Positions 1-64,000 of a stretch of 64,000 nucleotides of DNA are shown here, in pieces. How positions within the stretch are numbered: position 1 is the first letter of the stretch; every line of letters begins with the position of its first letter. Under the pieces are notes generated by a model that saw only the letters and a program-made list of their open reading frames with translations, was not told where the DNA came from and did no database searches. The translations under genes were made by a program, and so were the position numbers. The stretch is from Candidatus Omnitrophota bacterium (GTDB lineage: Bacteria; Omnitrophota; Gorgyraeia; 2-01-FULL-45-10), in the NCBI GenBank assembly GCA_028699255.1, contig JAQVUX010000003.1, positions 146,654 to 210,653 of the forward strand. The letters are read 5' to 3'.

Positions 1-541
<541 letters not shown>

Positions 542-547
542 CTGTCT

Positions 548-616
548 AACCGCGCAGGTTGCTTATCGGTTTTTGCCGTAAAGCAACCTGCGCGGTTTGC
601 AGGTGGTTTTTTTTAC
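548..616 (+). terminator. Rho-independent terminator after gap
   Basis: Inverted repeat aaccgcgcaggttgctt...aagcaacctgcgcggtt at 548-597, followed by a T8 run at 607-615. Confidence 0.6.
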
Positions 617-645
617 TTGGCAAAATGATACTAATATGGTATCAT
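617..645 (+). promoter_or_regulatory. Putative sigma70 promoter (TTGGCA-17-TATCAT) overlapping the perfect palindrome ATGATAC-N7-GTATCAT; candidate Rrf2 autoregulatory operator
   Basis: Seen directly: ttggca at 617-622, tatcat at 640-645, palindrome at 625-645. Sits immediately upstream of the Rrf2 regulator gene. Confidence 0.4.
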
Positions 646-671
646 TTAGCAGGAAAAAGGAGAGTTATAAG

Positions 672-1079
672 ATGAAGCTTTTTACGCGTAATACGGACTA
701 CGGGATAAGGGCGTTATGTTTTATCGCGAAAAAGGATGGCGATATAGTTTCAGTATCGGAACTCGTGAGAGCATTGAAGATCCCGAAGCCGTTTTTAAGA
801 AAGATACTCCAGTCTCTGACCGGGAAGGGTTTTGTAAGATCGTATAAAGGAGTTGGCGGCGGTTTCGCTCTTAAGATGTCCGCGAATAAACTATATATAA
901 TGAAGGTTGCCAAAGCGTTCCAGGGGCCGTTGAGCCTGACCGAGTGTTTGTTAAAAAAAGAGCTTTGCCCCAATCGGAGAATTTGCCCTTTAAAAGAAAG
1001 GATCGACAAGATCGAGAAATACATGATGTCGGAGCTGGATTCCATAACAATAGCGGAATTGATAAAAAGCCAGAAATGA
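672..1079 (+). CDS. Rrf2-family transcriptional regulator (IscR/NsrR/RsrR-like)
   Basis: MKLFTRNTDYGIRALCFIAKK...SVSELVRALKIPKPFLRKILQSL is a typical Rrf2 wHTH, with later Cys residues. An RBS aggaaaaaggag precedes the ATG at 672. The tabulated ORF start at 597 is probably too far upstream. Confidence 0.75.
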   Translation: MKLFTRNTDYGIRALCFIAKKDGDIVSVSELVRALKIPKPFLRKILQSLTGKGFVRSYKGVGGGFALKMSANKLYIMKVAKAFQGPLSLTECLLKKELCPNRRICPLKERIDKIEKYMMSELDSITIAELIKSQK

Positions 1080-1112
1080 GTGGAAGTATAATTAACGGAT
1101 GGGGTATAATAC

Positions 1113-1763
1113 ATGAGTGATATGCATAAAAAATTACTGCATATAATAGCGTCTCCACGAGGCGAAGATTCCAGAACGCTTAAGGTAAGCGGCGTCTTCC
1201 TCGATATTTTTTCCAAAAAACATCCTGCCTGCGCGATAGAAAGTATCAATCTATTCGACGAACCTCTACAGCCATTGACCATAAAGATGGTTAAGGGTAA
1301 ATACATGCTCCTCGGAGGCAAGGACATTGCCGAAGAGTTTAAGGACGCGTGGAAAATTATCGAACGTTATATCAGCCAATTCCTTTCGGCGGATGTAATC
1401 CTTTTAAGCGCTCCCATGTGGAACTTCAGCATACCGTACCAGTTAAAACACTACATCGATATCATCCTCCAGCCGCGATACCTTTTTCGGTATACAGCCA
1501 ATGGCGTGGAGGGGCTTGCGAAAAATAAAAAGATGATAGTTATTACAAGCCGCGGAGGAGATTATTCTTCGACGGGGCCGATGGCGAAATCAGACCATCA
1601 GATGCCATACCTGAAGACGGTCTTCGGATTCTGCGGCATTACGGATATGACTTTTATAAATGCCCAGCCGATGGATATGGATCCTGCGGCGGCGGCGCGC
1701 GCTCTCGAGGCGGCGAAAAAAGAGGCTGTCCAGGCGGCCAATGCAATAGGCGAAACGGTATAA
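1113..1763 (+). CDS. FMN-dependent NADH-azoreductase / flavodoxin-like fold NAD(P)H quinone reductase (AzoR/AcpD family)
   Basis: Flavodoxin_2-type motifs: [10 protein letters not shown] near the N-terminus and [22 protein letters not shown]. Confidence 0.7.
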
Positions 1764-1777
1764 AAAAGGAGGCGGAT

Positions 1778-1936
1778 ATGGATAAATACAAGTGCCTTGT
1801 GTGCGGTTACATATACGATCCCGCTAAGGGCGATCCGGATAACGGTGTAGCGGCGGGGACGAGTTTCGAAAAATTACCGGACGGCTGGGTCTGTCCGGAG
1901 TGCGGCGCTCCCAAAAGTGAGTTTGAAAAAATATAA
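1778..1936 (+). CDS. Rubredoxin (52 aa), missing from the ORF track because it is under 60 aa
   Basis: [52 protein letters not shown] carries both rubredoxin CxxCG knuckles. An RBS aaggagg lies 7 nt upstream. Confidence 0.85.
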
Positions 1937-1949
1937 CAAGGAGAAAAAA

Positions 1950-2138
1950 GTGACTGCAAAGATCGATGCGGATGTGTGTATAGGTTGCGGGTTGTGCGTC
2001 AGCACATGCCCGGAGGTTTATAAGATGCAGGATGATAAAGCGGTTGTGTACGTCGGAATAGTTCCGGGTGGGGCGGAAGAGAATTGCCAGAAGGCGTGCG
2101 ATGAATGCCCTGTAACGGCTATAACGGTAACAAAATAA
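1950..2138 (+). CDS. Small 4Fe-4S ferredoxin
   Basis: CIGCGLCVSTCP plus a second Cys cluster CQKACDECP. A GTG start at 1950 follows the RBS aaggag. The tabulated ATG at 1917 would overlap the rubredoxin gene. Confidence 0.7.
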   Translation: MTAKIDADVCIGCGLCVSTCPEVYKMQDDKAVVYVGIVPGGAEENCQKACDECPVTAITVTK

Positions 2139-2142
2139 GAAG

Positions 2143-3783
2143 GTGCATCGGGTGGAAGACTTCTCGATCCTTATCGGCGGCAAGGCCGGCTTCGGAATAG
2201 ATAAAGCCGGACTTATAATAGCGAATATATTGAACCGGCTCGGTTACCGGTTGTATATATACCGCGATTATCCTTCATTGATACGCGGCGGACACACTTT
2301 TTCCATAATAAGAGCCGCGCGCCGCAAAATATATTCGCATAAAGATAAGGTGGAGATACTCCTCGCTTTCAACCAGGAGACATTCGATCTGCACAAGAAC
2401 AGATTGACCGACAATGCCATGGTGATTTATGACGCCGGTGTAGTGAAAGTTGACGGTCTGGGTGGGGCGAACAAGATCGTGATGGTTCCCGCGGCGAATA
2501 TATTAAAGGAAGAGCTTGCCCCGGAGATAACGCGTAATTCATGCAGTATAGGGGCGTTGTGCAAGGCGGTGGATATGCCGTGGGATCTGCTCGATAAGGA
2601 ATTCAGGAATAGTTTCTCCTCGGAGGCGGATATTAACTTAAAGGTTGCCCGCCGGGGATACGACGCTGTCGAGAAGGTATACAGGATAGAGCCGACGGGG
2701 CAGGAGCCCCTTCCCGTATTCACCGGCAACGAAGCTATAGGGCTCGGCCTGGTCATGGGCGGACTCGACACCTACATCTCTTATCCGATGACGCCTACTT
2801 CGCCGATACTCCATTTCCTGGCGAGCCGCTCCGGAGAGTTTTCGCTTAAAGTGATCCATCCGGAGAGCGAGATCGCCGTGATATTGATGGCGCTCGGCGC
2901 CGCGTACTGCGGCGAGAAGACGGCGGTCGGGACCTCCGGCGGCGGATTTTGCCTGATGACGGAGGGAGTAAGCTTTTCGGCGATGGCGGAACTGCCGGTG
3001 GTGATAGTTCTGGGCCAGCGGCCCGGCCCATCGACGGGCCTGCCCACATACAGTTCGCAGACGGAACTGCATTTCGCGCTTAACGCGGGACAGGGAGAGT
3101 TCGCGCGCCTTGTTCTCGCGCCCGGTGACGCGGAGGAAGCGTATTATCTGGCGCAGGTCGCCTTGAAACTTGCGCGGAAGTATCGCATGCCGGCCATAAT
3201 ATTAAGCGATAAGAATATGGGGGAAGGGGTATATAGTTTTGACGCTGACTTATCGCCCGAGGTAAGGATAGATGACGATGTATCCTGGGACGGGAAAAAG
3301 CTCATGTTCGTCCCGGGAAAAGATAACGTTATAAAAGTGAATAGTTACGAACACGATGAGGCGGGGCTAACTATAGAAGACCCGGCCCTGACAGCTAAGA
3401 TGCAGGAACGGCGTTTGCAAAAAGGCAATCGCCTGGCGGAAGAGCTTGAGCAGTGCGAAATGGTAAAGACTTACGGTAACAAAGATTCGGATATCGCCGT
3501 CATATGCTGGGGCTCGAATAAAGGTGTGTGCGTAGAGGCCGCCGGGCGCATGGGGTTAAAAGTCATCCAGCCGCTCTATATGTCACCGTTCCCGGCCATG
3601 CAGATGGAGCGGGCGATGAAAGGCGTCAGGAAGCTTTTGGCCGTCGAGTCGAATGCGACCGCCCAGCTTGTAAAGCTGATGAATCTTCACGCTCTCGGCG
3701 TGGATAAAGAGATATTAAAATACGACGGAAGGCCTTTTAGCGTGGACGAGCTGGAAAGAAAACTTCGGGAGGCGATAGCGTGA
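2143..3783 (+). CDS. 2-oxoacid:ferredoxin oxidoreductase, fused gamma-alpha subunit (KorA/PorGA-like)
   Basis: The N-terminal gamma-type domain (GGKAGFGIDKAGLIIANIL...GGHTF) is followed by an alpha-subunit core of about 400 aa. It overlaps the beta-subunit gene by GTGA. Confidence 0.75.
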   Translation: MHRVEDFSILIGGKAGFGIDKAGLIIANILNRLGYRLYIYRDYPSLIRGGHTFSIIRAARRKIYSHKDKVEILLAFNQETFDLHKNRLTDNAMVIYDAGVVKVDGLGGANKIVMVPAANILKEELAPEITRNSCSIGALCKAVDMPWDLLDKEFRNSFSSEADINLKVARRGYDAVEKVYRIEPTGQEPLPVFTGNEAIGLGLVMGGLDTYISYPMTPTSPILHFLASRSGEFSLKVIHPESEIAVILMALGAAYCGEKTAVGTSGGGFCLMTEGVSFSAMAELPVVIVLGQRPGPSTGLPTYSSQTELHFALNAGQGEFARLVLAPGDAEEAYYLAQVALKLARKYRMPAIILSDKNMGEGVYSFDADLSPEVRIDDDVSWDGKKLMFVPGKDNVIKVNSYEHDEAGLTIEDPALTAKMQERRLQKGNRLAEELEQCEMVKTYGNKDSDIAVICWGSNKGVCVEAAGRMGLKVIQPLYMSPFPAMQMERAMKGVRKLLAVESNATAQLVKLMNLHALGVDKEILKYDGRPFSVDELERKLREAIA

Positions 3784-4625
3784 AAGGCCTTGATACGAAA
3801 GCCGTTAATACATGGTGCCTGGGATGCGGTAACTTCTCCATATTGAACGCGATGAAGTCCGTGCTCGCGTCTTTTGTCGACGAAGGACTGCCAGTAGAGA
3901 ATGTCGTGCTCGTCTCCGGCATCGGCTGTCATGCCAAGATAGTCGATTATGTCAACGTAAACAGTTTCTATTCACTGCATGGCCGCGTCATTCCGCCGGC
4001 CACAGGGATAAAGATAGCGAATCCCGCCCTCAAGGTCATAGGCCACTCCGGCGACGGAGACGCTTACGGTGAAGGGCTGGAGCACCTGATATTTGCCGCG
4101 AAGCGTAATGTGGACATGACGGTCATAATACACAATAACAGGGTGTACGGCCTGACCACAGGGCAATATACCCCGACTTCTCCATACGGATATAAGGGGC
4201 GTTCCACTCCATCGGGGGCTAAGGAGATGCCGATAAATCCGATGGATCTTCTTTTAGCGTCCGGGGCGACATTTTTGGCGCGAGGTACGTCGCACGGGAT
4301 CGAGCTTTTAAAGAAAATATTCAGAGAAGCGATATTGCACAAAGGTTTTTCGCTCGTTGATGTTCTGCAGGTTTGCGTTACATATTGCAACCTGTACGAA
4401 TATTACGATAAACGTGTTTATGAATTAAGCGGGCACAATCCGTATGATTACGCCTCGGCGGAGGCTAAGATACGGGAGTGGGATTATAATAAGGACGGCA
4501 AGATAGCGTTGGGCGTATTTTATAAAAAAGAAGCGCCGGTTTTTGAAGATAGTTTTAACGTTAAGAAAATGCCAATAGACGAAAGACGCCGCAAAGTAGA
4601 GGCGACGGTGAAAGGCAGACCATGA
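3780..4625 (+). CDS. 2-oxoacid:ferredoxin oxidoreductase beta subunit (TPP-binding)
   Basis: N-terminal TWCLGCGN motif and the TPP-binding GIGCH...GDGD pattern typical of KorB/PorB. GTG start. Confidence 0.8.
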   Translation: MKGLDTKAVNTWCLGCGNFSILNAMKSVLASFVDEGLPVENVVLVSGIGCHAKIVDYVNVNSFYSLHGRVIPPATGIKIANPALKVIGHSGDGDAYGEGLEHLIFAAKRNVDMTVIIHNNRVYGLTTGQYTPTSPYGYKGRSTPSGAKEMPINPMDLLLASGATFLARGTSHGIELLKKIFREAILHKGFSLVDVLQVCVTYCNLYEYYDKRVYELSGHNPYDYASAEAKIREWDYNKDGKIALGVFYKKEAPVFEDSFNVKKMPIDERRRKVEATVKGRP

Positions 4626-5149
4626 CGGATCCGAACGTTCTGCACAACTTAAGCTACGGAATGTATATCGTCTCATCTTATAATAGCGATAAGCTAAACG
4701 GCCAGATCGCGAATACGGTCTTCCAGATAACGAGCGAACCGGTTACGATAGCGGTAAGTATAAATAAGAAGAACCTGACGCATGAGCTTATAGAGACCAG
4801 CGGTGTTTTTACAGTATCTGTACTCGGCGAGGACGCGCCGCTCGAGTTTATAGGCAGATTCGGGTTCAGGACGGGACGGAAAGAGGATAAGTTCAGCGGC
4901 ATAAGTTTTAAAACACTCGAATCGGGTTGCCCCGTCGTGTTGGAGCATTCCATATGCTATGTCGCCGCAGAGGTTACCGGCAGGCTTGATTGTCTTACCC
5001 ACACGTTGTTTTTGGGAAAAATGACGGCGTCTGAAATGTTAAAACAGGCCAACCCGATGACATATGCTTATTATCATATGGTCAAACACGGCTCGACGCC
5101 CAGATCCGCGCCGACGTTTATTAAGGGCGAGACGATCGATAAAAAGTAA
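4622..5149 (+). CDS. Flavin reductase-like domain protein (FMN-binding split barrel)
   Basis: The layout YGMYIVSS...NTVFQITSEP..IAVSINKKN..T...IE.SGVFTVSVL matches the Flavin_Reduct family. It is often partnered with flavodiiron proteins or rubredoxin. Confidence 0.65.
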   Translation: MTDPNVLHNLSYGMYIVSSYNSDKLNGQIANTVFQITSEPVTIAVSINKKNLTHELIETSGVFTVSVLGEDAPLEFIGRFGFRTGRKEDKFSGISFKTLESGCPVVLEHSICYVAAEVTGRLDCLTHTLFLGKMTASEMLKQANPMTYAYYHMVKHGSTPRSAPTFIKGETIDKK

Positions 5150-5161
5150 CAGGAGGAAAAC

Positions 5162-6349
5162 GTGAAACCGCTTGAGATAAAGAAAGGCATATATTCCGTC
5201 GGAGTAGTTGACTGGAACATCAGAAATTTCCACGGGCACACGTACACGACGAAAAGAGGCACGACCTATAACGCCTACCTGATCGTTGATGAGAAGATTG
5301 CCCTGGTGGATACGGTACTCGGTTCATTCGCCGGGGAATTGATCGAGAATATAAAAGCTATAATTCCTCCGGAGAAGATAGATTACGTTATCGCGAACCA
5401 TGTCGAGAGGGACCATTCGAGCGCCATGCCGGCGCTTATGAAATTATGCCCGAAGGCGAAAGTTTACGGTACACAGAAATGCAAAGAAGGGTTGTACAAA
5501 AATTATTATGAGAATTGGGATTTTCAGGCGGTCAAAACCGGCGACAAATTAAAACTGGGCAAAAGGACGCTCACTTTTATCGAAGCGCCGATGATACATT
5601 GGCCGGACAGCATGTTTACATATTGCGCCGAGGAAGAACTTCTTATGTCGAATGACGCGTTCGGACAGCACCTGGCGTCCGGCGGGCGATTTGACGATGA
5701 GGTCGATGAGTGCGCGTTGATGGATGAGGCGGCAAAGTATTACGGGAATATCCTCTGGCCGTTGAGCTCGCTAATTTTAAGAAAAATAGAGGATATTGTG
5801 AAGATGGGTGTCCCGATAAAGATGATAGCTCCAAGCCACGGTGTTATATGGCGCCGCAGTCCGGGAAAGATAATCGATTCGTATGTCCGCTGGGCGAAGA
5901 ATACGACTAAGCCAAAAGTGGTTATCGTCTACGAGACGATGTGGGGCGCTACCGAAAAGATGGCGCGGAAGATAGCGGAGGCGCTCATAGATTCCGGCGT
6001 TGAGATTAAGCTTTTCGACATAGCGGTCTCCGACGGTACGGAAGTCATAAAGGAGATGCTTGATGCCAGAGGTTTCATCATAGGCTCGTCCACGCACGAT
6101 AACGATATGCTCACGACGATCGCGGGATTTCTCGAATTCCTGAAGGGATTGAAGCCTAAAGGCAGGATCGCGGCCGCATTCGGTTCGTACGGCTGGTCCG
6201 GAGGAGCCGTAGCTTCTATCGAAAATCTGTTAAAAGAGGGAGGAATGGAAATAGCGCAACCCGGCGTATCGGCGAAATTCATGCCGGATGAAAATGAGAT
6301 AAAAACCGCATACCAATTTGGCAAAGATTTCGCGGGCAGGATAAAGTGA
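5162..6349 (+). CDS. Flavodiiron protein (rubredoxin:oxygen oxidoreductase / NO reductase, FprA/ROO)
   Basis: N-terminal metallo-beta-lactamase-like di-iron domain (H.ERDH, YNAYLI) plus a C-terminal flavodoxin domain (VVIVYETMWGATEKMA). GTG start after RBS aggagg. Confidence 0.85.
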   Translation: MKPLEIKKGIYSVGVVDWNIRNFHGHTYTTKRGTTYNAYLIVDEKIALVDTVLGSFAGELIENIKAIIPPEKIDYVIANHVERDHSSAMPALMKLCPKAKVYGTQKCKEGLYKNYYENWDFQAVKTGDKLKLGKRTLTFIEAPMIHWPDSMFTYCAEEELLMSNDAFGQHLASGGRFDDEVDECALMDEAAKYYGNILWPLSSLILRKIEDIVKMGVPIKMIAPSHGVIWRRSPGKIIDSYVRWAKNTTKPKVVIVYETMWGATEKMARKIAEALIDSGVEIKLFDIAVSDGTEVIKEMLDARGFIIGSSTHDNDMLTTIAGFLEFLKGLKPKGRIAAAFGSYGWSGGAVASIENLLKEGGMEIAQPGVSAKFMPDENEIKTAYQFGKDFAGRIK

Positions 6350-6386
6350 CGTGGTATAATAACACAAAAGAAGGAGCTGTGACAAT

Positions 6387-6782
6387 ATGGCTCAGTTAAA
6401 CGAAATATTCCAGTCGGCTGATTGGAAAAAAGAGAAACACATCCCGGTTATCGACGCGCCCGCCGATGTAAAAAAGGGCGAGTTTTTTCGCATATCGGTA
6501 TGTGTGGGCAAGGAGATAGCGCATCCTAACACGACCGCTCACCACATAATGTGGATAGCGGTATTCTTTTTGCCGGACGGTGAAAAGTTCCCGTACCAGA
6601 TAGGCAGGGCTGAGTTTGACGCGCATGGCGCGTCTACACTCGGCGCGGATACGAGCACTGTATTTACCCATTCCGAGGCTGTATTGTCCATGAAGACGGA
6701 CAAGCCCGGAACCATTATGGCTACCTCGTATTGCAATATACACGGCCTATGGCAGGATTCGAAGAAAATAGGGGTGAAGTAA
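6387..6782 (+). CDS. Superoxide reductase (desulfoferrodoxin/neelaredoxin family, 1Fe class)
   Basis: EKHIPVI motif and the His/Cys ligand pattern HPNTTAHHIMWI...C.IHG characteristic of SOR. Confidence 0.8.
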   Translation: MAQLNEIFQSADWKKEKHIPVIDAPADVKKGEFFRISVCVGKEIAHPNTTAHHIMWIAVFFLPDGEKFPYQIGRAEFDAHGASTLGADTSTVFTHSEAVLSMKTDKPGTIMATSYCNIHGLWQDSKKIGVK

Positions 6783-6784
6783 TT

Positions 6785-7432
6785 TTGCAAATTAAAGTAA
6801 ACACCATCTTCTTTGACATCGACGGCACTCTCATTGACGCAAGGCAGGATATCGTTAACGCGATGAACCACGCCCTCCGGCAAATGGGCTTTCCCGAGAA
6901 ATCCTTCGGCAGTATAGTCTCTTATGTCGGCACCGGGGTAAAAGACCTGGTTGCCAGGAGCCTCGATTCGGACGATGCCGGACTAATCGATAAGGCGGCC
7001 GGGATGTACAGCGATTATTATATGGCGCATCCCGCGGATAAGGCGTATCTCTACCCACACGCCAAAGAGATACTTGAATATTTCAAAAATAAACGAAAGA
7101 TCATTCTTACCAATAGATACGCGAGATTTGCCGACGCCGTGCTTAAGGCGCTCGGCATACGTGATTACTTCGAGGATATTATCGGCGGCGATGATGAGAA
7201 TTGCATTAAACCATCCGCATGCGTACTGGATCCGTATGTCGCGCGGTTGGGCATAGCCAAGCCAGAGGCGCTCATAGTAGGCGACATGGCTATCGATGTC
7301 GAAACCGGCAAGAACTCGGGGATCAAGACCTGCTGGATACGCCACGGACTGGGTAAGGCCGCGGACGTCGAACCGCTTAAGCCGGATTTCACGATAGACG
7401 ATCTCGCGGAGTTGAAAAACATAATAATATAG
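6785..7432 (+). CDS. HAD-superfamily hydrolase (phosphoglycolate phosphatase-like)
   Basis: FFDIDGTLID motif I and a downstream GDM.IDVETGKN motif. The start is uncertain: either TTG at 6785 just after the SOR stop, or the tabulated ATG at 6731, which would overlap SOR by 52 nt. Confidence 0.65.
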   Translation: MQIKVNTIFFDIDGTLIDARQDIVNAMNHALRQMGFPEKSFGSIVSYVGTGVKDLVARSLDSDDAGLIDKAAGMYSDYYMAHPADKAYLYPHAKEILEYFKNKRKIILTNRYARFADAVLKALGIRDYFEDIIGGDDENCIKPSACVLDPYVARLGIAKPEALIVGDMAIDVETGKNSGIKTCWIRHGLGKAADVEPLKPDFTIDDLAELKNIII

Positions 7433-7444
7433 GAGGTAACCGGT

Positions 7445-7681
7445 ATGAAAAAAGTAACTGTTTACAGCACGCCTACCTGCCCGTTCTGCATACGGGCAAA
7501 ACAGTACCTTAAAGATAATAATATTCCATTCGACGACATAGATGTCTCCGAGGATGAGAAGAAAGCCCAGGAGATGATAAAGCGCTCGGGCCAGATGGGC
7601 GTTCCGGTTATCGAGATAGACGGCGCGATAATCGTAGGATTTGATAAAGATAAGATAAAGGATGCTTTGGATATAAAATGA
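7445..7681 (+). CDS. Glutaredoxin-family thiol-disulfide protein (NrdH/Grx-like)
   Basis: 78 aa with a TPTCPFC active site and a GVPVIEIDG.II motif. Confidence 0.8.
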   Translation: MKKVTVYSTPTCPFCIRAKQYLKDNNIPFDDIDVSEDEKKAQEMIKRSGQMGVPVIEIDGAIIVGFDKDKIKDALDIK

Positions 7682-8583
7682 TCTACGATCTGATCATTAT
7701 AGGCGCGGGCCCTGCCGGTATTACCGCGGCGGTATACGCCGCCCGTAAGCGGATGAGTTTTATCGTCATCACCGGCGATGTCGGCGGCCAGGCGGCCTGG
7801 TCGGGCGATATCGAAAATTATACGGGTTACCAGTTCATTACAGGCCCGGACCTTGTCGGCAAGTTCGAAGAGCATATGCGTAAATACGGCATTACCGTCA
7901 GGGAAAACGAGCCTGCAGTTGATATTGTCAGGGCGGGAGGCGTGATACGCGTGAAGACCGCGAAGGCCCAGTACGAGGCGAAGGCGGTTATAATAGCGTC
8001 GGGCAAAGTTTCCAAAGAGCTCGGTGTCCCGGGTGAGAAGGAATTCAAGAACAGGGGGCTTACCTACTGCGCCACCTGCGACGGCCCGCTATTCGCCGGC
8101 AAGGATGTGGCGGTCATAGGCGGCGGCAACTCCGCGCTGGATGCCGCGCTTCAGCTGATGAAGATAGCCGCCCGGGTCTATGTCGTGAACGCTACCTCCG
8201 CGCTGGGCGGTGACGCGGTGATGCGCGAAAAAGTGGAAGCGAGCGATAAGGTTACGGTGCGAAACGACGCGCAGGTGACGGCCGTATCGGGCGATAAGTT
8301 CGTAACCGGCATAAAGATAAAGCGCGGCGGCAAGATCGAGGATATCCCGGTGGGCGGGGTATTCGTGGAGATAGGGCTTCTGCCCAATTCCGAGTTCGCC
8401 CGCACGATAGAGAAGAACGCGCGCGGCGAGATAAAGATTAATTGCAGAAATGAGACCAATATTCCCGGGGTGTTCGCGGCAGGGGATGTTACCGATGTTC
8501 CCGAAAAACAGATAGTCATAGCGGCAGGAGAAGGGTCTAAGGCCGCCCTCGCCGCTTTCAAATATATAAACCAGAGCAAATAA
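7678..8583 (+). CDS. trxB: Thioredoxin-disulfide reductase (low-Mr TrxR type)
   Basis: FAD site IIGAGPAG, redox-active CATCDG, a second GGGNSA dinucleotide site and GVFAAGDV. Confidence 0.8.
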   Translation: MIYDLIIIGAGPAGITAAVYAARKRMSFIVITGDVGGQAAWSGDIENYTGYQFITGPDLVGKFEEHMRKYGITVRENEPAVDIVRAGGVIRVKTAKAQYEAKAVIIASGKVSKELGVPGEKEFKNRGLTYCATCDGPLFAGKDVAVIGGGNSALDAALQLMKIAARVYVVNATSALGGDAVMREKVEASDKVTVRNDAQVTAVSGDKFVTGIKIKRGGKIEDIPVGGVFVEIGLLPNSEFARTIEKNARGEIKINCRNETNIPGVFAAGDVTDVPEKQIVIAAGEGSKAALAAFKYINQSK

Positions 8584-8588
8584 CATCT

Positions 8589-9236
8589 ATGGATAACTCC
8601 ATCCGCGCCCTCAAAGAAGCGCATAAAAGTCTCCGTCCACAAATAAAGAAGCGTCTCGCCGAATTCCGGCATATCCATAAAGCAAGCGACGAAGAGATAT
8701 TCCCCGAACTCTGCTACTGCATCCTTACCGCCAATGCCAACGCCGTTAAATGCGACCTGGCTATAAGTGAACTTAAGAAACGCGGTCTTTTGCTTAAAGG
8801 CACGGCCGCCCGTATACGCCCGCACATAAAGGGGCGGGCGAGGTTTCATAATAAGAAAGCCGAGTACATAATAGGCGCCAGGAAGATTTTTTCCGGCGGC
8901 GGCGCTATCGATATTAAACGGCACATAAAACCTAAAGATGTTTTTAAAGTACGTGAATGGCTGGTCGAGAATATAAAGGGCTTCGGATATAAGGAGGCGA
9001 GCCATTTTTTGCGCAATATCGGCTTAGGGCGGGACATAGCCATATTGGACAGGCATATTTTAGCCAATCTTAAAAAATACGGGGTGATCGCCCGCGTGCC
9101 GGATTCCGTCGGCGCAAGGAGTGTCTATCTTGAGATAGAAGACAAGATGAGGGCCTTCTCAAAGAAGGTCGGGATACCCCTTGAGCACATGGATTTACTC
9201 TTCTGGGCCATGCAGACAGGATTTGTATTTAAATAA
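8589..9236 (+). CDS. ogg: N-glycosylase/DNA lyase, 8-oxoguanine DNA glycosylase (archaeal-type Ogg/HhH-GPD)
   Basis: ELCYCILTANANAV...G.GYKEASHFLRNIG..DIAILDRH matches the Ogg2-type HhH-GPD pattern. Confidence 0.65.
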   Translation: MDNSIRALKEAHKSLRPQIKKRLAEFRHIHKASDEEIFPELCYCILTANANAVKCDLAISELKKRGLLLKGTAARIRPHIKGRARFHNKKAEYIIGARKIFSGGGAIDIKRHIKPKDVFKVREWLVENIKGFGYKEASHFLRNIGLGRDIAILDRHILANLKKYGVIARVPDSVGARSVYLEIEDKMRAFSKKVGIPLEHMDLLFWAMQTGFVFK

Positions 9237-9388
9237 AAATGATTCGTTGTATTCCGTCAAAAATCACTTGCCAACCCAACGGGACAGGCCTAAGATACTA
9301 TCAAGGGACAGGTCTGGGATGGCGACAAGAACCGTCCCCAAATTTTATTTAAGACTTAACACTCCACTGAATGTCCACTGAAATGGCC

Positions 9389-9417
9389 TTGACAAAACCT
9401 GCCGACGCTACTATAAT
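9389..9417 (+). promoter_or_regulatory. Perfect consensus sigma70 promoter TTGACA-17-TATAAT upstream of pgk
   Basis: Seen directly: ttgaca at 9389-9394, a 17 nt spacer, tataat at 9412-9417, about 27 nt before the pgk RBS. Confidence 0.6.
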
Positions 9418-9444
9418 CTTATCCCTTAACATTAGGAGTTAAAA

Positions 9445-10662
9445 ATGGCAAAGAAGACGATAAAAGACGTGGATTTAAAGGGCAAGAGGGCTCTTATCCG
9501 GGTCGATTTTAACGTTCCCCTCGATGACAATCTGAATATAACCGACGATATAAGGATACGGTCAGCCGTTCCTACTATAAAATACGCGTTGGATAAAGGC
9601 GCAAAAGTCATTCTCATGAGCCATCTCGGCAGGCCGGATGGAAAGCCGGACGAGGCTCTGCGGTTGTCTCCTGCGGCAAAACGTCTGCGGGAACTTCTTG
9701 GTAGGCCCGTTACCGCTCTTAAAGATTGCGTAGGCAGTGATGTGGAAAAAGCGGTTTCGGACATGAAGCCCGGCGATGTTATATTGCTCGAGAATTTGAG
9801 GTTCCACGCCGAAGAAGAGAAGAACGACCCCGCCTTCGCTAAAAAGCTCGCGTCCTTAGGCGACGTATTTATCAACGACGCGTTCGGCACAGCCCACAGG
9901 GCGCATGCGTCGACGGAAGGAGTTACGCACTACCTGCCGTCTGTTGCCGGGTTCCTATTGGAGAAAGAGATACAGTATCTCGGCAATACCGTTGCCGATC
10001 CGAAGAGGCCGTTCGTCGCGATACTCGGCGGAGCGAAGGTCAAAGACAAGATAAAGGTTATAGATAATCTGCTCGATAAGGTCGACGCGCTTCTTATAGG
10101 CGGCGGCATGGCGTACACATTCCTGAAAGCGCAGGGCAAGACTATAGGTTCTTCCAAGCTGGATAAAGACGGCCTCGAGACGGCTAAGAACGCGCTCGAT
10201 AAAGCCACTAAAAAGAAGATACCGATATTGCTTCCTGTCGACAACGTCATCGCGGATAAATTTGACGCGAATGCCGAAACACAGATCGTCGGTGAGAATA
10301 TACCGGACGGATGGATGGGGCTCGACATAGGCCCGAAGACGATAAAGCTTTTTGAAGACAAGCTGAAAACCGCCAAAACCATTCTATGGAACGGGCCGGT
10401 CGGCGTATTCGAAATGGATAAGTTTGCCAAAGGTACCGAAGAAGTCGCGAAGTTCATAGCGGGCCTTAAAGGCGCTATTTCTATTATAGGCGGCGGAGAC
10501 ACGGCCGCGGCCATGGCTAAGTTCAAAGTTGACGGCAAAATGACACACATATCGACGGGCGGCGGCGCTTCGCTGGAATATCTCGAAGGGCGCGGCCTTC
10601 CGGGGATAGACGCGCTGATGGATAAAGGCTGTTCCTGCTGTAGTTGCGGAGGGGCGAAATAA
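9445..10662 (+). CDS. pgk: Phosphoglycerate kinase with an unusual Cys-rich C-terminal tail ([11 protein letters not shown])
   Basis: The full PGK fold is recognisable: [38 protein letters not shown]. Confidence 0.95.
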
Positions 10663-10664
10663 TA

Positions 10665-11420
10665 ATGAGACGGATAATAATCGCGGGTAACTGGAAGATG
10701 AATAAGAACATAGCGGAATCGATCGATCTTGCCAATTCCGTAAAGAGGCTATTATACGATACCGAAGGCATAGAGATAGTGGTATGTCCGCCATTCGTAT
10801 CCTTGAGCGATGTCAATGAGGTCGTCATGGAATCGAATATCGGCCTCGGAGCGCAGGATGTTTACTGGGAGAAGGAAGGCGCGTTCACGGGCGAGGTATC
10901 CTGCGGAATGCTGAAGAGCGCCGCCTGCGGATACTGCATAGTGGGGCATTCGGAGAGAAGGCAGTTTTTCGGCGAGACGAATACTATGGTAAATAAAAAG
11001 GCAAAAGCTCTTCTGGCCGCGGGCATTAAACCTATCGTTTGTGTCGGGGAGAAGCTCGAAGATAGAAAAGCCAATAAAACATTCAATGTAATAAAGGATC
11101 ATATTGCCGGTTCGCTTGCCGGATTAACGAAAGAGGACATGGAGAGCGTAATCATAGCTTACGAGCCGGTCTGGGCGATAGGAACCGGTGTTAACGCTAC
11201 CAAGGAGCAGGCCCAGGAAGTACATAAATATATACGCGGCCTCATAAAAGAGATGTTCGATGATTCCGTCGCGAAATCCGTGAGGATACAATACGGCGGT
11301 AGTGTGAAGCCGGAGAACGCGAAGGAACTTATGTCGCAGGAAGATGTCGACGGTGCGCTTGTAGGCGGGGCGAGCCTGAAGGCGGAGACATTCGCCCAGA
11401 TAGTGCGTAACTGTTTATAA
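10665..11420 (+). CDS. tpiA: Triosephosphate isomerase
   Basis: AGNWKMN, IVGHSERR, AYEPVWAIGTG. The ATG at 10665 sits directly after the pgk stop (taataATG). The tabulated start at 10644 is unlikely. Confidence 0.95.
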   Translation: MRRIIIAGNWKMNKNIAESIDLANSVKRLLYDTEGIEIVVCPPFVSLSDVNEVVMESNIGLGAQDVYWEKEGAFTGEVSCGMLKSAACGYCIVGHSERRQFFGETNTMVNKKAKALLAAGIKPIVCVGEKLEDRKANKTFNVIKDHIAGSLAGLTKEDMESVIIAYEPVWAIGTGVNATKEQAQEVHKYIRGLIKEMFDDSVAKSVRIQYGGSVKPENAKELMSQEDVDGALVGGASLKAETFAQIVRNCL

Positions 11421-11447
11421 AGCGAATAACTAAAGAGCGAGGTTGAT

Positions 11448-11768
11448 ATGTTATACGGGTTGGTCATTGCGATACACGTGATAGCGTCGTTGGTGCTGAT
11501 AGCCGTTATATTACTGCAGGCGGGCCGCGGCGGTGGGTTAAGCGAAACATTCGGCGGTAGCTCGACACAGACGCTTTTCGGCACGAAGACGTCGGTTTTC
11601 TTGGCGCGCGCTACGGCGGCCTCGGCGATAATTTATATAATTACATGCCTTGCGCTGGCAGTCATGACGAGCCACCAGAGCAAATCTCTGGTGTCGCAGG
11701 GTACCACGATGCCTATGCCTGTCCAGGGCGGCGCAAATCCTTTAGCCGACGAGCCGATGGATTTCTAA
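11448..11768 (+). CDS. secG: Preprotein translocase subunit SecG
   Basis: LLQ.GRGGGLS...FGG motif between two TM helices, in the conserved position after tpiA. Confidence 0.85.
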   Translation: MLYGLVIAIHVIASLVLIAVILLQAGRGGGLSETFGGSSTQTLFGTKTSVFLARATAASAIIYIITCLALAVMTSHQSKSLVSQGTTMPMPVQGGANPLADEPMDF

Positions 11769-11785
11769 GAAATGATGAGATAAAT

Positions 11786-13390
11786 ATGTTCGTTGTACGA
11801 AAGATAAAAATACCGCTGATTATCCTGGCGGTATTTTTTTTGTTCTCATCCGGTTCGTCGGGCGCTTCCGATGACCCGCATGGCGATGCCATAGTCGTAA
11901 GTTCTATAAGCGATCCCAGAACGCTTATTCCGATACTTGCTTCGGATTCGGCCTCAAGCGATATCTGTGGCATGATATTTAACGGCCTTATCAAATACGA
12001 TAAAACCGTTCGCATAACAGGCGATCTCGCCGAGAATTGGGAAATCTTAGACGGCGGCGCTGTCATAGTATTCCATCTGAAAAAAAATGTGCGCTGGCAT
12101 GACGGCGCGCCATTTACCGCAAAAGACGTACTATTCACGTACGAAAAATTGGTTGATCCCGTAGTAAAGACGCCGTACAGCGGTGATTTCGACAGGATAA
12201 AATCGGTAGAAATCCCGGACGAGTATACGGTTAAAATTATTTACAAGGAGCCGTTCGCGCCGGCGCTTTCCAGCTGGGGCATGTGGATAATGCCGGAACA
12301 TTTACTGAAAGGCGAAGATCTGAATAAGTCGTCTTTTTCGCGTAATCCCATAGGTACCGGGCCGTATAAGTTCAAATCGTGGAGGACGGGAGAGAAGATA
12401 GAGCTCGTCTCGAATCGCGACTATTTCGAAGGAAGGCCTTATATCGATAGATACATATACCGCATAATACCCGACGACGCCACGATATTTCTCGAACTCC
12501 AGACGCAGGGCGTGGATATGGCCGGGCTATCGCCTCTGCAATATGCGCGGCAGACGGGTAACAAATTCTTCCGCGGGCATTATAATAAATTCAGATATCC
12601 AGGTTTCGGTTATACCTATATGGCTTACAATCTCGCCGATCCGAGATTCGGCGACATCAGGGTGCGGCAGGCTATAAACTACGCCGTCGATAAAGACGCG
12701 ATGGTGAAGGCGATATTCTTCGGCCTCGCCGAGGTTACGACCGGGCCTTTTATGAAGGATTCGTGGGCGTACAATAAGGATGTGAAGCCAGCTCCGTACA
12801 ACATCGCGAAGGCAAGGGCGCTTTTGCGCGAAGCGGGTTGGGAGGATACCGATAAGGACGGGTGGGTCGAAAAGGAGAGAAGGGTTTTCGAGTTCACGAT
12901 CCTCGTAAATCAGGGAAACGGTGAGCGGCAACGCGCCGCCGAGATGATACAGAATGACCTTAAAGCCGTCGGGATAAGGATGAAGATACGCGTCGTCGAG
13001 TGGAGCACGCTCATCGGCGAATTCCTGGGCAAGAAGCGTTTTGAGGCGGTGCTCATGGGATGGTTCCTCGGCCGCGACCCGGATAATTACGATATATGGC
13101 ATTCGTCAAAGACTCGAGAGGGGGAGTTTAATTTTATCGGGTATAAAAACGCGGAGGTCGACCGCCTGCTTGCGGAAGGCCGGCGCACGTTCGACGAAGC
13201 AAGGCGCGCGGCGATATACCGCCGGGTGCATGAGATCATCTACGCGGATCAGCCGTACATGTTCCTCTATTCGGCCGATATGTTGCCGATAGTGAATTCG
13301 CGCTTCCGTAACGTCGAATCCTCGCCCATCGGCATCGGGTACAATTTTATAAAGTGGTACGTGCCGAAAAGTGAGCAACGATACAGGTAA
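11786..13390 (+). CDS. ABC transporter substrate-binding protein, family 5 (oligopeptide/dipeptide/nickel, OppA/DppA-like)
   Basis: A signal peptide starts at the ATG at 11786 (MFVVRKIKIPLIILAVFF). Family 5 SBP fold motifs follow (NPIGTGPYKF, W.SNRDYF). The tabulated start at 11645 overlaps secG. Confidence 0.8.
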   Translation: MFVVRKIKIPLIILAVFFLFSSGSSGASDDPHGDAIVVSSISDPRTLIPILASDSASSDICGMIFNGLIKYDKTVRITGDLAENWEILDGGAVIVFHLKKNVRWHDGAPFTAKDVLFTYEKLVDPVVKTPYSGDFDRIKSVEIPDEYTVKIIYKEPFAPALSSWGMWIMPEHLLKGEDLNKSSFSRNPIGTGPYKFKSWRTGEKIELVSNRDYFEGRPYIDRYIYRIIPDDATIFLELQTQGVDMAGLSPLQYARQTGNKFFRGHYNKFRYPGFGYTYMAYNLADPRFGDIRVRQAINYAVDKDAMVKAIFFGLAEVTTGPFMKDSWAYNKDVKPAPYNIAKARALLREAGWEDTDKDGWVEKERRVFEFTILVNQGNGERQRAAEMIQNDLKAVGIRMKIRVVEWSTLIGEFLGKKRFEAVLMGWFLGRDPDNYDIWHSSKTREGEFNFIGYKNAEVDRLLAEGRRTFDEARRAAIYRRVHEIIYADQPYMFLYSADMLPIVNSRFRNVESSPIGIGYNFIKWYVPKSEQRYR

Positions 13391-13545
13391 AATTTCCTCT
13401 TGTAAGGAGTGGAAAATTTAATCGGTGCCGTCGTGGCGTGAGAGGGCACCCCCGGAGTGGAAAAACGTAGTATATTCTTCGAGCGAGGACAAAATTATTC
13501 CGAGTATTCGAAGAATAATTTTGGACGAGTCGAGAAGTTCATTTT

Positions 13546-13911
13546 ATGAATCAATGGAAATGGTATGTTTATATAATCGAATGCAAGGACGGCACATACT
13601 ATACGGGAATGACTTGGAAACCCGACCTCAGATATGATCAGCATCTTTCCGGTCTGGGTGGAGTCTATACTGCAAAGCATGGTGTGAAAAAAATGGCTTA
13701 TATCGAGGAACATGAGGAGATTGAGGCGGCACGAACGAGAGAAAAACAAATTAAAGGATGGGGCCAGAAAAAGAAGAGGAAATTAATATCGGGGCAGTGG
13801 GGGGAAATAGTGGTAGTATTTTGTTTAGTTGCTTTGGATGTTCTCGACTCGCTCCTGCTTCGGCTTCGCCTCGCAGTCGCTCGCTCGAACAATAATATTT
13901 TGGAAGATTGA
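13546..13911 (+). CDS. GIY-YIG nuclease superfamily protein (YhbQ/UPF0213-like) with a repeat-derived C-terminal extension
   Basis: [18 protein letters not shown]...RY.QH..G.G..YT matches the GIY-YIG core. The last ~35 codons run through a degenerate copy of the palindromic repeat family at 13845-13895. Confidence 0.7.
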
Positions 13912-13925
13912 AGATTAAGGAAAAA

Positions 13926-14906
13926 ATGTTGCATTACATCGCTAAAAGATTGGCGGGGCTCATACCGGTATTTTTCGGGATAACGATAGTCTCGTTCCTC
14001 GTGATACATATCGCGCCGGGAAAACCGACCGACATGCAGACGAGCTTAAACCCGAAGGTATCTTTCGAGGCGCGCGAGCGGCTTGACAAATTGTATGGGC
14101 TCGACAAGCCGCTTCACGTCCAGTACTTCGATTGGTTCAAGCGCTTCTGCTTTTTCGACTTCGGACGCTCGTACGTCGACGATAGGCCCGTCGCTTCCAA
14201 GATCGCCGAACGCATCCCGATAACACTGCTCATAAACGCGCTGGCGATGATATTGATATTAGCTGTCGGGATACCTCTGGGCGTTATCTCGGCGGTAAAA
14301 CGCGGTTCGTTCCTCGACAAGTCCACAGCCGTTATCGCTTTTATCGGATTCTCCGTGCCGGAGTTCTGGCTCGCCCTGCTTTTAATGAGTTTATTCGCGA
14401 TAAATTTAAATTGGCTTCCGATATCGGGCATCAAATCCCTCGATTTCGAATATTATTCCATAACCGGAAAGATATTGGACGTCGCCAGGCACCTGATACT
14501 GCCGGTGGCGATAACGGCGTTCGGGGCTCTGGCGGGCATCTCCAGGTACATGCGCTCGGCCATGATCGGTGTTATCCATCAGGACTATATCAGGACGGCG
14601 CGCGCGAAAGGTCTCGACGAGCGGCAGGTCATATACCGGCACGCGCTGAAGAACGCGGCGTTACCGGTCATCACGATATTGGGATTGTCCGTTCCCGGGC
14701 TCATAGGCGGCAGTGTCATATTCGAATCGATATTCGCCATCCCGGGGATGGGCCGGTTATTTTATGAATCCGTTATGGCGAGGGACTACCCGACGATAAT
14801 GGGCATCCTCTCGATAGGCGCGATACTTACTTTACTGGGAAATCTCCTCGCCGATATAGCGTACTCATACGCCGATCCGAGGATACGCGTTACGGAGACA
14901 GAATGA
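13926..14906 (+). CDS. ABC transporter permease (OppB/DppB-like)
   Basis: Six TM segments and an EAA-like motif. The ATG at 13926 follows RBS aaggaaaaa. The tabulated TTG at 13908 is less likely. Confidence 0.85.
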
Positions 14907-15715
14907 AGAATAAGCTGACACTGACGGCGCTTTTATTCATAACCGTGATACTGCTATTCGCGCTCTTCGCGCCTTTGATAGCGCGATACGATCCGTCGGC
15001 GATAGATACGAATGCCATACTCCAGGGCCCGTCGGGCGCGCACATATTCGGGACCGATACGCTCGGCCGCGATATTTTCTCCCGTATAGTATATGGCTCG
15101 AGGATATCGCTCTCCATCGGATTTATCGCTGTGGGCATAGCGGTAGTTATAGGATTATTCTTCGGTTCTATCGCCGGATATTACGGCGGCAGGGTGGACT
15201 CTATCATAATGCGTTTTGTCGATATCATGCTTTGCTTCCCGACGTTCTTTCTGATACTTGCCGTGATAGCGATACTCGAGCCGTCGATATTCAATATCAT
15301 GGCCGTCATAGGCGCCACGAGCTGGATGGGCACCTCGCGCCTCGTGCGAGCCGAAATATTAGCGCTCAAAGAGCGTGATTTTATTTCCGCCGCGCGGGTC
15401 ATGGGCGCCGGAGACGTGTGGATAATAGTCCGGCACCTGATCCCCAACGCGATAGGCCCCGTACTCGTGAGCGCCACTCTCGGCATAGGCGGCGCCATAC
15501 TTACGGAGTCGGCATTGAGTTTCCTGGGTATCGGCGTTCAACCGCCGACGCCGAGCTGGGGCAATATCCTGATGGACGGCAAATCGACCCTGGGAGTGGC
15601 ATGGTGGCTTACGGTATTCCCGGGGCTATTCATATTATTTACGGTGCTTTCGTATAATCTCCTGAGTGAAGCTTTGCGCGACAATCTGGATCCGCGTACG
15701 AAGGAAACCATATGA
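14903..15715 (+). CDS. ABC transporter permease (OppC/DppC-like)
   Basis: BPD-transporter permease core; translationally coupled to the neighbouring genes by ATGA overlaps. Confidence 0.85.
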
Positions 15716-16497
15716 AGATATTGCAGGTAAATGATCTTAAGGTGTATTTTACTGCCGCCCGGGGCGTAGTGAAGGCCGTCGACGGCGTAAGTTTCGACAT
15801 AGAAAAAAATAAGGTCTTCGGGCTCGTCGGGGAATCGGGTTCAGGCAAGACGATGACGGCGCTTGCGCTACTTAAACTGGTTTCAGCGCCCGGCGCGACA
15901 GTAAGCGGTAATGTTATATTCTCCGGCGCCGATCTTTTTAAATTGAAAGATGAGCCTCTGCGCGCTGTGCGCGGATCAAAGATAGCGATGGTCTTTCAGG
16001 ATCCGTCGAGTTCGTTCAACCCGGTGTTTACCGTAGGCCGGCAGGTGGCCGAGGCCGTGCTGGCGCATCGCGCCATGCCCTACGCGAAGGCAAAAGAGAT
16101 CGCGCTCGAATATCTGAGGCGAGTCCACCTGCGCGACCCGCTGAGGATATTCGATGATTACCCGCACCAGCTCTCCGGTGGCACCAAACAACGGATCATG
16201 ATAGCCATGGCGCTTGTCAATTCGCCGGAACTTCTTATCCTCGACGAGCCGACGACGGCTTTGGATGTAACGATACAGGCTCAGATACTCGAGCTTCTCG
16301 AGGAGATAATAGAAAAAGAGAAGCTGTCGATACTCTTTATCAGCCATGATTTCGGCATAATCGCTCGGATGTGCGATGAGGTTGGTGTGATGTATAAAGG
16401 AAAGATGGTCGAGCGGGGATATACGAAAAATATATTGAATGCTCCGCGGGAGAAATACACGATATCGCTTTTGGAGTCGGTGAAGGCGCTTATATGA
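15712..16497 (+). CDS. ABC transporter ATP-binding protein (OppD/DppD-like)
   Basis: Walker A GESGSGKT, signature LSGGTKQR, Walker B ILDEPT. Confidence 0.9.
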   Translation: MKILQVNDLKVYFTAARGVVKAVDGVSFDIEKNKVFGLVGESGSGKTMTALALLKLVSAPGATVSGNVIFSGADLFKLKDEPLRAVRGSKIAMVFQDPSSSFNPVFTVGRQVAEAVLAHRAMPYAKAKEIALEYLRRVHLRDPLRIFDDYPHQLSGGTKQRIMIAMALVNSPELLILDEPTTALDVTIQAQILELLEEIIEKEKLSILFISHDFGIIARMCDEVGVMYKGKMVERGYTKNILNAPREKYTISLLESVKALI

Positions 16498-17240
16498 GCA
16501 TATTGATATGCGATAATTTAAAAAAATATTTCCCGGTACGCAGAGGATATCTCCGAAAGGACTTCGGTACGGTCAAAGCCGTCGACGGCGTAAGTTTCGA
16601 GATAGCCGCGGGAGAGACTTTCGGGCTCGTCGGGGAATCCGCCTGCGGCAAGACGACTTTGGGAAAGCTCATCCTCGGTATCTTAAAGCCGGATTCGGGC
16701 GGGGTGAAACTGTCGACCCGTCGCCGCCAGGTGATATTCCAGGACCCGCATAGTTCGCTCGATCCGAAGATGCGGGTGCGCGATATAATAGCGGAAGGGC
16801 TTTTACTGCACGGCGCAGTAACGCGTAGACTGGAGATAGATAAAAAAGTCCGCGACGCGCTCGGGTTAGTTAATCTGCTCGCGACATCCGCGGATAAATA
16901 TCCCCATCAATTTTCAGGAGGGGAGCGCCAGCGCATCGCGATAGCGCGCGCGGTGATAACCGGCCCGGAGTTTATCGTCTGCGACGAGCCTGTGTCGAGC
17001 TTAGACGTGACCGTGCAGTTGCAGATATTGAGACTTTTAAAAAAGATACAGAAGGATTTTAAAATAACTTATCTTTTTATAAGCCACGACCTGAGAGTGG
17101 TCAGATACATGTGCGACAGGGTTGCGGTAATGAAGGATGGGCGGATAATAGAAGAGGGCCCGGCCCGGTTGGTATATTCGAACCCGTCGGAGCCGTACAC
17201 CAGATTATTACTTTCATCGATTCCGGACTATAAAATATGA
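16494..17240 (+). CDS. ABC transporter ATP-binding protein (OppF/DppF-like)
   Basis: Walker A GESACGKTT, signature FSGGERQR, Walker B VCDEPVS. Confidence 0.9.
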   Translation: MSILICDNLKKYFPVRRGYLRKDFGTVKAVDGVSFEIAAGETFGLVGESACGKTTLGKLILGILKPDSGGVKLSTRRRQVIFQDPHSSLDPKMRVRDIIAEGLLLHGAVTRRLEIDKKVRDALGLVNLLATSADKYPHQFSGGERQRIAIARAVITGPEFIVCDEPVSSLDVTVQLQILRLLKKIQKDFKITYLFISHDLRVVRYMCDRVAVMKDGRIIEEGPARLVYSNPSEPYTRLLLSSIPDYKI

Positions 17241-17995
17241 ACCTTCGGGATAGAGCAAAGAAGATATTATATCTGCTTGAAGCCGCGTACGGCCGTCCCG
17301 CGCTGTTTGTCAAAGACGAGCCCGTGGATGTTCTTGTGCGCACGATATTGTCGCAAAATACGTCGGACAAAAACTCTGTCCCGGCTTTTAACGCGCTCAA
17401 AAAACATTTCGTGTCGTGGGAGAGGGCGCTTTGCGCGCCGGTACCGGAGATAACAGAGATAATAAAACATGCGGGCCTGGCGAATATAAAAGCGCGCAGG
17501 ATAAAAGCGGTTCTCGCGGAGATAAAAAAGCGCGAAGGCAGGATTGACTTGGCCGGTCTTGACCGTTTAGACGATGAAGGCGCGGGTGAATACCTCGAAT
17601 CGCTGGGCGGGGTGGGGCCGAAGACGGCCTCGTGCGTCCTTTTGTTCGCGTTCGATAGGCCCGTAATGCCGGTTGATACGCATATTTTCCGGGTGGCTAA
17701 ACGGTTGTCCCTTATAGGCGCCGGTACGGACATAAAACAGGCGCATAAAGCGTTGACAAAAATTATTCCAAAGGACTTGATATACGCCTTCCATTTATGT
17801 ATAATAGTGCACGGTCGCAGGACCTGCAAATCGCAAACCCCAAAGTGCGGGGTTTGTGTTGTTTATGGCCTTTGTGGATATGAAAAGAAATCCGTCATTG
17901 CGAGCGAAGCGAAGCAATCTAAAAACGAGATTGCTTCGGATTCGCCTGCCTTCGGCAGTCAGCCGCATCCTCGCAATGACGATGAAAGCGAGTAA
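17237..17995 (+). CDS. nth: Endonuclease III-family HhH-GPD DNA glycosylase with a [4Fe-4S] loop; the C-terminal ~35 aa are encoded by an inserted palindromic repeat
   Basis: HhH-GPD motifs (LVRTILSQNTSD, GVG.KTA) and a C-x6-C-x2-C-x5-C cluster (CKSQTPKCGVCVVYGLC). The tail VIASEAKQSKNEIASDS... coincides with the repeat at 17892-17981. Confidence 0.75.
   Translation: MNLRDRAKKILYLLEAAYGRPALFVKDEPVDVLVRTILSQNTSDKNSVPAFNALKKHFVSWERALCAPVPEITEIIKHAGLANIKARRIKAVLAEIKKREGRIDLAGLDRLDDEGAGEYLESLGGVGPKTASCVLLFAFDRPVMPVDTHIFRVAKRLSLIGAGTDIKQAHKALTKIIPKDLIYAFHLCIIVHGRRTCKSQTPKCGVCVVYGLCGYEKKSVIASEAKQSKNEIASDSPAFGSQPHPRNDDESE
17892..17981. repeat. Nested palindromic repeat, full copy: CGTCATTGCGAG-GAAGCAATCT-loop-AGATTGCTTC-CTCGCAATGACG
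   Basis: Seen directly. The outer inverted repeat is cgtcattgcgag/ctcgcaatgacg and the inner one is gaagcaatct/agattgcttcg. Related copies occur at 62181-62262, 24107-24145, 35085-35117 and 13845-13895. Confidence 0.8.
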
Positions 17996-17997
17996 GC

Positions 17998-18447
17998 GTG
18001 ATACGTAAGGCTAAGGTAACCGACGTTAAAAGGATCCAGGAACTTATCGGCTATTATGCCAAACGCGATAAGATGTTGCCGAGGTCGTTAAACGAGCTTT
18101 ATGAAAATATACGAGACTTCTTTGTATATGTGGACGGCAAAAAGGTCTGCGGATGTTGCGCGCTTCACATCGACTGGGAGGATCTTTCGGAAATAAAATC
18201 GCTGGCGGTCGCGCCGGGAAAATCGGGTAAGGGGATAGGCAGGAAGCTCCTGAACGAATGTATGAAAGAGGCGAAGACGCTCAAATTGAAAAAAGTCTTC
18301 GCCCTTACTTACGCGCCGGGTTTTTTCGAGAAGCTCGGATTTCATGTGATCAACAAATCCGACCTTCCGCATAAGATATGGAGCGAGTGCATTAAATGCG
18401 TCTATTTTCCGGGATGTAAGGAAATAGCCGTGATGAGGGAAATATAA
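17998..18447 (+). CDS. GNAT-family N-acetyltransferase (possibly a short amino-acid N-acetyltransferase)
   Basis: Acetyl-CoA-binding motif A: [20 protein letters not shown] start. Confidence 0.6.
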
Positions 18448-19724
18448 TGGGATATACGATAACCGAAAAGATATTGCTGAAACACACGAAAGAAAAAGAG
18501 GTGCACCCCGGCAAGTTCATCGACGCTAAAGTCGATCTCTGTCTGGGTAACGACATCACCGCGCCGTTCGCTATAGAGGAGTTCGAGAAGCTCGGCACGA
18601 AGAAGGTGTTTGACAGGAACAGAGTTGTGCTTGTGCCAGACCATTTCGCGCCCGCTAAAGACATGAAGAGCGCCAATCAGTGCAAGGTGCTGGCTACATT
18701 CGCGAAAAAATACGGCGTGAAGAACTACTTCGAGATAGGCCGGATGGGGATAGAGCACGCGCTCCTGCCGGAGATGGGGCTCGTCCTGCCCGGAGATCTG
18801 GTGATAGGGGCGGACTCCCACACGTGCACTTACGGGGCCCTGGGCGCGTTCTCCTCGGGCGTGGGTTCGACGGATCTCGCCGCGGCTATTGCGACGGGTG
18901 AATGCTGGCTTAAAGTGCCGGAGTCGATGAAATTTGTTTACTACGGGAAATTGCCGAAATGGGTCGGCGGCAAAGACCTTATACTTTATACAATAGGTGA
19001 CATCGGAGTCGACGGGGCGCGTTACCGGGCGATGGAGTTCTGCGGCGAGACCATCGAATCTCTCGGTATAGACGATCGCCTGAGCATGTGCAACATGGCC
19101 ATAGAGGCCGGCGGGAAGAACGGTATCATAGCGCCGGATAAAATTACTTCAAAATATATAAAAGCGATAAAAAATAAACCGAGGCAGGGTTTCGGAAAAA
19201 TATACGAAAGCGATAAAGATGCCGTCTACGCCGCCGTCAAAGAGTATGACGTCAGGAAGATAACCGAGCCGGTCGTAGCGTGCCCGAATCTGCCGAGCAA
19301 CACAAAGCCGGTCAGCCGGCTTAAAAATGTCGCGGTCGACCAGGTCGTCATCGGCTCGTGCACGAACGGCAGGATAACGGACATGAGGCTTGCCGCGAAG
19401 ATACTGCGCGGCAAAAAAGTCAACCCGTCCGTCCGGCTGATAGTGATACCCGGGACGCAGAAGATATACTTGGAATGTGTGAATGAGGGGCTCGCGAAGA
19501 TATTTGTGGAAGCGGGCGGGGTATTCTCGACGCCGACCTGCGGGCCGTGCCTGGGCGGGCACATGGGCATCCTCGCCGAGGGCGAGACGGCCATCGCGAC
19601 GACCAATAGGAACTTCGTCGGCCGCATGGGGCATCCTAATAGCGCCGTTTATTTATCCAACCCGGCTGTCGCCGCGGCGACGGCAATAACCGGGAAGATC
19701 ACTCACCCGGACGAGGTGATGTAA
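18447..19724 (+). CDS. leuC: 3-isopropylmalate dehydratase large subunit (aconitase family, short archaeal-type LeuC/HacA)
   Basis: Aconitase-family Cys ligands ([15 protein letters not shown]). The 425 aa short form is followed by a small subunit gene. Confidence 0.8.
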
Positions 19725-19725
19725 T

Positions 19726-20220
19726 ATGATACGCAAATCCAAAGCGCATAAATTCGGAAACGATATAAATACCGACGATATAATAGCCGCCAAATATCTC
19801 AATACGACCGACAGGGCGGAACTGGCGAGCCATTGCATGGAACATATCGTCAAAGATTTCGCAAGCTCGATGAAGCCGGGGGATGTCATAGTAGCGGGGA
19901 AAAATTTCGGTTGTGGCTCGTCGAGAGAGCACGCCCCCATAGCGATAAAAGCCGCCGGGGCATCGTGCGTTATAGCGGATAGTTTCGCAAGGATATTTTT
20001 CCGCAACAGTATCAATATCGGCCTTCCTATAATAGAATCCAGGGAGGCTTCGGATAGGATCGAGGCGGGGGATGAGGTGCAGATAGATACGAAAGCCGGG
20101 CTAATAAAGAACCTTACGCGAAAAGAGACTTACAAGATAGAGAAATATCCGCCGTTTATGCAGGCTATATTTGCCTCCGGCGGATTGATCGAATCATTAA
20201 AGAGAAAAAGGAAAAAATAA
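19726..20220 (+). CDS. leuD: 3-isopropylmalate dehydratase small subunit
   Basis: Aconitase swivel domain (GKNFGCGSSREHAP). Confidence 0.8.
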   Translation: MIRKSKAHKFGNDINTDDIIAAKYLNTTDRAELASHCMEHIVKDFASSMKPGDVIVAGKNFGCGSSREHAPIAIKAAGASCVIADSFARIFFRNSINIGLPIIESREASDRIEAGDEVQIDTKAGLIKNLTRKETYKIEKYPPFMQAIFASGGLIESLKRKRKK

Positions 20221-20221
20221 A

Positions 20222-21283
20222 ATGGCGGTAAAAAATTATAAGATAGCGGTGATAGCCGGTGATGGGACAGGACCTGAAGTCGTAGCCGAAGGATTAAAAG
20301 TCCTGAAAGCGGCGTCGAAGAAATTCGGTTTTACATATACTGAAACGCCTTTCGATTACGGTGGCGCCAGATATTTAAAGACGGGCAAGACGATAACCGA
20401 CGAGGAGCTTGAGGGATTAAAGAAATTCGACGCGATATTTTTAGGAGCCATAGGTCATCCGGACGTAAAACCCGGTATCCTGGAGCAGGGGATATTGCTT
20501 AAGACGAGGTTTGGCCTCGACCAGTATATTAATTTAAGGCCGGTGAAATTATACAGCTCCGCGTTCTGTCCGTTGAAAGACAAGAAGCCGGAAGATATCG
20601 ATTTTGTCGTCGTGCGCGAAAACTCCGAAGGGCTTTATAAAGGTATGGGCGAGTTTCAGAATAAGGGTAAAGCCGATGAAGTCGCGATACAACTTTCTTA
20701 TAATACACGGAAGGGTGTCGAGCGCTGTATCCGTTACGCGTTCGAGTTCGCGAGGAAGCGCAACAAGAGAAAAAAACTGACTCTTTGCGGCAAAACGAAC
20801 GTATTGACATACGCCTGGGATCTATGGCAGAGAACGTTTGATGAAGTGAAAAAGGATTATCCGGACATCCAGACAGATTACGTGCACGTCGACGCTACGA
20901 CGATGTGGTTTGTGAAAAACCCCGAGTGGTTCGACGTTATAGTAACCGACAATCTTTTCGGTGATATTATAACCGATCTCGGAGCGATGATACAGGGCGG
21001 TATGGGAATCGCGGCCGGAGGCAATATAAACCCGGAAGGCGTTTCGATGTTCGAACCTATCGGCGGTTCCGCGCCGAAATACACCGGCAAGCATATTATT
21101 AACCCTCTCGCGGCTATATGCGCGGGCGGGATGCTCCTCGATAATATCGGCCAGCCCGCGGCGGCAAAGGCGATCGAGAGCGCCGTTATAAAGGTGGCGA
21201 GCGCGAAGCTGAAGAGTTTAGCGGCGGGGAAGATGGGGTACTCGACCGAAGAAGTCGGGGACTTGGTGGTAGCGAACTTATAA
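20222..21283 (+). CDS. leuB: 3-isopropylmalate dehydrogenase (isocitrate/isopropylmalate dehydrogenase family)
   Basis: IAVIAGDGTGPEV, NLFGDIITDL, GGSAPKYTGK. Confidence 0.75.
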   Translation: MAVKNYKIAVIAGDGTGPEVVAEGLKVLKAASKKFGFTYTETPFDYGGARYLKTGKTITDEELEGLKKFDAIFLGAIGHPDVKPGILEQGILLKTRFGLDQYINLRPVKLYSSAFCPLKDKKPEDIDFVVVRENSEGLYKGMGEFQNKGKADEVAIQLSYNTRKGVERCIRYAFEFARKRNKRKKLTLCGKTNVLTYAWDLWQRTFDEVKKDYPDIQTDYVHVDATTMWFVKNPEWFDVIVTDNLFGDIITDLGAMIQGGMGIAAGGNINPEGVSMFEPIGGSAPKYTGKHIINPLAAICAGGMLLDNIGQPAAAKAIESAVIKVASAKLKSLAAGKMGYSTEEVGDLVVANL

Positions 21284-21300
21284 GAATAAGCGAGCAAGTT

Positions 21301-22320
21301 ATGAAAAAAGTCAATGTAGCTATAATGGGCGCGACAGGCGCCGTAGGCAACTGTTTTCTTAAGATACTGGAAGAGAGATCGTTTCCTATCAACAAGATAC
21401 GTCTTCTTGCCTCCGAACGCTCGAAGGGCAAGACGCTCAAATTTATGGGCAAAGAGCACCCGATAGAAGTGCTGACCCACGATTCTTTCAAAGACATAGA
21501 CATTGTACTGGCTTCGGCGGGCGCTTCGCGTTCGATGGAGTTTTTACCGAGCGCGGTCGCGGCGGGCGCTGTGTGCGTCGATAATTCAAGCGCTTTCAGG
21601 ATGGATGAAGAGGTGCCGCTCGTCGTGCCGGAAGTGAATCCGCAGGATATAAAAAAACATAAAGGCATAATCGCCAATCCTAATTGCTCCACCATACAGA
21701 TGGTTGTGGCGCTCTGCCCGATACATAAGGCCGCGAAGATAAAAAGGATAGTCGTTACTACTTTTCAATCGGTTTCCGGCGGCGGACAGAAGAAGATAAC
21801 CGAATTATGGGAGCAATCTAAAATTTTTACCGGTAGGGCGCACTTTAGTGTGCCCTGTATACCGATAAGGCCGACGGAGTTTCCGTACCAGATCGCGTTC
21901 AATCTGATTCCACAGATAGACGTATTCATGGATAACGGCTATACCAAAGAAGAGATGAAGATGGTTAATGAGACCCGCAAGATAATGGGCGACGATTCGA
22001 TCAAGGTAAATGCCACATGCGTGCGGGTGCCGGTATTCTACGCCCATTCCGAGAGCGTCAATATCGAGACCGAAAAATATATCAGCGCAAACGAAGTCCG
22101 CGAGCTTCTCCTGAAAGCGCCCGGTGTCAGGCTTATCGACGACCCCATGAATAAGAAATACCCGATGCCCGTAGATGCGGAGGGTAAAGACCTGACCCTT
22201 GTCGGGCGTATCCGCCAGGATGATTCTGTAAAGAACGGTATTTCAATGTGGGTTGTAGCCGATAATATCCGTAAAGGCGCCGCCTTGAACGCGATTCAGA
22301 TCGCGGAATATCTTATATAA
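21301..22320 (+). CDS. asd: Aspartate-semialdehyde dehydrogenase
   Basis: NAD site VAIMGATGAVG, active-site NCSTI, and the ASADH C-terminal domain. Confidence 0.85.
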   Translation: MKKVNVAIMGATGAVGNCFLKILEERSFPINKIRLLASERSKGKTLKFMGKEHPIEVLTHDSFKDIDIVLASAGASRSMEFLPSAVAAGAVCVDNSSAFRMDEEVPLVVPEVNPQDIKKHKGIIANPNCSTIQMVVALCPIHKAAKIKRIVVTTFQSVSGGGQKKITELWEQSKIFTGRAHFSVPCIPIRPTEFPYQIAFNLIPQIDVFMDNGYTKEEMKMVNETRKIMGDDSIKVNATCVRVPVFYAHSESVNIETEKYISANEVRELLLKAPGVRLIDDPMNKKYPMPVDAEGKDLTLVGRIRQDDSVKNGISMWVVADNIRKGAALNAIQIAEYLI

Positions 22321-22328
22321 TATTATAC

Positions 22329-22353
22329 AACCTACGCGGTTACCGCGTAGGTT
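22329..22353. repeat. Perfect palindrome AACCTACGCGGTTACCGCGTAGGTT, a member of the TAACCGCGTAGGTTA family
   Basis: Seen directly, 4 nt upstream of the truA start. Related pairs occur at 28362-28414 and 52075-52126. Confidence 0.7.
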
Positions 22354-22356
22354 GAC

Positions 22357-23100
22357 ATGGTTACTATGCGTAATATCAAACTCACCATCCGTTACGATGG
22401 TACCCGCTATGCTGGCTGGCAATCGCAGACGAACGGCCTTGCCATCCAGGATGTCATCCAGGACGCTATCGCTAAGATAACCGGCGCCCGTCCCTCGCTT
22501 ATAGGCTCGGGCCGTACCGACGCGGGCGTCCATGCCGAAGCCCAGGTCGCCAATTTCAGGACACGCTCGAAGATACCGCTCAAGAATCTTGTGATGGCCC
22601 TTAACACCAATCTTCCCAAAGATATCGCGATAACCGCCGCGGAAGAGGTCGCGTTGAAATTCAATGCCCAGAAAAACGCGCGCTCGAAACTCTATCGTTA
22701 TACGATAATGAATAACGATTATATGGATCCGCTCGTCCGGCATTTCGCGGCAAAGTGTTACTACAAGCTCGATCTGCGTCTTATGCGCCGCGCCGCCCGG
22801 CATATCGTAGGCAGACATGACTTTCGTTCGTTCAGGGCTACGGGCGGTACCGATGGTAATGCCGTCAGGACGGTGAAGTACATTGAAATTGAAAAAGCGG
22901 GGGACATGGTGTATATTTACATAGAAGCGAACGGTTTTCTCTATAATATGGTGCGTAATATCGTCGGTACCATTATTGAAGCCGGCCGGGGCAAGATATC
23001 GGCCGATAGCGTCAAAGAGATCATCCGTAAACGCGATATAAGATTTTCCGGGCCTACCATGCCTGGCAAGGGGCTATGCATGGTTAAGGTGCGGTATTAA
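22357..23100 (+). CDS. truA: tRNA pseudouridine(38-40) synthase
   Basis: IRYDGTRYAGWQSQ, GSGRTDAGVHA (catalytic Asp), FLYNMVRNIVG. Confidence 0.9.
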   Translation: MVTMRNIKLTIRYDGTRYAGWQSQTNGLAIQDVIQDAIAKITGARPSLIGSGRTDAGVHAEAQVANFRTRSKIPLKNLVMALNTNLPKDIAITAAEEVALKFNAQKNARSKLYRYTIMNNDYMDPLVRHFAAKCYYKLDLRLMRRAARHIVGRHDFRSFRATGGTDGNAVRTVKYIEIEKAGDMVYIYIEANGFLYNMVRNIVGTIIEAGRGKISADSVKEIIRKRDIRFSGPTMPGKGLCMVKVRY

Positions 23101-23115
23101 AAAAGGGGGCATGAT

Positions 23116-23352
23116 ATGTGTAAAGACGTATTTTTGTTTTGCCTATCGCTTGCGCTCGGTTACGTTCTTTGCGTTATCGCGAAGAAACAGGTTTCAGTAT
23201 TGAAAACTCTTGGTTATACGCTCGGCGTATCGATAATAGCGCTCACCTTTCTTACGGCCCTTATCGCGGTTCATACGGCACCTGCGATCAAATGCCCTTG
23301 CGGCCATATGCACGGCAAGATGCCCTGCATGGCGATGATGAAGCATAAATAA
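23116..23352 (+). CDS. Small two-TM membrane protein with a Cys/His/Met-rich C-terminus (CPCGHMHGKMPCMAMM), possibly metal-binding
   Basis: Two hydrophobic helices followed by a Cys-His-Met cluster. Function not assignable. Confidence 0.4.
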   Translation: MCKDVFLFCLSLALGYVLCVIAKKQVSVLKTLGYTLGVSIIALTFLTALIAVHTAPAIKCPCGHMHGKMPCMAMMKHK

Positions 23353-23961
23353 GTGAAGAATAAATACGACACGATAGTATTTGATCTTGGCAATACGGTC
23401 ATAAGGTTCGACCATAATATTTCCGCAGGGAAGCTGGTTAACCTTTTTAATCTGGACCAGAAGAAGGTCTATGATTTCTTTTTTGACTCGGAGATAACCA
23501 GAGCCTTCGAAAAAGGCTTGTTATCTCCGAGGGGGTTTTATATAAAGGCAACGGAGTTCCTTGGGATAAAAATATCCTACGAGGACTTTGTGCCGATCTG
23601 GAATGATATTTTCCGGGAAGACGAAAAAGTCTGCCGTCTTGCCAGGCAGTTAAAGAAGACCCACCGGTTGTTTCTCCTGTCCAATGTGAATCGCCTGCAC
23701 TTCGAATACATCGAGGAGAAGTTTGACATAATAAAGATATTCGACGAGCTGGTTCTGTCGTTTGTTGTCGGCGCCGTCAAGCCGGAACGGCCGATATTCG
23801 ACGATGTCGTGCGCCGCGCCGGCGGCGATAGGTCGAGAATGCTTTACATCGACGACCGCGAAGACCTTATTAAGGAAGCGACCGCTTTAGGCATACCCTC
23901 TATCCGCTTCGAAGGCGCCGATAAATTGAAAGATCAGCTCTCCGAACTCGGCGTAATTTAA
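23353..23961 (+). CDS. HAD-superfamily hydrolase (subfamily IA-like)
   Basis: Motif I FDLGNTV and a downstream LYIDD motif. GTG start. Confidence 0.6.
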   Translation: MKNKYDTIVFDLGNTVIRFDHNISAGKLVNLFNLDQKKVYDFFFDSEITRAFEKGLLSPRGFYIKATEFLGIKISYEDFVPIWNDIFREDEKVCRLARQLKKTHRLFLLSNVNRLHFEYIEEKFDIIKIFDELVLSFVVGAVKPERPIFDDVVRRAGGDRSRMLYIDDREDLIKEATALGIPSIRFEGADKLKDQLSELGVI

Positions 23962-23987
23962 GATTTCAAAAAGTTAGTTTTATCCAC

Positions 23988-24016
23988 TTGACATATCTTT
24001 CCGCTGTGGTAAACTA
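23988..24016 (+). promoter_or_regulatory. Putative sigma70 promoter TTGACA-16/17-TAAACT
   Basis: Seen directly: ttgaca at 23988-23993 and taaact at 24010-24015. Confidence 0.45.
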
Positions 24017-24050
24017 AACATACTTTTGCATTCGGTTTATATGGACAACG

Positions 24051-24085
24051 ATGCTTGGCGCTAGAAAGGCCAGGCATTTTTTTAT
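24051..24085 (+). other. Hairpin plus U-run (atgcttggc-N9-gccaggcat-TTTTTTT) in the leader of the large ORF; intrinsic terminator, attenuator or short-RNA 3' end
   Basis: 9 bp stem with one mismatch followed by T7, about 35 nt downstream of the putative promoter. It resembles the hairpin/U-run in the rplM leader at 27360-27386. Confidence 0.4.
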
Positions 24086-24106
24086 TATTAAAGTATTTTA
24101 ATTCTT

Positions 24107-24145
24107 CCGTCATTGCGAGCGAGGCGAAGCCGAGCGAAGCAATCT
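24107..24145. repeat. Half-copy of the nested palindromic repeat (CCGTCATTGCGAGCGAGGCGAAGCCGAGCGAAGCAATCT)
   Basis: Seen directly. It lies 20 nt upstream of the start of the large ORF and abuts its RBS (aagagggg). Confidence 0.7.
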
Positions 24146-24164
24146 AACAAGAGGGGATTTGAAT

Positions 24165-27100
24165 ATGATAACGAAAATAATATCCTTGGTGGTCGCGAGC
24201 GCGTTTCTGCTCAACAGCGTCGCGTATGGTTTGGGCACTATGCCCGGCACTACACAGCCGGCTGTGCAGGATGAGATGATTAACATGCTTCGCGACGGAC
24301 TTCTTAAGAAGGGGCCAAGCGCGTTGAGAGATGCCCTGTCATCGGAGACGATCCACGCGGAGTTTAGCCCGTCGGTGGAACCGGCGGCAAACGGTATCAG
24401 GCTTCTGGACGGAGTTCCGGCCGGTATGGAAAGTGATCCGGCATTTAACGCCGAAAACCTCGCTGAGGCGATCGAAAAAGTTTTGCCGGGCGATGTTGTT
24501 TCTGTGGATAATTATCGCGCCGATAACCCGGGAGACTTTCCCGTCGCTAAGATGAGCCGTGACGGCGATAGAAAAAAATGGACAGTGCATGAATATATGG
24601 CTTCAGCATGGGAGAATATAAAGTCCCGAGATGTCATTTTTACATACACTTATCAGGATGGGCATGCTGAGGCATTCAGCCTGGCCAGTTTATTACTCGA
24701 CGAAGTAACAAGCCTTGGCAAAAGGCCGCATGACGACGGCCGCACAGGTATCGTGCGCGATGCCGTAAGGGCGTGGTTTGTGGGTTCATACTGCCTGTCG
24801 AATGAAACAAGATATAATAACGATAAGCTCGAAGAGAGAGTAAGGTGGTTTTGCCGCGACGCCAAAGCCGCAGAAATGGGTTTCTTAAAAGCGTTTCCAT
24901 ATATGGCCGAAACCGACGAGACGCTTGCGCGCGGCGTAGAACTTGTGCGTTTCATAAACCGCTGTTTCTACGCTCCAGATAAACAAGTCGCGCAGTCCGA
25001 CGCGGAGCAGGCGGGGACAGATCAAAGTAATGCTACCGAAACAATCCCCTCCGAAGTAAAACAAAAAATAGCAAGCGTGATGTTTACGCATGTGAAGTAC
25101 ACTCCCGATTGGGATGAGAATATTCATGGGCAGATTGCCGACTCAGGCCTGACGGCAGAATCTTTTATTGCTTCGAATCCTACCGAGCTTGAAAAGCTGA
25201 TCACGTCCGCCTGCGAACGCTATATTAAACTGTCAGTCGAAAGAGTTTCTAAAGCGTGTAAAAGCGATGTTTTGATGGTAACTGAATTCGCCGATGTCCG
25301 AGAAGTTATAGCAGGCGCCCAGGAGTTGCTGTGGGAGAAATTCCTGGAAGAATTAACAGGCGATACGGCAATAATCAAGATGCCGGGAGTTTTTGCGCAA
25401 AATGAAGAGATGCGCAGACAGCTGAACGAACTTGTTAGGCCCGCCTTCTATAGTGTAGTTGCGGAAGCATTTAAGAAATTCGGCTTAAGCATGCCGTCGC
25501 AAGCACAGCCGCGAGATCCCAAGACCGGTAGATTTGAGACAAAATTGCCGGGAAGTCCGGCGATGGTGCTTTTATTGTTTGCCTATTGCGGTAAACTCGA
25601 TGATAAGATCACAGCAAAGACGCATCGCAGGATAGCCGATGATTTTTCAGGGTTTGTGAATATTTCTGACCGTACTTTAAGGCGCGATAGAGAAGTACTA
25701 AGGGAAGCGGGCTATCTCATAGATATTATAGATAGCGATGCCGATCAGATAGAGAGCGACGTCAGCCCGGTTACATATAAGCTTAGCGCTTCCGGCAAAA
25801 AAGCGGCAAAGGCTTTACTGAACAGATTAAGAAAAAAGTACGGGCCTGTTGTGCGATACGCGATATTCGATGAATTTTCATCCGGCAATAAGCAAATCCG
25901 TGAAGACATAAAAAAGATGGACGCGAAAATCAAGAAGAAGATAGTAGAAGAAAAGCTGAGAGCCGCCGCTTATGTGACGCTCATAAGGATAAAAAATTCC
26001 GAAGACCTGCACGATTATGCGCGTCGTGGATTATTAACGGTAACCGATTTTATGGAAGAGTTAGAGTTCCCTGATATGGACCGCAATACTATTAGTGACC
26101 ATTTCGATGAGCTTAGGGAACGGAAGGAGATTGAATACTCAGACTATTTAAAAGATGGAGAGCGTTGTTATGGGTATTGTAATGACAAACGTTTCCGTGG
26201 AGCTGGCGTTCGTTACGTGTGGGGTCAATATTATAGGACACCGTCGATGACTGTGCCCGAAGCCATATCCGGCGATCAGCCGGTGACGAATACCGTATTA
26301 AATACAGCCGTGAATGATGTTACTCCTAGAGATTTCGGCAGGCACTTCATGTCGGACGCTCCGCGTACGCCGGAAGATAGAAGTAAACGCCCTGGAGTGC
26401 CGGGTTTGGACAGCGAAATTGCGAGTTTGGAGCAACGTTCTCCGACGGACACGGCTGAGAATGCCACGATCATGCTTAGACGTACGGCGGCAATGGAAGA
26501 ATTTAAAAATTATCCGTTTATTACCGACATAAATACGGTGGAATTTGCTCTTCCTATCGCCCCGGAGGTTGGGCCGAGTAGCGATACGAAAGATTTTCGT
26601 TTAAGCCGGGAGCAGATACTTAATATATGGAAGACGGTTAATCTCGCCCACGAGGAAAGGGTAAAGATACTGCTATTGCAGGATGAGGTAGGCCCTACGG
26701 GCACGACGATGGACGCCGCTTTGCACGATATAAGAAACCGCATCAGGAATGCCGGCGGTAATGATGACACCATCGATTTTGAGTTATTTCAGGGCGAGGA
26801 TAATCTCGAAACTCTTCTCGACCCCAACAAGGATGAATCCAGTAAGCGTGTAAAGAGAATAGTCCTTACCGTGGGGAGCAGATCCCGGGGAATGGTAAGT
26901 AACCTGGTAGACAGGCGTCCAGAGCTTTTTAAGAAGGCGCGTTCACTCGGTATAGAACTCCCGGTGGATTATTACGATTTTAAGCCGAATTCCAAAGAAA
27001 GGACGTTCTATCAGGCGAGCATGCTTTTAAGGGGCTGGAACGCGGCGATCATTGATAACACCAAAAGGACAACGGCGGCCAGCATTTTATTTACGAACAT

Positions 27101-27296
27101 GCTGAAAGGTTGTTATGACGGTGATATAGGCGTACTATTAAAGCAATTAGTACCGGTAGAGAACGAAACGGATAAAGAAACGAAGGAGAGGATTAACAGC
27201 TGTTCAAATAGCGCCATACGATTGCTTTCCCAGAAGACAGCGGCCGCGATAGAAAACTTGAAGTTGATCATGAGAGAGTTCTGGACAGCGGCATAA
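24165..27296 (+). CDS. Large hypothetical protein (~1043 aa) with an N-terminal signal peptide or TM anchor and two internal winged-helix-like segments; no catalytic motif recognised
   Basis: Start ATG at 24165 (MITKIISLVVASAFLLNSVAYG), RBS aagagggg. One internal segment, ...FVNISDRTLRRDREVLREAGYLIDI, resembles a DeoR/HTH_11-type wHTH; a second is ...LLTVTDFMEEL...RNTISDHFDELRERKEI. No Walker, protease or nuclease motifs were seen by eye. Confidence 0.5.
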   Translation: MITKIISLVVASAFLLNSVAYGLGTMPGTTQPAVQDEMINMLRDGLLKKGPSALRDALSSETIHAEFSPSVEPAANGIRLLDGVPAGMESDPAFNAENLAEAIEKVLPGDVVSVDNYRADNPGDFPVAKMSRDGDRKKWTVHEYMASAWENIKSRDVIFTYTYQDGHAEAFSLASLLLDEVTSLGKRPHDDGRTGIVRDAVRAWFVGSYCLSNETRYNNDKLEERVRWFCRDAKAAEMGFLKAFPYMAETDETLARGVELVRFINRCFYAPDKQVAQSDAEQAGTDQSNATETIPSEVKQKIASVMFTHVKYTPDWDENIHGQIADSGLTAESFIASNPTELEKLITSACERYIKLSVERVSKACKSDVLMVTEFADVREVIAGAQELLWEKFLEELTGDTAIIKMPGVFAQNEEMRRQLNELVRPAFYSVVAEAFKKFGLSMPSQAQPRDPKTGRFETKLPGSPAMVLLLFAYCGKLDDKITAKTHRRIADDFSGFVNISDRTLRRDREVLREAGYLIDIIDSDADQIESDVSPVTYKLSASGKKAAKALLNRLRKKYGPVVRYAIFDEFSSGNKQIREDIKKMDAKIKKKIVEEKLRAAAYVTLIRIKNSEDLHDYARRGLLTVTDFMEELEFPDMDRNTISDHFDELRERKEIEYSDYLKDGERCYGYCNDKRFRGAGVRYVWGQYYRTPSMTVPEAISGDQPVTNTVLNTAVNDVTPRDFGRHFMSDAPRTPEDRSKRPGVPGLDSEIASLEQRSPTDTAENATIMLRRTAAMEEFKNYPFITDINTVEFALPIAPEVGPSSDTKDFRLSREQILNIWKTVNLAHEERVKILLLQDEVGPTGTTMDAALHDIRNRIRNAGGNDDTIDFELFQGEDNLETLLDPNKDESSKRVKRIVLTVGSRSRGMVSNLVDRRPELFKKARSLGIELPVDYYDFKPNSKERTFYQASMLLRGWNAAIIDNTKRTTAASILFTNMLKGCYDGDIGVLLKQLVPVENETDKETKERINSCSNSAIRLLSQKTAAAIENLKLIMREFWTAA

Positions 27297-27325
27297 GCCG
27301 GTTTTAGGAAAGTTTTAATATTTTA

Positions 27326-27354
27326 TTGACAGCATCCGGGCGATGTGTTATTAT
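27326..27354 (+). promoter_or_regulatory. Sigma70 promoter TTGACA-17-TATTAT for rplM-rpsI
   Basis: Seen directly: ttgaca at 27326-27331 and tattat at 27349-27354. Confidence 0.6.
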
Positions 27355-27359
27355 CATTC

Positions 27360-27386
27360 GCCTCTACGGAAGAGGCATTTTTTTAT
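27360..27386 (+). promoter_or_regulatory. Leader hairpin (gcctct-acgga-agaggc) followed by a U-run, upstream of rplM; possible attenuator or r-protein autoregulatory leader
   Basis: Seen directly, lying between the promoter and the rplM RBS. Confidence 0.4.
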
Positions 27387-27407
27387 ATTTCAACTTACGG
27401 AAAGATT

Positions 27408-27839
27408 ATGAAGACATATATCGCAAAAGATAAAGACATTCAGAAGTCATGGCACGTAGTCGATGCCACAGATCAGGTCCTTGGCAGGCTTTCGGCCAAG
27501 GTTGCGTCCATTCTCATGGGTAAGAATAAGGTCATCTATTCGCCGCATCAGGATACGGGTGATGAAGTTATCGTTATAAACGCCGCCAAGATAAAAGTTA
27601 CCGGTAAAAAGATGGGCCAGAAGATTTATAAGAGATATTCGGCTTATCCGGGCGGGCTGAATACCGAAACTCTCGAAGCTACCATGAAGAAGAAGCCGGA
27701 ACATGCTATCAGGCACGCGGTACACGGGATGTTGCCGAAGTCGAAACTCGGCGCGAAACTGCTGAAGAAACTGAGAGTGTATGCCGGGGATAAGCATCCT
27801 CACCAGGCCCAACAGCCGAAAATATTAAAGATAGGTTAA
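27408..27839 (+). CDS. rplM: 50S ribosomal protein L13
   Basis: MKTYIAKDKDIQKSWHVVDATDQVLGRLSAKVASILMGK is a classic L13 N-terminus. The tabulated start at 27345 lies within the promoter and leader. Confidence 0.95.
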   Translation: MKTYIAKDKDIQKSWHVVDATDQVLGRLSAKVASILMGKNKVIYSPHQDTGDEVIVINAAKIKVTGKKMGQKIYKRYSAYPGGLNTETLEATMKKKPEHAIRHAVHGMLPKSKLGAKLLKKLRVYAGDKHPHQAQQPKILKIG

Positions 27840-27849
27840 GGAGCAATTA

Positions 27850-28245
27850 ATGGCAGAAAAAACTCAATACATCGCAACAGGAAGACGTAAAAACTCGATA
27901 GCGCGCGTACGCATAATGGCCGGAGATGGCAAAGTTACGGTCAACAAACGCCCATTTAACGCCTATTTTCCGCGTGAATCGAACCGTCTTATAATTATGC
28001 AACCGATCGAAACGGCCAAGCTGGAATCGAAGCTCGACATATTCGCTAACGTCAACGGCGGAGGTTTAAGCGGGCAGGCGGGGGCCGTAAAGCAGGGTAT
28101 CGCCAGGGCGCTCGTTAAAATGAACGCAGAGTTGAAAGCCGATATCAAAAAAGCGGGATTCCTTACCAGAGATTCGAGGATGAGGGAGCGCAAAAAATAC
28201 GGACGGAAGCGCGCCAGAAGGAGATTCCAGTTTACCAAGAGATAA
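27850..28245 (+). CDS. rpsI: 30S ribosomal protein S9
   Basis: ATGRRKNSIARVRI...GGGLSGQAGAVKQGIARAL...KKYGRKRARRRFQFTKR. Confidence 0.95.
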   Translation: MAEKTQYIATGRRKNSIARVRIMAGDGKVTVNKRPFNAYFPRESNRLIIMQPIETAKLESKLDIFANVNGGGLSGQAGAVKQGIARALVKMNAELKADIKKAGFLTRDSRMRERKKYGRKRARRRFQFTKR

Positions 28246-28269
28246 AATAATTTTCTCGACGACATTTAA

Positions 28270-28327
28270 AAAACCTATCTGGTCAACTCCGACGGCGATT
28301 TTAGTTGACAGGATAGGTTTTTTATTT
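28270..28327 (+). terminator. Rho-independent terminator after rpsI
   Basis: The stem aaaaaacctatctggtcaact...agttgacaggataggtttttt ends in a T-run. Confidence 0.7.
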
Positions 28328-28361
28328 TAACATTAGAGTCTATTCTCGACGGAAATGCGGG

Positions 28362-28414
28362 ATAACCGCGTAGGTTATTTCGTGGATCAATTCACGGCTA
28401 ACCTACGCGGTTAG
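28362..28414. repeat. Inverted pair of TAACCGCGTAGGTTA-family motifs (ATAACCGCGTAGGTTAT-N20-TAACCTACGCGGTTAG) upstream of argC
   Basis: Seen directly. The same architecture recurs at 52075-52126 upstream of tolQ/exbB. Confidence 0.7.
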
Positions 28415-28432
28415 CCGAAGGAGGAGTCGGAA

Positions 28433-29446
28433 ATGATAAAAGTGGGTATTGTTGGCGCTACCGGTTATGCCGGCGCAGAAGCCATCAGAATACTTTTAGG
28501 ACACAAGGACGTAAAGATAACCGAGCTTGCGCGTTTTTCCGATACGGACGAGCCGATATCTACGGTCTTTCCTGAGTTTAAAGGAAGGATCGACATGATA
28601 TGCAAAAAGATCGACGCCACAGAGATATCCCGGAACGTCGATTTTGTATTTCTCGGCCTGCCGCACAAGGCCGCGATGGATCTTGTGCCTATATTTATTA
28701 AGGCCGGGAAGTCTGTCGTGGATTTAAGCGCGGATTACAGATTGTCTCCGGAGGCGTATAAAAAGTGGTACGGACTGGAGCATAAAGATAAAGCGAATCT
28801 ACCGAAAGCGGTTTACGGCCTGCCGGAATTATATCGCGACGCGATAAAGAAATCGAAACTTATCGCCAATCCCGGTTGTTATCCGACCAGCGTTATTCTC
28901 GGCACCGCGCCCGCGTTGAAAACAAAGGCGATAGACCCCAGGTATATAATAGCGGACTCGAAATCGGGGACCAGCGGCGCCGGACGCAAGGCCGACCTTT
29001 CACTTTCTTTCTGCGAAGTGAACGAGAACCTGAAGGCTTACAAGGTAAATGAACACCAGCATATGCCGGAGATGAACAAGATACTCTTCGAAGTTTCCGG
29101 AGAAGCGATCGATATGGTATTTACGCCGCATCTTATCCCGATGAACCGCGGGATATTGTCGACGATATATTTACGTTTGAATAAAAAGTTCGACACGAAA
29201 GCCGTTATAGATATGTACAAGGATTTTTATAAAGGAAAGCCGTTCGTCAGGGTGCTGGACGAAGGAATATTCCCGCAGATCAAAAGTGTCGTAATGACGA
29301 ACTATTGCGATATCGGGATCAAGGTAAGCGGGGAGAACCTGATCGTCGTTTCGTGTATCGATAATTTGACTAAAGGCGCCGCGGGACAGGCGGTGCAGAA
29401 CATGAACATAATGTGCGGTTTTCCGGAGACCGAAGGATTGATATGA
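28433..29446 (+). CDS. argC: N-acetyl-gamma-glutamyl-phosphate reductase
   Basis: VGIVGATGYAG NAD site, and active-site Cys in PGCYPTS. Confidence 0.9.
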   Translation: MIKVGIVGATGYAGAEAIRILLGHKDVKITELARFSDTDEPISTVFPEFKGRIDMICKKIDATEISRNVDFVFLGLPHKAAMDLVPIFIKAGKSVVDLSADYRLSPEAYKKWYGLEHKDKANLPKAVYGLPELYRDAIKKSKLIANPGCYPTSVILGTAPALKTKAIDPRYIIADSKSGTSGAGRKADLSLSFCEVNENLKAYKVNEHQHMPEMNKILFEVSGEAIDMVFTPHLIPMNRGILSTIYLRLNKKFDTKAVIDMYKDFYKGKPFVRVLDEGIFPQIKSVVMTNYCDIGIKVSGENLIVVSCIDNLTKGAAGQAVQNMNIMCGFPETEGLI

Positions 29447-29452
29447 CCGTTC

Positions 29453-29481
29453 GACCTCGGAGGTGCGACCTCGGAGGTCGA
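29453..29481. repeat. 29 bp element GACCTCGGAGGTGCGACCTCGGAGGTCGA, a tandem duplication of cgacctcggaggt, in the argC-argJ junction
   Basis: Seen directly. An identical 29-mer occurs at 58832-58860 inside the mtaB coding sequence. Confidence 0.8.
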
Positions 29482-29493
29482 GGAAGGTTCGAG

Positions 29494-30714
29494 ATGATCA
29501 TAGTGAAAGGCGGGGTTACCTCGCCTACGGGATTTGTGGCGAATGGCGTCAAGGCCGGCATAAAGAAGTCGGGAAACAAAGACCTGGCTCTTCTCTATTC
29601 CGAGGTGCCGTGCGTCGCCGCCGCGGCATTTACGACGAATGTATTTTGCGCGTCCCCGGTGAAGATCAGCAAACTGCATATTAAGGCCAAGTTGCATCAG
29701 GCTGTGATAGCCAATAGCGGTAACGCCAATTGCGCGAACGGCAAGGAAGGCGATAAATTGGCCGGGGAGATGACGCGCTACGCCGCCGACGCCCTCGGGC
29801 TGGACGCGCGCGAGGTACTCGTGGCGTCTACCGGCATAATCGGACAAGCCTTGCCGATAAAGAAGATAAAAGACAATGTCGTGCTTTTGGCAGGAGGACT
29901 TTCGAAGCCGGGCGGCATGGTGTTTGCAGAAACTATAATGACGACGGACACCGTGGCGAAAGAGTTTGCCGTAAAGATCAAACTCGGCTCATCGGTAGTG
30001 ACGATAGGCGGCGCGTGCAAAGGCGTCGGCATGCTGTATCCTGTGGTGAAGACCGAGCGTCACGCGACTATGCTCGCTTTTATAACGACCGACGCGGCTA
30101 TATCAAAAAACCTGCTGGAAGAGGCGCTATCGGAGGCGATTACGGATTCATTTAACATGGTGTCGGCCGATGGCGATATGAGCACCAATGATTCGGTATT
30201 TGTGTTTGCCAACGCGATGGCCGGCAACGCGAAGATAGCCAAAAAAGGCGCTGATTATAAAAAATTCACGAACGCGCTGAAGTTTTTGTGCGCGGAACTT
30301 GCCAGGATGCTCGCGCGCGACGGCGAGGGGGCGACCAAGTTTGTGGAGATAGAAGTAAGAGGCGCAGGATCGGGCGCGGATGCCATCGCGATCGCGCGAA
30401 AGATATCGACGTCCAGTCTTTTGAAATGCGCTATATTCGGCGAAGACCCGAACTGGGGCAGGGTCGCGGCGGCGGCCGGTTCCGCCGGAGTCAGCTTCGA
30501 TCCGGATAAGGCGGATATCTATTTGGGCGCCATGAAGGCTTTGTCTAACGGCGCGATAGCGAAAGGTTACAGCAAAGAGCGCGCCCGGAAGTTTTTTCAG
30601 GCCAAAGACGTTAAAATAACTCTCGACCTTAAATGCGGTAAGGCTTGCGCTACGGCGTGGACTTGCGATTTCTCGAAAGAATACGTCGCGATAAATTCGG
30701 AGTATTCGACATGA
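29494..30714 (+). CDS. argJ: Bifunctional glutamate N-acetyltransferase / ornithine acetyltransferase
   Basis: MIIVKGGVTSPTGFVANGVKAGIKK is a typical ArgJ N-terminus, and the autoproteolytic ATML site (HATMLAFITTD) is present. The tabulated start at 29413 overlaps argC and the repeat. Confidence 0.9.
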   Translation: MIIVKGGVTSPTGFVANGVKAGIKKSGNKDLALLYSEVPCVAAAAFTTNVFCASPVKISKLHIKAKLHQAVIANSGNANCANGKEGDKLAGEMTRYAADALGLDAREVLVASTGIIGQALPIKKIKDNVVLLAGGLSKPGGMVFAETIMTTDTVAKEFAVKIKLGSSVVTIGGACKGVGMLYPVVKTERHATMLAFITTDAAISKNLLEEALSEAITDSFNMVSADGDMSTNDSVFVFANAMAGNAKIAKKGADYKKFTNALKFLCAELARMLARDGEGATKFVEIEVRGAGSGADAIAIARKISTSSLLKCAIFGEDPNWGRVAAAAGSAGVSFDPDKADIYLGAMKALSNGAIAKGYSKERARKFFQAKDVKITLDLKCGKACATAWTCDFSKEYVAINSEYST

Positions 30715-31574
30715 AGAACGCGATAAGAAAGAGCGAAGTTTTAATAGAGGCACTGCCGTATATACGCAAATTTTTCCAGAAGACGGTCGTTATAAAATAC
30801 GGAGGCGCGGCCGTCGAGGAGAAGGGCATAGAAAAGGACATCCTCGAGGACATAATATTCATGAACTACGCCGGGATGCGGCCTATAATAGTCCATGGCG
30901 GCGGCCCGTTCATCTCGAAGATGATGAAGAAATCCGGCATCGAACCGCGGTTCATTCACGGCCGGCGCGTTACCGACGCTCAGACGATACACATAATCGA
31001 CAAGGCGCTCGGTATCATAAATAAAAAGATCGTGAATACGCTGAAGGGCATGGGTTGCAAGGCGTTCGGCATGAGCGGCAAAGAGAACGGCATGATAAAG
31101 GTAAGGAAGATGAAATGCGCGTGCCCCGAAGAGGATTTGGGTTTTGTCGGCGAGGTTACGGGCGTGGATACGACGGTGGTGCGCCAGCTTATAGATGACA
31201 ACATAATACCCGTGATATATCCGCTGGGCATAGGCCGCGACGGCCATACTTATAATGTTAATGCCGATGATGTGGCAAGTTCTCTTGCCACCGCTCTCAA
31301 GGCGGAAAAGTTTGTTTTACTGACGAATGTGAACGGCATAATGACCGATAAGGATGATCCCAAAACGCTGATCGATACGATAGGTTCGAACCAGGTCGAG
31401 CGCCTTATAAAGAAAAAAGTCATCGCGGCAGGCATGATACCCAAGGCGATGGCCTGCGTGAACGCGACAAAGGGCGGAGTAAAGAAGGCGCACATATTGA
31501 ATGCGGGTATTCCGCACGCCCTGCTCCTTGAAATATTTACGGACAAAGGAATAGGTACGGAGATAGTGAAATGA
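30711..31574 (+). CDS. argB: Acetylglutamate kinase
   Basis: VIKYGGAA and VHGGGP motifs. The ATG at 30711 overlaps the argJ stop (ATGA). Confidence 0.9.
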   Translation: MKNAIRKSEVLIEALPYIRKFFQKTVVIKYGGAAVEEKGIEKDILEDIIFMNYAGMRPIIVHGGGPFISKMMKKSGIEPRFIHGRRVTDAQTIHIIDKALGIINKKIVNTLKGMGCKAFGMSGKENGMIKVRKMKCACPEEDLGFVGEVTGVDTTVVRQLIDDNIIPVIYPLGIGRDGHTYNVNADDVASSLATALKAEKFVLLTNVNGIMTDKDDPKTLIDTIGSNQVERLIKKKVIAAGMIPKAMACVNATKGGVKKAHILNAGIPHALLLEIFTDKGIGTEIVK

Positions 31575-32755
31575 AAAAGACAGATAAAGTCGTGGCGGTA
31601 TACGATAAATACGTGATGAATACCTACAAACGTGTTCCGCTTTGCCTGACAAAGGCGAAGGGCTCAAAAGCCTACGACATAGACGGCAAAACTTACCTCG
31701 ATTTTTTTCCGGGATGGGCGGTATCGGGCATAGGGCATTGCCATCCGAAGGTGGTTGCCGCGATAAATAAGCAGGCGAAGACATTACTGCACGTGGCGAA
31801 TAACTATTACATTGAACCGCAGGCCCGGTTAGCCGAAACGATAATAAAAAATTCTTATCCCGGTAAAGTTTTCTTTGCCAATTCCGGGGCGGAAGCGAAC
31901 GAAGCGGCGGTGAAGCTTGCGCGTAAATACGGCCATGATAAGGGTAAGTATGAAATTATTGCTATGACCAAATCGTTCCATGGCAGGACGCTTGCCATGA
32001 TAACCGCGACCGGGCAGGACAAAGTTAAGATAGGGTTTGAGCCGCTTCCGGCGGGGTTTATACACGTCCCATTCAATGATATCGAGGCCGTCCGGAAAGC
32101 CGTGACGGACAAGACGGCCGCTATCATGCTTGAGCCGGTACAGTGCGAGGGAGGTATAAACATACCGACGCCGGAATATATGAAAGCGCTTCGCGCGCTT
32201 TGCGACGAGAAAGACATCGTCCTTATTTTCGATGAGGTGCAGACCGGCATGGGCCGCTCGGGCGAGATGTTCGCTTACAAAAATTACGGCGTGGAGCCGG
32301 ATGTTATGACGCTGGCCAAAGCGCTCGGCGGTGGATTGCCGATAGGCGCGGCGGTAGCCCGAGGGAAATTCGGCGACGTGCTGACGCCGGGGACGCATGG
32401 TTCGACTTTCGGGGGCTCTCCGATCGTCTGCGTCGCGGCATTGGCCGTATTCGACGCGATAAAGAAGGATAAACTTTTGCAGAATGCGCGGAAGATGGGC
32501 GCGTATATAAAGAATCGGCTCGAAGGTTTGAAGGAGAAGTATAATTTTATAAAAGATATCAGAACCATGGGTCTTATAATAGGCGTCGAGCTTACAATAA
32601 AGGGCGACGATATTTACAAAGAATGTCTTAAAGATGGGTTACTTATAAATTGCACACAGGATACGGTGCTTCGGATAATGCCGCCCATCAATATTACGCG
32701 CTCGGATACCGATAAAGCGATGGCGATATTGGATAAAGTTTTCGCGAAGCTGTAA
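31571..32755 (+). CDS. argD: Acetylornithine aminotransferase (class III PLP)
   Basis: Aminotransferase class III fold (FANSGAEANEAAVKLARKY, DEVQTGMGRSG, LAKALGGG). Confidence 0.85.
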   Translation: MKKTDKVVAVYDKYVMNTYKRVPLCLTKAKGSKAYDIDGKTYLDFFPGWAVSGIGHCHPKVVAAINKQAKTLLHVANNYYIEPQARLAETIIKNSYPGKVFFANSGAEANEAAVKLARKYGHDKGKYEIIAMTKSFHGRTLAMITATGQDKVKIGFEPLPAGFIHVPFNDIEAVRKAVTDKTAAIMLEPVQCEGGINIPTPEYMKALRALCDEKDIVLIFDEVQTGMGRSGEMFAYKNYGVEPDVMTLAKALGGGLPIGAAVARGKFGDVLTPGTHGSTFGGSPIVCVAALAVFDAIKKDKLLQNARKMGAYIKNRLEGLKEKYNFIKDIRTMGLIIGVELTIKGDDIYKECLKDGLLINCTQDTVLRIMPPINITRSDTDKAMAILDKVFAKL

Positions 32756-32777
32756 GCGATCGAAAGAGAAGGTTCGT

Positions 32778-33692
32778 ATGATGAAAGACATCATTTCCAT
32801 AGAGTTCCTGGATACGCAGGAGATTTTCGAGATACTTGACCTGACCGTCAAGGTGAAAGCGGATCGGGCGGGGTATGCCGACGCGTTGAAGGGTAAATCG
32901 ATAGGCTTAGTCTTCCAGAAGCCGTCGAACAGGACCAGAGTTTCCTTCGAGATAGGCATGGTTCAGCTCGGAGGGAACGCCATATATTTAGGCCCGGACG
33001 AGATAGACATGGGCGGCCGGGAGTCGGTGAAAGATGTGGCTTGCGTGCTGTCGCGTTATCTGGACGGACTTATAGCCCGAACCTATAAGCACGACGACAT
33101 AAAAGAATTGGCGCTCTACGCCGCGGTACCTGTAATAAACGGTTTGAGTGACCGGGCGCATCCGTGTCAGGCTTTGGCGGATATATTTACGATACGGGAG
33201 AAGCTCGGCACATTCAAAGGCGCGAAGCTTGCTTATGTCGGCGACGGGAATAACGTGCTCAATTCGCTGATGCTTGCCGCCGCCAAGGTTGGGCTCGACA
33301 TGAAGGTTGCCTCGCCGAAAGGTTACGAGCCGTCGAAAGAGCTCGTAGGGATTGCGAAAAGATTTGCCAAAGCCTCCGGCGCGAAGATCGAGATATCGAA
33401 CGATCCGGCCGCTATGGTAAAAGACGCAGATATTATCTATACGGACGTGTGGGTGAGTATGGGCCAGGAGAAGGATACCGGCTCCCGCATGAAAGCATTC
33501 AAGAGTTTTCAGGTGAATGATGCCCTGATGAAACATGCGAAGAAGGATTGCCTTATTATGCATTGCCTTCCGGCGCACAGATCACAGGAGATAACAGACT
33601 CCGTGATAGATTCGAAGAACTCGATAGTTTACGACCAGGCCGAGAACAGGATGCATGTTCAGAAGGCGATCCTGTTGAAATTGCTAAAATAA
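32778..33692 (+). CDS. argF: Ornithine carbamoyltransferase
   Basis: Carbamoyl-phosphate site STRTR (FQKPSNRTRVSFE) and ornithine-site HCLP. Confidence 0.85.
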   Translation: MMKDIISIEFLDTQEIFEILDLTVKVKADRAGYADALKGKSIGLVFQKPSNRTRVSFEIGMVQLGGNAIYLGPDEIDMGGRESVKDVACVLSRYLDGLIARTYKHDDIKELALYAAVPVINGLSDRAHPCQALADIFTIREKLGTFKGAKLAYVGDGNNVLNSLMLAAAKVGLDMKVASPKGYEPSKELVGIAKRFAKASGAKIEISNDPAAMVKDADIIYTDVWVSMGQEKDTGSRMKAFKSFQVNDALMKHAKKDCLIMHCLPAHRSQEITDSVIDSKNSIVYDQAENRMHVQKAILLKLLK

Positions 33693-33702
33693 AAGGGGAT
33701 AT

Positions 33703-34884
33703 ATGAAAGATAAAGTGGTTCTTGCCTATTCGGGCGGGTTGGATACGTCGGTCATCATAAAATGGCTCACGAACAAAGGCTACGGCGTTATCGCTTACAT
33801 GGCGGACGTGGGACAGGATTCGGACTTCGCCACCTATAAAGACCGCGCGCTCAAGACGGGCGCGATCAAAGTCGTCGTCGATGATTTAAAGGATGAGTTC
33901 GTGAAGGACTTTGTTTTTAAAGCGCTGAAGGCTGATGCCGTGTATGAGAATAACTACCTGCTCGCGACAGCCCTGTCGCGCCCTGTGATAGCAAAAGGGC
34001 TCGTCAGGGTCGCACGCTCCGAAGGCGCCGGATACGTGGCGCACGGATGCACGGGAAAAGGCAACGACCAGGTGAGATTCGAAGTTACTATAAATGCGCT
34101 CGATCCGCGCCTTAAGATACTGGCGCCGGTGAGAGAATGGGAATTGAAGACGAGATCGGAAGAGATAGAATATGCGAAGGATAATAATATCCCCATCGAC
34201 ACAACGAAGAAAAAGCCATACTCGCTTGATGTTAATCTTTGGGGAATATCGATTGAAAGTGGGAAACTGGAAGATCCTTATTACGAGCCTGACGAAGATA
34301 TATATCAACTTACGAAGGCAGTAGATAAGACAAGCGGAAGAGCTGTCTACGTCGAGGTGGAATTCAAATCCGGGATTCCGGTGAAACTGAACGGGAAGAC
34401 GATGGGTGGTGTGGCGCTCATAGAAAAGCTGGCAAAAATAGCCGGCGACGCCGGCGTGGGCAGAAGCGACATGATCGAAAACCGGCTCGTCGGGATAAAG
34501 AGCCGCGAGATATATGAGGCGCCGGCAGGATGGGCGCTCTACGCCTCTCACAAGGCGCTCGAGGCGCTCGTCCTCGATCGGGAGACGCTCCATTTTAAGG
34601 AAGCGGTAGCTTTGAAATACGCGGAGCTTACTTATTACGGGCTATGGTATACGCCGCTTAAGATGGCGCTCGACAAGTTCGTGGATGAGACGCAAAAACG
34701 CGTAAACGGTACCGTGCGGCTCAAGCTTCATAAAGGCAACTGTTCGGTGGTGGGGAGAAAGTCACCGGATTCATTATATAAGAAGGAGCTGGCTACTTAC
34801 GAGAAGGGCGATGTATTCGATCAGTCGCTCGCGAAGGGTTTTATCGAGTTGTGGGGTTTACCGTATAGAGGACGGGGGATATAA
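33703..34884 (+). CDS. argG: Argininosuccinate synthase
   Basis: PP-loop AYSGGLDTS and the conserved ASS core. Confidence 0.9.
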   Translation: MKDKVVLAYSGGLDTSVIIKWLTNKGYGVIAYMADVGQDSDFATYKDRALKTGAIKVVVDDLKDEFVKDFVFKALKADAVYENNYLLATALSRPVIAKGLVRVARSEGAGYVAHGCTGKGNDQVRFEVTINALDPRLKILAPVREWELKTRSEEIEYAKDNNIPIDTTKKKPYSLDVNLWGISIESGKLEDPYYEPDEDIYQLTKAVDKTSGRAVYVEVEFKSGIPVKLNGKTMGGVALIEKLAKIAGDAGVGRSDMIENRLVGIKSREIYEAPAGWALYASHKALEALVLDRETLHFKEAVALKYAELTYYGLWYTPLKMALDKFVDETQKRVNGTVRLKLHKGNCSVVGRKSPDSLYKKELATYEKGDVFDQSLAKGFIELWGLPYRGRGI

Positions 34885-35137
34885 GGGAAGGTAAAATTTT
34901 TCGCGGTCCGGGAGGAAGTCCCTTTCGGGATTCATGCCTCGCGCCGGACGCGAAAATTTTGACCATGCAAAATTTCCGCTCGAGAAAAATTGCTCGGACG
35001 GTGCCTCGCAATTTTTACGCCGGCGCTTGGCACGAATCCCTGCGGGCCTTCCTCCGGTGAGAGGGCGAAAAATTTTACAAAGTGCGTCAGTGCGAGAAGG
35101 GCGAAGCAATCTCGCTTGAGAAATAAGAGAGGAATAT
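34885..35137. repeat. ~250 bp imperfect long palindrome (MITE-like structured element) with A4T4 cores, filling the argG-argH spacer; its 3' end carries a degenerate half-copy of the GCGAG...GAAGCAATCT repeat
   Basis: Seen directly. Outer arms tttcgcggtccgggaggaag / cttcctccggtgagagggcgaaa; inner arms gggattcatgcc / ggcacgaatccc; motifs gcgaaaatttt and gcaaaattt. The sequence cgtcagtgcgagaagggcgaagcaatctcgc lies at 35085-35117. Confidence 0.6.
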
Positions 35138-36493
35138 ATGGCTAAGAAATTATGGGGTGGGAGATTCGCGAAAGCGATGGATTCTCGTCTTGAAGAATTC
35201 AGCCGATCTATACAGTACGATCATAAGCTGGCCGAATACGACCTTGTGGGTTCGCTCGCGCATATTCAGATATTGAAAAAGGCCGGTTATCTTACGGTAT
35301 CCGAAAAATCCAGATTAGAGAAGGGGCTGAAGGCCATATACGCTACCATTAAAAACGGGACGTTTGTTCCGGACTGCGGGTGCGAAGACATACATACGGA
35401 TATACAGAATAAACTTCATGCCAAGGTCGGCGACCTCGTCCTGAAACTTCATACCGCGCGTTCGCGGAACGACCAGGTTGCCTTCGCGACGAAGATGTAT
35501 TGCAAGATAGAGCTGATCAAGTTACAAGCCGCCATAGCGGAACTGGATATCGCTTTATGCGAGCTTGCGGTACAGAATCGGGATATGGTGATCCCAGGGT
35601 TTACACATATGCAGCATGCCCAGCCGGTACGGCTCGGAGATTATCTTTTAGCATACAGCGAAATGCTGAAGAGAGATTGTGAAAGAGCGTGGATAGTTTC
35701 GGGTAAGATAATATTGACGATGGGCGCCGGGGCGCTCGCCGGTACGCCCATAGATGCGGGTGCGTATAAAATGGACGTTTCGGAATATCTTCCCGAATTA
35801 AAAGGCGCGGCTAAAAGTTTTAAGCTATATCCGCCGGTGAATTCCCTCGACTCGGTCAGTGACAGGGATTTTGTCATAGAGATCCTCAGTGTGCTTTCCA
35901 TAATAGGTATGCACATGTCGAGACTGTCGGAGGATTTGATAATCTGGTCGACAAAAGAGTTCGATTTCATAACCATCGACGACGCTTTTTGCACGGGGAG
36001 CTCGCTTATGCCGCAGAAGAAGAATCCCGACGCGCTGGAATTAGTCAGAGGCTACGCCGGCAGATTATACGGCAACCTTTTAAGCGTTCTTACGATGATG
36101 AAAGGACTGCCTCTTACCTATAATAGGGACATGCAGTTGGATAAGGAGCCGCTTTTCGGATCGTTTGAAATAGCGCTATCCGAGCTTTCGGTTCTGTCGG
36201 GCCTGGTCAAGACGCTGAGGTTCAATAAAGTGAAGATAGAGGGGCACCTCGAGGATGAATCGCTCTACGCGACGGACATAGTTTATTATCTGGTGAGTAA
36301 GGGCGTGCCGTTCAAATCGGCTCATACGATCGTCGGAAAGCTTATCAAATATTCCATCGACAATTCTGTGGAGATAAAAAGCATGACGGAACGGGAGTTG
36401 ATGAAGTTTTCCGATAGGTTTAAAAAAGCGGATGTGGTAAAAATGTTGAATCCAAAGGTTTCGGTTGAATCGAAGAAGTCGATCGATAGATAG
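35138..36493 (+). CDS. argH: Argininosuccinate lyase
   Basis: Fumarate-lyase signature GSSLMPQKKNPD and the ASL N-terminus (LWGGRF). Confidence 0.9.
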   Translation: MAKKLWGGRFAKAMDSRLEEFSRSIQYDHKLAEYDLVGSLAHIQILKKAGYLTVSEKSRLEKGLKAIYATIKNGTFVPDCGCEDIHTDIQNKLHAKVGDLVLKLHTARSRNDQVAFATKMYCKIELIKLQAAIAELDIALCELAVQNRDMVIPGFTHMQHAQPVRLGDYLLAYSEMLKRDCERAWIVSGKIILTMGAGALAGTPIDAGAYKMDVSEYLPELKGAAKSFKLYPPVNSLDSVSDRDFVIEILSVLSIIGMHMSRLSEDLIIWSTKEFDFITIDDAFCTGSSLMPQKKNPDALELVRGYAGRLYGNLLSVLTMMKGLPLTYNRDMQLDKEPLFGSFEIALSELSVLSGLVKTLRFNKVKIEGHLEDESLYATDIVYYLVSKGVPFKSAHTIVGKLIKYSIDNSVEIKSMTERELMKFSDRFKKADVVKMLNPKVSVESKKSIDR

Positions 36494-36759
36494 TTTTACC
36501 AGGGTAGCGGAGTGTTGATTTTTCGGCACGTCAGATGGCGGAACTTTCGGGTGCGTGCCGGAGCGAATCTTAAAATTTTCGATACCTTATGGCGGTTCAG
36601 AAAGGCCGGACAAACTGTTCGGCAGTTTGCACATTTGCAGGTTGGACGGCCATCGAAAATTTTTGACAGCAAATCGCATGCCTAATGCGATTTGCGGCGA
36701 GCGGAGGCACCACCTGAAAGTAAACGCCTCCTTTAGCCGAAAAATCAGAACGGAGCGAT
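36494..36759 (+). other. 266 bp structured, multi-hairpin non-coding spacer upstream of lysA; a repeat element or cis-regulatory RNA
   Basis: Seen directly: hairpins cggcacg...cgtgccg, aaaattttcgat...atcgaaaattttt, gcaaatcgcatgcctaatgcgatttgc and ggaggcaccacctgaaagtaaacgcctcc. Confidence 0.4.
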
Positions 36760-38016
36760 ATGCACGATTTTAATTTCAAGGATAATGAGTTATACTGCGA
36801 GAATATACGGGTCGCGGATATCGCCAAAAAAGTCCCGACGCCATTTTATCTCTACAGCTACAAGACGTTCGTAGACCATTACAGGAAAATAAAGACCGCT
36901 TTCCGCGCGATAGATCCGCTCATATGTTTTTCGGTAAAGTCCAATTCCAATGTGGCGGTATTGCGGGCGCTGGTAAAGAACGGCGCCGGGCTCGACATCG
37001 TTTCGGGTGGTGAACTGCACAGGGCGCGCATAGCCGGGGTGAATCCTAAGAAGGTGGTTTATGCCGGGGTCGGCAAGAAGCGCGAAGAGATAGCTGAGGC
37101 GATAAAGTTCGGGATACTGCTTTTCAACGTCGAGTCCGAGGAAGAGCTCTGCGAGATACAGAGAGTCGCTTACAGCTTGAAGAAGAGCGTCAATGTCGCG
37201 ATAAGGATAAATCCCGACGTGATACCGAAAACTCACCATTACATAGCTACCGGCAAAGGCGAGAGCAAATTCGGCCTCGATTTTGAAACGGTGCACAAGA
37301 TATTCAATACGAAATGGAAGTACCCAAACCTTAATATAAACGGTGTTCATGTGCACATCGGCTCTCAGATACTCGACGCCGGGCCTTTTACCGCCGCCAT
37401 TAAAAAGGTGCTCGAATTTCTGAAGGAATACAAAATTAAGGTTGATTATTTCAATATAGGCGGCGGCTTAGGGATTGTATATTCCATAGAGAATCCGCAG
37501 ACCGCGAAGAGTTTCGCGAAGTCGGTACTGCCGCTTATAAAGAAGTCCGGGATGAAAGTGATACTTGAGCCGGGCAGGTTTATTTCAGGTAACAGCGGCA
37601 TTCTCGTGACGAAGGTTCTGTATACGAAGAGGACGCCGAGGAAGACTTTCGTTATCGTGGATAGCGGAATGAGCGATCTCATAAGGCCGAGTTTATACGA
37701 AGCGTATCATAAGATAGTGCCGGTATCTCTTGCGCAGGACGCGTCGAGTACGGCGGAGAAGGTCGATGTCGTCGGCCCCATCTGCGAAACAGGGGATTTT
37801 CTCGGCAAGGACAGGTATTTGCCACACATGAAAAACGGAAGCCTGGCGGTTGTGATGGCGGCGGGCGCGTATGGTTTTGCCATGGCGAGTAATTACAATT
37901 CCCGTCCACGCGGCGCGGAAGTAATGGTCAGGGGGAATAAGTTCTTCGTGATACGTCAGCCGGAAACATATAAAGATCTGGTTCACGGTGAAAAGATACC
38001 GGGATTTTTGAAATAG
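36760..38016 (+). CDS. lysA: Diaminopimelate decarboxylase
   Basis: Orn/DAP/Arg decarboxylase family-2 PLP fold (FSVKSNSN, HVHIGSQ, GGG.G, CETGDFL). Confidence 0.85.
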   Translation: MHDFNFKDNELYCENIRVADIAKKVPTPFYLYSYKTFVDHYRKIKTAFRAIDPLICFSVKSNSNVAVLRALVKNGAGLDIVSGGELHRARIAGVNPKKVVYAGVGKKREEIAEAIKFGILLFNVESEEELCEIQRVAYSLKKSVNVAIRINPDVIPKTHHYIATGKGESKFGLDFETVHKIFNTKWKYPNLNINGVHVHIGSQILDAGPFTAAIKKVLEFLKEYKIKVDYFNIGGGLGIVYSIENPQTAKSFAKSVLPLIKKSGMKVILEPGRFISGNSGILVTKVLYTKRTPRKTFVIVDSGMSDLIRPSLYEAYHKIVPVSLAQDASSTAEKVDVVGPICETGDFLGKDRYLPHMKNGSLAVVMAAGAYGFAMASNYNSRPRGAEVMVRGNKFFVIRQPETYKDLVHGEKIPGFLK

Positions 38017-38033
38017 CGTAAGAGGGAAGACGG

Positions 38034-38849
38034 ATGAAGAATATAAAGTTTACGAAAGCGGTAGCGGCGGGAAATGATTTTGTCGCCATCGATAACAGGT
38101 CCGGTTCTATCGCCGAAAAAGATCGCGCTGTGTTTACGCGGAAGGCCTGCGACAGGAAAAGAGGTATCGGCGCCGACGGCGTTCTTTTCATAGAGAAGTC
38201 GCGGAAGGCGGATTTTAAGATGCGTATATTCAATTCCGACGGGAGCGAGGCCGAGATGTGCGGCAACGGTTCCAGGTGCGCGGCCCTATTCGCGACGGTC
38301 AACAAGATAGCCGGAAACAGGATGACGATAGAGACGCTGGCAGGCATTCTCGACGCTACCGTTAAAAGAGATATCGTAAAAGTGAGATTGACCGATCCGA
38401 AAGACATTAAATGGAACTTTTGTCTCATGATAAATAAATGCCCTTACGAAGTAAGCTTTGTGAACACGGGGGTTCCGCATGTCGTGCATTTTACGGACGA
38501 TCTCGATAAGGTGGATGTCCGGAATGTCGGAGCGCATATGCGCAATCACGGAGAGTTCTCGCCCGAAGGCACAAACGCGGATTTTGTAAAAATCATAGAC
38601 GGGCACACGATAAGAATAAGGACATACGAACGCGGTGTCGAGGACGAGACTTTGGCCTGCGGCACAGGTTCTGTCGCGAGCGCTATTATTTCGGCCGAGG
38701 CCGAGAAGATGGTTTCTCCGATAACAGTCGAAACGCAGGGCGGAGAGAAGCTAAAAGTGTATTTCGAGATGAAAAACGGTAATTTTAGGAATGTGTATCT
38801 GGAAGGGAAAGCGCGGTTGGTATACGGAGGAGTGACAAATGACATTTAA
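38034..38849 (+). CDS. dapF: Diaminopimelate epimerase
   Basis: FTKAVAAGNDFV, and two active-site Cys (EMCGNGSRC, ACGTGSVA). Confidence 0.85.
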   Translation: MKNIKFTKAVAAGNDFVAIDNRSGSIAEKDRAVFTRKACDRKRGIGADGVLFIEKSRKADFKMRIFNSDGSEAEMCGNGSRCAALFATVNKIAGNRMTIETLAGILDATVKRDIVKVRLTDPKDIKWNFCLMINKCPYEVSFVNTGVPHVVHFTDDLDKVDVRNVGAHMRNHGEFSPEGTNADFVKIIDGHTIRIRTYERGVEDETLACGTGSVASAIISAEAEKMVSPITVETQGGEKLKVYFEMKNGNFRNVYLEGKARLVYGGVTNDI

Positions 38850-39720
38850 AGGTTCGATGGTAGCTCTGGTAACACCTTTTAAGAACGGGAAGATCGACGA
38901 GAAGGCATTGAAGGAGCTCGTGGAGTTTCAGATAAAGAACGGGACGAGCGCTATAGTTCCATGCGGGACTACGGGAGAATCAGCAACACTTAACTACGAA
39001 GAGCACGACAGGGTGATCGAGCTCGTCATAGAGTTTACCCGAAAGCGCGTGCCGGTAATAGCCGGTACCGGCTCCAATTCCACGGAAGAGGCCATCGCGC
39101 TGACTAAACACGCGAAGAAGGCGGGCGCGGACGCGTCATTACAGGTCAATCCTTATTATAACCGTCCGACGCAGAAGGGGCTATACCTGCATTTCAAGGC
39201 GATAGCCGAGGCGGTCGATATACCTATAATACTTTACAATATCGCCTCACGCACAGGCGTCAATGTCGAGCCGGAGACGTTTGCGAAATTGGCCGAAGTT
39301 AAAAATATCGTAGGTGTAAAAGAGGCCTCAGGGTCTTTGGAACAGATGGCCCGCATCCGGAAACTCTGCCCGAAGGAGTTTTTACTGATATCGGGTGATG
39401 ACGCGCTTACGCTTCCCGTGATGGCCATAGGCGGCACAGGCATCATCTCGGTCGTCGCGAATATTATCCCGCGCGATGTGGCGGATATGACGGCGGCATT
39501 TGAAAAAGGCGATATCAGGAAAGCTCAGGAATTACATTATAAGATGCTGAATCTGGTGAGGGCGATGTTTATAGAGACGAACCCGATTCCGGTGAAGACC
39601 GCGATGGGGCTCATGAAGATGTGTGATCCTGAAATGCGTCTGCCGCTTTGCGATATGTTGCCGGAGAATAAAGAGAAGCTTGTAAAGGCGCTAAAAGATT
39701 ATAAATTGATCGGAGCTTAA
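38839..39720 (+). CDS. dapA: 4-hydroxy-tetrahydrodipicolinate synthase
   Basis: DHDPS fold (GTTGES.TL, catalytic Lys region IVGVKEASG, YNIASRTG). Confidence 0.9.
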   Translation: MTFKGSMVALVTPFKNGKIDEKALKELVEFQIKNGTSAIVPCGTTGESATLNYEEHDRVIELVIEFTRKRVPVIAGTGSNSTEEAIALTKHAKKAGADASLQVNPYYNRPTQKGLYLHFKAIAEAVDIPIILYNIASRTGVNVEPETFAKLAEVKNIVGVKEASGSLEQMARIRKLCPKEFLLISGDDALTLPVMAIGGTGIISVVANIIPRDVADMTAAFEKGDIRKAQELHYKMLNLVRAMFIETNPIPVKTAMGLMKMCDPEMRLPLCDMLPENKEKLVKALKDYKLIGA

Positions 39721-39721
39721 A

Positions 39722-40399
39722 ATGATAAAGATATGTGTCAGCGGTTCGAGCGGCAGGATGGGCTCGAGGATAATAGACCTCGCCAAGGACGATCCCGAAC
39801 TTCGTGTATGCGGATCTTTTGACGTCGTAGAGGAGAATCCCGAGCAGTTCATCGAAGCATGCGAGTGCCTGATAGAGTTTACCTCCCCGCAGGCGACGAT
39901 AGAGCATCTGGCTCTCTGTGAAAAGCATAAGAGGCCGATAGTTATCGGTACGACCGGTCTTTCCGAAAAAGAGCGCGCAGAGGTAGAAAAGGCCTCTGCG
40001 AAAATACCCATCGTATTTTCTCCGAATATGTCGGTCGGGGTCAATCTTCTCTTCAAGATGGCCGGCGATGCCGCCAAAGTGCTCGGCAGTGAATACAACG
40101 TGATGATAGTCGAGGCGCACCACGAACATAAGAAGGACTCTCCGAGCGGAACGGCAAAAGAGATCGCGCGCATAATCAAAGAAGGCAAGGGCGGGGTGGA
40201 GATACCGATAGAATCCGTGCGCGAGGGCGAGATAGTCGGAGAGCATACCGTAACTTTCGAATCCGGCGTCGATCTCATAGAGATCACGCATAGCGCTAAG
40301 ACGCGCGATATATTCGTGAAGGGCGCTCTCAGGGCGGCCAAATTCGTTGCCGTTCAGAAACCGGGGCTGTATACGATGAAAGAAGTTTTGGGGTTCTAA
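39722..40399 (+). CDS. dapB: 4-hydroxy-tetrahydrodipicolinate reductase (short form)
   Basis: N-terminal NAD site GSSGRMG, and EAHHEHKKDSPSGTA in the C-terminal domain. Confidence 0.85.
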   Translation: MIKICVSGSSGRMGSRIIDLAKDDPELRVCGSFDVVEENPEQFIEACECLIEFTSPQATIEHLALCEKHKRPIVIGTTGLSEKERAEVEKASAKIPIVFSPNMSVGVNLLFKMAGDAAKVLGSEYNVMIVEAHHEHKKDSPSGTAKEIARIIKEGKGGVEIPIESVREGEIVGEHTVTFESGVDLIEITHSAKTRDIFVKGALRAAKFVAVQKPGLYTMKEVLGF

Positions 40400-40400
40400 T

Positions 40401-40946
40401 ATGAAAAGATTATTATTTGTAGCGTTAGTTGTTTTGCTCGGCGGGATTATGGTTTCTTCCGCGGCTTTGGCGAAGAATGAGGGATTTCCGAAGTGGCGGG
40501 AGTGGATAAGCGCCCAACAGGGTTATCTGGACAAGATCGAAGCGATAATGGCGAAAGGTAAAGACGTTGCTATAAGGCAGAATGCCGACTTGCAGGACGC
40601 CATGAAGAAGGATGACAGGTTGCGCGGCGAGAAGATCATCGATGATGCCACCAAGAAACTTGCGCGTATCAATGACGAACTGAAAGCGATCATGCCTCCG
40701 GGGGAATTCAAAGAGTATCATACAAAAGTTCTCGAGGCATATAAGTTCAGACAGATGGCCAACGAAGCGGCTCAGGCGAAGGATGTTTTGAATATAAGGA
40801 ACAATAATTACAGCGCGATAACATCCGAGATAGGCGCCATGGAGAGCATCAGGGCGCTATATATAAGTCATGACGCGCCGAAGCAGATAATCGCCTCGAT
40901 CGATAAGTCGATCGCGGCATACAAACAGCGGCTCGTGGCGAAGTAG
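40401..40946 (+). CDS. Hypothetical secreted/periplasmic helical protein (signal peptide)
   Basis: MKRLLFVALVVLLGGIMVSSAALA signal peptide. The remainder is Lys/Ala/Glu-rich helical sequence with no recognisable motif. Confidence 0.45.
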   Translation: MKRLLFVALVVLLGGIMVSSAALAKNEGFPKWREWISAQQGYLDKIEAIMAKGKDVAIRQNADLQDAMKKDDRLRGEKIIDDATKKLARINDELKAIMPPGEFKEYHTKVLEAYKFRQMANEAAQAKDVLNIRNNNYSAITSEIGAMESIRALYISHDAPKQIIASIDKSIAAYKQRLVAK

Positions 40947-41560
40947 TGGTTCTTTAAAATTTTTCGCTGTAGTGGCAGAATGTGCTGTGCCGAGTGGTTC
41001 GCTCCGGACGCTCGGCGTGCTCCAGCGGCACGCCTCGCTCCATAAAATTTTTTATGCCGCCCCGGTTATGCAACAGTGGACCAAGCCATAAAAAATTGTA
41101 AGGCCGGAGCTCACCACATCGCCACATCACATTACTGACGGAGCGAAAAATTTTACCGGGTAGGTAGTGGCTGGGGAATCACACATAAAAGGGCGGAATC
41201 ATCTACAGGAGCGGAATTACCTACGAGGTGAAACCAGTCTAAGTAATTTCTCCTCGTAGGTGGGTAAAGGTTCTGTGGGGATATTTTCCACCCCGGGGTG
41301 GAAAAATAAGAAAGATATAGATTGCCGCTTTCGCGGTAATGACACGAAGGAAGGTGGATAAGCGAGGGGACTATGCTTACGCGACGACGTAAAAATCGCG
41401 AGCGGGCAAGGTTCCCGAGCCGGGGTTAGCAAGGATGCGAGGGAGAGCGAGCGATTTTTCTCGAGCAAAATTTTTCTCGCTGGGAAAAATTTTGCGTTCG
41501 GCGCTAAGCATAGTCCCCTCGCCGGCAAAGGGCGAAGAGGGATAAGGAAGGGGAAGTTTA
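40947..41560. repeat. 614 bp non-coding region dense in A4T4-cored motifs with a long-range inverted repeat; a repeat cluster or structured RNA upstream of dapL
   Basis: Seen directly. The inverted pair is ggggactatgcttacgcg...cgctaagcatagtcccc. Six motifs resemble GCGAAAATTTT. Confidence 0.5.
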
Positions 41561-42727
41561 ATGCAGATAGAAAGATCGGAACGATTGAAGAAACTGCCGC
41601 CGTATTTATTCGTCGAGATCGACAAGGCGAAGAAGAAGGCGCGTGAAGATGGACGGGATATAATTGACCTGGGAATAGGTGATCCGGACATACCGACCCC
41701 GCGTTTTATCATCGACGCGCTCACCCGAGCCGCGCGCGACCCGAAGAATCATCGCTATCCTCTCGACCAGGGCTTGCCGGAGTTCAGGCAGGAGGCGGCC
41801 AAATGGTTCGCGGGGCGTTTCGGTGTTACCCTCGACCCGGAAACCGAGTTATATCCTCTAATCGGTTCCAAGGAAGGCATCGCGCACATGCCGCTCGCGT
41901 TCATAAATCCGGGCGACATAGTCCTTGTACCGGATCCGTGTTATCCGCCCTACAAATCCGGCACTTATTTTGCCGGCGGTGAAGTGCTTATCATGCCTCT
42001 TTCGGAGAAGAACCATTTTTTACCCGACCTGAAAGCTATAAACCACGCTCAGATGCACAAGATAAAGATGATGTTCGTGAATTACCCGAACAATCCGACG
42101 GCGGCCGTTTGTGACAGGAAATTCTTTGCCGAAGTCGTTGAGTTCGCGAAGAAACACAATATCATCGTCTGTCACGACGCGGCGTATTCCGAGGTAGCCT
42201 TCGATGGCTTCAGGCCGCCGAGCATATTTGAAGTCCCGGGCGCAAAAGATGTCGCGATCGAGTTTCACTCACTTTCGAAGACGTTCAATATGACGGGCTG
42301 GCGTCTTGGGTTTGCCGCCGGAAATAAAGACCTTATCGCAGGCCTTGCCAAGATAAAATCGAATATCGATTCCGGCGCGTTTTTCGCTATTCAATGGGCA
42401 GGTGTCGCGGCGCTGAAGAATTACGACAGGCATATAAAAAGCGTGATGAAGATATACGAGGAGCGCCGTAATTTCTTAGTCGATGCTCTGAAATCGCTCG
42501 GCTGGTCGGTCGAGCGGCCGAAGGCGACATTCTACGTCTGGGCACATGTACCGCCCAGATATACGTCCGCGACTTTTGCCAAAGAGCTTCTCGAAAAGTG
42601 CGATATAGTGGCGACACCCGGCAATGGCTTTGGAGAACACGGCGAGGGCTTTATAAGATTCGCTCTTACCGTAGACAAGAAGAGAATCCGGGAAGCGGTG
42701 GAGCGTATCAAGAAAAGATTGAAGTAA
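41561..42727 (+). CDS. dapL: LL-diaminopimelate aminotransferase (class I/II aminotransferase, DapL type)
   Basis: ERLKKLPPYLFVEIDKAKKKAREDGRDIIDLGIGDPDIPTP is the DapL-type N-terminus. A PLP Lys region (SLSKTFNMTGWR) is present, and the gene sits in the dap cluster. Confidence 0.75.
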   Translation: MQIERSERLKKLPPYLFVEIDKAKKKAREDGRDIIDLGIGDPDIPTPRFIIDALTRAARDPKNHRYPLDQGLPEFRQEAAKWFAGRFGVTLDPETELYPLIGSKEGIAHMPLAFINPGDIVLVPDPCYPPYKSGTYFAGGEVLIMPLSEKNHFLPDLKAINHAQMHKIKMMFVNYPNNPTAAVCDRKFFAEVVEFAKKHNIIVCHDAAYSEVAFDGFRPPSIFEVPGAKDVAIEFHSLSKTFNMTGWRLGFAAGNKDLIAGLAKIKSNIDSGAFFAIQWAGVAALKNYDRHIKSVMKIYEERRNFLVDALKSLGWSVERPKATFYVWAHVPPRYTSATFAKELLEKCDIVATPGNGFGEHGEGFIRFALTVDKKRIREAVERIKKRLK

Positions 42728-42740
42728 CCGGCTGGCCAAT

Positions 42741-43160
42741 ATGATCACCTGCTACATCGGTATCGGTTCCAATCTCGGAGATAGGCGGCGTAATATCGAT
42801 GCCGCGATCGAGGCGCTTAAGAATAGCGAAGCGATAACATTTAACAGGCGCTCTTCGATATACGAAACGGAACCTGTTGACGCTCCGCTTGTAAATGGCG
42901 CTCCGCAAGGCAGGTTTTTAAACGGCGTCCTGGAGATCGAGACGGCTCTTTCGCCCGGGGATCTTTTAAAACGATTGCATGAGATAGAGGCATCATTGGG
43001 CAGGAAAAGATCCGCGAGGAACGCGCCCAGGCAGATCGACCTCGACATTCTTTATTACGGCAGTATGATGATAGACGAGGAAGGGCTTAAGATACCTCAT
43101 CCTCGAATAGGAAAAAGGGAATTTGTTTTGCAGGGTTTAAGAGAATTGGGGAAGGCATAG
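42741..43160 (+). CDS. folK: 2-amino-4-hydroxy-6-hydroxymethyldihydropteridine diphosphokinase
   Basis: HPPK motifs (YIGIGSNLGDR, GPR.IDLDIL, H.R...R.FVL). Confidence 0.8.
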   Translation: MITCYIGIGSNLGDRRRNIDAAIEALKNSEAITFNRRSSIYETEPVDAPLVNGAPQGRFLNGVLEIETALSPGDLLKRLHEIEASLGRKRSARNAPRQIDLDILYYGSMMIDEEGLKIPHPRIGKREFVLQGLRELGKA

Positions 43161-44035
43161 TGAAAGTAGTCGATACTATATCGAGGATGTCCACCCTCGT
43201 AAACATCTTCAAAAAAGAAGGCAAAACTGTCGGTCTTGTCCCGACCATGGGATATTTCCATGAAGGCCACCTCTCGCTGATACGCGCCGCAAGAAAACAC
43301 ACCGATGTCGTCGTGGTCAGCATATTTATTAATCCCATGCAGTTCGGACCTAAGGAAGATTTTGAAAAATACCCCCGGGATCTGAAACGTGATGAGCAGA
43401 TGGCGACTGCCGCCGGCGCGGATATTATTTTCTATCCCTCGGTAAAAGACATATATCCCGCGGGATATTCCACCTATGTTATCGTGGAATCCTTGACGGA
43501 TAACCTTTGCGGGGCGTCGCGTCCGGGCCATTTCAAAGGCGTTACCACCATAGTCGCGAAATTGTTCAATATAGTTAAGCCCAGCATCGCCTATTTTGGA
43601 CAGAAGGACGCCCAACAGGCGGTGATCATAAAAAAGATGGTGCAGGATCTGAATATGGGTGTCGAGGTTAAGGTTATGCCGATTGTGCGCGAAGCGGACG
43701 GCCTGGCCATGAGCTCGCGCAACGTATTCTTATCGGCCTCCGAAAGGCGCGACGCCGTCGTTCTGCGCGAATCTTTGAAAAAGGCGGAGAGCGCGGTGAA
43801 TTCGGGGGAGAAAGAAACGAAGAAGATAATAAAGATCATGGAAGATGCGATCGCCCGTGTTCCGGGCGCGAAGATAGATTATATTTCTATCGTAAGTACC
43901 GCGGATTTAAAAGACGTGAAACTGATAAACAGAGAAGCGCTCATAGCTATAGCGGTTTTTATAGGTAAAACACGGCTTATCGATAATGTCATTATTAAAA
44001 CGGACAGCGGCGATATTGCAAACAGGAAGGGATAG
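43160..44035 (+). CDS. panC: Pantoate--beta-alanine ligase
   Basis: HIGH-like PTMGYFHEGHLSL motif and SSRN. GTG start overlapping the folK stop. Confidence 0.85.
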   Translation: MKVVDTISRMSTLVNIFKKEGKTVGLVPTMGYFHEGHLSLIRAARKHTDVVVVSIFINPMQFGPKEDFEKYPRDLKRDEQMATAAGADIIFYPSVKDIYPAGYSTYVIVESLTDNLCGASRPGHFKGVTTIVAKLFNIVKPSIAYFGQKDAQQAVIIKKMVQDLNMGVEVKVMPIVREADGLAMSSRNVFLSASERRDAVVLRESLKKAESAVNSGEKETKKIIKIMEDAIARVPGAKIDYISIVSTADLKDVKLINREALIAIAVFIGKTRLIDNVIIKTDSGDIANRKG

Positions 44036-44046
44036 GTGTATTTGGT

Positions 44047-45018
44047 ATGACGAATAACGCAAATAGCGACCAAAAATATAACGATACGCTTAAGAAAAAG
44101 ATCGAGAAACTAAAGAAGAAGCGTAATGCAGTAATAATCGCGCATAATTATCAGCGCGACGAGATACAGGAGATAGCGGATATAAGCGGCGACTCGCTCG
44201 CTCTCTCGCAGGCCGCCGTCAGGACAGACGCAGATATCATAGTCTTCTGCGGTGTCCAATTCATGGCGGAGTCGGCATCGATACTCAATCCGGGTAAGAA
44301 AGTCCTTCTGCCGGTCATTGAAGCGGGTTGTCCTTTGGCGGATATGATAACGCCGGCGAAACTGCGCGCGAAAAAAACCGAGCATCCCGGGGCGGCCGTC
44401 GTCTGCTATGTCAATTCGTCCGCCGAAGTGAAGGCCGAGAGCGATATAGCGTGCACGTCCAGTAACGCCGTGCAGGTTGTCCGGGCGTTGAAGGAGAAGG
44501 ATATAATATTCGTTCCGGATAAAAATCTGGGACGATATGTTCAAACGCAGTTACCGGATAAAAATATAATATTATGGGATGGGTTCTGCCCGACGCATAT
44601 AAGGGTGCAGGAAGAGGATGTGGTCAAGACGAAACAGGCTCATCCTAAAGCCGAAGTTATAGCGCATCCGGAATGTAACCCCGAAGTGTTGGCGCTCGCC
44701 GATCATATATGCGCCACAGGCGGTATGTTCAAATATGTCAAAGCATCAAGCGCTACAGAATTCATAATCTCAACCGAATCCGGCATGTTGTACAAATTGC
44801 AGAAAGAGAACCCGGGCAAGAAGTTCTACCTTCCGACGCCTCATCTCGTTTGCGCCAACATGAAGCTTATAACGCTGGGATGGGTTGCTCAGTCGCTCGA
44901 GAATATGGTTTATGAGATAAAGGTTTCCAGCGAGGTTAGGGAGAAAGCGAAGAAGACGCTCGATAGGATGCTTGCCATAACGGGCGAAACAAAAGGCGCG
45001 GCGCTGGCCGGATATTAA
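44047..45018 (+). CDS. nadA: Quinolinate synthase
   Basis: AHNYQ, VQFMAE, and three Cys ligands in three repeated domains. Confidence 0.85.
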   Translation: MTNNANSDQKYNDTLKKKIEKLKKKRNAVIIAHNYQRDEIQEIADISGDSLALSQAAVRTDADIIVFCGVQFMAESASILNPGKKVLLPVIEAGCPLADMITPAKLRAKKTEHPGAAVVCYVNSSAEVKAESDIACTSSNAVQVVRALKEKDIIFVPDKNLGRYVQTQLPDKNIILWDGFCPTHIRVQEEDVVKTKQAHPKAEVIAHPECNPEVLALADHICATGGMFKYVKASSATEFIISTESGMLYKLQKENPGKKFYLPTPHLVCANMKLITLGWVAQSLENMVYEIKVSSEVREKAKKTLDRMLAITGETKGAALAGY

Positions 45019-45020
45019 AT

Positions 45021-45833
45021 ATGAAAAAGATAAGGATCGGGATAATAGGATGCGGCACCATAGGCTCGCAGGTTGCCTGCGCGTGCCAGGACGTTTTGAA
45101 AGATAAGATGGAACTGGCCGCGCTTTGCGACAGCGATAACGCCAAAGCCGAGTTCTTACGAAAAACGTTTAAGCCGGAACCGGTTATTTTAGGGCAGGAC
45201 GAATTGATAAAGAAATGTGATCTCATTGTAGAGGCGGCGAGCGCTTCTGTCTCCGGGGAAGTCCTGGATATGTGTATAGACGCCGGCAAGGATTGCATGA
45301 TAATGAGCGTCGGCGGGCTTATCGGCCGGGAGCGGTCTTTGAAAAGGGCCTGTGAGAAAGGCGTCCGGGTTTATATCCCGAGCGGCGCGTTGTGCGGGGT
45401 AGACGGATTAAAATCGGCGGCGGTTGGCAGGATAGATTCCGTTACGCTTACGACCAGAAAACCGCCGAAGGGCTTGGAGGGCGCGCCATATCTAAAATCG
45501 AGAAATATAGACGTGCTCGATATAACGGGCGAATCGCTGATCTTCGAGGGGACAGCCGAAGAGGCGATCAAGGCATTCCCTCAGAATGTTAATGTTTCCG
45601 CGGTATTGAGTATCGCGGGCCTGGGCGCTAAAAATACGCGTGTTCGGATAATAGCTTCACCCGAATATACGAAGAACGTCCATGAAGTCGAGATCGATGG
45701 CGAGTTCGGCAGGATATTTACCAGAACGGAGAATGTGCCGTCGAAGGCGAATCCCAGGACGAGCGGGATGGCGATCTTCTCGGCGATAGCGACGCTGAAA
45801 GGGATCGCGGACAGCGTCAGGATAGGCACGTGA
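45021..45833 (+). CDS. nadX: L-aspartate dehydrogenase (NadX-like)
   Basis: Rossmann IGIIGCGTIG and the Asp-DH C-terminal domain. It is adjacent to nadA and no nadB is seen in the window. Confidence 0.6.
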   Translation: MKKIRIGIIGCGTIGSQVACACQDVLKDKMELAALCDSDNAKAEFLRKTFKPEPVILGQDELIKKCDLIVEAASASVSGEVLDMCIDAGKDCMIMSVGGLIGRERSLKRACEKGVRVYIPSGALCGVDGLKSAAVGRIDSVTLTTRKPPKGLEGAPYLKSRNIDVLDITGESLIFEGTAEEAIKAFPQNVNVSAVLSIAGLGAKNTRVRIIASPEYTKNVHEVEIDGEFGRIFTRTENVPSKANPRTSGMAIFSAIATLKGIADSVRIGT

Positions 45834-46570
45834 GACTGTTGAGCAAGACCGGGAATTATATCTCGGCCGGGATCGGCAGGGCGATCGCCGACTATAATCT
45901 CATAGAGAATAAGGACAAAATACTCGTCGGTGTTTCCGGGGGTAAGGACAGCCTGTCGCTTTTGAGGCTTCTTGCCGAGCGCAGGAAATGGGCGCCTGTA
46001 AAATATGAGCTTATCGCGATACACATCGAGACGGATCTTCAATGCATGCCCAGAGCGTACGCGAGGATTTTAAGAGAGTTTTTTAAAGAGAATAAGGTAA
46101 AGTACCTTTTCAAAAAAATAAAGTTAAAGAACGACGACAGGAAGAAATCGTGTTTCTGGTGTTCGTGGAACAGGAGAAAAGCGCTTTTTCTGGCGGCAGA
46201 GAAACTTGGCTGTAACAAAATAGCTTTGGGGCATCATAAGGACGATATAGCCGAAACGCTTCTTCTCAATATGTTTTATAAAGGCGAATTCGCGGCAATG
46301 AATCCGTCGCAGGAGCTTTTCGGAGGCAAGATAACGATAATAAGGCCCCTCTGCTACGTCGAGGAAAAGAATATGCGCAAATTTGCCCGTGAATGCGGTT
46401 TTCCCGTACAGGTGTGCAGGTGTCCGAGCGCCGAGACGTCGAAGCGGCTGGTCATGAAGAATATTATACGGCAGTTGGAGAAGGACTGCCCGGCCGTAAA
46501 AACGAATATTTTTAAAAGTGTTTCACGGGTGAAGGAAGAGTATATTAATTTGCACCCATTAAAAATATAA
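45830..46570 (+). CDS. ttcA: PP-loop ATPase tRNA thiolation protein (TtcA-like, tRNA 2-thiocytidine biosynthesis)
   Basis: PP-loop SGGKDS and two CxxC pairs (CFWCS, CRCPS). Confidence 0.6.
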   Translation: MRLLSKTGNYISAGIGRAIADYNLIENKDKILVGVSGGKDSLSLLRLLAERRKWAPVKYELIAIHIETDLQCMPRAYARILREFFKENKVKYLFKKIKLKNDDRKKSCFWCSWNRRKALFLAAEKLGCNKIALGHHKDDIAETLLLNMFYKGEFAAMNPSQELFGGKITIIRPLCYVEEKNMRKFARECGFPVQVCRCPSAETSKRLVMKNIIRQLEKDCPAVKTNIFKSVSRVKEEYINLHPLKI

Positions 46571-46582
46571 ACACGAAAGGAG

Positions 46583-46831
46583 GTGAAATACATGGCAGAG
46601 AAAGTAGCAGCGGTAGGGATAAAGAGAAAGAAGGGCTATCTCTATTACGTCGATAAGAAGGGCAACGTAGTTGAGACGAAGATGGCCAGAGGTAAATCCA
46701 AGGGGGGCGGCGGTAAAGTTGTCGCGAAACCTGAGGTGAAGAAGGCAAAGGGATACCTCTACTTCATCGATAAGAAGGGTGACGTCTCGAGGGCTAAGAT
46801 GCTCGTAGGCGGCAAGAGGAAAAAGAAATAG
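46583..46831 (+). CDS. Small basic protein (82 aa) with two internal ~35 aa repeats (KKGYLYYVDKKGNVVETKMARG / AKGYLYFIDKKGDVSRAKMLVG)
   Basis: RBS aaaggaggtg precedes the start. The internal duplication is seen directly. No known family assigned. Confidence 0.45.
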   Translation: MKYMAEKVAAVGIKRKKGYLYYVDKKGNVVETKMARGKSKGGGGKVVAKPEVKKAKGYLYFIDKKGDVSRAKMLVGGKRKKK

Positions 46832-46845
46832 TCGTAGCAGGACGT

Positions 46846-46890
46846 AGCAAGACGTAGCGCACCCTCAAGGGTGCGCTACGTCATTTTTTA
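46846..46890 (+). terminator. Rho-independent terminator (gtagcgcaccct-caa-gggtgcgctac plus a T-run)
   Basis: Seen directly after the small basic protein gene. Confidence 0.7.
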
Positions 46891-46917
46891 TGGTAATAAG
46901 TCCGATATTAAAATATA

Positions 46918-49725
46918 ATGGAACACATGGAAAAGAACTTTATTCTCATAAAAGGCGCCAGGGAGCATAATCTAAAAAATATAGATATTACCATACCCAG
47001 GGACAAGCTTGTAGTTGTGACCGGGCTATCCGGCTCCGGGAAATCGTCGCTCGCTTTCGACACCATATATGCCGAAGGCCAGCGCAGATACGTCGAGTCC
47101 CTTTCGAGTTACGCGCGTCAATTCTTAGATCAGCTCCAGAAGCCGGACGTCGATTACATCGACGGGCTTTCTCCCGCCATCAGTATCGAACAGAGGACGG
47201 CCGGCTCCAATCCCAGATCCACCGTAGGAACGCAAACGGAGATACATGATTATCTGCGCCTTCTGTATGCCAGCGTCGGGACACCTCACTGCCCGAAGTG
47301 CGGGAAAGCTATAACCAGACAGTCGGCGCAGGAGATAGTCGACCAGGTGCTCAAAGCCGCCGCCGGTGAAGAGTCGATACTTGTACTCGCCCCGCTCATA
47401 CGCGGCCGAAAAGGCGAATACAGGGAGTTGTTTAAAAAAGCGAGCGCCGACGGATTTGTCCGGGTAAGAGTGGACGGTAAAGTTTGCGAACTTGCCAACG
47501 CCATAAAATTGGACAAAAATAAAAAGCATGATATCGAAGTAGTTGTCGATCGTCTGGTAATAAAAGAGAATGTTAAAAAACGGCTTACCGATTCCATAGA
47601 ATCCGCCCTCGAGGCCGGAGGCGGCCTTGTGATAGTTAATTTTCAAAAACACAATACGAGCCACGACGTCCTTTTCAACGAACACTATGCCTGCGCCGAT
47701 TGCGGCATCAGCCTGGAAGAATTGACGCCGAGAATATTTTCATTCAATTCGCCGTATGGCGCCTGCCCGGAATGCGACGGGCTCGGTAACAAGATGGAGA
47801 TAGACCCGGATCTCGTTATAACCGATAAGACGAAGCCGGTTATCGATTCCGTCGATGCCTGGAGGCGCGGCGGGAAGGGGCTCTATCTTTATTACAGGCG
47901 GCTTATGCGTTCGCTCGCCCAGGAACACGGCTTCGACGTCCAGACGCCCTTTAAGGATCTTCCTAAAGATATTAAAAAATTAGTGCTTTACGGGGAAGGT
48001 AAAGGAAAAGGGTGGGGCGTATATGAAGGAGTCATACCTAACCTGGAAAGGCGGTTCCGCGAGACGGAAAGCGAATTCATAAAGACTGAAATCGGCAAAT
48101 ATATGTCCGTCCTGCCATGCCCTGTTTGCAACGGGAATAAACTGAAGCCCGAATCTCTCTCTGTCACGGTAGGCGGCAGGAATATCGCCGAGGTTTCCGC
48201 CATGGCGATAAAGGGACTGCGAACATTTATCGCGGGGCTTGATCTGACTCCGACGCAGGAGAATATAGCGCGTCAGGTGCTGAAGGAGATATCCTCGCGC
48301 CTGCAATTCATGATAGACGTTGGCCTCGACTACCTTACGCTCGACCGGCGCAGTTATACATTATCCGGCGGTGAGGCCCAGCGCATACGGCTTGCTACAC
48401 AGATAGGCTCCGGACTGGTTGGAGTCATCTATATCCTCGATGAGCCGAGCATAGGCTTACACCAGCGGGACAATTCGAAGCTTCTCGATACTCTTATTAA
48501 ATTGCGCGATCTCGGTAATACTCTCATCGTGGTTGAGCACGACGAGGCGACCATCCGGAAGGCCGACCACATAATCGATCTCGGCCCGGGCGCCGGTGAG
48601 CACGGCGGCCGCGTGATAGCGGAAGGTGGACTTAAGGACATACTCGCATCGAAAGACTCTCTCACGGGGAAATATCTGCGCGGTGAGTACCGGATAAATG
48701 CTCCATCCGGGCGGCGCAAGCCCGATAAGAAAAAGATACTGCGCATAATCGGCGCGCGGGAACACAACCTGAAGACTATAGATGTGGAGATACCGCTGGG
48801 CCTGTTCGTATGCGTAACGGGCGTGTCGGGTTCCGGCAAGAGCACACTTGTGGATGACATCCTGTATAAAACGCTGGCCAAAAAATTCTACCATTCCAAG
48901 GAACGGCCCGGAGAACATAAAAGGATAGAAGGCATACAGTTCATAGATAAGGTTGTTGTCATCGACCAGTCGCCCATCGGCAGGACGCCTCGCTCCAATC
49001 CCGCTACATACACGGGCGCGTTCTCATTCGTCAGGGATCTATTCTCTAAACTTCCGGAATCTAAGATACGGGGGTACAAACCGGGCCGTTTCAGTTTCAA
49101 CGTCAAGGGCGGCAGGTGTGAAGCGTGCATGGGCGACGGCATAAGAAAGATAGAAATGCACTTTCTGCCGGATATATACGTCCAATGTGAAGTATGTAAG
49201 GGCAAACGTTTCAACGCACAGACGCTCGAAGTGAAATTTAAGGGCAAATCGATCGCGGATGTCCTCGATACATCCATTGAGGAAGCGATGGAGCTTTTCG
49301 CGAACATCCCTTCGGTTAAAAATAAACTTAAAACCCTTAACGAGGTGGGCTTAGGTTATGTGCGCCTGGGGCAGTCGGCCACGACCCTTTCCGGCGGAGA
49401 AGCGCAGAGGATAAAGCTTGCCACCGAGCTGTCGAAGTCGGCGACGGGCAGGACCTTCTATATACTCGACGAGCCCACGACAGGGCTCCACTTTGCGGAC
49501 ATAGACAAATTGTTGTCCGTATTGCAGGCGCTTGTGCGCGGCGGCAATACGGTGCTGGTCATAGAGCATAATCTCGATGTGATAAAAACCTCCGACTACA
49601 TCATTGACCTCGGCCCGGAGGGCGGCGACGAAGGCGGGAGAGTAGTTGCGAGCGGTTCGCCCGAGGAAATAGCGAATAATGAGAGATCATATACCGGGCA
49701 GTATCTGAAGGAAACGTTGTGCTAA
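46918..49725 (+). CDS. uvrA: Excinuclease ABC subunit A
   Basis: Two ABC modules (GLSGSGKSS / LSGGEAQR; GVSGSGKST / LSGGEAQR) plus zinc-finger Cys clusters. Confidence 0.95.
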
Positions 49726-52073
49726 CGTATAGCCTGAAAAGAAAAATGCTGTTTTTTTTGGTGATCGCGGCGATCTTTCTGCAGGCACATTCGGTATCGG
49801 CGCAGAATATTGAAGACGGGGATATCGTTATCGCCAAAGATGCTTTTAAGAACGGGCTTTATGATATAGCCGGCGAGCGGTTTGAAGCCATATTGCGTAA
49901 TTACCCCGATACCGCGCGCGTATATGAGATACATTCGCTTCTGGGTAAATGCTACTATTATCAGAATAAACTTTCCCGGGCGTCGTATGAATTTGACATT
50001 GTCATTAACGCGCCCGCGGGAAGCGATTCCCAGGATGAGGCCCTGTACTGGTCCGGAGAGATATCGCTCAAGTCGGGCGAACTTAAAAAAGCGCTCGGTT
50101 TTTATCAACAGACCATAGACGCGTTTCCGTCATCGAAATATATAAGCTACGCTCTTTATTCAAAAGGATGGTGTTATTATAAGTTAGGCCTTCTTGAAGA
50201 CGCCGTTTCCTGTTTCAAAGACACCGCCGCGAAGTATCCGCTTGAAAAAGCGGCACCCGATGCGCAGTTTTTGGCAGGTGAATGCCATTACCTGATGGCC
50301 AGATATGCCCCTGCCGAAAAGGAACTCAAAGAGTTTACGGAAAAGTTCCCGCTTTCCGGGAAGACGGCCGAGGCTTATTATCTTTTGGGCGATACGAGTT
50401 TCTATCTTTCGAAATATACCGACGCCGTAAACTATTTCCAGCGCGCTCTCGCGATATCACCCACAGCGGCATGGGCGCCGTTTGCCGAATATCGTATCGC
50501 CGCCGCGCTTTACCAGGCCGGTGATTACGCCGCGAGCATCAAAGGTTACAGGAAATGCCTATCCAGGCGTTCAAGCGGCCTCATCGAAGGCTCGATCCTC
50601 CTCGGGCTTGCCCGTAATTACGAGAAGACCGGCATGACCGTGGACGCTATGGAGGCCTATGACGGCGTGATAGCGATGCGTTCCAGAGGCGATGTTGTGG
50701 CGGAGGCATATTACCGAAAAGCGCGCCTTTTATCGGATCTCGGCAGGCACGACGAGGCTGAAAGGCTTTGCAGGGAGGGCATAGAGAAATTCCCGGATTC
50801 CAAATATACCGATAACCTGCACAGTGAATTGGCCCGATCGTATTCGATGCAGGATGCGAAGCAGGGGGAGGCCATAAAAGAGTTCCGCCGCGTGTGCGAT
50901 GTGTCGAAGGATCCGTCTTTGATCGCGGATGCGCTTGTCGGGATGGGCGACATATATCTGGCGGCCAAAGATGACGGTAAAGCGATAGCGAGTTACGACA
51001 TGGCCCTGAACAGGTATCCCGACAGTCGCGTGGCCGCCTACGCGCAGATACGGCTCGGGGATGTTTTTTTAGAGACGGGTAACCTCGACCAGGCGGCCCT
51101 GGCGTATCAGAGCGCGCTTGCCAATTTCCCGGATACTTCGTTTAAGGAGAAGGTGCTTCTTTCGCTCGCCATCGTCGATTTTCGTAAGGGTGATTTCGAA
51201 CGGGCCGTGTCAGGGTTTACAAATTTATTCAAAGCGTTTCCCGGCAATAAAAACAATGCGCGCATCAGGCTTTATCTGGCTGATTCTATGTATAACGCAG
51301 GAGATTACCCAGCCGCTCTGGCGCTCTACAAAGAGATAGAAAAAGATGCTCCCAGCGTGGAGCTTAAAGCGGCGGCCGGTTATCAGGCCGGGTGGAGTCT
51401 TTTAAATATGGGCAGGGATTCTCAGGCTATCGATGAGTTTGGCAGGCTCTTGAAAAATTATCCGCTTTCCGGCGTGGCTTACGATGCAAGATTTGAACTT
51501 GCGGAATATTATGCCTCGAAGGGAAAATATGATACGGCACGGGAATACTATTATTCGATAGCGAAGGCTATCCCTGCCGTAGATCTTACCGAAAAGGCTC
51601 TTTACGAGGCGGCGCTCACATACTGCAGGCAAAATAGGACGCAGGAGGCTGTTGACGGGATCGATGAGCTGGCGGTAAAATTCCCGGGATCAGTTTACGC
51701 AAGGAACGGTTACAGGAAGATAGCGAATATTAAAAAAGATTCCGGTGATTTTACCGGGTCGGTTGTTTATCTGCGAAAAGCGCTCGGTAGCGAGAACAAT
51801 GAATTTAACGCGCAGGTACAGTACGAGATTGCCGAAGCTATAGAGAAGGTAGGGGCTCTTCAGGGGGCCGCCGCGGAATATCTTAAGGTTCCGGAGCTGT
51901 ATCCAAAGGGCGCTTTCTGGGCCGTCCGGGCGCAGTTGAGATCCGCCCAGATTTTTGAAAAAACGGGCGCGTTTGGCGAGGCGGGAAAATTATATGAGAA
52001 GTTGGCTGATATGGATGTAGAGGAATCTTCGTTCGCGAAGGAACGGTTACAGAAGTTAAGGAAAGCCAAATAG
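49719..52073 (+). CDS. Large tetratricopeptide-repeat protein with a signal peptide (YbgF/CpoB-like TPR, greatly expanded)
   Basis: Many TPR-like helical repeats throughout, e.g. [28 protein letters not shown]. The start could be the ATG at 49746 ([19 protein letters not shown]). Confidence 0.65.
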
Positions 52074-52074
52074 A

Positions 52075-52126
52075 ATAACCGCGTAAGGTTATCTGTGGGT
52101 CAATGCATGGTTAACCTGAGCGGTTA
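52075..52126. repeat. Inverted pair of TAACCGCGTAGGTTA-family motifs (ATAACCGCGTAAGGTTAT-N17-TTAACCTGAGCGGTTAG) upstream of tolQ/exbB
   Basis: Seen directly. Confidence 0.65.
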
Positions 52127-52143
52127 GCCGAATAGGAGGGTGT

Positions 52144-52776
52144 ATGTGGGATCTGATCAATAAGGGCGGACCGATGATGTACCTGATAATATTAGCGTCG
52201 ATCCTGGCGTTAGGTGTCGTCATAGACCGGATATATAATTTGCGCAAGGCAAAGATAGACGCGGATAAGTTTATGGATGGCGTTACCGCCGTTTTAAAAA
52301 GGAATAAAGTTATCGAGGCGATAGAGATGTGCAATAAGACTCCCGGGCCGATAGCGCATATAATAAAGGCGGGCATACTGAAACACGACAGATCGAAGCC
52401 GGAGATAAAGGAGGCGGTCGAAGAGGCGGCAGGGCTCGAGATACCGCGCCTTGAGAAGCACCTGCCGATACTTGCTACCATCGCGCACATAGCTCCGCTC
52501 CTCGGGCTTTTGGGTACCGTAACGGGCATGATAAAATCGTTCCAGGTAATACAGGCGAAGGCGCTTGTCCTGGCTCCGGTAAATCCCGGCGATCTGGCCG
52601 GCGGCATATGGGAAGCGCTCCTTGCGACGGTGGCGGGGCTTGCGGTCGCTATTCCGACTTACGTCGCTTATAATTACCTGACGAGCCAGGTTGATACGTT
52701 AGTATATGACATGGAGAGAAGCGCCACTGACCTGGTGAACCTGCTTTCGTCCCGGAGGGATACGTATGAAGTTTAA
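52144..52776 (+). CDS. MotA/TolQ/ExbB proton-channel protein
   Basis: Three TM helices with the conserved TolQ/ExbB C-terminal helices (APLLGLLGTV.GMI). Confidence 0.8.
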   Translation: MWDLINKGGPMMYLIILASILALGVVIDRIYNLRKAKIDADKFMDGVTAVLKRNKVIEAIEMCNKTPGPIAHIIKAGILKHDRSKPEIKEAVEEAAGLEIPRLEKHLPILATIAHIAPLLGLLGTVTGMIKSFQVIQAKALVLAPVNPGDLAGGIWEALLATVAGLAVAIPTYVAYNYLTSQVDTLVYDMERSATDLVNLLSSRRDTYEV

Positions 52777-53158
52777 GAGGCGCCCGAAGCCGGAACATGG
52801 GCTGATAGAGATGACGCCGCTTATCAACGTCTTCTTCCTGCTTTTTATATTTTTCGCGTTCACATCCAGTTTCATATTTCAACCGGGGATAAAGGTAAAT
52901 CTTCCTAAGGCCGTAACGAGTGAAGTCGTCCAGCAGGACAGCGCGGTTATAGTTGTTACCGGCGACGACAAGATATATCTGAATGACCGGGAGATATCAC
53001 ACGACGAGCTTTTGTCCAATCTACGGCTGATGGCAAAAGAAAATAGGCCGCTCCTGATAAAGGCCGACAACCATGCCTCACTCGGCAGGATAGTGGAGGT
53101 CTGGGATATGTGCAGGCGCGAGGGCGTGTCGCAGGCGAACATCGCCACTAACAGGTAG
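52766..53158 (+). CDS. ExbD/TolR biopolymer transport protein
   Basis: Single TM helix (MTPLINVFFLLFIFF) and a periplasmic ExbD domain (...IKADNHASLGRIVEVWDMCRREGV). Confidence 0.8.
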   Translation: MKFKRRPKPEHGLIEMTPLINVFFLLFIFFAFTSSFIFQPGIKVNLPKAVTSEVVQQDSAVIVVTGDDKIYLNDREISHDELLSNLRLMAKENRPLLIKADNHASLGRIVEVWDMCRREGVSQANIATNR

Positions 53159-53163
53159 GATCT

Positions 53164-53580
53164 TTGATGGCAGGCGTAAAATTTATAACGAAAGTTTTTA
53201 AGGACGAAACCCGCAGAATATTCGTGATGGCCATAATGGCATCGCTTTTGTTTCACGTATTCTGGTTATGTGCCGTAAGGATTGTGTCTAAGCCGGACGA
53301 TGACGGCAGGCTGAAATTTTCCAAAGTGTCATTTTTAGGCCCGCTTTTAAACACGAGCTCCATGGAACTGCAGTCACGGCCTAAAGAACGCTCGTTCCTC
53401 GAGAAGAGATATTTTGATGCCGCCAAACGCATCCCAATAGTTTTTATTCCGAACGCGGATATATACGCCGATAGGTACGAACCGGCCAACGATGCCTATC
53501 ACTTGCGGGACGAAAGGATAACGGCGGCTATAGATGAGGCGCTTATAGGGGAAAAGTTGGGGTTGTCTTCAGACGAATAA
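53164..53580 (+). CDS. Hypothetical membrane-anchored protein occupying the TonB/TolA position, but without Pro-rich or TonB C-terminal features
   Basis: One TM helix at residues ~18-38 and a ~100 aa soluble region with no recognisable motif. Confidence 0.4.
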   Translation: MMAGVKFITKVFKDETRRIFVMAIMASLLFHVFWLCAVRIVSKPDDDGRLKFSKVSFLGPLLNTSSMELQSRPKERSFLEKRYFDAAKRIPIVFIPNADIYADRYEPANDAYHLRDERITAAIDEALIGEKLGLSSDE

Positions 53581-53596
53581 TAGTTCTGTCGCGCCC

Positions 53597-53866
53597 TTGA
53601 CTATTAATATAATTATGATAAAATTGGACATAGGTACTTTAGTATTCTTTTATACGCTATTTTCAGCTGTACTTATCCTGTTATTTTGGGTATTTGCAGG
53701 GTACAAGAATTCGGCAGTGCGAAAAGCGCGGGATACGGATTACATGTGGCGATGCTCGGTATGCTCGCATTCATACGTAGATTCGAAACATGATGAGATG
53801 TCCGTTTGCCCTTTATGCGGCAGTTATAATAAAAAGGATGCGATTGAAAAGGAGGCAGGTAAATGA
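53597..53866 (+). CDS. Small membrane protein with a C-terminal zinc-ribbon (CSVCSH...CPLCG)
   Basis: TM helix followed by CxxC-x16-CxxC. Start could be the ATG at 53615. Confidence 0.4.
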   Translation: MTINIIMIKLDIGTLVFFYTLFSAVLILLFWVFAGYKNSAVRKARDTDYMWRCSVCSHSYVDSKHDEMSVCPLCGSYNKKDAIEKEAGK

Positions 53867-54063
53867 TTACGGAGATAGGCATTACCGCCGGAGATATATG
53901 GCATTATCTTGATGAAAACGGGAAGAGCTCGTTGTCCCAGATCGTAAAAGGCATAGATACCGAAAAAGAAAGACTCCTGATGAGCATAGGATGGCTTGCC
54001 AGAGAAGGGCATGTCATAGTTGAAAAGGCCGGTCAGGATTATCAGATATATTTGAGAAGATAG
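53863..54063 (+). CDS. Small winged-helix protein (DUF2582-like wHTH, 66 aa)
   Basis: ITAGDIWHYLDENGKSSLSQIVKGI...SIGWLAREGHV resembles the small wHTH DUF2582 family. Start overlaps the upstream ORF (ATGA). Confidence 0.45.
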   Translation: MITEIGITAGDIWHYLDENGKSSLSQIVKGIDTEKERLLMSIGWLAREGHVIVEKAGQDYQIYLRR

Positions 54064-54133
54064 CCCCGTCCGGAGCGAAAACCGGGGGCGGGACGATTTA
54101 CCTGACTCAAACAATAGTAAATCGGAGGTAACT

Positions 54134-54406
54134 ATGGAAGAGAAGAAGAGCGCGCGTGACGATGAACAGGTTCCCATAGTTGCTCCTTTAAAGGTGTTGG
54201 GCCAGAAGACGATAAACAAACGGTTCGGATGGTGGTCCGCGGTCGTCCTTCTGGAGAGTTACGGCAGGAAACAGGTGTGTTTCTACCTGTGGCAGAAGAA
54301 GGAAGACGGCGGTTGGAAGCGCAAGCAGAAGTTTGCGGTGCATAATCAGGAAGACTGGGAGCTGATCCAGAACGCCGTGGTTGGAATGATCGGCGAATTG
54401 ACCTGA
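54134..54406 (+). CDS. Hypothetical protein (90 aa)
   Basis: ORF with RBS ggaggt; no recognisable motif. Confidence 0.35.
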   Translation: MEEKKSARDDEQVPIVAPLKVLGQKTINKRFGWWSAVVLLESYGRKQVCFYLWQKKEDGGWKRKQKFAVHNQEDWELIQNAVVGMIGELT

Positions 54407-54454
54407 TGAAGTTTCAACGCAATCCGCCTTTTCTCGATCTCTTACCCCCGCCTT

Positions 54455-54799
54455 ATGGCAAATCGTAAAACTATTATGAGCCGAGATTTTTGCATAATCC
54501 TGGCGCAATGCGCCTCACAAAAAGAAGCGGATGCCATCCGGTCTGCGTTGTTAAAGGGCCGGTTAGCGGCGTGCGTTAATATATTGAAAGGTGTTGATTC
54601 GAGATTTTGGTGGAATGGCAAGGTCGACAGGGCGAAGGAAGTCCTTCTGATGGCCAAGTCTCGTAGGACAAATTTTAACCGGATAGCCAAAGAAATAAAA
54701 CGCCTGCATAGTTATGATGTTCCCGAGATAATTGCTATCCCGATAATAGCGGGAAGCGGGGATTATTTGGGATGGATCAGGAAGAATACGAAGGCGTGA
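54455..54799 (+). CDS. cutA: Divalent-cation tolerance protein CutA
   Basis: CutA1 features (CVNIL.GV.S.FWW.G, YDVPEIIAIPII.GSGDYL.W). Start is the ATG at 54455 or 54476. Confidence 0.7.
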   Translation: MANRKTIMSRDFCIILAQCASQKEADAIRSALLKGRLAACVNILKGVDSRFWWNGKVDRAKEVLLMAKSRRTNFNRIAKEIKRLHSYDVPEIIAIPIIAGSGDYLGWIRKNTKA

Positions 54800-54921
54800 G
54801 GCGAAAATTTCGGAGGTTGATTGATGTTCCGAAAGCACTCTATTTAATCTTACTTAAATCAGAGATTTAAGTAAGATTGTTGTTTCGATTTCGATGCGAA
54901 AATTTCAAGAGAAATTTTCAG

Positions 54922-54997
54922 GGGGCAGTAGCTCAGCTGGGAGAGCACCACGTTCGCAACGTGGGGGTCGTGGGTTCGAATCCCATCTGCTCCACCA
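54922..54997 (+). tRNA. tRNA-Ala (anticodon CGC)
   Basis: Folded by hand: acceptor GGGGCAG/CUGCUCC with the G3:U70 Ala identity pair, D-arm GCUC-AGCUGGGA-GAGC, anticodon stem CCACG/CGUGG, loop UUCGCAA, T-arm GUGGG-UUCGAAU-CCCAU, and an encoded CCA. Confidence 0.9.
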
Positions 54998-55360
54998 TAC
55001 TCTGAAAACTTTTCGAAGAAAGTTTTCAGGTCCTGGCGTTTCAGATACTTCGATTTTGCTATGCAAAATCGAAGGACTCAGTAAACTTTTCGAAGAAGAT
55101 TTTCAGGTCCTGGCGTTTAAGATATACCGATTTTTCTCTGAAAAATCGGTATACTCAAAACTTCTTGAAAGGAAATTTTAAGGGCCTGGGGTTTGATAAG
55201 TTTCGATTTTTTCTCTGAAAAAATCGAAGTACTCTGAAAATCTGTCGAAGAAGATTTTCAGGTCCTGGCGTTTAAGATACTTCGATTTTCCTCCGGAAAA
55301 TCGAAGGACTCAGTAAACTTTTCGAAGAAGATTTTCAGGTCCTGGAGTCTAAGGACTCAA
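54998..55360. repeat. Tandem array of five ~80 bp repeats, each containing the hairpin CGATTTT-N8-AAAATCG and the conserved GATTTTCAGGTCCTGGCGTTTAAGATAC block; repeat-like sequence continues upstream of the tRNA at 54840-54921
   Basis: Seen directly. Unit starts are near 54998, 55078, 55158, 55238 and 55312, and the last unit is truncated at the 55368 gene start. Sequence just 5' of the tRNA (ttcgatttcgatgcgaaaatttcaagagaaattttcaggggg) mimics a unit. Confidence 0.75.
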
Positions 55361-55367
55361 AAAAACT

Positions 55368-56846
55368 ATGAAATTGTTTTTTGTATTAGCGCTTTTGTTC
55401 CTCACTTCAACCGTTTTTGCCGAAGATATGAAAAAATCCGACCTTGCAGGCACATGGTACCCGGCGGATAAGGCAGAACTGGCCGACTTGCTCGGCTCAT
55501 ACCTTGATTCCGCGAAACCGATAAAGATAGAGGGCCAGGTACTGGCCATTATTTCTCCTCATGCCGGTTATCAATTTTCCGGCCCTGTGGCGGCTTACGG
55601 TTTTAAGGTCGTGAATGCCGGTAGTATTAAAACGGTTATCGTTATAGGGTTCAGCCATCGAAGGCGTTTCGACGGGATATCGGTTTACGCTAAAGGCGGA
55701 TGGAGCACGCCGCTCGGCGACATAGCTATCGACGAGAAACTTGCCGCGCAGATAGTTTCGAAAAATAAACGTTTGCGTTTTGAGCCGGGGCTTTTCGATG
55801 AAGAGAACTCCGTCGAGATGCAGATGCCGTTTATAGAACTTGCCTTTAAAGGTGCGCGGGTAGTGCCGGTAGCTTTCGGTACGCAGGATTACGGCGACGC
55901 TGAGATATTGGCCGACGCGCTTGCCACCGTCCTCAAGGATAGGAACGATGTGCTCATAGTCGCCTCCACGGACCTTTCGCATTTCCATCCTTACCAGGAC
56001 GCAAATGCCATCGATAAAAATCTTATAAAGATATTGGAAGAGATGAAGGCGAGAAAACTTTACGATGCGGCCATCATGGGAGAATGCGAACTTTGCGGTA
56101 TGATGCCTGTTACGGCGACACTTCTTACGGCGGAAAAACTCGGCGTCGGCGATATCGAGGTATTGAAATACGCCAATTCCGGGGATACCTTTGGCGATAA
56201 GAAGCAGGTTGTCGGATATTTAAGCGCGGCAATCTATAAAAAAGGAACGCGGGATACGGATAACGGGCAGAGGCAGGCCGGGAAGACTATGTTGAACGAC
56301 GCCCAGCGCAAGCGGCTATTACAGATAGCGCGAGAGTCGATAATCGGCTATGTGAAGAACGGCAAGCGGATGGAGTTTGCGGAGGATGACCCGGTTCTTA
56401 ATAAAGAGATGGGCGCGTTCGTTACATTGCATGAAGGCGGCCAGTTGCGCGGGTGCATCGGTAATATGTCAGGCCAGGGGGCTTTGTATAAAACGGTGGC
56501 GGATATGGCGATAGAGGCGGCAACGGGCGATCCTCGTTTTCCCACCCTGACCGCGGCTGAGATAGGCAGGATCAAGATAGAAATATCTGCGCTGTCGCCT
56601 TTAAAAAAGGTTGCGGGCTATAAAGATGTAAAAATACCCGGCGACGGCGTTGTGGTAAAATCGGGATCCCGCAGCGGTGTATTCCTGCCGCAGGTGGCGG
56701 ATGAGACCGGATGGGGCAGGGACGAGTTTCTCTCGTATCTTTGCGCTCATAAAGCGGGTTTGCCGCCGTCTGCCTGGAAAGATCCGAAGACGGAGATTTA
56801 CGTGTTTTCTGCGGAAGTTTTTGGAGAAAAGGAGGATGGGCGATGA
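55368..56846 (+). CDS. Fusion protein: N-terminal signal peptide + Memo-like domain (AmmeMemoRadiSam system protein B) + AMMECR1 domain (system protein A)
   Basis: MKLFFVLALLFLTSTVFA signal-like segment. Memo motifs AGTWYP, SPHAGYQFSG and DLSHFH. AMMECR1 hallmark GAFVTLHEGGQLRGCIG. Confidence 0.7.
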   Translation: MKLFFVLALLFLTSTVFAEDMKKSDLAGTWYPADKAELADLLGSYLDSAKPIKIEGQVLAIISPHAGYQFSGPVAAYGFKVVNAGSIKTVIVIGFSHRRRFDGISVYAKGGWSTPLGDIAIDEKLAAQIVSKNKRLRFEPGLFDEENSVEMQMPFIELAFKGARVVPVAFGTQDYGDAEILADALATVLKDRNDVLIVASTDLSHFHPYQDANAIDKNLIKILEEMKARKLYDAAIMGECELCGMMPVTATLLTAEKLGVGDIEVLKYANSGDTFGDKKQVVGYLSAAIYKKGTRDTDNGQRQAGKTMLNDAQRKRLLQIARESIIGYVKNGKRMEFAEDDPVLNKEMGAFVTLHEGGQLRGCIGNMSGQGALYKTVADMAIEAATGDPRFPTLTAAEIGRIKIEISALSPLKKVAGYKDVKIPGDGVVVKSGSRSGVFLPQVADETGWGRDEFLSYLCAHKAGLPPSAWKDPKTEIYVFSAEVFGEKEDGR

Positions 56847-57769
56847 AGAATAAAGGCTTGGTCATAGCGATAATAGCGGTGATAGCGGTGCTGGGCATCG
56901 TATTAATAGGAAGGTCCTGCGCCCGCCCGAATACGGCGAAAAAGACAGGCGTCCCGGCTAATGTTAATACTCCAAAGGCGGCTCCTGTCGCATCCGTAGC
57001 TAAAACATTTTCCAAAGGCATGGGCGGACTGACCGTAAAAGTTAAAAATTCCACTAATAAGCCCCAGTATATTAAGATGAAGGCTTTCATGGTCGAGAGT
57101 GGTAATTCCAGTGTATTCGCCGCCGCGTTTGGCACCGAGCGCATGCAGATATTGCCTGCGGGCACATATGATATCGAAATAGACACAATACCCGCTAAAA
57201 TATATAAGAATATATCCGTAAATAACGGTAAGGAGACGGTAAAAGATCTCGGTACAATAAGCGGGTCTATCAATGTGAAAGCGTTAAATTCAAAGAAGAG
57301 GGATGCGTCCGTACTGTCGAAGGTTCTGTGCGCCAAAACCGGGCTGATAGTTACTACTCTGCCTGCCAACCGTCCTACGGAGATAATGCCCGGAGTTTAT
57401 GATGTAGAGATAGACACATTGCCCCGCCAGGTAAAGAAAGATATAAAGGTGTCTGCCGGACAAGAAACGGTTATAGATCTTGGTATTGTTTCGGGCTCGC
57501 TTTTAGTTAAAGCTATTGACGCAAACGGTAAAGAGGCGCGTCTTAATGTTCGTATAAAAAATCCATCGAACAATCAGTTCGTTACCTCATCATTCACGAA
57601 CAAGGCTATTGAGGTAGGCCCCGGTGCATATGACGTTGAAGTGTTGTCCTCTCCGGCGCAGGTAAAGAATGGGGTAAAAATTAACCCGGGTGAGGAGACG
57701 ATCATCGAAATAGCAGTCCAGACTCAGTCTTTACCAGAACCGGCCGTTGCCGCAAAAAAGAAGAAATGA
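56843..57769 (+). CDS. Membrane-anchored protein with three ~90 aa beta-sandwich-like internal repeats (PEGA/carboxypeptidase-regulatory-like?)
   Basis: N-terminal TM segment (LVIAIIAVIAVLGIVLIG). The three repeats are LPAGTYDIEIDTIPAKI..., MPGVYDVEIDTLPRQV... and GPGAYDVEVLSSPAQV.... Start overlaps the upstream gene (ATGA). Confidence 0.5.
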   Translation: MKNKGLVIAIIAVIAVLGIVLIGRSCARPNTAKKTGVPANVNTPKAAPVASVAKTFSKGMGGLTVKVKNSTNKPQYIKMKAFMVESGNSSVFAAAFGTERMQILPAGTYDIEIDTIPAKIYKNISVNNGKETVKDLGTISGSINVKALNSKKRDASVLSKVLCAKTGLIVTTLPANRPTEIMPGVYDVEIDTLPRQVKKDIKVSAGQETVIDLGIVSGSLLVKAIDANGKEARLNVRIKNPSNNQFVTSSFTNKAIEVGPGAYDVEVLSSPAQVKNGVKINPGEETIIEIAVQTQSLPEPAVAAKKKK

Positions 57770-58497
57770 GTAGATTCTTTGTTCCTCCCGAGGCGGTAAA
57801 AGGAAGCAGTATAGTTATCGGAGGTAAAGAGGCGCACCACATCCTCGACGTGATGCGCCTGAAGGTGTCCGATACTGTCGTTACATTCGACGGCACGGGC
57901 AAAGAGTATAAAGGCGTGATACGGGAGGTATCCCGCAATTCGCTTACCGTAGAAATAAAAGATGTTCGCATTCCCGCCGGCGGCGAGTCAGGCCGCATAA
58001 CGCTTCTGCAGGCTATGCCCAAGAAAGAGAAGATGGACTATATCGTCGAAAAGGCGACGGAGCTGGGGGTTCATGCAATAGTGCCGGTCATTACCGCGAG
58101 GACGATACCGGATTGGAGCGAATCCAAGAAGAAGGCGCAGTCTGAAAGGTGGGCCAAGATAGCCAGAGAAGCGGCAAAGCAATGCTCCCGGCTGGATATA
58201 CCGACTATAGCACCGATATCGGATTTTGCGGACTCGATAAAGACATATGCCGATTTTGACATGAAGATGATAGCCGTTTTAAACGATGAGACCGTATCTG
58301 TAAAAAGCGCAATGGCCGGTTTTACTACCGGCAAGATCGCGATCGCGATAGGCCCGGAAGGTGATTTTACGGCGGAAGAAGTCTCGATGGCCAAGGATTG
58401 CGGCTTTAAGCCTATAAGTTTGGGCTCCAGGGTACTTAAAAGCGACACGGCGGGACTTGCCTTACTGGCAATTTTAAATTATGAACTCTCAAATTAA
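57766..58497 (+). CDS. rsmE: 16S rRNA (uracil1498-N3)-methyltransferase
   Basis: MSRFFVPPE N-terminus, PUA-like domain and SPOUT C-terminal domain (IAIGPEGDFT.EE). Confidence 0.8.
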   Translation: MSRFFVPPEAVKGSSIVIGGKEAHHILDVMRLKVSDTVVTFDGTGKEYKGVIREVSRNSLTVEIKDVRIPAGGESGRITLLQAMPKKEKMDYIVEKATELGVHAIVPVITARTIPDWSESKKKAQSERWAKIAREAAKQCSRLDIPTIAPISDFADSIKTYADFDMKMIAVLNDETVSVKSAMAGFTTGKIAIAIGPEGDFTAEEVSMAKDCGFKPISLGSRVLKSDTAGLALLAILNYELSN

Positions 58498-59830
58498 CGA
58501 AAAAAAGAGATTTTACATACATACCCTTGGCTGTAAGGTCAATCAGTATGAATCGCAGGCCATGAGGGAGATACTCCTGGGCGCCGGTTTTACGGAGTGT
58601 CTCTCCAAAGATATGGCGGATATATACATAATCAATACATGCACTGTAACCCAGCACGCCGACCGGGAGTCGCGTTATCTGGCCGGTATGTTCCACAGGA
58701 CCAATCCCTTGGCCAAGATCGTGGTGACGGGTTGTTATGTGGAGCGCAATGCGGACGAGATATCATCCTTGCCGGGCGTTTCGCATATAGTAAAGAACGA
58801 TAAGAAAAACCGCATCGTCGATATACTGAATGACCTCGGAGGTGCGACCTCGGAGGTCGAACGCGGTTCGCATCTCACGGTTACCGGGTTCAAGGGCCAC
58901 ACGAAGGCTTTTGTCAAGATCCAGGATGGTTGCGAAAACAGGTGTTCGTATTGCAAAGTGCCGCTGGTAAGGGGCGTCCTTAAATCCAAACCGATCGACG
59001 TTATAGTTAAAGAAGTGGCCGGGCTTGTCGCGAACGGTTTTAAAGAGATTGTGCTTACCGGGATCTGTCTCGGGGCCTGGGGCAGGGACATATTTCCACC
59101 GGAGATATCCAATAGCGTAGGATTAAAGGCGCCGGATCTGACGGACGTATTAAAAGCTCTGGAGCGCATCAGCGGCAACTTCCGGATCCGTATCAGTTCC
59201 ATAGAGATGAAGTACGTTACGGACGAAATGATAGCGTTCATAGCTGGCAGTAAAAAAGTATGCAGGCATTTGCACATACCTCTGCAATCCGGCGATGACG
59301 AAATACTTAAGCGTATGAACAGGCCGTATACATGCGCTCAATACCTTGGGCTTATAGAAAAGCTGAAGCATTCCATAAAAGATATAGCGATATCTACGGA
59401 TGTGATGGTTGCGTTCCCGGGCGAGACGGACGCGAATTTCATCAATACCATGAATTTTCTGAAAGCGGTCTCGCCGGCCAGGACGCATATTTTTACCTAC
59501 AGTAAGCGCGACGGCACATCCGCCGCGGCTTTTGACGGCGAGGTAAACGAGGTTCTCGCGCGGAAGAGGTATTACAATCTCAGGACGATCGCGATTATGC
59601 TGTCGTATATCTATCGCGCGAAGTTTATCGGCAGGACGCTGGATGTGCTGGTCGAATCGAAGCGTGACCGCCAAACAGGGTTACTCAGCGGATATTCAGA
59701 CAATTATATAAAGGTAATGTTCGCCGGAGACGACGGTGCTATGCGAACCATAGCGCCGGTGAGGATAGATGAGATGAGTTTAGTGTACACCAGAGGGGCG
59801 TATGGGCCTGCCTCAGATGTTAAGGTTTAA
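58481..59830 (+). CDS. mtaB: Radical-SAM methylthiotransferase (MiaB/RimO/MtaB family; MtaB-like), carrying an in-frame 29 bp repeat insertion in the interdomain linker
   Basis: MTTase N-domain Cys residues (TLGCKVNQYES, NTCTV), radical-SAM CSYCKVP, and a TRAM-like C-terminus. The repeat at 58832-58860 encodes DLGGATSEVE. Confidence 0.75.
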   Translation: MNSQINEKKRFYIHTLGCKVNQYESQAMREILLGAGFTECLSKDMADIYIINTCTVTQHADRESRYLAGMFHRTNPLAKIVVTGCYVERNADEISSLPGVSHIVKNDKKNRIVDILNDLGGATSEVERGSHLTVTGFKGHTKAFVKIQDGCENRCSYCKVPLVRGVLKSKPIDVIVKEVAGLVANGFKEIVLTGICLGAWGRDIFPPEISNSVGLKAPDLTDVLKALERISGNFRIRISSIEMKYVTDEMIAFIAGSKKVCRHLHIPLQSGDDEILKRMNRPYTCAQYLGLIEKLKHSIKDIAISTDVMVAFPGETDANFINTMNFLKAVSPARTHIFTYSKRDGTSAAAFDGEVNEVLARKRYYNLRTIAIMLSYIYRAKFIGRTLDVLVESKRDRQTGLLSGYSDNYIKVMFAGDDGAMRTIAPVRIDEMSLVYTRGAYGPASDVKV

Positions 59831-59837
59831 AAATAAC

Positions 59838-59866
59838 TTGACAATATGGACATTATAGCTAAAATA
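59838..59866 (+). promoter_or_regulatory. Sigma70 promoter TTGACA-16/17-TAAAAT for fabG-acpP-fabF
   Basis: Seen directly. Confidence 0.5.
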
Positions 59867-59892
59867 ACACAAAACATTACGAAAGGTTGGTT

Positions 59893-60633
59893 ATGCTTCT
59901 AAAAGACAAAGTAGCGATGATTACCGGTGGGGCCAGGGGGATAGGCAGGGAGATAGCCCTGACCTTCGCGAAAGAGGGCGCTCATATAGCATTGTGTGAT
60001 GTTAACGCTGAAATCCTCGCTGTGACACAGAAAGAGATAGAAACAATAGGCAGGAAAGCCATAACGGGCGTCGTGGACGTTACAAAGTCCGATCAGGTCG
60101 AATCCTTCATCCAAAAAACCCTTGACAAATTCAGTAAAATCGATATACTTGTAAACAATGCGGGCATTACCAAGGACGGTCTCATAGTCCGGATGTCCGA
60201 GTCCGACTGGGATGCGGTAATAGCGGTAAATCTTAAGGGTGCATTCAACTGCATCAAAGCCGTATCCAAGACCATGATGAAACAGCGTGATGGCAGGATC
60301 GTCAACATGGCCTCTATTATAGGTATAATGGGCAACGCAGGCCAGGCGAACTATGCCGCTTCTAAGGGCGGACTTATAGCATTGACCAAAACGGTCGCCA
60401 AGGAGCTCGCATCCAGGAATGTCAGGGCAAATGCCATCGCCCCGGGCTTCATACAAACGAATATGACCGACAAGCTTCCCGATAACGTAAAGAGCGAGAT
60501 GTTAAAGTTCGTCCCGCTTGGCAAGTTTGGAACGGTTCAGGATGTGGCAAATCTCGCCTTATTCTTAGCAAGTGATAATTCGTCCTATATAACGGGACAG
60601 GTTGTACAGGTTGATGGTGGAATGGTAATGTAA
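59893..60633 (+). CDS. fabG: 3-oxoacyl-[ACP] reductase
   Basis: SDR motifs ([13 protein letters not shown], catalytic YAASK). The ATG at 59893 follows RBS gaaagg; the tabulated TTG at 59887 is less likely. Confidence 0.9.
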
Positions 60634-60659
60634 GTAGCGTAAAAAACAAGGGAGGGAAA

Positions 60660-60899
60660 ATGGAAGTTTCTCAGGATAAGATAAAGCAAATTATAGCGGA
60701 CCAGCTTGGCGTTAAGAAGGAAGAAGTTACTGATAACGCGAAGTTTGTGGACGATTTAGGAGCGGATTCGCTCGATACGGTTGAACTTGTAATGGCTCTC
60801 GAAGAAGAGTTTGGCATAGAGATACCGGACGAGGAAGCTGAAAAGCTGATAACTGTAGGTGACGCTCTCAGGTATATCGAAGAGAAGGCCTCGAAATAG
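60660..60899 (+). CDS. acpP: Acyl carrier protein
   Basis: Phosphopantetheine attachment site [20 protein letters not shown]. Confidence 0.95.
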
Positions 60900-60908
60900 G
60901 CTTCGATA

Positions 60909-62168
60909 ATGCAAAATAGAAGACGAGTTGTCGTAACAGGCCTCGGCGCGATATCTCCTATAGGTAATACTATACCGGAATTTTGGAAATCTCTCCTCGA
61001 AGGTAAAAGCGGCGTAAAGCGGCTTACCTGTTTTGACCCCACCCATTTTACTACCAGGATCGCGGCGGAAGTTAAGGACTTCGATCCATCTCCGTATCTT
61101 TCAGCGAAGGAAATACGGAGGATGGATCGCTTTGTCCAATTCGCCGTCTGTTCCGCCAAGATGGCGATGGCCGATTCAGGCATTCCCTTAGATAAGGAAG
61201 ATAAGAACAGGATAGGCGTGCTTATCGGCTCCGGTATAGGCGGACTGCATACGGTCGAGGCGGAGCACAGGCAGTTTATCGCGCTCGGCCCGGAAAAAGG
61301 GCCCGCCAGGATATCGCCGTTCCTCATACCTATGCTTATAGTTAATATGGCCTCAGGCCAGGTGTCTATAACCATGGGCCTTAGAGGTCCGAATTCCGCA
61401 GTAGCTACCGCGTGTGCTTCCTCAAATCACGCCATAGGCGATGCATTACATATAATACAGAAGGGTGAAGCGGACGTAATGGTCTGCGGTGGCTCTGAAG
61501 CGGCAATTACGCATATGGGCTTCGGCGGTTTCTGCGCGCTCAAGGCCCTGTCAAGCGCCTATAACGACCAGCCGGAAAAGGCATCGAGGCCGTTTGATAA
61601 GAATAGAGACGGTTTTGTAATGGGCGAGGGCGCGGGAGTTGTCATACTGGAAGAGTTAGAGCATGCCATTAAACGCAATGCAAAAATATATTGTGAGCTT
61701 GCAGGTTATGGGATGAGCGGCGACGCATACCATATGACCGCCCCGGATCCGCAGGGCGACGGCGGCGTCCGATGCATGATAGCGGCCTTGAAGGACGCGG
61801 GAATGAAACCCGAAGAAGTAAATTACATAAACGCGCACGGTACATCCACAATATATAACGATAAAATCGAAACACTTGCTATGAAGAAGGTATTTGGCGC
61901 CCACGCTAAAAAAGTAGCCATAAGCTCTACGAAATCGGTGATGGGCCATCTTCTTGGCGCGGCAGGCGGGGTTGAGTTGATCGCATGTGCGCTTGCGATA
62001 AAAGAAGGCATTATACCTCCTACGATAAATTACGAGACACCAGACCCCGATTGCGACCTCGATTATGTTCCGAATAAGCCGCGTGAGGCCAAGATAAATG
62101 TCGCGATGTCGAACGCGCTCGGTTTCGGCGGGCATAATGCCGCTTTAATAGCGAAGAAATTTACGTAA
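60909..62168 (+). CDS. fabF: Beta-ketoacyl-[ACP] synthase II
   Basis: Active-site ACASS (Cys), and His residues in the HGTST and GHLLGAAG regions. Confidence 0.9.
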   Translation: MQNRRRVVVTGLGAISPIGNTIPEFWKSLLEGKSGVKRLTCFDPTHFTTRIAAEVKDFDPSPYLSAKEIRRMDRFVQFAVCSAKMAMADSGIPLDKEDKNRIGVLIGSGIGGLHTVEAEHRQFIALGPEKGPARISPFLIPMLIVNMASGQVSITMGLRGPNSAVATACASSNHAIGDALHIIQKGEADVMVCGGSEAAITHMGFGGFCALKALSSAYNDQPEKASRPFDKNRDGFVMGEGAGVVILEELEHAIKRNAKIYCELAGYGMSGDAYHMTAPDPQGDGGVRCMIAALKDAGMKPEEVNYINAHGTSTIYNDKIETLAMKKVFGAHAKKVAISSTKSVMGHLLGAAGGVELIACALAIKEGIIPPTINYETPDPDCDLDYVPNKPREAKINVAMSNALGFGGHNAALIAKKFT

Positions 62169-62180
62169 GAATGTGACAAT

Positions 62181-62262
62181 CCGTCATTGCGAGGAGCCGA
62201 AGGCGACGAAGCAATCTCTAAAACGAGATTGCTTCGCCCCTAAAAGGGCTCGCAATGACGTA
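62181..62262. repeat. Full copy of the nested palindromic repeat (CCGTCATTGCGAG-...GAAGCAATCTCTAAAACGAGATTGCTTCG...-CTCGCAATGACG)
   Basis: Seen directly in the fabF-acd spacer. It has the same architecture as the copy at 17892-17981. Confidence 0.8.
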
Positions 62263-62286
62263 ATATGTTAACAGGAGGAATTGATT

Positions 62287-63441
62287 ATGGATTATTTACT
62301 CACGGAACAACAGGTAATGGTGCGCGACCTCGCGCGCAAAATCGCGAGAGAAAAGATAAAACCATTAGCCGCGAAGTACGACGAGTCAGAGCAATTTGCG
62401 TGGGAAATAGTGAAGGTACTTGTCGATAGCGATCTTTTCGGCGTATACATACCGGAAGCTTACGGCGGCCTGGGCGGCGGGATCATGGATATGTGCCTTG
62501 TTGCCGAGGAACTTTCGAAAGCGTGCGGCGGCATCGCGCTAGGCTTTGCCGGCACTGGTTTAGGAACATTTCCCATCATTCTTTACGGAAGCGAAGAGCA
62601 GAAGAAGAAATATCTGCCGGCGATAGCCAAAGGCAAAGTCGCGGCATTCTGCATCACAGAGGCGGAGGCGGGTTCCGACGCGGGTTCGATCAGGACGACC
62701 GCTAAAAAAGATGGTGACTCTTACATATTGAACGGCACCAAGCAGTGGATAACGAATGCCGGTGAAGCTGAAGTCTACACCGTTATAGCCATGACCGACA
62801 AGACGAAAGGCGCCAGAGGTGCGAGCGCTTTCATAGTTGAAAAGGGAACGAAGGGCGTCGATTTCGGGCAGAAAGAGAAGAAACTTGGCATACGCGCTTC
62901 GGCCACAAGAGAAGTTATATTTACCGATTGCCGGATACCAAAAGAGAATCTTATTTCCAAAGAAGGCATGGGTTTTATAGTAGCAATGAAGACTTTTGAC
63001 AATTCCCGTCCGGGAGTTGCCGCTCAGGCGCTGGGCATTGGCCAGGGCGCGCTCGATCTCGCGGTCGAATACGCGAGAAAACGAGTCCAGTTTGGACAGC
63101 CGATATCGAGCTTCCAGGCTATACAGCACATGTTAGCCGACATGGCGACGCAGATAGAGGCCGCCCGGGCGCTCGTTTACGCGACCGCCAGGATGGTCGA
63201 CTCCGGAGCCAAGGGCGTGGCGAAGGAATCCGCGATGGCGAAGATGTTCGCTTCCGACGTCGCTATGAAGGTGACCGTAGACGCGATACAGGTATTCGGC
63301 GGATACGGCTACATGAGAGATTACCCGATCGAAAAATATATGCGTGACGCGAAGATAACCCAGATATACGAAGGTACCAACCAGATACAGCGTAACGTTA
63401 TCGCCGCGAACCTTATTAAGGAGAGCGTGAAGGGCGAATGA
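62287..63441 (+). CDS. Acyl-CoA dehydrogenase (butyryl-CoA dehydrogenase-like)
   Basis: ACAD fold (FCITEAEAGSDAGS, GYGYMRDYP, catalytic Glu region YEGTNQIQ). The ATG at 62287 follows RBS aggagg. Confidence 0.85.
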   Translation: MDYLLTEQQVMVRDLARKIAREKIKPLAAKYDESEQFAWEIVKVLVDSDLFGVYIPEAYGGLGGGIMDMCLVAEELSKACGGIALGFAGTGLGTFPIILYGSEEQKKKYLPAIAKGKVAAFCITEAEAGSDAGSIRTTAKKDGDSYILNGTKQWITNAGEAEVYTVIAMTDKTKGARGASAFIVEKGTKGVDFGQKEKKLGIRASATREVIFTDCRIPKENLISKEGMGFIVAMKTFDNSRPGVAAQALGIGQGALDLAVEYARKRVQFGQPISSFQAIQHMLADMATQIEAARALVYATARMVDSGAKGVAKESAMAKMFASDVAMKVTVDAIQVFGGYGYMRDYPIEKYMRDAKITQIYEGTNQIQRNVIAANLIKESVKGE

Positions 63442-64000
63442 ACATCATAGTCTGCATTAAACAGGTTCCGAACACTACCGATGTAAAAATTGACCCGGTC
63501 ACGAATACGCTTATCCGTGACGGAGTTGAGAGCGTCATTAATCCGTTCGATACTTACGCCATAGAAGAAGCCGTCCGTCTCAAAGAGCGCTTTGGCGGCA
63601 AGGTTACCGTTATCACGATGGGGCCGCCACAGGCCGAGAACGCGCTTAAAGAGGCGATCTCGCTCGGATGCGACGAGGCGATCCTCGTAAGCGACAGGAA
63701 GTTTGCCGGCTCCGATACATGGGCGACGAGTTACACGCTTTCGTGCGCCATCAAAAAGATAGGCGCATACGATTGCGTGATATGCGGCAAGCAGGCCTCC
63801 GACGGTGATACCGCCCAGGTCGGCCCCGGTATATCCACGCATCTGGACATTCCGCAGGTTACTTACGTCAAGAAGGTTGAAGAGATGACCGAGAAGAAGG
63901 CCAAGGTAGAGCGTATGACCGAGGATGGTTACGACATCGTCGAGACGCCGCTTCCGTGCCTTTTGACAGTCGTTAAAGAGATAAACACGCCGCGCATACC
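63438..64000 (+). CDS. etfB: Electron transfer flavoprotein beta subunit; N-terminal part only, the 3' end lies beyond the window
   Basis: MNIIVCIKQVPNTTDVKIDPVTNTLIRDGVESVINPFD is a typical EtfB N-terminus. ATGA overlap with the acd stop. Missing from the ORF track because the ORF is open at the window edge. Confidence 0.85.
   Translation, partial: MNIIVCIKQVPNTTDVKIDPVTNTLIRDGVESVINPFDTYAIEEAVRLKERFGGKVTVITMGPPQAENALKEAISLGCDEAILVSDRKFAGSDTWATSYTLSCAIKKIGAYDCVICGKQASDGDTAQVGPGISTHLDIPQVTYVKKVEEMTEKKAKVERMTEDGYDIVETPLPCLLTVVKEINTPRI

Follow-up and report, generated by a model that had tools for sequence, protein, structure and literature searches.

A hairpin-bearing tandem repeat adjoining tRNA-Ala(CGC) in an Omnitrophota bacterium: probably a young, locus-specific minisatellite

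Tandem repeats that begin at the very end of a tRNA gene raise the question of how they arose and whether they do anything for the cell. The 3′ ends of tRNA genes are classic integration sites, and the initial annotation of the locus discussed here, which lies in a 64 kb stretch of DNA (64,000 nucleotides, hereafter the window) from a Candidatus Omnitrophota bacterium, considered reiterated att-site remnants, a tandem small-RNA or promoter array and a tRNA-associated satellite. The account favoured here, with moderate confidence, is that of a locus-specific minisatellite which has grown around an ancestral tRNA-Ala(CGC) gene in the spacer between cutA and memo of one Omnitrophota species. The array looks like a local repeat expansion, and neither like the scar of a mobile element nor like a new genetic system.

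The tRNA-Ala(CGC) gene was placed by ARAGORN at 54922-54997 of the + strand, where it is the sole tRNA of the window (Rfam tRNA, 67.4 bits); the G3:U70 pair is present and CCA is encoded. A tandem hairpin array directly behind it and reaching the next gene had been described, and this is borne out by TRF, which called an array at 54999-55353 (period 77, 4.6 copies, 75% matches, score 403) that adjoins the 3′ end of the tRNA and shares its strand; no other tandem array in the window scored above 54. The called array ends 15 nt before the memo ATG, and the repeated sequence itself runs to the ATG. Five units are present, as had been counted, but only four are full and the fifth is truncated and without hairpin B, while the period, given as ~78-81 bp, measures 77-78 bp in the full units. 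With identities between units of 65-94%, the array consists of head-to-tail imperfect units of the size (10-100 bp) that characterizes minisatellites or VNTRs.

Each unit is built from a palindrome A (~10 bp), a 20-nt conserved linker and a palindrome B (12-14 bp), with hairpin A straddling the unit borders; this second hairpin was absent from the initial description. Specifically, the + strand unit U1 (55000..55076) contains hairpin A at 55002-55029 (11 bp), the linker AGGTCCTGGCGTTTCAGATA and hairpin B at 55048-55074 (12 bp, loop TAT), and folds at -30.6 kcal/mol (z = -5.6). Unit U2 (55077..55153, +) has an imperfect hairpin A with 3 mismatches and a hairpin B at 55123-55153 (14 bp, loop TCT), both arms of which differ at the base from those of U1 and U4. 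Unit U3 (55154..55231, +) carries hairpin B at 55202-55228 (12 bp plus U·G, with one extra T-A pair), and U4 (55232..55308, +) carries hairpin A at 55234-55261 (10 bp) and hairpin B at 55280-55306 (12 bp, loop TCC). The truncated unit U5 (55309..55367, +), from which hairpin B is deleted, ends in AAGGACTCAAAAAAACT directly before the ATG, and its sequence is identical in two further assemblies, L018 and L027. An AAGGA in this last unit begins at -17 from the memo ATG, while the ribosome-binding motifs of other genes in the window, GGAG or AGGA, sit at -8 to -13; it is doubtful that this AAGGA serves memo in that role.

The linker TTTTCAGGTCCTGGCGTTTAAGATA is strongly conserved in U1, U2 and U4. 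The conserved block which had been assigned to every unit is exact in U2 (to ...AAGATA) and in U4, with 1-2 changes in U1 and strong divergence in U3; matches with at most one mismatch lie at 55023, 55100 and 55255, for a chance expectation of 0. The spacer of the hairpin core, reported as N8, is actually N7 in three units and N9 in U3, and the pattern CGATTTT-N7-AAAATCG has 3 matches in the window vs 0.09 expected. About half of the distinct perfect hairpins of at least 10 bp in the window fall within 54846-55306, and 54840-55375 folds with much greater stability than its shuffled versions (z = -9.2). The same ..(G/T)A|CTC junction is found after the tRNA and after every unit.

Several familiar kinds of feature were considered for the array and discarded. 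Against a coding array stand the periods of 77 and 78, which put successive units in different reading frames, and the sole ORF (54894-55181), which crosses the tRNA. In a CRISPR array repeats alternate with unique spacers, rather than the entire 77-bp period being repeated as it is here. The Rfam CRISPR-DR match reaches 17.9 bits, far under the gathering score of 42, and RT-6, HPnc0260, PreQ1 and permuted-tmRNA likewise score far under their gathering thresholds; in a permissive E-value scan of Rfam families the tRNA alone passes, all other matches being far below threshold with E of at least 0.06. Decayed tRNA copies were also considered as the origin of the units, and local alignment of the two was not significant against shuffles. 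No intrinsic terminator (G+C-rich stem plus T-run) was called within 54999-55353.

The repeat architecture is not confined to the 3′ side of the tRNA. The upstream neighbour is a cutA-like gene (54455..54799, +; Pfam CutA1, E = 1.5e-32), and a direct-repeat copy of GAGGCGAAAATTTC at 54798..54811 (+), detected by repeat search as a 13/14 match with 54893-54906 at a spacing of 95, extends the architecture to the cutA stop codon. Inverted-repeat search then finds, at 54846..54878 (+), a palindrome of 15 perfectly matched bp around a 3-nt loop, with GTTGTTT behind it; a diverged unit of greater age may have left this hairpin. It is terminator-like, and the site (54845-54879) is the only one of that kind on the + strand in 54400-55500, upstream of the tRNA. 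Unit-like sequence just 5′ of the tRNA had been suspected, and repeat search, alignment and folding (-10.9 kcal/mol) agree on a degenerate unit at 54880..54921 (+), which consists of GTTTCGATTT (equal to the 5′ arm of hairpin B in U3), a copy of hairpin A, AG and then the tRNA. This hairpin-A copy, GAAAATTTC-aaga-GAAATTTTC at 54898-54919, ends in ..TTTTCAG directly before the tRNA, and the whole degenerate unit is identical in an independent contig, L045. Downstream lies a fusion gene of Memo and AMMECR1 (AmmeMemoRadiSam B/A; 55368..56846, +; Pfam), whose product matches a protein of an NCBI Candidatus Omnitrophica MAG at 100%. The wider neighbourhood consists, by Pfam, of ExbB, ExbD, DUF2582 and CutA upstream and of Memo/AMMECR1, RsmE-like and MiaB-like proteins downstream.

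The array is no assembly artefact, since it was seen again in the Logan assembly L018, there in an identical form, and in the JGI metagenome contig L027, with the ENA contig L045 covering its 5′ flank. In L027 the same locus has exactly one unit fewer. The deletion (78-79 nt, ~55202-55280) joins the 5′ part of U3 to hairpin B of U4, so that the unit was lost by a U3/U4 crossover inside hairpin B; the junction shares only ~9-10 nt, which is too short for a collapse by the assembler. Strains thus differ by a whole unit, as in a VNTR. The memo gene of L027 carries 5 SNPs per ~1.5 kb, and the strain divergence of only 0.33% makes the zero SNPs within its array uninformative on constraint.

Copy-number change is also recorded within the array. 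U1 and U4 are 87% identical and U2 and U5 are 94% identical over their shared part, while U3 reaches at most 72% to all others, and a 124-nt block is repeated at 90% identity with a spacing of 232. The array has therefore undergone a higher-order duplication (U1 with U4, U2 with U5) and changes by recombination in unit register.

The hairpins add a feature that simple expansion does not require. Hairpin B is paired at columns 4-16 in 4/4 units with no broken pair in any copy, and columns 4, 5, 6 and 15 have changed on both sides; between U1 and U4, 3/3 substituted stem pairs are compensated. The absence of broken pairs together with four columns altered on both sides indicates that the structure of hairpin B is being kept intact, be it through selection or through palindrome-templated repair. 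Of the copies of hairpin A, 3/6 are imperfect, and only part of the structure is therefore maintained. Variable stem positions of hairpin B stay palindromic (GC/GC, TC/GA or CC/GG at the top, CTT/AAG vs TAC/GTA at the base), which points to base pairing and not to protein sequence read-out. Wobble pairs, with a 5′ T opposite a 3′ G, occur in hairpin B of U3 and in hairpin A of U2 and U5, and would be tolerated only in the + strand RNA.

Comparison with relatives shows a conserved locus with differing spacers. The order cutA, tRNA-Ala(CGC), memo, a 308-aa gene, an rsmE-like gene and a miaB-like gene is found in the Omnitrophota relatives L002 and L040-L043, the cutA-like neighbour itself being retained in L002, L040, L042 and L043 among others, and L001 shares this order except that no cutA is called there. 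The tRNA is 100% identical to that of L043 and 92-93% identical to those of L002 and L040. The 77-bp unit is absent from the six relatives, where blastn-short and nhmmer align the tRNA only. Their spacers between tRNA and memo measure 14 nt (L002), ~20 (L040), ~150 (L042), ~230 (L001), ~250 (L043) and ~310 (L041), all of a sequence unrelated to the array, and L041 has an unrelated perfect tandem duplication of its own (46-bp x 1.9) before the memo ATG. By the shared gene order, with which the Pfam matches of the neighbours in the window agree, the tRNA is ancestral at this spot, with no island. The spacer behind it is recurrently unstable across Omnitrophota.

Searches further afield returned the same single locus. 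Outside the array, the window holds no copy of the unit by a scan allowing up to 3 mismatches, a hairpin motif scan or an nhmmer profile. A 19-mer scan of 185,579 species genomes gave 15 matches, all of them single coincidences within unrelated sequence; among JGI metagenome contigs there were 21 matches, of which only L027 is genuine and is the same locus; and viral contigs gave 0 matches to a gapped pattern. Genome-wide, the absence of further copies is read from the window, which makes up 64 kb of a 219-kb contig of the source MAG, and from one metagenome of the same population (exact 19-mer). A literature search turned up no relevant work on tandem repeats next to tRNA genes, either in bacteria at large or in Omnitrophota. 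A palindromic element that is truly dispersed, cgtcattgcgag...CGAAGCAATCT..., does occur in the window (17893-17981, 24108 and 62182-62260), and it is unrelated to the 77-bp unit.

Among the closest known systems are the repeats behind tyrT-tyrV of E. coli. On the E. coli K-12 record itself, TRF finds 3.1 copies of 178 bp, 95% identical, in an array that overlaps the 3′ end of tyrV and has both rttR (an sRNA) and tpr annotated inside it. Each E. coli unit opens with the last ~19 nt of the tRNA, and the overlap of the TRF call with the tRNA end is consistent with such a tRNA-derived unit start; the RttR RNA is cut from these repeats. In both organisms a tandem array starts at the 3′ end of a tRNA on the same strand, and the E. 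coli array belongs to the transcription unit of the tRNA, as the array here probably does. The Omnitrophota units differ in having no tRNA sequence and no TCCACCA-type segment, in being 77 nt long with two palindromes, and in having a unit-like copy also before the tRNA; the two arrays are not homologous in sequence.

Comparable, too, are intergenic minisatellites or VNTRs of other bacteria, for example the MIRUs of mycobacteria, units of 46-101 bp between genes of operons that form a dispersed family with many loci per genome. As in MIRU/VNTR loci, head-to-tail units of tens of bases occupy a spacer between co-oriented genes, differ by whole units between strains and show higher-order duplication, but the Omnitrophota unit is found at one locus only and consists mostly of two perfect palindromes. 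REP/BIME, pneumococcal BOX (with tandem boxB) and Correia or MITE-like elements are families defined by many dispersed copies, usually transcribed within neighbouring mRNAs and sometimes tandem. They share with the array short, hairpin-forming, non-coding intergenic units, but the Omnitrophota unit is not dispersed, and with one locus found it lacks the many scattered copies of a palindromic family. The sopC site of the F plasmid, finally, consists of tandem 43-bp units with one inverted repeat each and is thus alike in its direct repeats that each contain a dyad; the Omnitrophota array, however, lies among chromosomal housekeeping genes without partition genes, and its palindromes vary in sequence yet stay paired, unlike a site read by a protein. 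The tRNA-associated satellite of the initial annotation holds in a weak sense only, as a locus-specific minisatellite with copy-number polymorphism and not as a family tied to tRNAs generally.

The strongest competitor of the minisatellite, although an unlikely one, is that the units are functional RNA modules. The transcript would continue past the tRNA, and RNase P, Z, E or III would cut it at the borders marked by hairpin A; the outcome would be either separate RNAs of two hairpins each or a single multivalent RNA with a protein-binding or sponging role, by analogy with RttR. The tRNA fills the slot of a linker plus hairpin B, with hairpin-A copies flanking it on both sides, and the junction behind it is that of every unit. 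Both-sided changes preserve hairpin B, wobble pairs fit the + strand RNA only, the fold stands out from its shuffles, and E. coli offers a precedent for a tandem array abutting a tRNA with an annotated sRNA. Functional sRNAs usually outlast a single species, however, and this unit is conserved in no relative, with a second locus not found. Rfam gives no match above noise, half of the copies of hairpin A, where processing would take place, are degenerate, and the sister strain L027 does without one unit. Stems paired without a fault right up to a loop of 3 nt, moreover, are more usual in DNA palindromes than in RNA hairpins under selection. A bolder version, to be regarded as rather improbable, makes the tRNA and the five units equivalent ‘cargo’ slots of one precursor, with hairpin A as the processing site between slots; discrete RNAs of ~77 nt cut from it, or a multivalent hairpin RNA, would act in trans.

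Protein-binding sites at the DNA level are less probable still. Operators, or a loading site for a centromere or nucleoid protein, would serve memo regulation or DNA organization, and they could explain why each direct repeat bears a dyad-symmetric site with the invariant core CGATTTT...AAAATCG, why the linker block is conserved and why the array stops at the start codon of the downstream operon. However, palindromy is perfect even where the units vary, which again indicates base pairing, the spacer between core half-sites varies (N7 vs N9), and no genome-specific partition or regulator gene lies nearby, the neighbours matching those of relatives that have no array. Tandem promoters or UP-like elements, which would tune transcription of the memo operon by copy number, have a very small probability. 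Such a role would suit an array that ends so near the start codon and varies in copy number between strains, and, read by eye, a TAAGAT hexamer in each linker keeps A2 and T6 of a -10 box. The promoter array that had been proposed nevertheless finds no support in the count of sigma-70-like sites, with 0 in 54400-55500 vs 1.7 expected in shuffles; by eye there is no acceptable -35 at 16-18 nt 5′ of TAAGAT and no TG extension, the block CCTGGCG..N..ATAC is missing the -12 GC of sigma-54, and TAAGAT is lost from the last unit, nearest to memo.

Least probable of all, and hardly to be entertained, are reiterated att-site scars of an element integrating and excising at the tRNA 3′ end: such ends commonly serve as integration sites, the spacer is hypervariable among relatives, and in L041 a 23-nt stretch of the tRNA 3′ end recurs exactly, in att-like fashion, at a distance of 160 nt downstream, which makes the idea reasonable at this spot without explaining the array itself, but the units have no significant similarity to the tRNA (local alignments, p = 0.33-0.52), no tRNA 3′ segment is repeated downstream (repeat search, blastn), no integrase adjoins the tRNA, the flanking synteny is unbroken, and the unit-like copy 5′ of the tRNA is not accounted for by an att scar.

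The minisatellite is the preferred reading. The possibility of a neutral local expansion, raised at the outset, is largely borne out by the searches, which found the unit at no other place and in none of the relatives, but it does not cover the structural maintenance of the hairpins. We infer that the array is transcribed together with the tRNA and the memo operon, because the genes lie on one strand with no terminator or promoter consensus between them and the tRNA of relatives abuts both neighbours. Once the tRNA is excised, the memo mRNA would carry a leader of ~370 nt with as many as nine stable stem-loops. Most likely the array would act passively, as a structured spacer that may delay nucleases or allow the tRNA and the mRNA to have separate fates. 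The ‘compensatory’ changes may reflect selection on RNA stems or, equally, hairpin-templated DNA repair: in quasipalindrome template-switch repair, one event suffices to copy a change into the opposite arm. The array is probably near-neutral rather than a dedicated device. Conservation of hairpin B and of the linker counts against a neutral spacer, which would need neither, and the intact hairpin B with its linker could have a specific function, for example as a protein- or RNA-binding module.

The interpretation of this tRNA-linked repeat is thereby corrected to a young minisatellite, with no integration scar and no new mobile or defence system. If the tRNA and the units were indeed equivalent slots of one precursor, the locus would be a young, species-specific tRNA-linked small-RNA array, acting for instance as a protein sponge or as a regulator tied to the AmmeMemoRadiSam operon, with its dosage tuned by repeat number; and if the units were processed RNAs, they would form a second, independent case, after rtT of E. 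coli, of a tRNA-trailing repeat that yields small RNAs. As a minisatellite, the array is a natural example of palindromes kept perfect by both-sided changes among paralogous copies, could help to separate selection at the RNA level from hairpin-templated DNA repair, and is usable as a VNTR strain marker for this uncultured population.

The tandem hairpin array that the initial annotation placed behind the tRNA-Ala(CGC) gene is real. Tandem Repeats Finder reports it at 54999-55353 (period 77, 4.6 copies, 75% matches, score 403), by a wide margin the strongest tandem array of the 64 kb window, and motif counts lie far above chance: the conserved block first described occurs three times at ≤1 mismatch (0 expected), and CGATTTT-N7-AAAATCG occurs three times (0.09 expected). 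The tRNA (54922-54997, + strand; 67.4 bits on the Rfam tRNA model) is the only one found in the window by ARAGORN. Several details had to be corrected. The period is 77-78 bp rather than ~78-81 bp, the hairpin spacer is N7 (N9 in U3) rather than N8, and of the five units proposed only four are full (U1, 55000-55076; U2, 55077-55153; U3, 55154-55231; U4, 55232-55308), the fifth (U5, 55309-55367) being truncated. The source is a MAG of an uncultured Candidatus Omnitrophica (Omnitrophota), the 492-aa product encoded just 3′ of the array being 100% identical to an NCBI MAG protein from a 219-kb contig.

Each unit follows the formula CTC + hairpin A + AGG-TCCTGGCGTTTAAGATA + hairpin B + (G/T)A. Hairpin A, absent from the initial description, has a stem of ~10-11 bp (e.g. 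CTGAAAACTTT-tcgaag-AAAGTTTTCAG), and hairpin B is a perfect palindrome of 12-14 bp with a 3-nt loop (e.g. CTTCGATTTTCC-tcc-GGAAAATCGAAG). U5 has lost hairpin B, and its 3′ end, AAGGACTCAAAAAAACT, directly abuts the ATG (55368) of the Memo/AMMECR1 fusion gene memo. Another hairpin A copy (GAAAATTTC-aaga-GAAATTTTC, 54898-54919) lies immediately 5′ of the tRNA, preceded by GTTTCGATTT, which a repeat search found identical to the 5′ arm of U3 hairpin B; a perfect 15-bp palindrome (54846-54878) lies further upstream, and there is a 13/14 direct repeat (54798-54811 / 54893-54906, spacing 95). Therefore, the whole spacer between the cutA-like gene and memo is repeat architecture with the tRNA embedded in it. 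The idea that the 5′ flank is the start of a unit with the tRNA in place of its remainder holds in so far as hairpin A is there and the tRNA occupies the slot held by linker and hairpin B in other units. The memo ATG itself lies within the loop of a small A/T hairpin (55360-55382; AAAAAACTAT / ATTGTTTTTT, 90% complementary), whose loose resemblance to hairpin A (CTC-A-run-C...GAA...G-T-run), without statistical support, hints at a possible origin of the unit's hairpin A in the 5′ end of memo itself.

Searches of the window and of other genomes for the unit led back to this locus only. Block, hairpin-motif and profile searches found no further copies in the 64 kb window, a gapped pattern had no match in viral contigs, and the exact 19-mer TTTTCAGGTCCTGGCGTTT gave 15 single matches in 185,579 species-representative genomes, all coincidental and without flanking similarity. 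One of 21 matches in JGI metagenomes was real, namely the same locus on contig Ga0172381_10174804 (L027), which differs from the window by 5 SNPs over about 1.5 kb of memo. This contig is short by 78-79 nt, exactly one unit, its junction joining the 5′ part of U3 to hairpin B of U4. Since U3 and U4 have only about 9-10 nt in common there and U4 hairpin A is unique, neither form is an assembler collapse or duplication, and the difference is a genuine copy-number polymorphism through unit-register recombination. The window sequence recurs unchanged in a Logan assembly that breaks off within the array, as k = 31 would predict, and an ENA contig confirms the 5′ flank. Paralogue identities within the array (87% for U1 and U4, 94% for U2 and U5), and a 124-nt block that recurs at 90% identity with a spacing of 232 indicate an earlier three-unit duplication.

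The comparison extended to the same locus in six Omnitrophota relatives, with Memo protein identities of 67-75%. The tRNA-Ala(CGC) lies directly 5′ of memo in all six, cutA lies upstream in five (none was called in L001), and the downstream genes (a ~308-aa gene, an RsmE-like methyltransferase, a MiaB-like radical-SAM enzyme and FabG) are shared with the window; thus, the tRNA is ancestral at this position, and gene order reveals no inserted island or integrase at the locus. Alignment of the window spacer to those of the relatives is limited to the tRNA itself. The tRNA-memo spacer measures 14 nt in L002 and about 20 nt in L040, both without content, about 150 nt in L042 and 230 nt in L001, which have a structured 38-nt block in common, about 250 nt of unrelated sequence in L043, and about 310 nt in L041. 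In L041, the tRNA 3′ end (1171-1193) recurs as an exact 23-nt copy 160 nt downstream (1331-1353), an att-like integration or excision scar, and a perfect 46-bp x 1.9 tandem duplication (1407-1495) stands right before the memo ATG, both of which point to recurrent instability. The spacer is an insertion/duplication hotspot in this lineage, and the 77-bp array is one species-specific outcome.

The 38-nt block (CCGCCrGACTTAAA..AGCGGsCTAATCGsCCAAAT; L001 3828-3865, L042 1401-1438; 84% identical, 3′ of the tRNA) has no Rfam match. It is part of a longer, stem-rich segment, has a perfect terminator-like hairpin after it, and is a candidate for a conserved small RNA or leader. Three relatives (L001 3699-3772, L041 1118-1191, L042 1277-1350) carry a tRNA allele with an unusual D-arm, GTAGTAAAGTGGGATTAC. 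ARAGORN reads this allele as a normal tRNA-Ala; against the ends of the Rfam tmRNA model it reaches 43-45 bits, slightly short of the gathering score of 47. L041 also has a weak permuted-tmRNA match (1164-1397, 28 bits).

Within the array, pairing is kept while sequence varies. The 12-13-bp core of hairpin B has a standard pair at every column in 4/4 copies, including four columns changed on both sides (C-G/T-A/T·G; T-A/A-T; T-A/C-G; G-C/T-A/C-G). Between U1 and U4, 3/3 substituted stem pairs are compensated (two in hairpin A, one in hairpin B), and the remaining differences are confined to loops or linker. Hairpin A has no mismatches in U1, U4 or the pre-tRNA copy, and 2-3 in U2, U3 and U5; in U2 and U5 it looks chimeric, with a 5′ arm of U1 type and a 3′ arm of U4 type. 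Single units fold at -18 to -31 kcal/mol, and the whole region at z = -9.2 against shuffles. As palindromy extends to variable positions, the property maintained is base pairing rather than a sequence read by protein. Replication can carry a change in one arm over to its partner by hairpin-templated ‘quasipalindrome’ correction, a process established in E. coli. Pairing can be kept by this route or by selection on RNA (or DNA) hairpins, and the data fit both; stems perfect up to a 3-nt loop favour a DNA-level process somewhat better, and the few T·G wobbles are consistent with + strand RNA.

The window holds other palindromes. A dispersed nested-palindrome element (cgtcattgcgag ... CGAAGCAATCT-loop-AGATTGCTTCG ... 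ctcgcaatgacg; 17893-17981, 24108-24119, 62182-62260; L001 3558-3570 / 3930-3965) looks REP/MITE-like, and its 12-mer occurs six times at ≤1 mismatch (0.3 expected); its several window copies are unrelated to the 77-bp unit, and a variant (tgtcattctgagg...gaagaatc) flanks the tRNA in L001. A perfect 12-bp palindrome with a 3-nt loop (CAACCTACGCGG-tta-CCGCGTAGGTTG, 22328-22354), preceded by TATATAATATTATA, ends 2 nt before the ATG at 22357 and may be a 5′-UTR hairpin or operator. The arrangement at 46851-46918 suggests that the 935-aa gene with its ATG at 46918 has a leaderless or near-leaderless mRNA: TATAAT, preceded by a G+C-rich 14-bp terminator hairpin with a T-run, stands only 7 nt before this ATG.

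The array is a locus-specific minisatellite made of two palindromes, which evolves by gain and loss of whole units while its palindromes are kept perfect. It is presumably transcribed, given that the neighbours are all on the + strand, that no terminator or promoter consensus lies between tRNA and memo in the window, and that the tRNA of L002 and L040 borders directly on both neighbours, with no space for signals. Excision of the tRNA would leave the memo-operon mRNA with a ~370-nt leader of as many as nine stem-loops, most likely with passive consequences, as a structured spacer and perhaps a nuclease barrier. One unit is dispensable in the sister strain and the relatives lack the array altogether, so the element may be close to neutral. 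A passive, possibly near-neutral minisatellite in a transcribed spacer is the probable reading. The main rival, in which the units are processed RNA modules and the tRNA the first ‘cargo’, is unlikely; the nearest known parallel to it, an array of 178 bp x 3.1 that carries rttR and tpr, lies behind E. coli tyrT-tyrV (confirmed on the K-12 record), but those units begin with the tRNA 3′ end and the Omnitrophota units do not. A tRNA-linked small-RNA array, the most novel of the readings, is less likely still. An Rfam scan ruled out a known RNA family. There is little to commend a DNA-level protein-binding array, given the palindromy at variable positions, and even less a promoter array, as proposed initially: a site search of the region found no sigma-70-like promoters and, within the array, no intrinsic terminators, and sigma-54 was ruled out by eye. 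Reiterated att-site remnants are the most improbable, as the tRNA has no significant match in the units, no tRNA end is duplicated and no integrase lies next to the tRNA. A CRISPR array was rejected (the whole period repeats), as was coding sequence (the period is not divisible by three, and the only ORF crosses the tRNA).

Of the initial proposals, the tRNA-associated satellite comes closest, as a minisatellite adjoining a tRNA but confined to one locus. It is not a new system; its kind is already known as the bacterial intergenic minisatellite or VNTR, here hairpin-rich and tRNA-adjacent. The array is of some use as a strain marker and offers a natural example of palindromes maintained across paralogous copies.

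What the first reader, a model, noticed from the sequence alone, without database searches (positions are those of the whole stretch)
55368..56846. Fused Memo-like + AMMECR1 protein carrying an N-terminal signal peptide
Memo (AmmeMemoRadiSam system protein B) and AMMECR1 (protein A) normally occur as separate cytoplasmic proteins alongside a radical-SAM activase. Here they are fused into one 492 aa polypeptide in the order B then A, preceded by a strongly signal-peptide-like N-terminus (MKLFFVLALLFLTSTVFA|ED). No radical-SAM partner is adjacent; the nearby mtaB is a methylthiotransferase, not the PflA-like activase. The gene is translationally coupled (ATGA) to a membrane-anchored protein with three beta-sandwich repeats. 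A periplasmic or exported Memo-AMMECR1 fusion would be an unusual variant of a system whose function is still unknown.
Basis: partly seen in the sequence, partly recalled or inferred. Interest (0 to 1): 0.6.

Follow-up and report, generated by a model that had tools for sequence, protein, structure and literature searches.

The report
Exported Memo–AMMECR1 fusion enzyme, common type
This Omnitrophota gene encodes a fused Memo–AMMECR1 enzyme with a genuine, conserved secretion signal; such exported fusions are widespread rather than rare, and in related bacteria the radical-SAM partner also carries an export signal, which suggests this poorly understood system works outside the cytoplasm.

Summary
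ORF 55368-56846 (+) encodes 492 aa with a Memo domain (residues 25-287) and an AMMECR1 domain (318-485). An 18-residue Sec-type leader (MK / hydrophobic core / V-F-A|ED) precedes them.

- **Leader:** 108 of the 120 closest homologs have it. The predicted -1 residue is Ala in 101 of those 108.
- **Not unusual:** The fusion was reported in 2007. 112 of 134 distant representative fusions, and most species loci from about a dozen phyla, carry leaders.
- **Radical SAM partner:** No partner lies in the 64-kb window. Sister Omnitrophota have tRNA-Ala, then a TIGR04337 radical SAM enzyme, the fusion, a CcdA/DsbD-like membrane protein, RsmE and MtaB. Their radical SAM enzyme also has an N-terminal leader, Tat-like in other phyla.
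- **This lineage:** The radical SAM and CcdA-like genes are gone from the locus. A 77-nt repeat array and a clade-specific membrane-anchored protein with three beta-sandwich domains take their places.
- **Active sites:** All putative catalytic residues are conserved.

Best reading: a periplasmic metal- and thiol-dependent enzyme from an exported branch of the AmmeMemoRadiSam system, a branch I found no description of. The substrate is unknown. The gene is an ordinary member of its clade; the export of the system is the interesting part.

The parts
55368..56846 (+). Gene for the 492-aa pre-protein: signal peptide, Memo domain (AmmeMemoRadiSam protein B), linker, AMMECR1 domain (protein A)
   Evidence: ORF. 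Pfam and NCBIfam hits. AF2 model with pLDDT 91 matches MEMO1 (TM 0.83) and PH0010 (TM 0.78).
55368..55421 (+). Predicted Sec/SPase I signal peptide, residues 1-18 (MK | LFFVLALLFL | TSTVFA), with cleavage VFA|ED
   Evidence: 108 of 120 homologs have a leader. The predicted -1 residue is Ala in 101 of 108, and -3 is A/S/V in 88 of 108. The n-region is net positive in 100 of 108. Leader identity is 26% against 65% for the mature N-terminus. Leaderless fusions start 6-12 residues before the AG-W/F-YP motif, where the predicted mature end lies.
55440..56228 (+). Memo domain (residues 25-287) with conserved metal-site motifs: PHAGY (H65), SH (H97), TDLSH (D202, H205), CG (C243)
   Evidence: Pfam PF01875 and TIGR04336. 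Invariant columns in alignments A1 and A3. Alignment to human MEMO1 PHAGY / SHH / DxxH.
56229..56318 (+). Inter-domain linker (residues 288-317), disordered in the model
   Evidence: pLDDT is below 50 for residues 295-306. pTM of 0.62 indicates an uncertain domain arrangement.
56319..56822 (+). AMMECR1 domain (residues 318-485) with LRGCIG (C363) and DPRF (D388, R390) motifs
   Evidence: PF01871 and TIGR04335. Invariant columns. The RGChG and DxRa motifs are defined in PMC2034487. PDB matches 1vaj, 1zq7 and 1wsc.
56843..57769 (+). ATGA-coupled gene for a 308-aa protein: TM helix (residues 4-23), K/R-rich disordered linker, three beta-sandwich domains. Omnitrophota-specific family.
   Evidence: ORF and overlap. 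No Pfam hit above threshold, only weak TTR-like, CarboxypepD_reg and DUF2846 hits. AF2 model and Foldseek. 78 homolog clusters. 41% identity to the L082 neighbour. Topology is ambiguous.
57766..58497 (+). RsmE 16S rRNA methyltransferase, ATGA-coupled to the previous gene; part of the same tight gene string
   Evidence: Pfam and NCBIfam. Overlap. The fusion-RsmE-MtaB order is conserved in Omnitrophota loci and one locus labelled Planctomycetia.
58481..59830 (+). MtaB methylthiotransferase (a radical SAM enzyme, but not the TIGR04337 partner)
   Evidence: TIGR01579 at 406.6 bits against a cutoff of 357. Only CxxxCxxC ORF in the window.
54922..54997 (+). tRNA-Ala(CGC), the conserved upstream landmark of the locus
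   Evidence: ARAGORN. The same tRNA precedes the radical SAM-fusion pair in L004-L007 and L012, and directly precedes the fusion in L001 and L003.
54999..55353 (+). 77-nt hairpin-rich tandem repeat (4.6 copies) occupying the position where sister lineages carry the radical SAM gene
   Evidence: TRF. RNA fold z-score -7.3. No Rfam family. Locus comparison.

Best explanation
The gene encodes a Sec-exported pre-protein. SPase I is predicted to cleave it after Ala18 (VFA|ED). The mature protein of about 474 aa is a periplasmic two-domain enzyme. A Memo domain with an intact His/His/Asp/His/Cys metal site is tethered by a flexible linker to an AMMECR1 domain with its catalytic-looking Cys363 (RGCIG) and DxRF motif.

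It belongs to a large, widespread branch of the AmmeMemoRadiSam system whose components carry export signals. I found no description of this branch. In sister Omnitrophota the operon is tRNA-Ala | TIGR04337 radical SAM (leader) - fusion (leader) - CcdA/DsbD-like thiol-reductant conduit - RsmE - MtaB. In this window's subclade the radical SAM and CcdA-like genes are missing from the locus. A repeat array sits in the first position and a membrane-anchored triple beta-sandwich protein in the second.

Inferred mechanism: the two fused domains carry out consecutive metal-dependent (Fe or Cu redox) and thiol-dependent steps on one envelope-located substrate. Here they act without an adjacent radical SAM step, as Memo and AMMECR1 do in eukaryotes.

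Shown: the domains, residue conservation, leader conservation, gene contexts and co-variation of leaders.
Inferred: actual export and cleavage, metal and thiol chemistry, independence from radical SAM, and the nature of the substrate, which is unknown.
For: - Domains and folds.
- Leader: a canonical n/h/c structure conserved in 108 of 120 close homologs, with Ala at -1 in 101 of 108. Its sequence is poorly conserved (26%) compared with the mature protein (65%). The h-region of about 10-12 residues is too short for a TM helix.
- Start codon: in most homologs no Met exists at the mature start. Position +1 is Met in only 10 of 108, so a downstream start cannot explain the family.
- Distribution: leader-bearing fusions are the majority in 134 distant representatives (112 with a leader) and occur across about a dozen phyla.
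- Periplasmic context from neighbours: CcdA/DsbD_2 lies directly downstream in L004-L007 (E 7e-16 to 4e-26), with homologs also in L009 and L012. DsbA-like plus MauE lie upstream in L008 and L010.
- Partner enzyme: verified TIGR04337 at 351-395 bits against a cutoff of 220. It carries Tat-like RRxFLK or Sec-like leaders. Leader presence co-varies with the fusion's: 24/7/0/4, Fisher p = 0.006, and about 27/3/0/5 after manual correction.
- Active-site residues are invariant in 97 clade members despite the loss of the adjacent radical SAM gene.
Against: - No SignalP or experimental data were available. The leader call rests on rules and comparative conservation.
- Met21 sits at the predicted mature N-terminus in this gene and its closest relatives, so a leaderless product from an internal start cannot be excluded for this particular gene.
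- The radical SAM partner could be encoded elsewhere in the genome. Only 64 kb of a 219-kb contig was visible.
- The conserved fusion-RsmE-MtaB string could hint at a cytoplasmic RNA-related role.
- The domain arrangement is uncertain (pTM 0.62), so juxtaposition of the two active sites is not shown.
- The downstream beta-sandwich protein may face the cytoplasm. The flank C-terminal to its TM helix is more positive in 54 of 61 family members. A same-compartment partnership with the fusion is therefore unproven.
Confidence: 0.75

Rival explanations
1. The protein is a periplasmic metal-handling protein (Cu/Fe binding, chaperone or detoxification) rather than a substrate-modifying enzyme. It would be analogous to the proposed metal-binding roles of human MEMO1, perhaps linked functionally to the CutA1 gene upstream.
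For: The MEMO1-type metal ligands are conserved. The closest solved structures are copper- and iron-bound MEMO1 (7l5c, 7kq8). CutA1 lies just upstream, across the tRNA, in the window, L001 and L082. The thiol-redox neighbours in sister lineages would also suit metal-thiolate chemistry.
Against: This does not explain the obligate fusion to AMMECR1 or the persistent radical SAM association in related lineages. CutA1 is separated by a tRNA gene and a repeat array, and it is not found near the fusion outside the close clade. No metal transporter or sensor was found among the recurrent neighbour families.
Confidence: 0.12
2. The protein is cytoplasmic or membrane-tethered on the cytoplasmic side. 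It would work with RsmE and MtaB in an RNA base modification, as predicted for AMMECR1 in 2007. The hydrophobic N-terminus would be an anchor, or would not be translated because of an internal start at Met21.
For: The fusion-RsmE-MtaB order is conserved in 9-10 loci. RNA modification was predicted for AMMECR1 (PMC2034487). Met21 sits exactly at the predicted mature start. The triple-fusion protein P0236 has a TM helix whose charge bias suggests a cytoplasmic body.
Against: The leader has a short h-region and an AxA site conserved in 101 of 108 homologs. Most homologs lack any Met at the mature start. The synteny with RsmE and MtaB is confined to Omnitrophota plus one locus labelled Planctomycetia, and it is absent in the other phyla. 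Periplasmic thiol-redox neighbours and Tat-like leaders on the partner point to the other side of the membrane.
Confidence: 0.08
3. The gene is a decaying remnant of the three-component system, left behind after the radical SAM and CcdA-like genes were lost, and has no function of its own.
For: The radical SAM and DsbD_2 genes are absent from the locus and from the 64-kb window. A repeat array occupies the former radical SAM position.
Against: The reading frame is intact. 97 clade members at 58-73% identity keep every putative catalytic residue invariant, and they keep the leader. The gene is tightly coupled to conserved downstream genes.
Confidence: 0.03

Closest known systems
AmmeMemoRadiSam three-gene system (NCBIfam/TIGRFAMs TIGR04335 protein A, TIGR04336 protein B, TIGR04337 radical SAM enzyme)
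   Same: Both halves of the protein score far above the curated cutoffs for proteins B and A. In sister Omnitrophota and many other phyla the TIGR04337 enzyme is encoded next to the fusion.
   Different: Here B and A are fused and carry a Sec signal peptide. No TIGR04337 gene lies in the 64-kb window. The family descriptions, as I recall them, do not mention export.
Human MEMO1 (PDB 3bcz, 7kq8, 7l5c)
   Same: Same fold (Foldseek TM 0.82-0.83, rmsd 2.2-2.7 A). The PHAGY, SH and DxxH motifs and the CG cysteine are conserved.
   Different: MEMO1 is a stand-alone cytosolic eukaryotic protein at about 23% identity, with no signal peptide and no AMMECR1 fusion.
Archaeal AMMECR1 proteins PH0010, MM0484, ST0229 (PDB 1vaj, 1zq7, 1wsc)
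   Same: 36-40% identity in the structural alignments, same fold (TM 0.63-0.78), and conserved RGCIG and DxRF motifs.
   Different: These are stand-alone cytoplasmic archaeal proteins. The RNA-modification role predicted for them (PMC2034487) is hard to reconcile with a periplasmic location.
AMMECR1-dioxygenase (Memo) gene fusions noted by Balaji & Aravind 2007
   Same: The same domain combination, so the fusion itself is known.
   Different: The passages of that paper containing 'AMMECR1' (12 of 13 read) do not mention signal peptides or an extracytoplasmic location.
LigB-type class III extradiol dioxygenases (e.g. LigAB 1bou, 2-aminophenol 1,6-dioxygenase 3vsg)
   Same: Distant fold relatives of the Memo domain (Foldseek E 1e-8 to 1e-6).
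   Different: Much weaker similarity (TM about 0.5, 11-15% identity). No evidence of aromatic ring-cleavage context genes here.

Membership tests
AmmeMemoRadiSam system protein B (TIGR04336 / Pfam Memo) | Scores above the curated HMM cutoff over the full domain | tested here: met
   TIGR04336 at 259.5 bits (cutoff 26), residues 23-288 on profile positions 2-269 of 270. PF01875 E 1.6e-61.
AmmeMemoRadiSam system protein B (TIGR04336 / Pfam Memo) | Conserved metal-site residues (MEMO1 His/His/Asp/His/Cys equivalents) | tested here: met
   H65, H97, D202 and H205 are invariant and C243 is invariant or nearly so in A1 and A3. The motifs align to MEMO1. Assignment of these residues as metal ligands comes from my knowledge of the MEMO1 structures.
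AmmeMemoRadiSam system protein A (TIGR04335 / Pfam AMMECR1) | Scores above the curated HMM cutoff; RGChG and DxRa motifs present | tested here: met
   TIGR04335 at 171.5 bits (cutoff 99). PF01871 E 2.7e-52. LRGCIG (C363) and DPRF (D388, R390, F391) are invariant. The motifs are as defined in PMC2034487.
Complete three-component AmmeMemoRadiSam system | A TIGR04337 radical SAM enzyme encoded with proteins A and B | tested here: not met
   The window has no TIGR04337-like ORF. The only CxxxCxxC ORF is MtaB, and phmmer with a verified TIGR04337 protein finds nothing. This covers only 64 kb; the rest of the genome could not be searched.
Complete three-component AmmeMemoRadiSam system | A TIGR04337 enzyme present anywhere in the same genome | not testable with these tools
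   Only +/-10 kb around single proteins can be fetched. None of the top-120 Omnitrophota radical SAM homologs lies on a contig of the same length as the large contigs of the fusion's clade. That comparison is inconclusive.
Sec-dependent type I (SPase I) signal peptide | Positive n-region, hydrophobic h-region of 7-15 residues, small neutral residues at -3 and -1, no positive charge just after the site | tested here: met
   MK / LFFVLALLFL / TSTVFA | ED. Across 108 homologs, -1 is Ala in 101, -3 is A/S/V in 88, and the n-region is net positive in 100.
Sec-dependent type I (SPase I) signal peptide | Prediction by a trained tool (SignalP) or experimental cleavage and export | not testable with these tools
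Lipoprotein (SPase II) signal peptide | Lipobox L-[AS]-[GA]-C at the end of the h-region | tested here: not met
   The leader of the window protein has no Cys. Many distant fusion homologs do have lipobox-like leaders.
Tat signal peptide (for the fusion itself) | Twin-arginine motif S/T-R-R-x-F-L-K | tested here: not met
   The leader has no RR, and the Pfam TAT_signal model does not hit it, even below threshold. The Tat-like motifs are on the radical SAM partners of other lineages.

The most novel reading that the evidence does not exclude
In many diderm bacteria the whole AmmeMemoRadiSam system, including its radical SAM enzyme, works outside the cytoplasm. The TIGR04337 enzyme would be exported folded through Tat (or anchored and exported in Omnitrophota), and the Memo-AMMECR1 fusion through Sec. 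Operon partners would supply reductant and possibly SAM-derived groups: a CcdA/DsbD-like conduit, a Tat-signal DUF362 protein, and a membrane-fused MFS/SpeE-like aminopropyltransferase. That would make TIGR04337 the first extracytoplasmic radical SAM enzyme family I am aware of. It would also redirect the search for the unknown function of Memo and AMMECR1 away from RNA modification and toward an envelope or periplasmic substrate. The window's lineage would be a natural radical SAM-free minimal version.
Probability: 0.35. Interest if true: 0.8.

Novelty: new variant of a known kind. Interest (0 to 1): 0.5.

Why it matters
Memo and AMMECR1 are ancient proteins linked to human disease, and their biochemical function is still unknown. 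The standing prediction for AMMECR1 is an RNA base modification made together with a radical SAM enzyme.

A large, conserved, signal-peptide-bearing branch argues that at least this branch acts on something in the cell envelope. Its thiol-redox and membrane aminopropyltransferase-like neighbours support that view and provide concrete operon partners to test.

If the Tat-like leaders on the radical SAM partner are functional, a new question follows: how would SAM and low-potential electrons reach a periplasmic radical SAM enzyme?

The gene in this window is an ordinary, already-named member of its clade. Its particular value is as a natural variant that keeps the exported fusion but has lost the adjacent radical SAM and CcdA-like genes.

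Tried and rejected
- **Radical SAM partner in the window.** The CxxxCxxC scan and phmmer with a verified TIGR04337 enzyme found only MtaB.
- **Partner on the same contig.** I compared 'longest contig' lengths between the fusion hits and the Omnitrophota radical SAM hits. The only shared value (3576) comes from different sources. This is inconclusive, because only the top 120 hits are listed.
- **Other partners in the window.** DsbD_2, MauE, DsbA, SpeE-like and DUF362 seeds found nothing.
- **Upstream repeat.** Rfam search of the 77-nt repeat gave no family near threshold. The promoter scan found none.
- **308-aa protein.** No Pfam or NCBIfam family is above threshold. Family-wide there are only weak transthyretin-like, CarboxypepD_reg and DUF2846 hits.
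- **Assumed periplasmic partner.** I first assumed the 308-aa protein faces the periplasm alongside the fusion. The charge bias around its TM helix (C-flank more positive in 54 of 61 members) does not support that, so I leave its topology open.
- **Tat leaders.** The Pfam TAT_signal model hit 5 of 9 radical SAM leaders, all below the gathering score (best 21.8 against 22.7 bits). I therefore call them Tat-like, not Tat.
- **Leader classifier.** My first automatic classifier missed weakly hydrophobic Tat h-regions. I refined it and checked the output by eye.
- **Literature.** Burroughs et al. 2019 (JBC 294:10211), the paper most likely to mention exported Memo-AMMECR1 forms, is not held under its DOI, PMC id or PubMed id. 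Nine full-text searches found no paper describing exported AmmeMemoRadiSam components (six of them were aimed at this).
- **Lipoprotein or Tat leader on the window protein.** Rejected: the leader has no Cys and no RR.
Full report
**1. Observation**

The window contains an ATG-initiated ORF at 55368..56846 (+) of 492 aa.
- Pfam finds Memo at residues 25-287 (E 1.6e-61) and AMMECR1 at 318-485 (E 2.7e-52).
- NCBIfam finds TIGR04336 (AmmeMemoRadiSam protein B, 259.5 bits, cutoff 26) and TIGR04335 (protein A, 171.5 bits, cutoff 99).
- An AF2 model (pLDDT 91, pTM 0.62) shows two well-folded domains joined by a disordered linker at residues 295-306.
- The domains match human MEMO1 (TM 0.83) and archaeal AMMECR1 PH0010 (TM 0.78).
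- The N-terminus is MKLFFVLALLFLTSTVFA|EDMKKSDLAGTWYP.
- The stop codon overlaps the next start as ATGA at 56843-56846. The next gene overlaps RsmE in the same way at 57766-57769. RsmE overlaps MtaB by 17 nt.
- The identical protein is in NCBI as 'MAG: AmmeMemoRadiSam system protein B [Candidatus Omnitrophica bacterium]' on a 219-kb contig.

**2. Is the leader a real signal peptide?**

No signal-peptide predictor was available, so I used comparative evidence.
- All 120 closest homologs (60-75% identity, Omnitrophota where the source names an organism) are B->A fusions of about 480-510 aa.
- 108 of them have at least 22 residues before the conserved AG-W/F-YP motif. Most of the rest look truncated or were called from a downstream start.
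- Aligned on that motif, the predicted -1 position is Ala in 101 of 108 and the -3 position is A/S/V in 88 of 108.
- The n-region is net positive in 100 of 108. The uncharged stretch has a median of 17 residues.
- Pairwise identity is 26% in the leader against 65% in the first 60 mature residues.
- Physico-chemical conservation with sequence drift is the expected signature of a Sec/SPase I signal peptide.
- The position after the site is Met in only 10 of 108 homologs. An internal start could therefore give a leaderless product in this gene (Met21), but it cannot explain the family.
- Leaderless fusions in other lineages begin 6-12 residues before the AG motif, where the predicted mature end lies.

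**3. How unusual is it?**

It is not unusual.
- A profile-free scan of 1.84 billion cluster representatives gave 18,256 hits. Nearly all of the best 150 (37-48% identity; a few at 52-61% are fragments) are B->A fusions.
- Of the 134 evaluable full-length fusions, 112 have a hydrophobic leader: 79 Sec/TM-like, 21 lipobox-like and 12 with an RR-type pattern. The remaining 22 have none.
- A scan of one genome per species returned fusions from many lineages. These include Omnitrophota, Desulfobacterota, Planctomycetota, Nitrospiraceae, Acidobacteriota, Zixibacteria, WOR-3, Latescibacterota, Calditrichota, Elusimicrobia, Bacteroidota, Ignavibacteria, KSB1 and Anaerolineae.
- About 57 of these 81 loci carry a leader.
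- The AMMECR1-dioxygenase fusion itself was reported in 2007 (PMC2034487).

**4. The radical SAM partner**

- In the window the only CxxxCxxC ORF is MtaB. A verified TIGR04337 query finds nothing.
- In 36 of the related loci a TIGR04337-like enzyme lies within the roughly 6-kb flanks, often directly adjacent. Seven tested examples score 351-395 bits against a cutoff of 220.
- These enzymes have N-terminal extensions of 30-90 residues ahead of the HMM match.
- In Bacteroidota, Acidobacteriota, Desulfobacterota, Ignavibacteria, Planctomycetota, KSB1 and others, the extensions read as twin-arginine signals, for example SRRDFLK, NKREFLK, TRRTFLN and PRRQFLK followed by an uncharged stretch.
- In Omnitrophota they are Sec-like hydrophobic leaders. 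119 of 120 Omnitrophota radical SAM homologs have one.
- The Pfam TAT_signal model hits 5 of 9 tested leaders, all just below threshold.
- Leader presence on the fusion and on the radical SAM enzyme co-varies. The automated count is 24 both, 7 fusion only, 0 radical SAM only and 4 neither (Fisher p = 0.006).
- Inspection by eye reassigns three of the seven to Tat-like and one to 'neither'.
- One protein (P0236, 838 aa) is a single chain of TM helix + radical SAM + Memo + AMMECR1, so the three activities act on the same side of the membrane in that organism.

**5. Locus history**

- In sister Omnitrophota (L004-L007) the order is tRNA-Ala(CGC) | radical SAM - fusion - DsbD_2/CcdA-like membrane protein (PF13386, E 7e-16 to 4e-26) - RsmE - MtaB.
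- L009 and L012 share the radical SAM-fusion pair, RsmE, MtaB and a phmmer-level DsbD_2 homolog. L012 also has the tRNA.
- L008 and L010 instead have a DsbA-like thioredoxin and MauE/DoxX immediately upstream of the fusion.
- In the window, L001, L003 and L082 no radical SAM or DsbD_2 gene is seen. In the window, L001 and L003 the same tRNA-Ala directly precedes the fusion.
- In the window the spacer is a 77-nt hairpin-rich tandem repeat of 4.6 copies (fold z = -7.3, no Rfam match).
- The most parsimonious reading is that the radical SAM and CcdA-like genes were lost from this locus in the window's lineage.
- Despite that, 97 clade members keep H65, H97, D202, H205, C243, C363, D388 and R390 invariant. 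The protein is therefore under selection.

**6. The downstream gene**

- The 308-aa product has a TM helix (residues 4-23), a disordered K/R-rich linker and three beta-sandwich domains (AF2 pLDDT 86.6). These resemble tandem pilin/CnaB-type domains.
- Sequence hits to transthyretin-like or CarboxypepD_reg models are only weak.
- Its family has just 78 clusters in 5.8 billion proteins. All clusters named by a source are Omnitrophota.
- Nineteen share a contig length with a fusion homolog. Adjacency is seen directly in L001 and L082/L083.
- It is absent in L002 and L003. The pair is thus conserved, but only in one subclade.
- In 54 of 61 members the flank C-terminal to the TM helix is more positive than the N-terminal flank (4.4 against 2.1 K/R). 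The positive-inside rule therefore does not clearly place the beta-sandwich domains in the periplasm, and I leave its topology and role open.

**7. Other recurrent neighbours**

Outside Omnitrophota, 22 loci carry a roughly 700-aa membrane-fused spermidine-synthase-like protein (PF01564; PRK03612/NF037959-like) next to the fusion. Four loci carry a DUF362 protein; the one inspected (L079) begins with a Tat-like leader.

**8. Mechanism**

Shown:
- domain identity
- conserved putative catalytic residues
- a conserved Sec-type leader
- periplasmic thiol-redox neighbours in sister lineages
- leader co-variation with the radical SAM partner

Inferred:
- The protein is exported and cleaved after Ala18.
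- The Memo domain binds Fe or Cu. The ligand equivalence to MEMO1 comes from my knowledge of the 7kq8 and 7l5c structures.
- The AMMECR1 cysteine takes part in thiol chemistry that needs re-reduction in the periplasm, hence the CcdA-like partner in sister lineages.
- The fused domains act in sequence on one envelope-located substrate.
- In this lineage the reaction proceeds without an adjacent radical SAM step.

The substrate is unknown. The 2007 RNA-modification prediction fits poorly with an exported protein. The fusion-RsmE-MtaB synteny is confined to Omnitrophota plus one locus labelled Planctomycetia.

**9. Novelty and limits**

- The gene is an ordinary, already-named member of a large clade, and the fusion is known.
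- Export of the system, and especially of its radical SAM enzyme, is not described in any paper I could search.
- The most relevant paper (Burroughs et al. 2019, JBC) was not readable and may mention it.
- I therefore rate this a new variant of a known kind, with moderate interest.
- Whether this genome encodes a TIGR04337 enzyme elsewhere could not be tested.

Noticed in passing
window 54999-55353: A 77-nt hairpin-rich tandem repeat (4.6 copies, 75% matches) lies between tRNA-Ala(CGC) and the fusion gene. This is the position where sister Omnitrophota carry the TIGR04337 radical SAM gene. The RNA fold z-score is -7.3, there is no Rfam family, and the repeat occurs nowhere else in the window.
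   Followed up: partly
L014, L017, L022, L030, L038, L039, L043, L045, L046, L048, L051, L055, L056, L061, L066, L067, L070, L077, L078, L079, L081 (radical SAM genes next to the fusion): TIGR04337 radical SAM enzymes carry N-terminal twin-arginine-like leaders (e.g. SRRDFLK, NKREFLK). A Tat-exported radical SAM enzyme would be unusual. Pfam TAT_signal hits are just below threshold.
   Followed up: partly
L004:4805-5983, L005:1516-2619, L006:4755-5888, L007:1543-2643, L009:1459-2538, L012:4734-5909; P0271-P0390: Omnitrophota TIGR04337 enzymes have a Sec-like hydrophobic N-terminal leader or anchor without RR (119 of 120 homologs). How an Fe-S enzyme would be matured if exported by Sec is unexplained.
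   Followed up: partly
L004:7450-8109, L005:4226-4837, L006:7610-8263, L007:4177-4815; L008:4878-5986, L010:4899-6004: A DsbD_2/CcdA-like membrane protein is encoded directly downstream of the exported fusion in four Omnitrophota loci, with homologs also in L009 and L012. A DsbA-like thioredoxin plus MauE/DoxX lies directly upstream in two others. Both are periplasmic thiol-redox modules.
   Followed up: partly
L039:3685-5826 (-) and homologs in 21 other loci (e.g. L014, L016, L017, L022, L030, L033, L038, L043, L045): A roughly 700-aa multi-TM protein fused to a spermidine-synthase-like domain (PF01564, PRK03612/NF037959-like) is the second most frequent neighbour of the fusion outside Omnitrophota.
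   Followed up: partly
P0236 (838 aa), P0217 (861 aa): P0236 is a single polypeptide with an N-terminal TM helix, a radical SAM domain, Memo and AMMECR1. P0217 has a roughly 390-residue unassigned N-terminal region ahead of Memo-AMMECR1.
   Followed up: partly
window 56843-57769 and family P0391-P0468: The 308-aa downstream protein family (78 clusters; every member with an organism name is Omnitrophota) has a strongly basic linker after its TM helix. The C-flank is more positive than the N-flank in 54 of 61 members, so its beta-sandwich domains may face the cytoplasm, which would be odd for this fold.
   Followed up: partly
L079:3853-4857; homologs in L017, L026, L062: A DUF362 protein with a Tat-like leader (MRRRAFFKSL...) is encoded near the radical SAM-fusion pair. 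It could be a periplasmic redox partner.
   Followed up: no
window 54894-55181: The 95-aa ORF listed here runs across tRNA-Ala and the repeat array and is spurious. The same artefact extends the called N-terminus of homolog P0119.
   Followed up: yes
window 49719-54799: The upstream block is conserved in L001 and L082: a TPR protein, MotA/ExbB-like and ExbD-like genes, a 138-aa ORF, a small zinc-ribbon protein with a TM helix (seen in the window only), a DUF2582 wHTH, a 90-aa ORF and CutA1. It was not analysed further.
   Followed up: no
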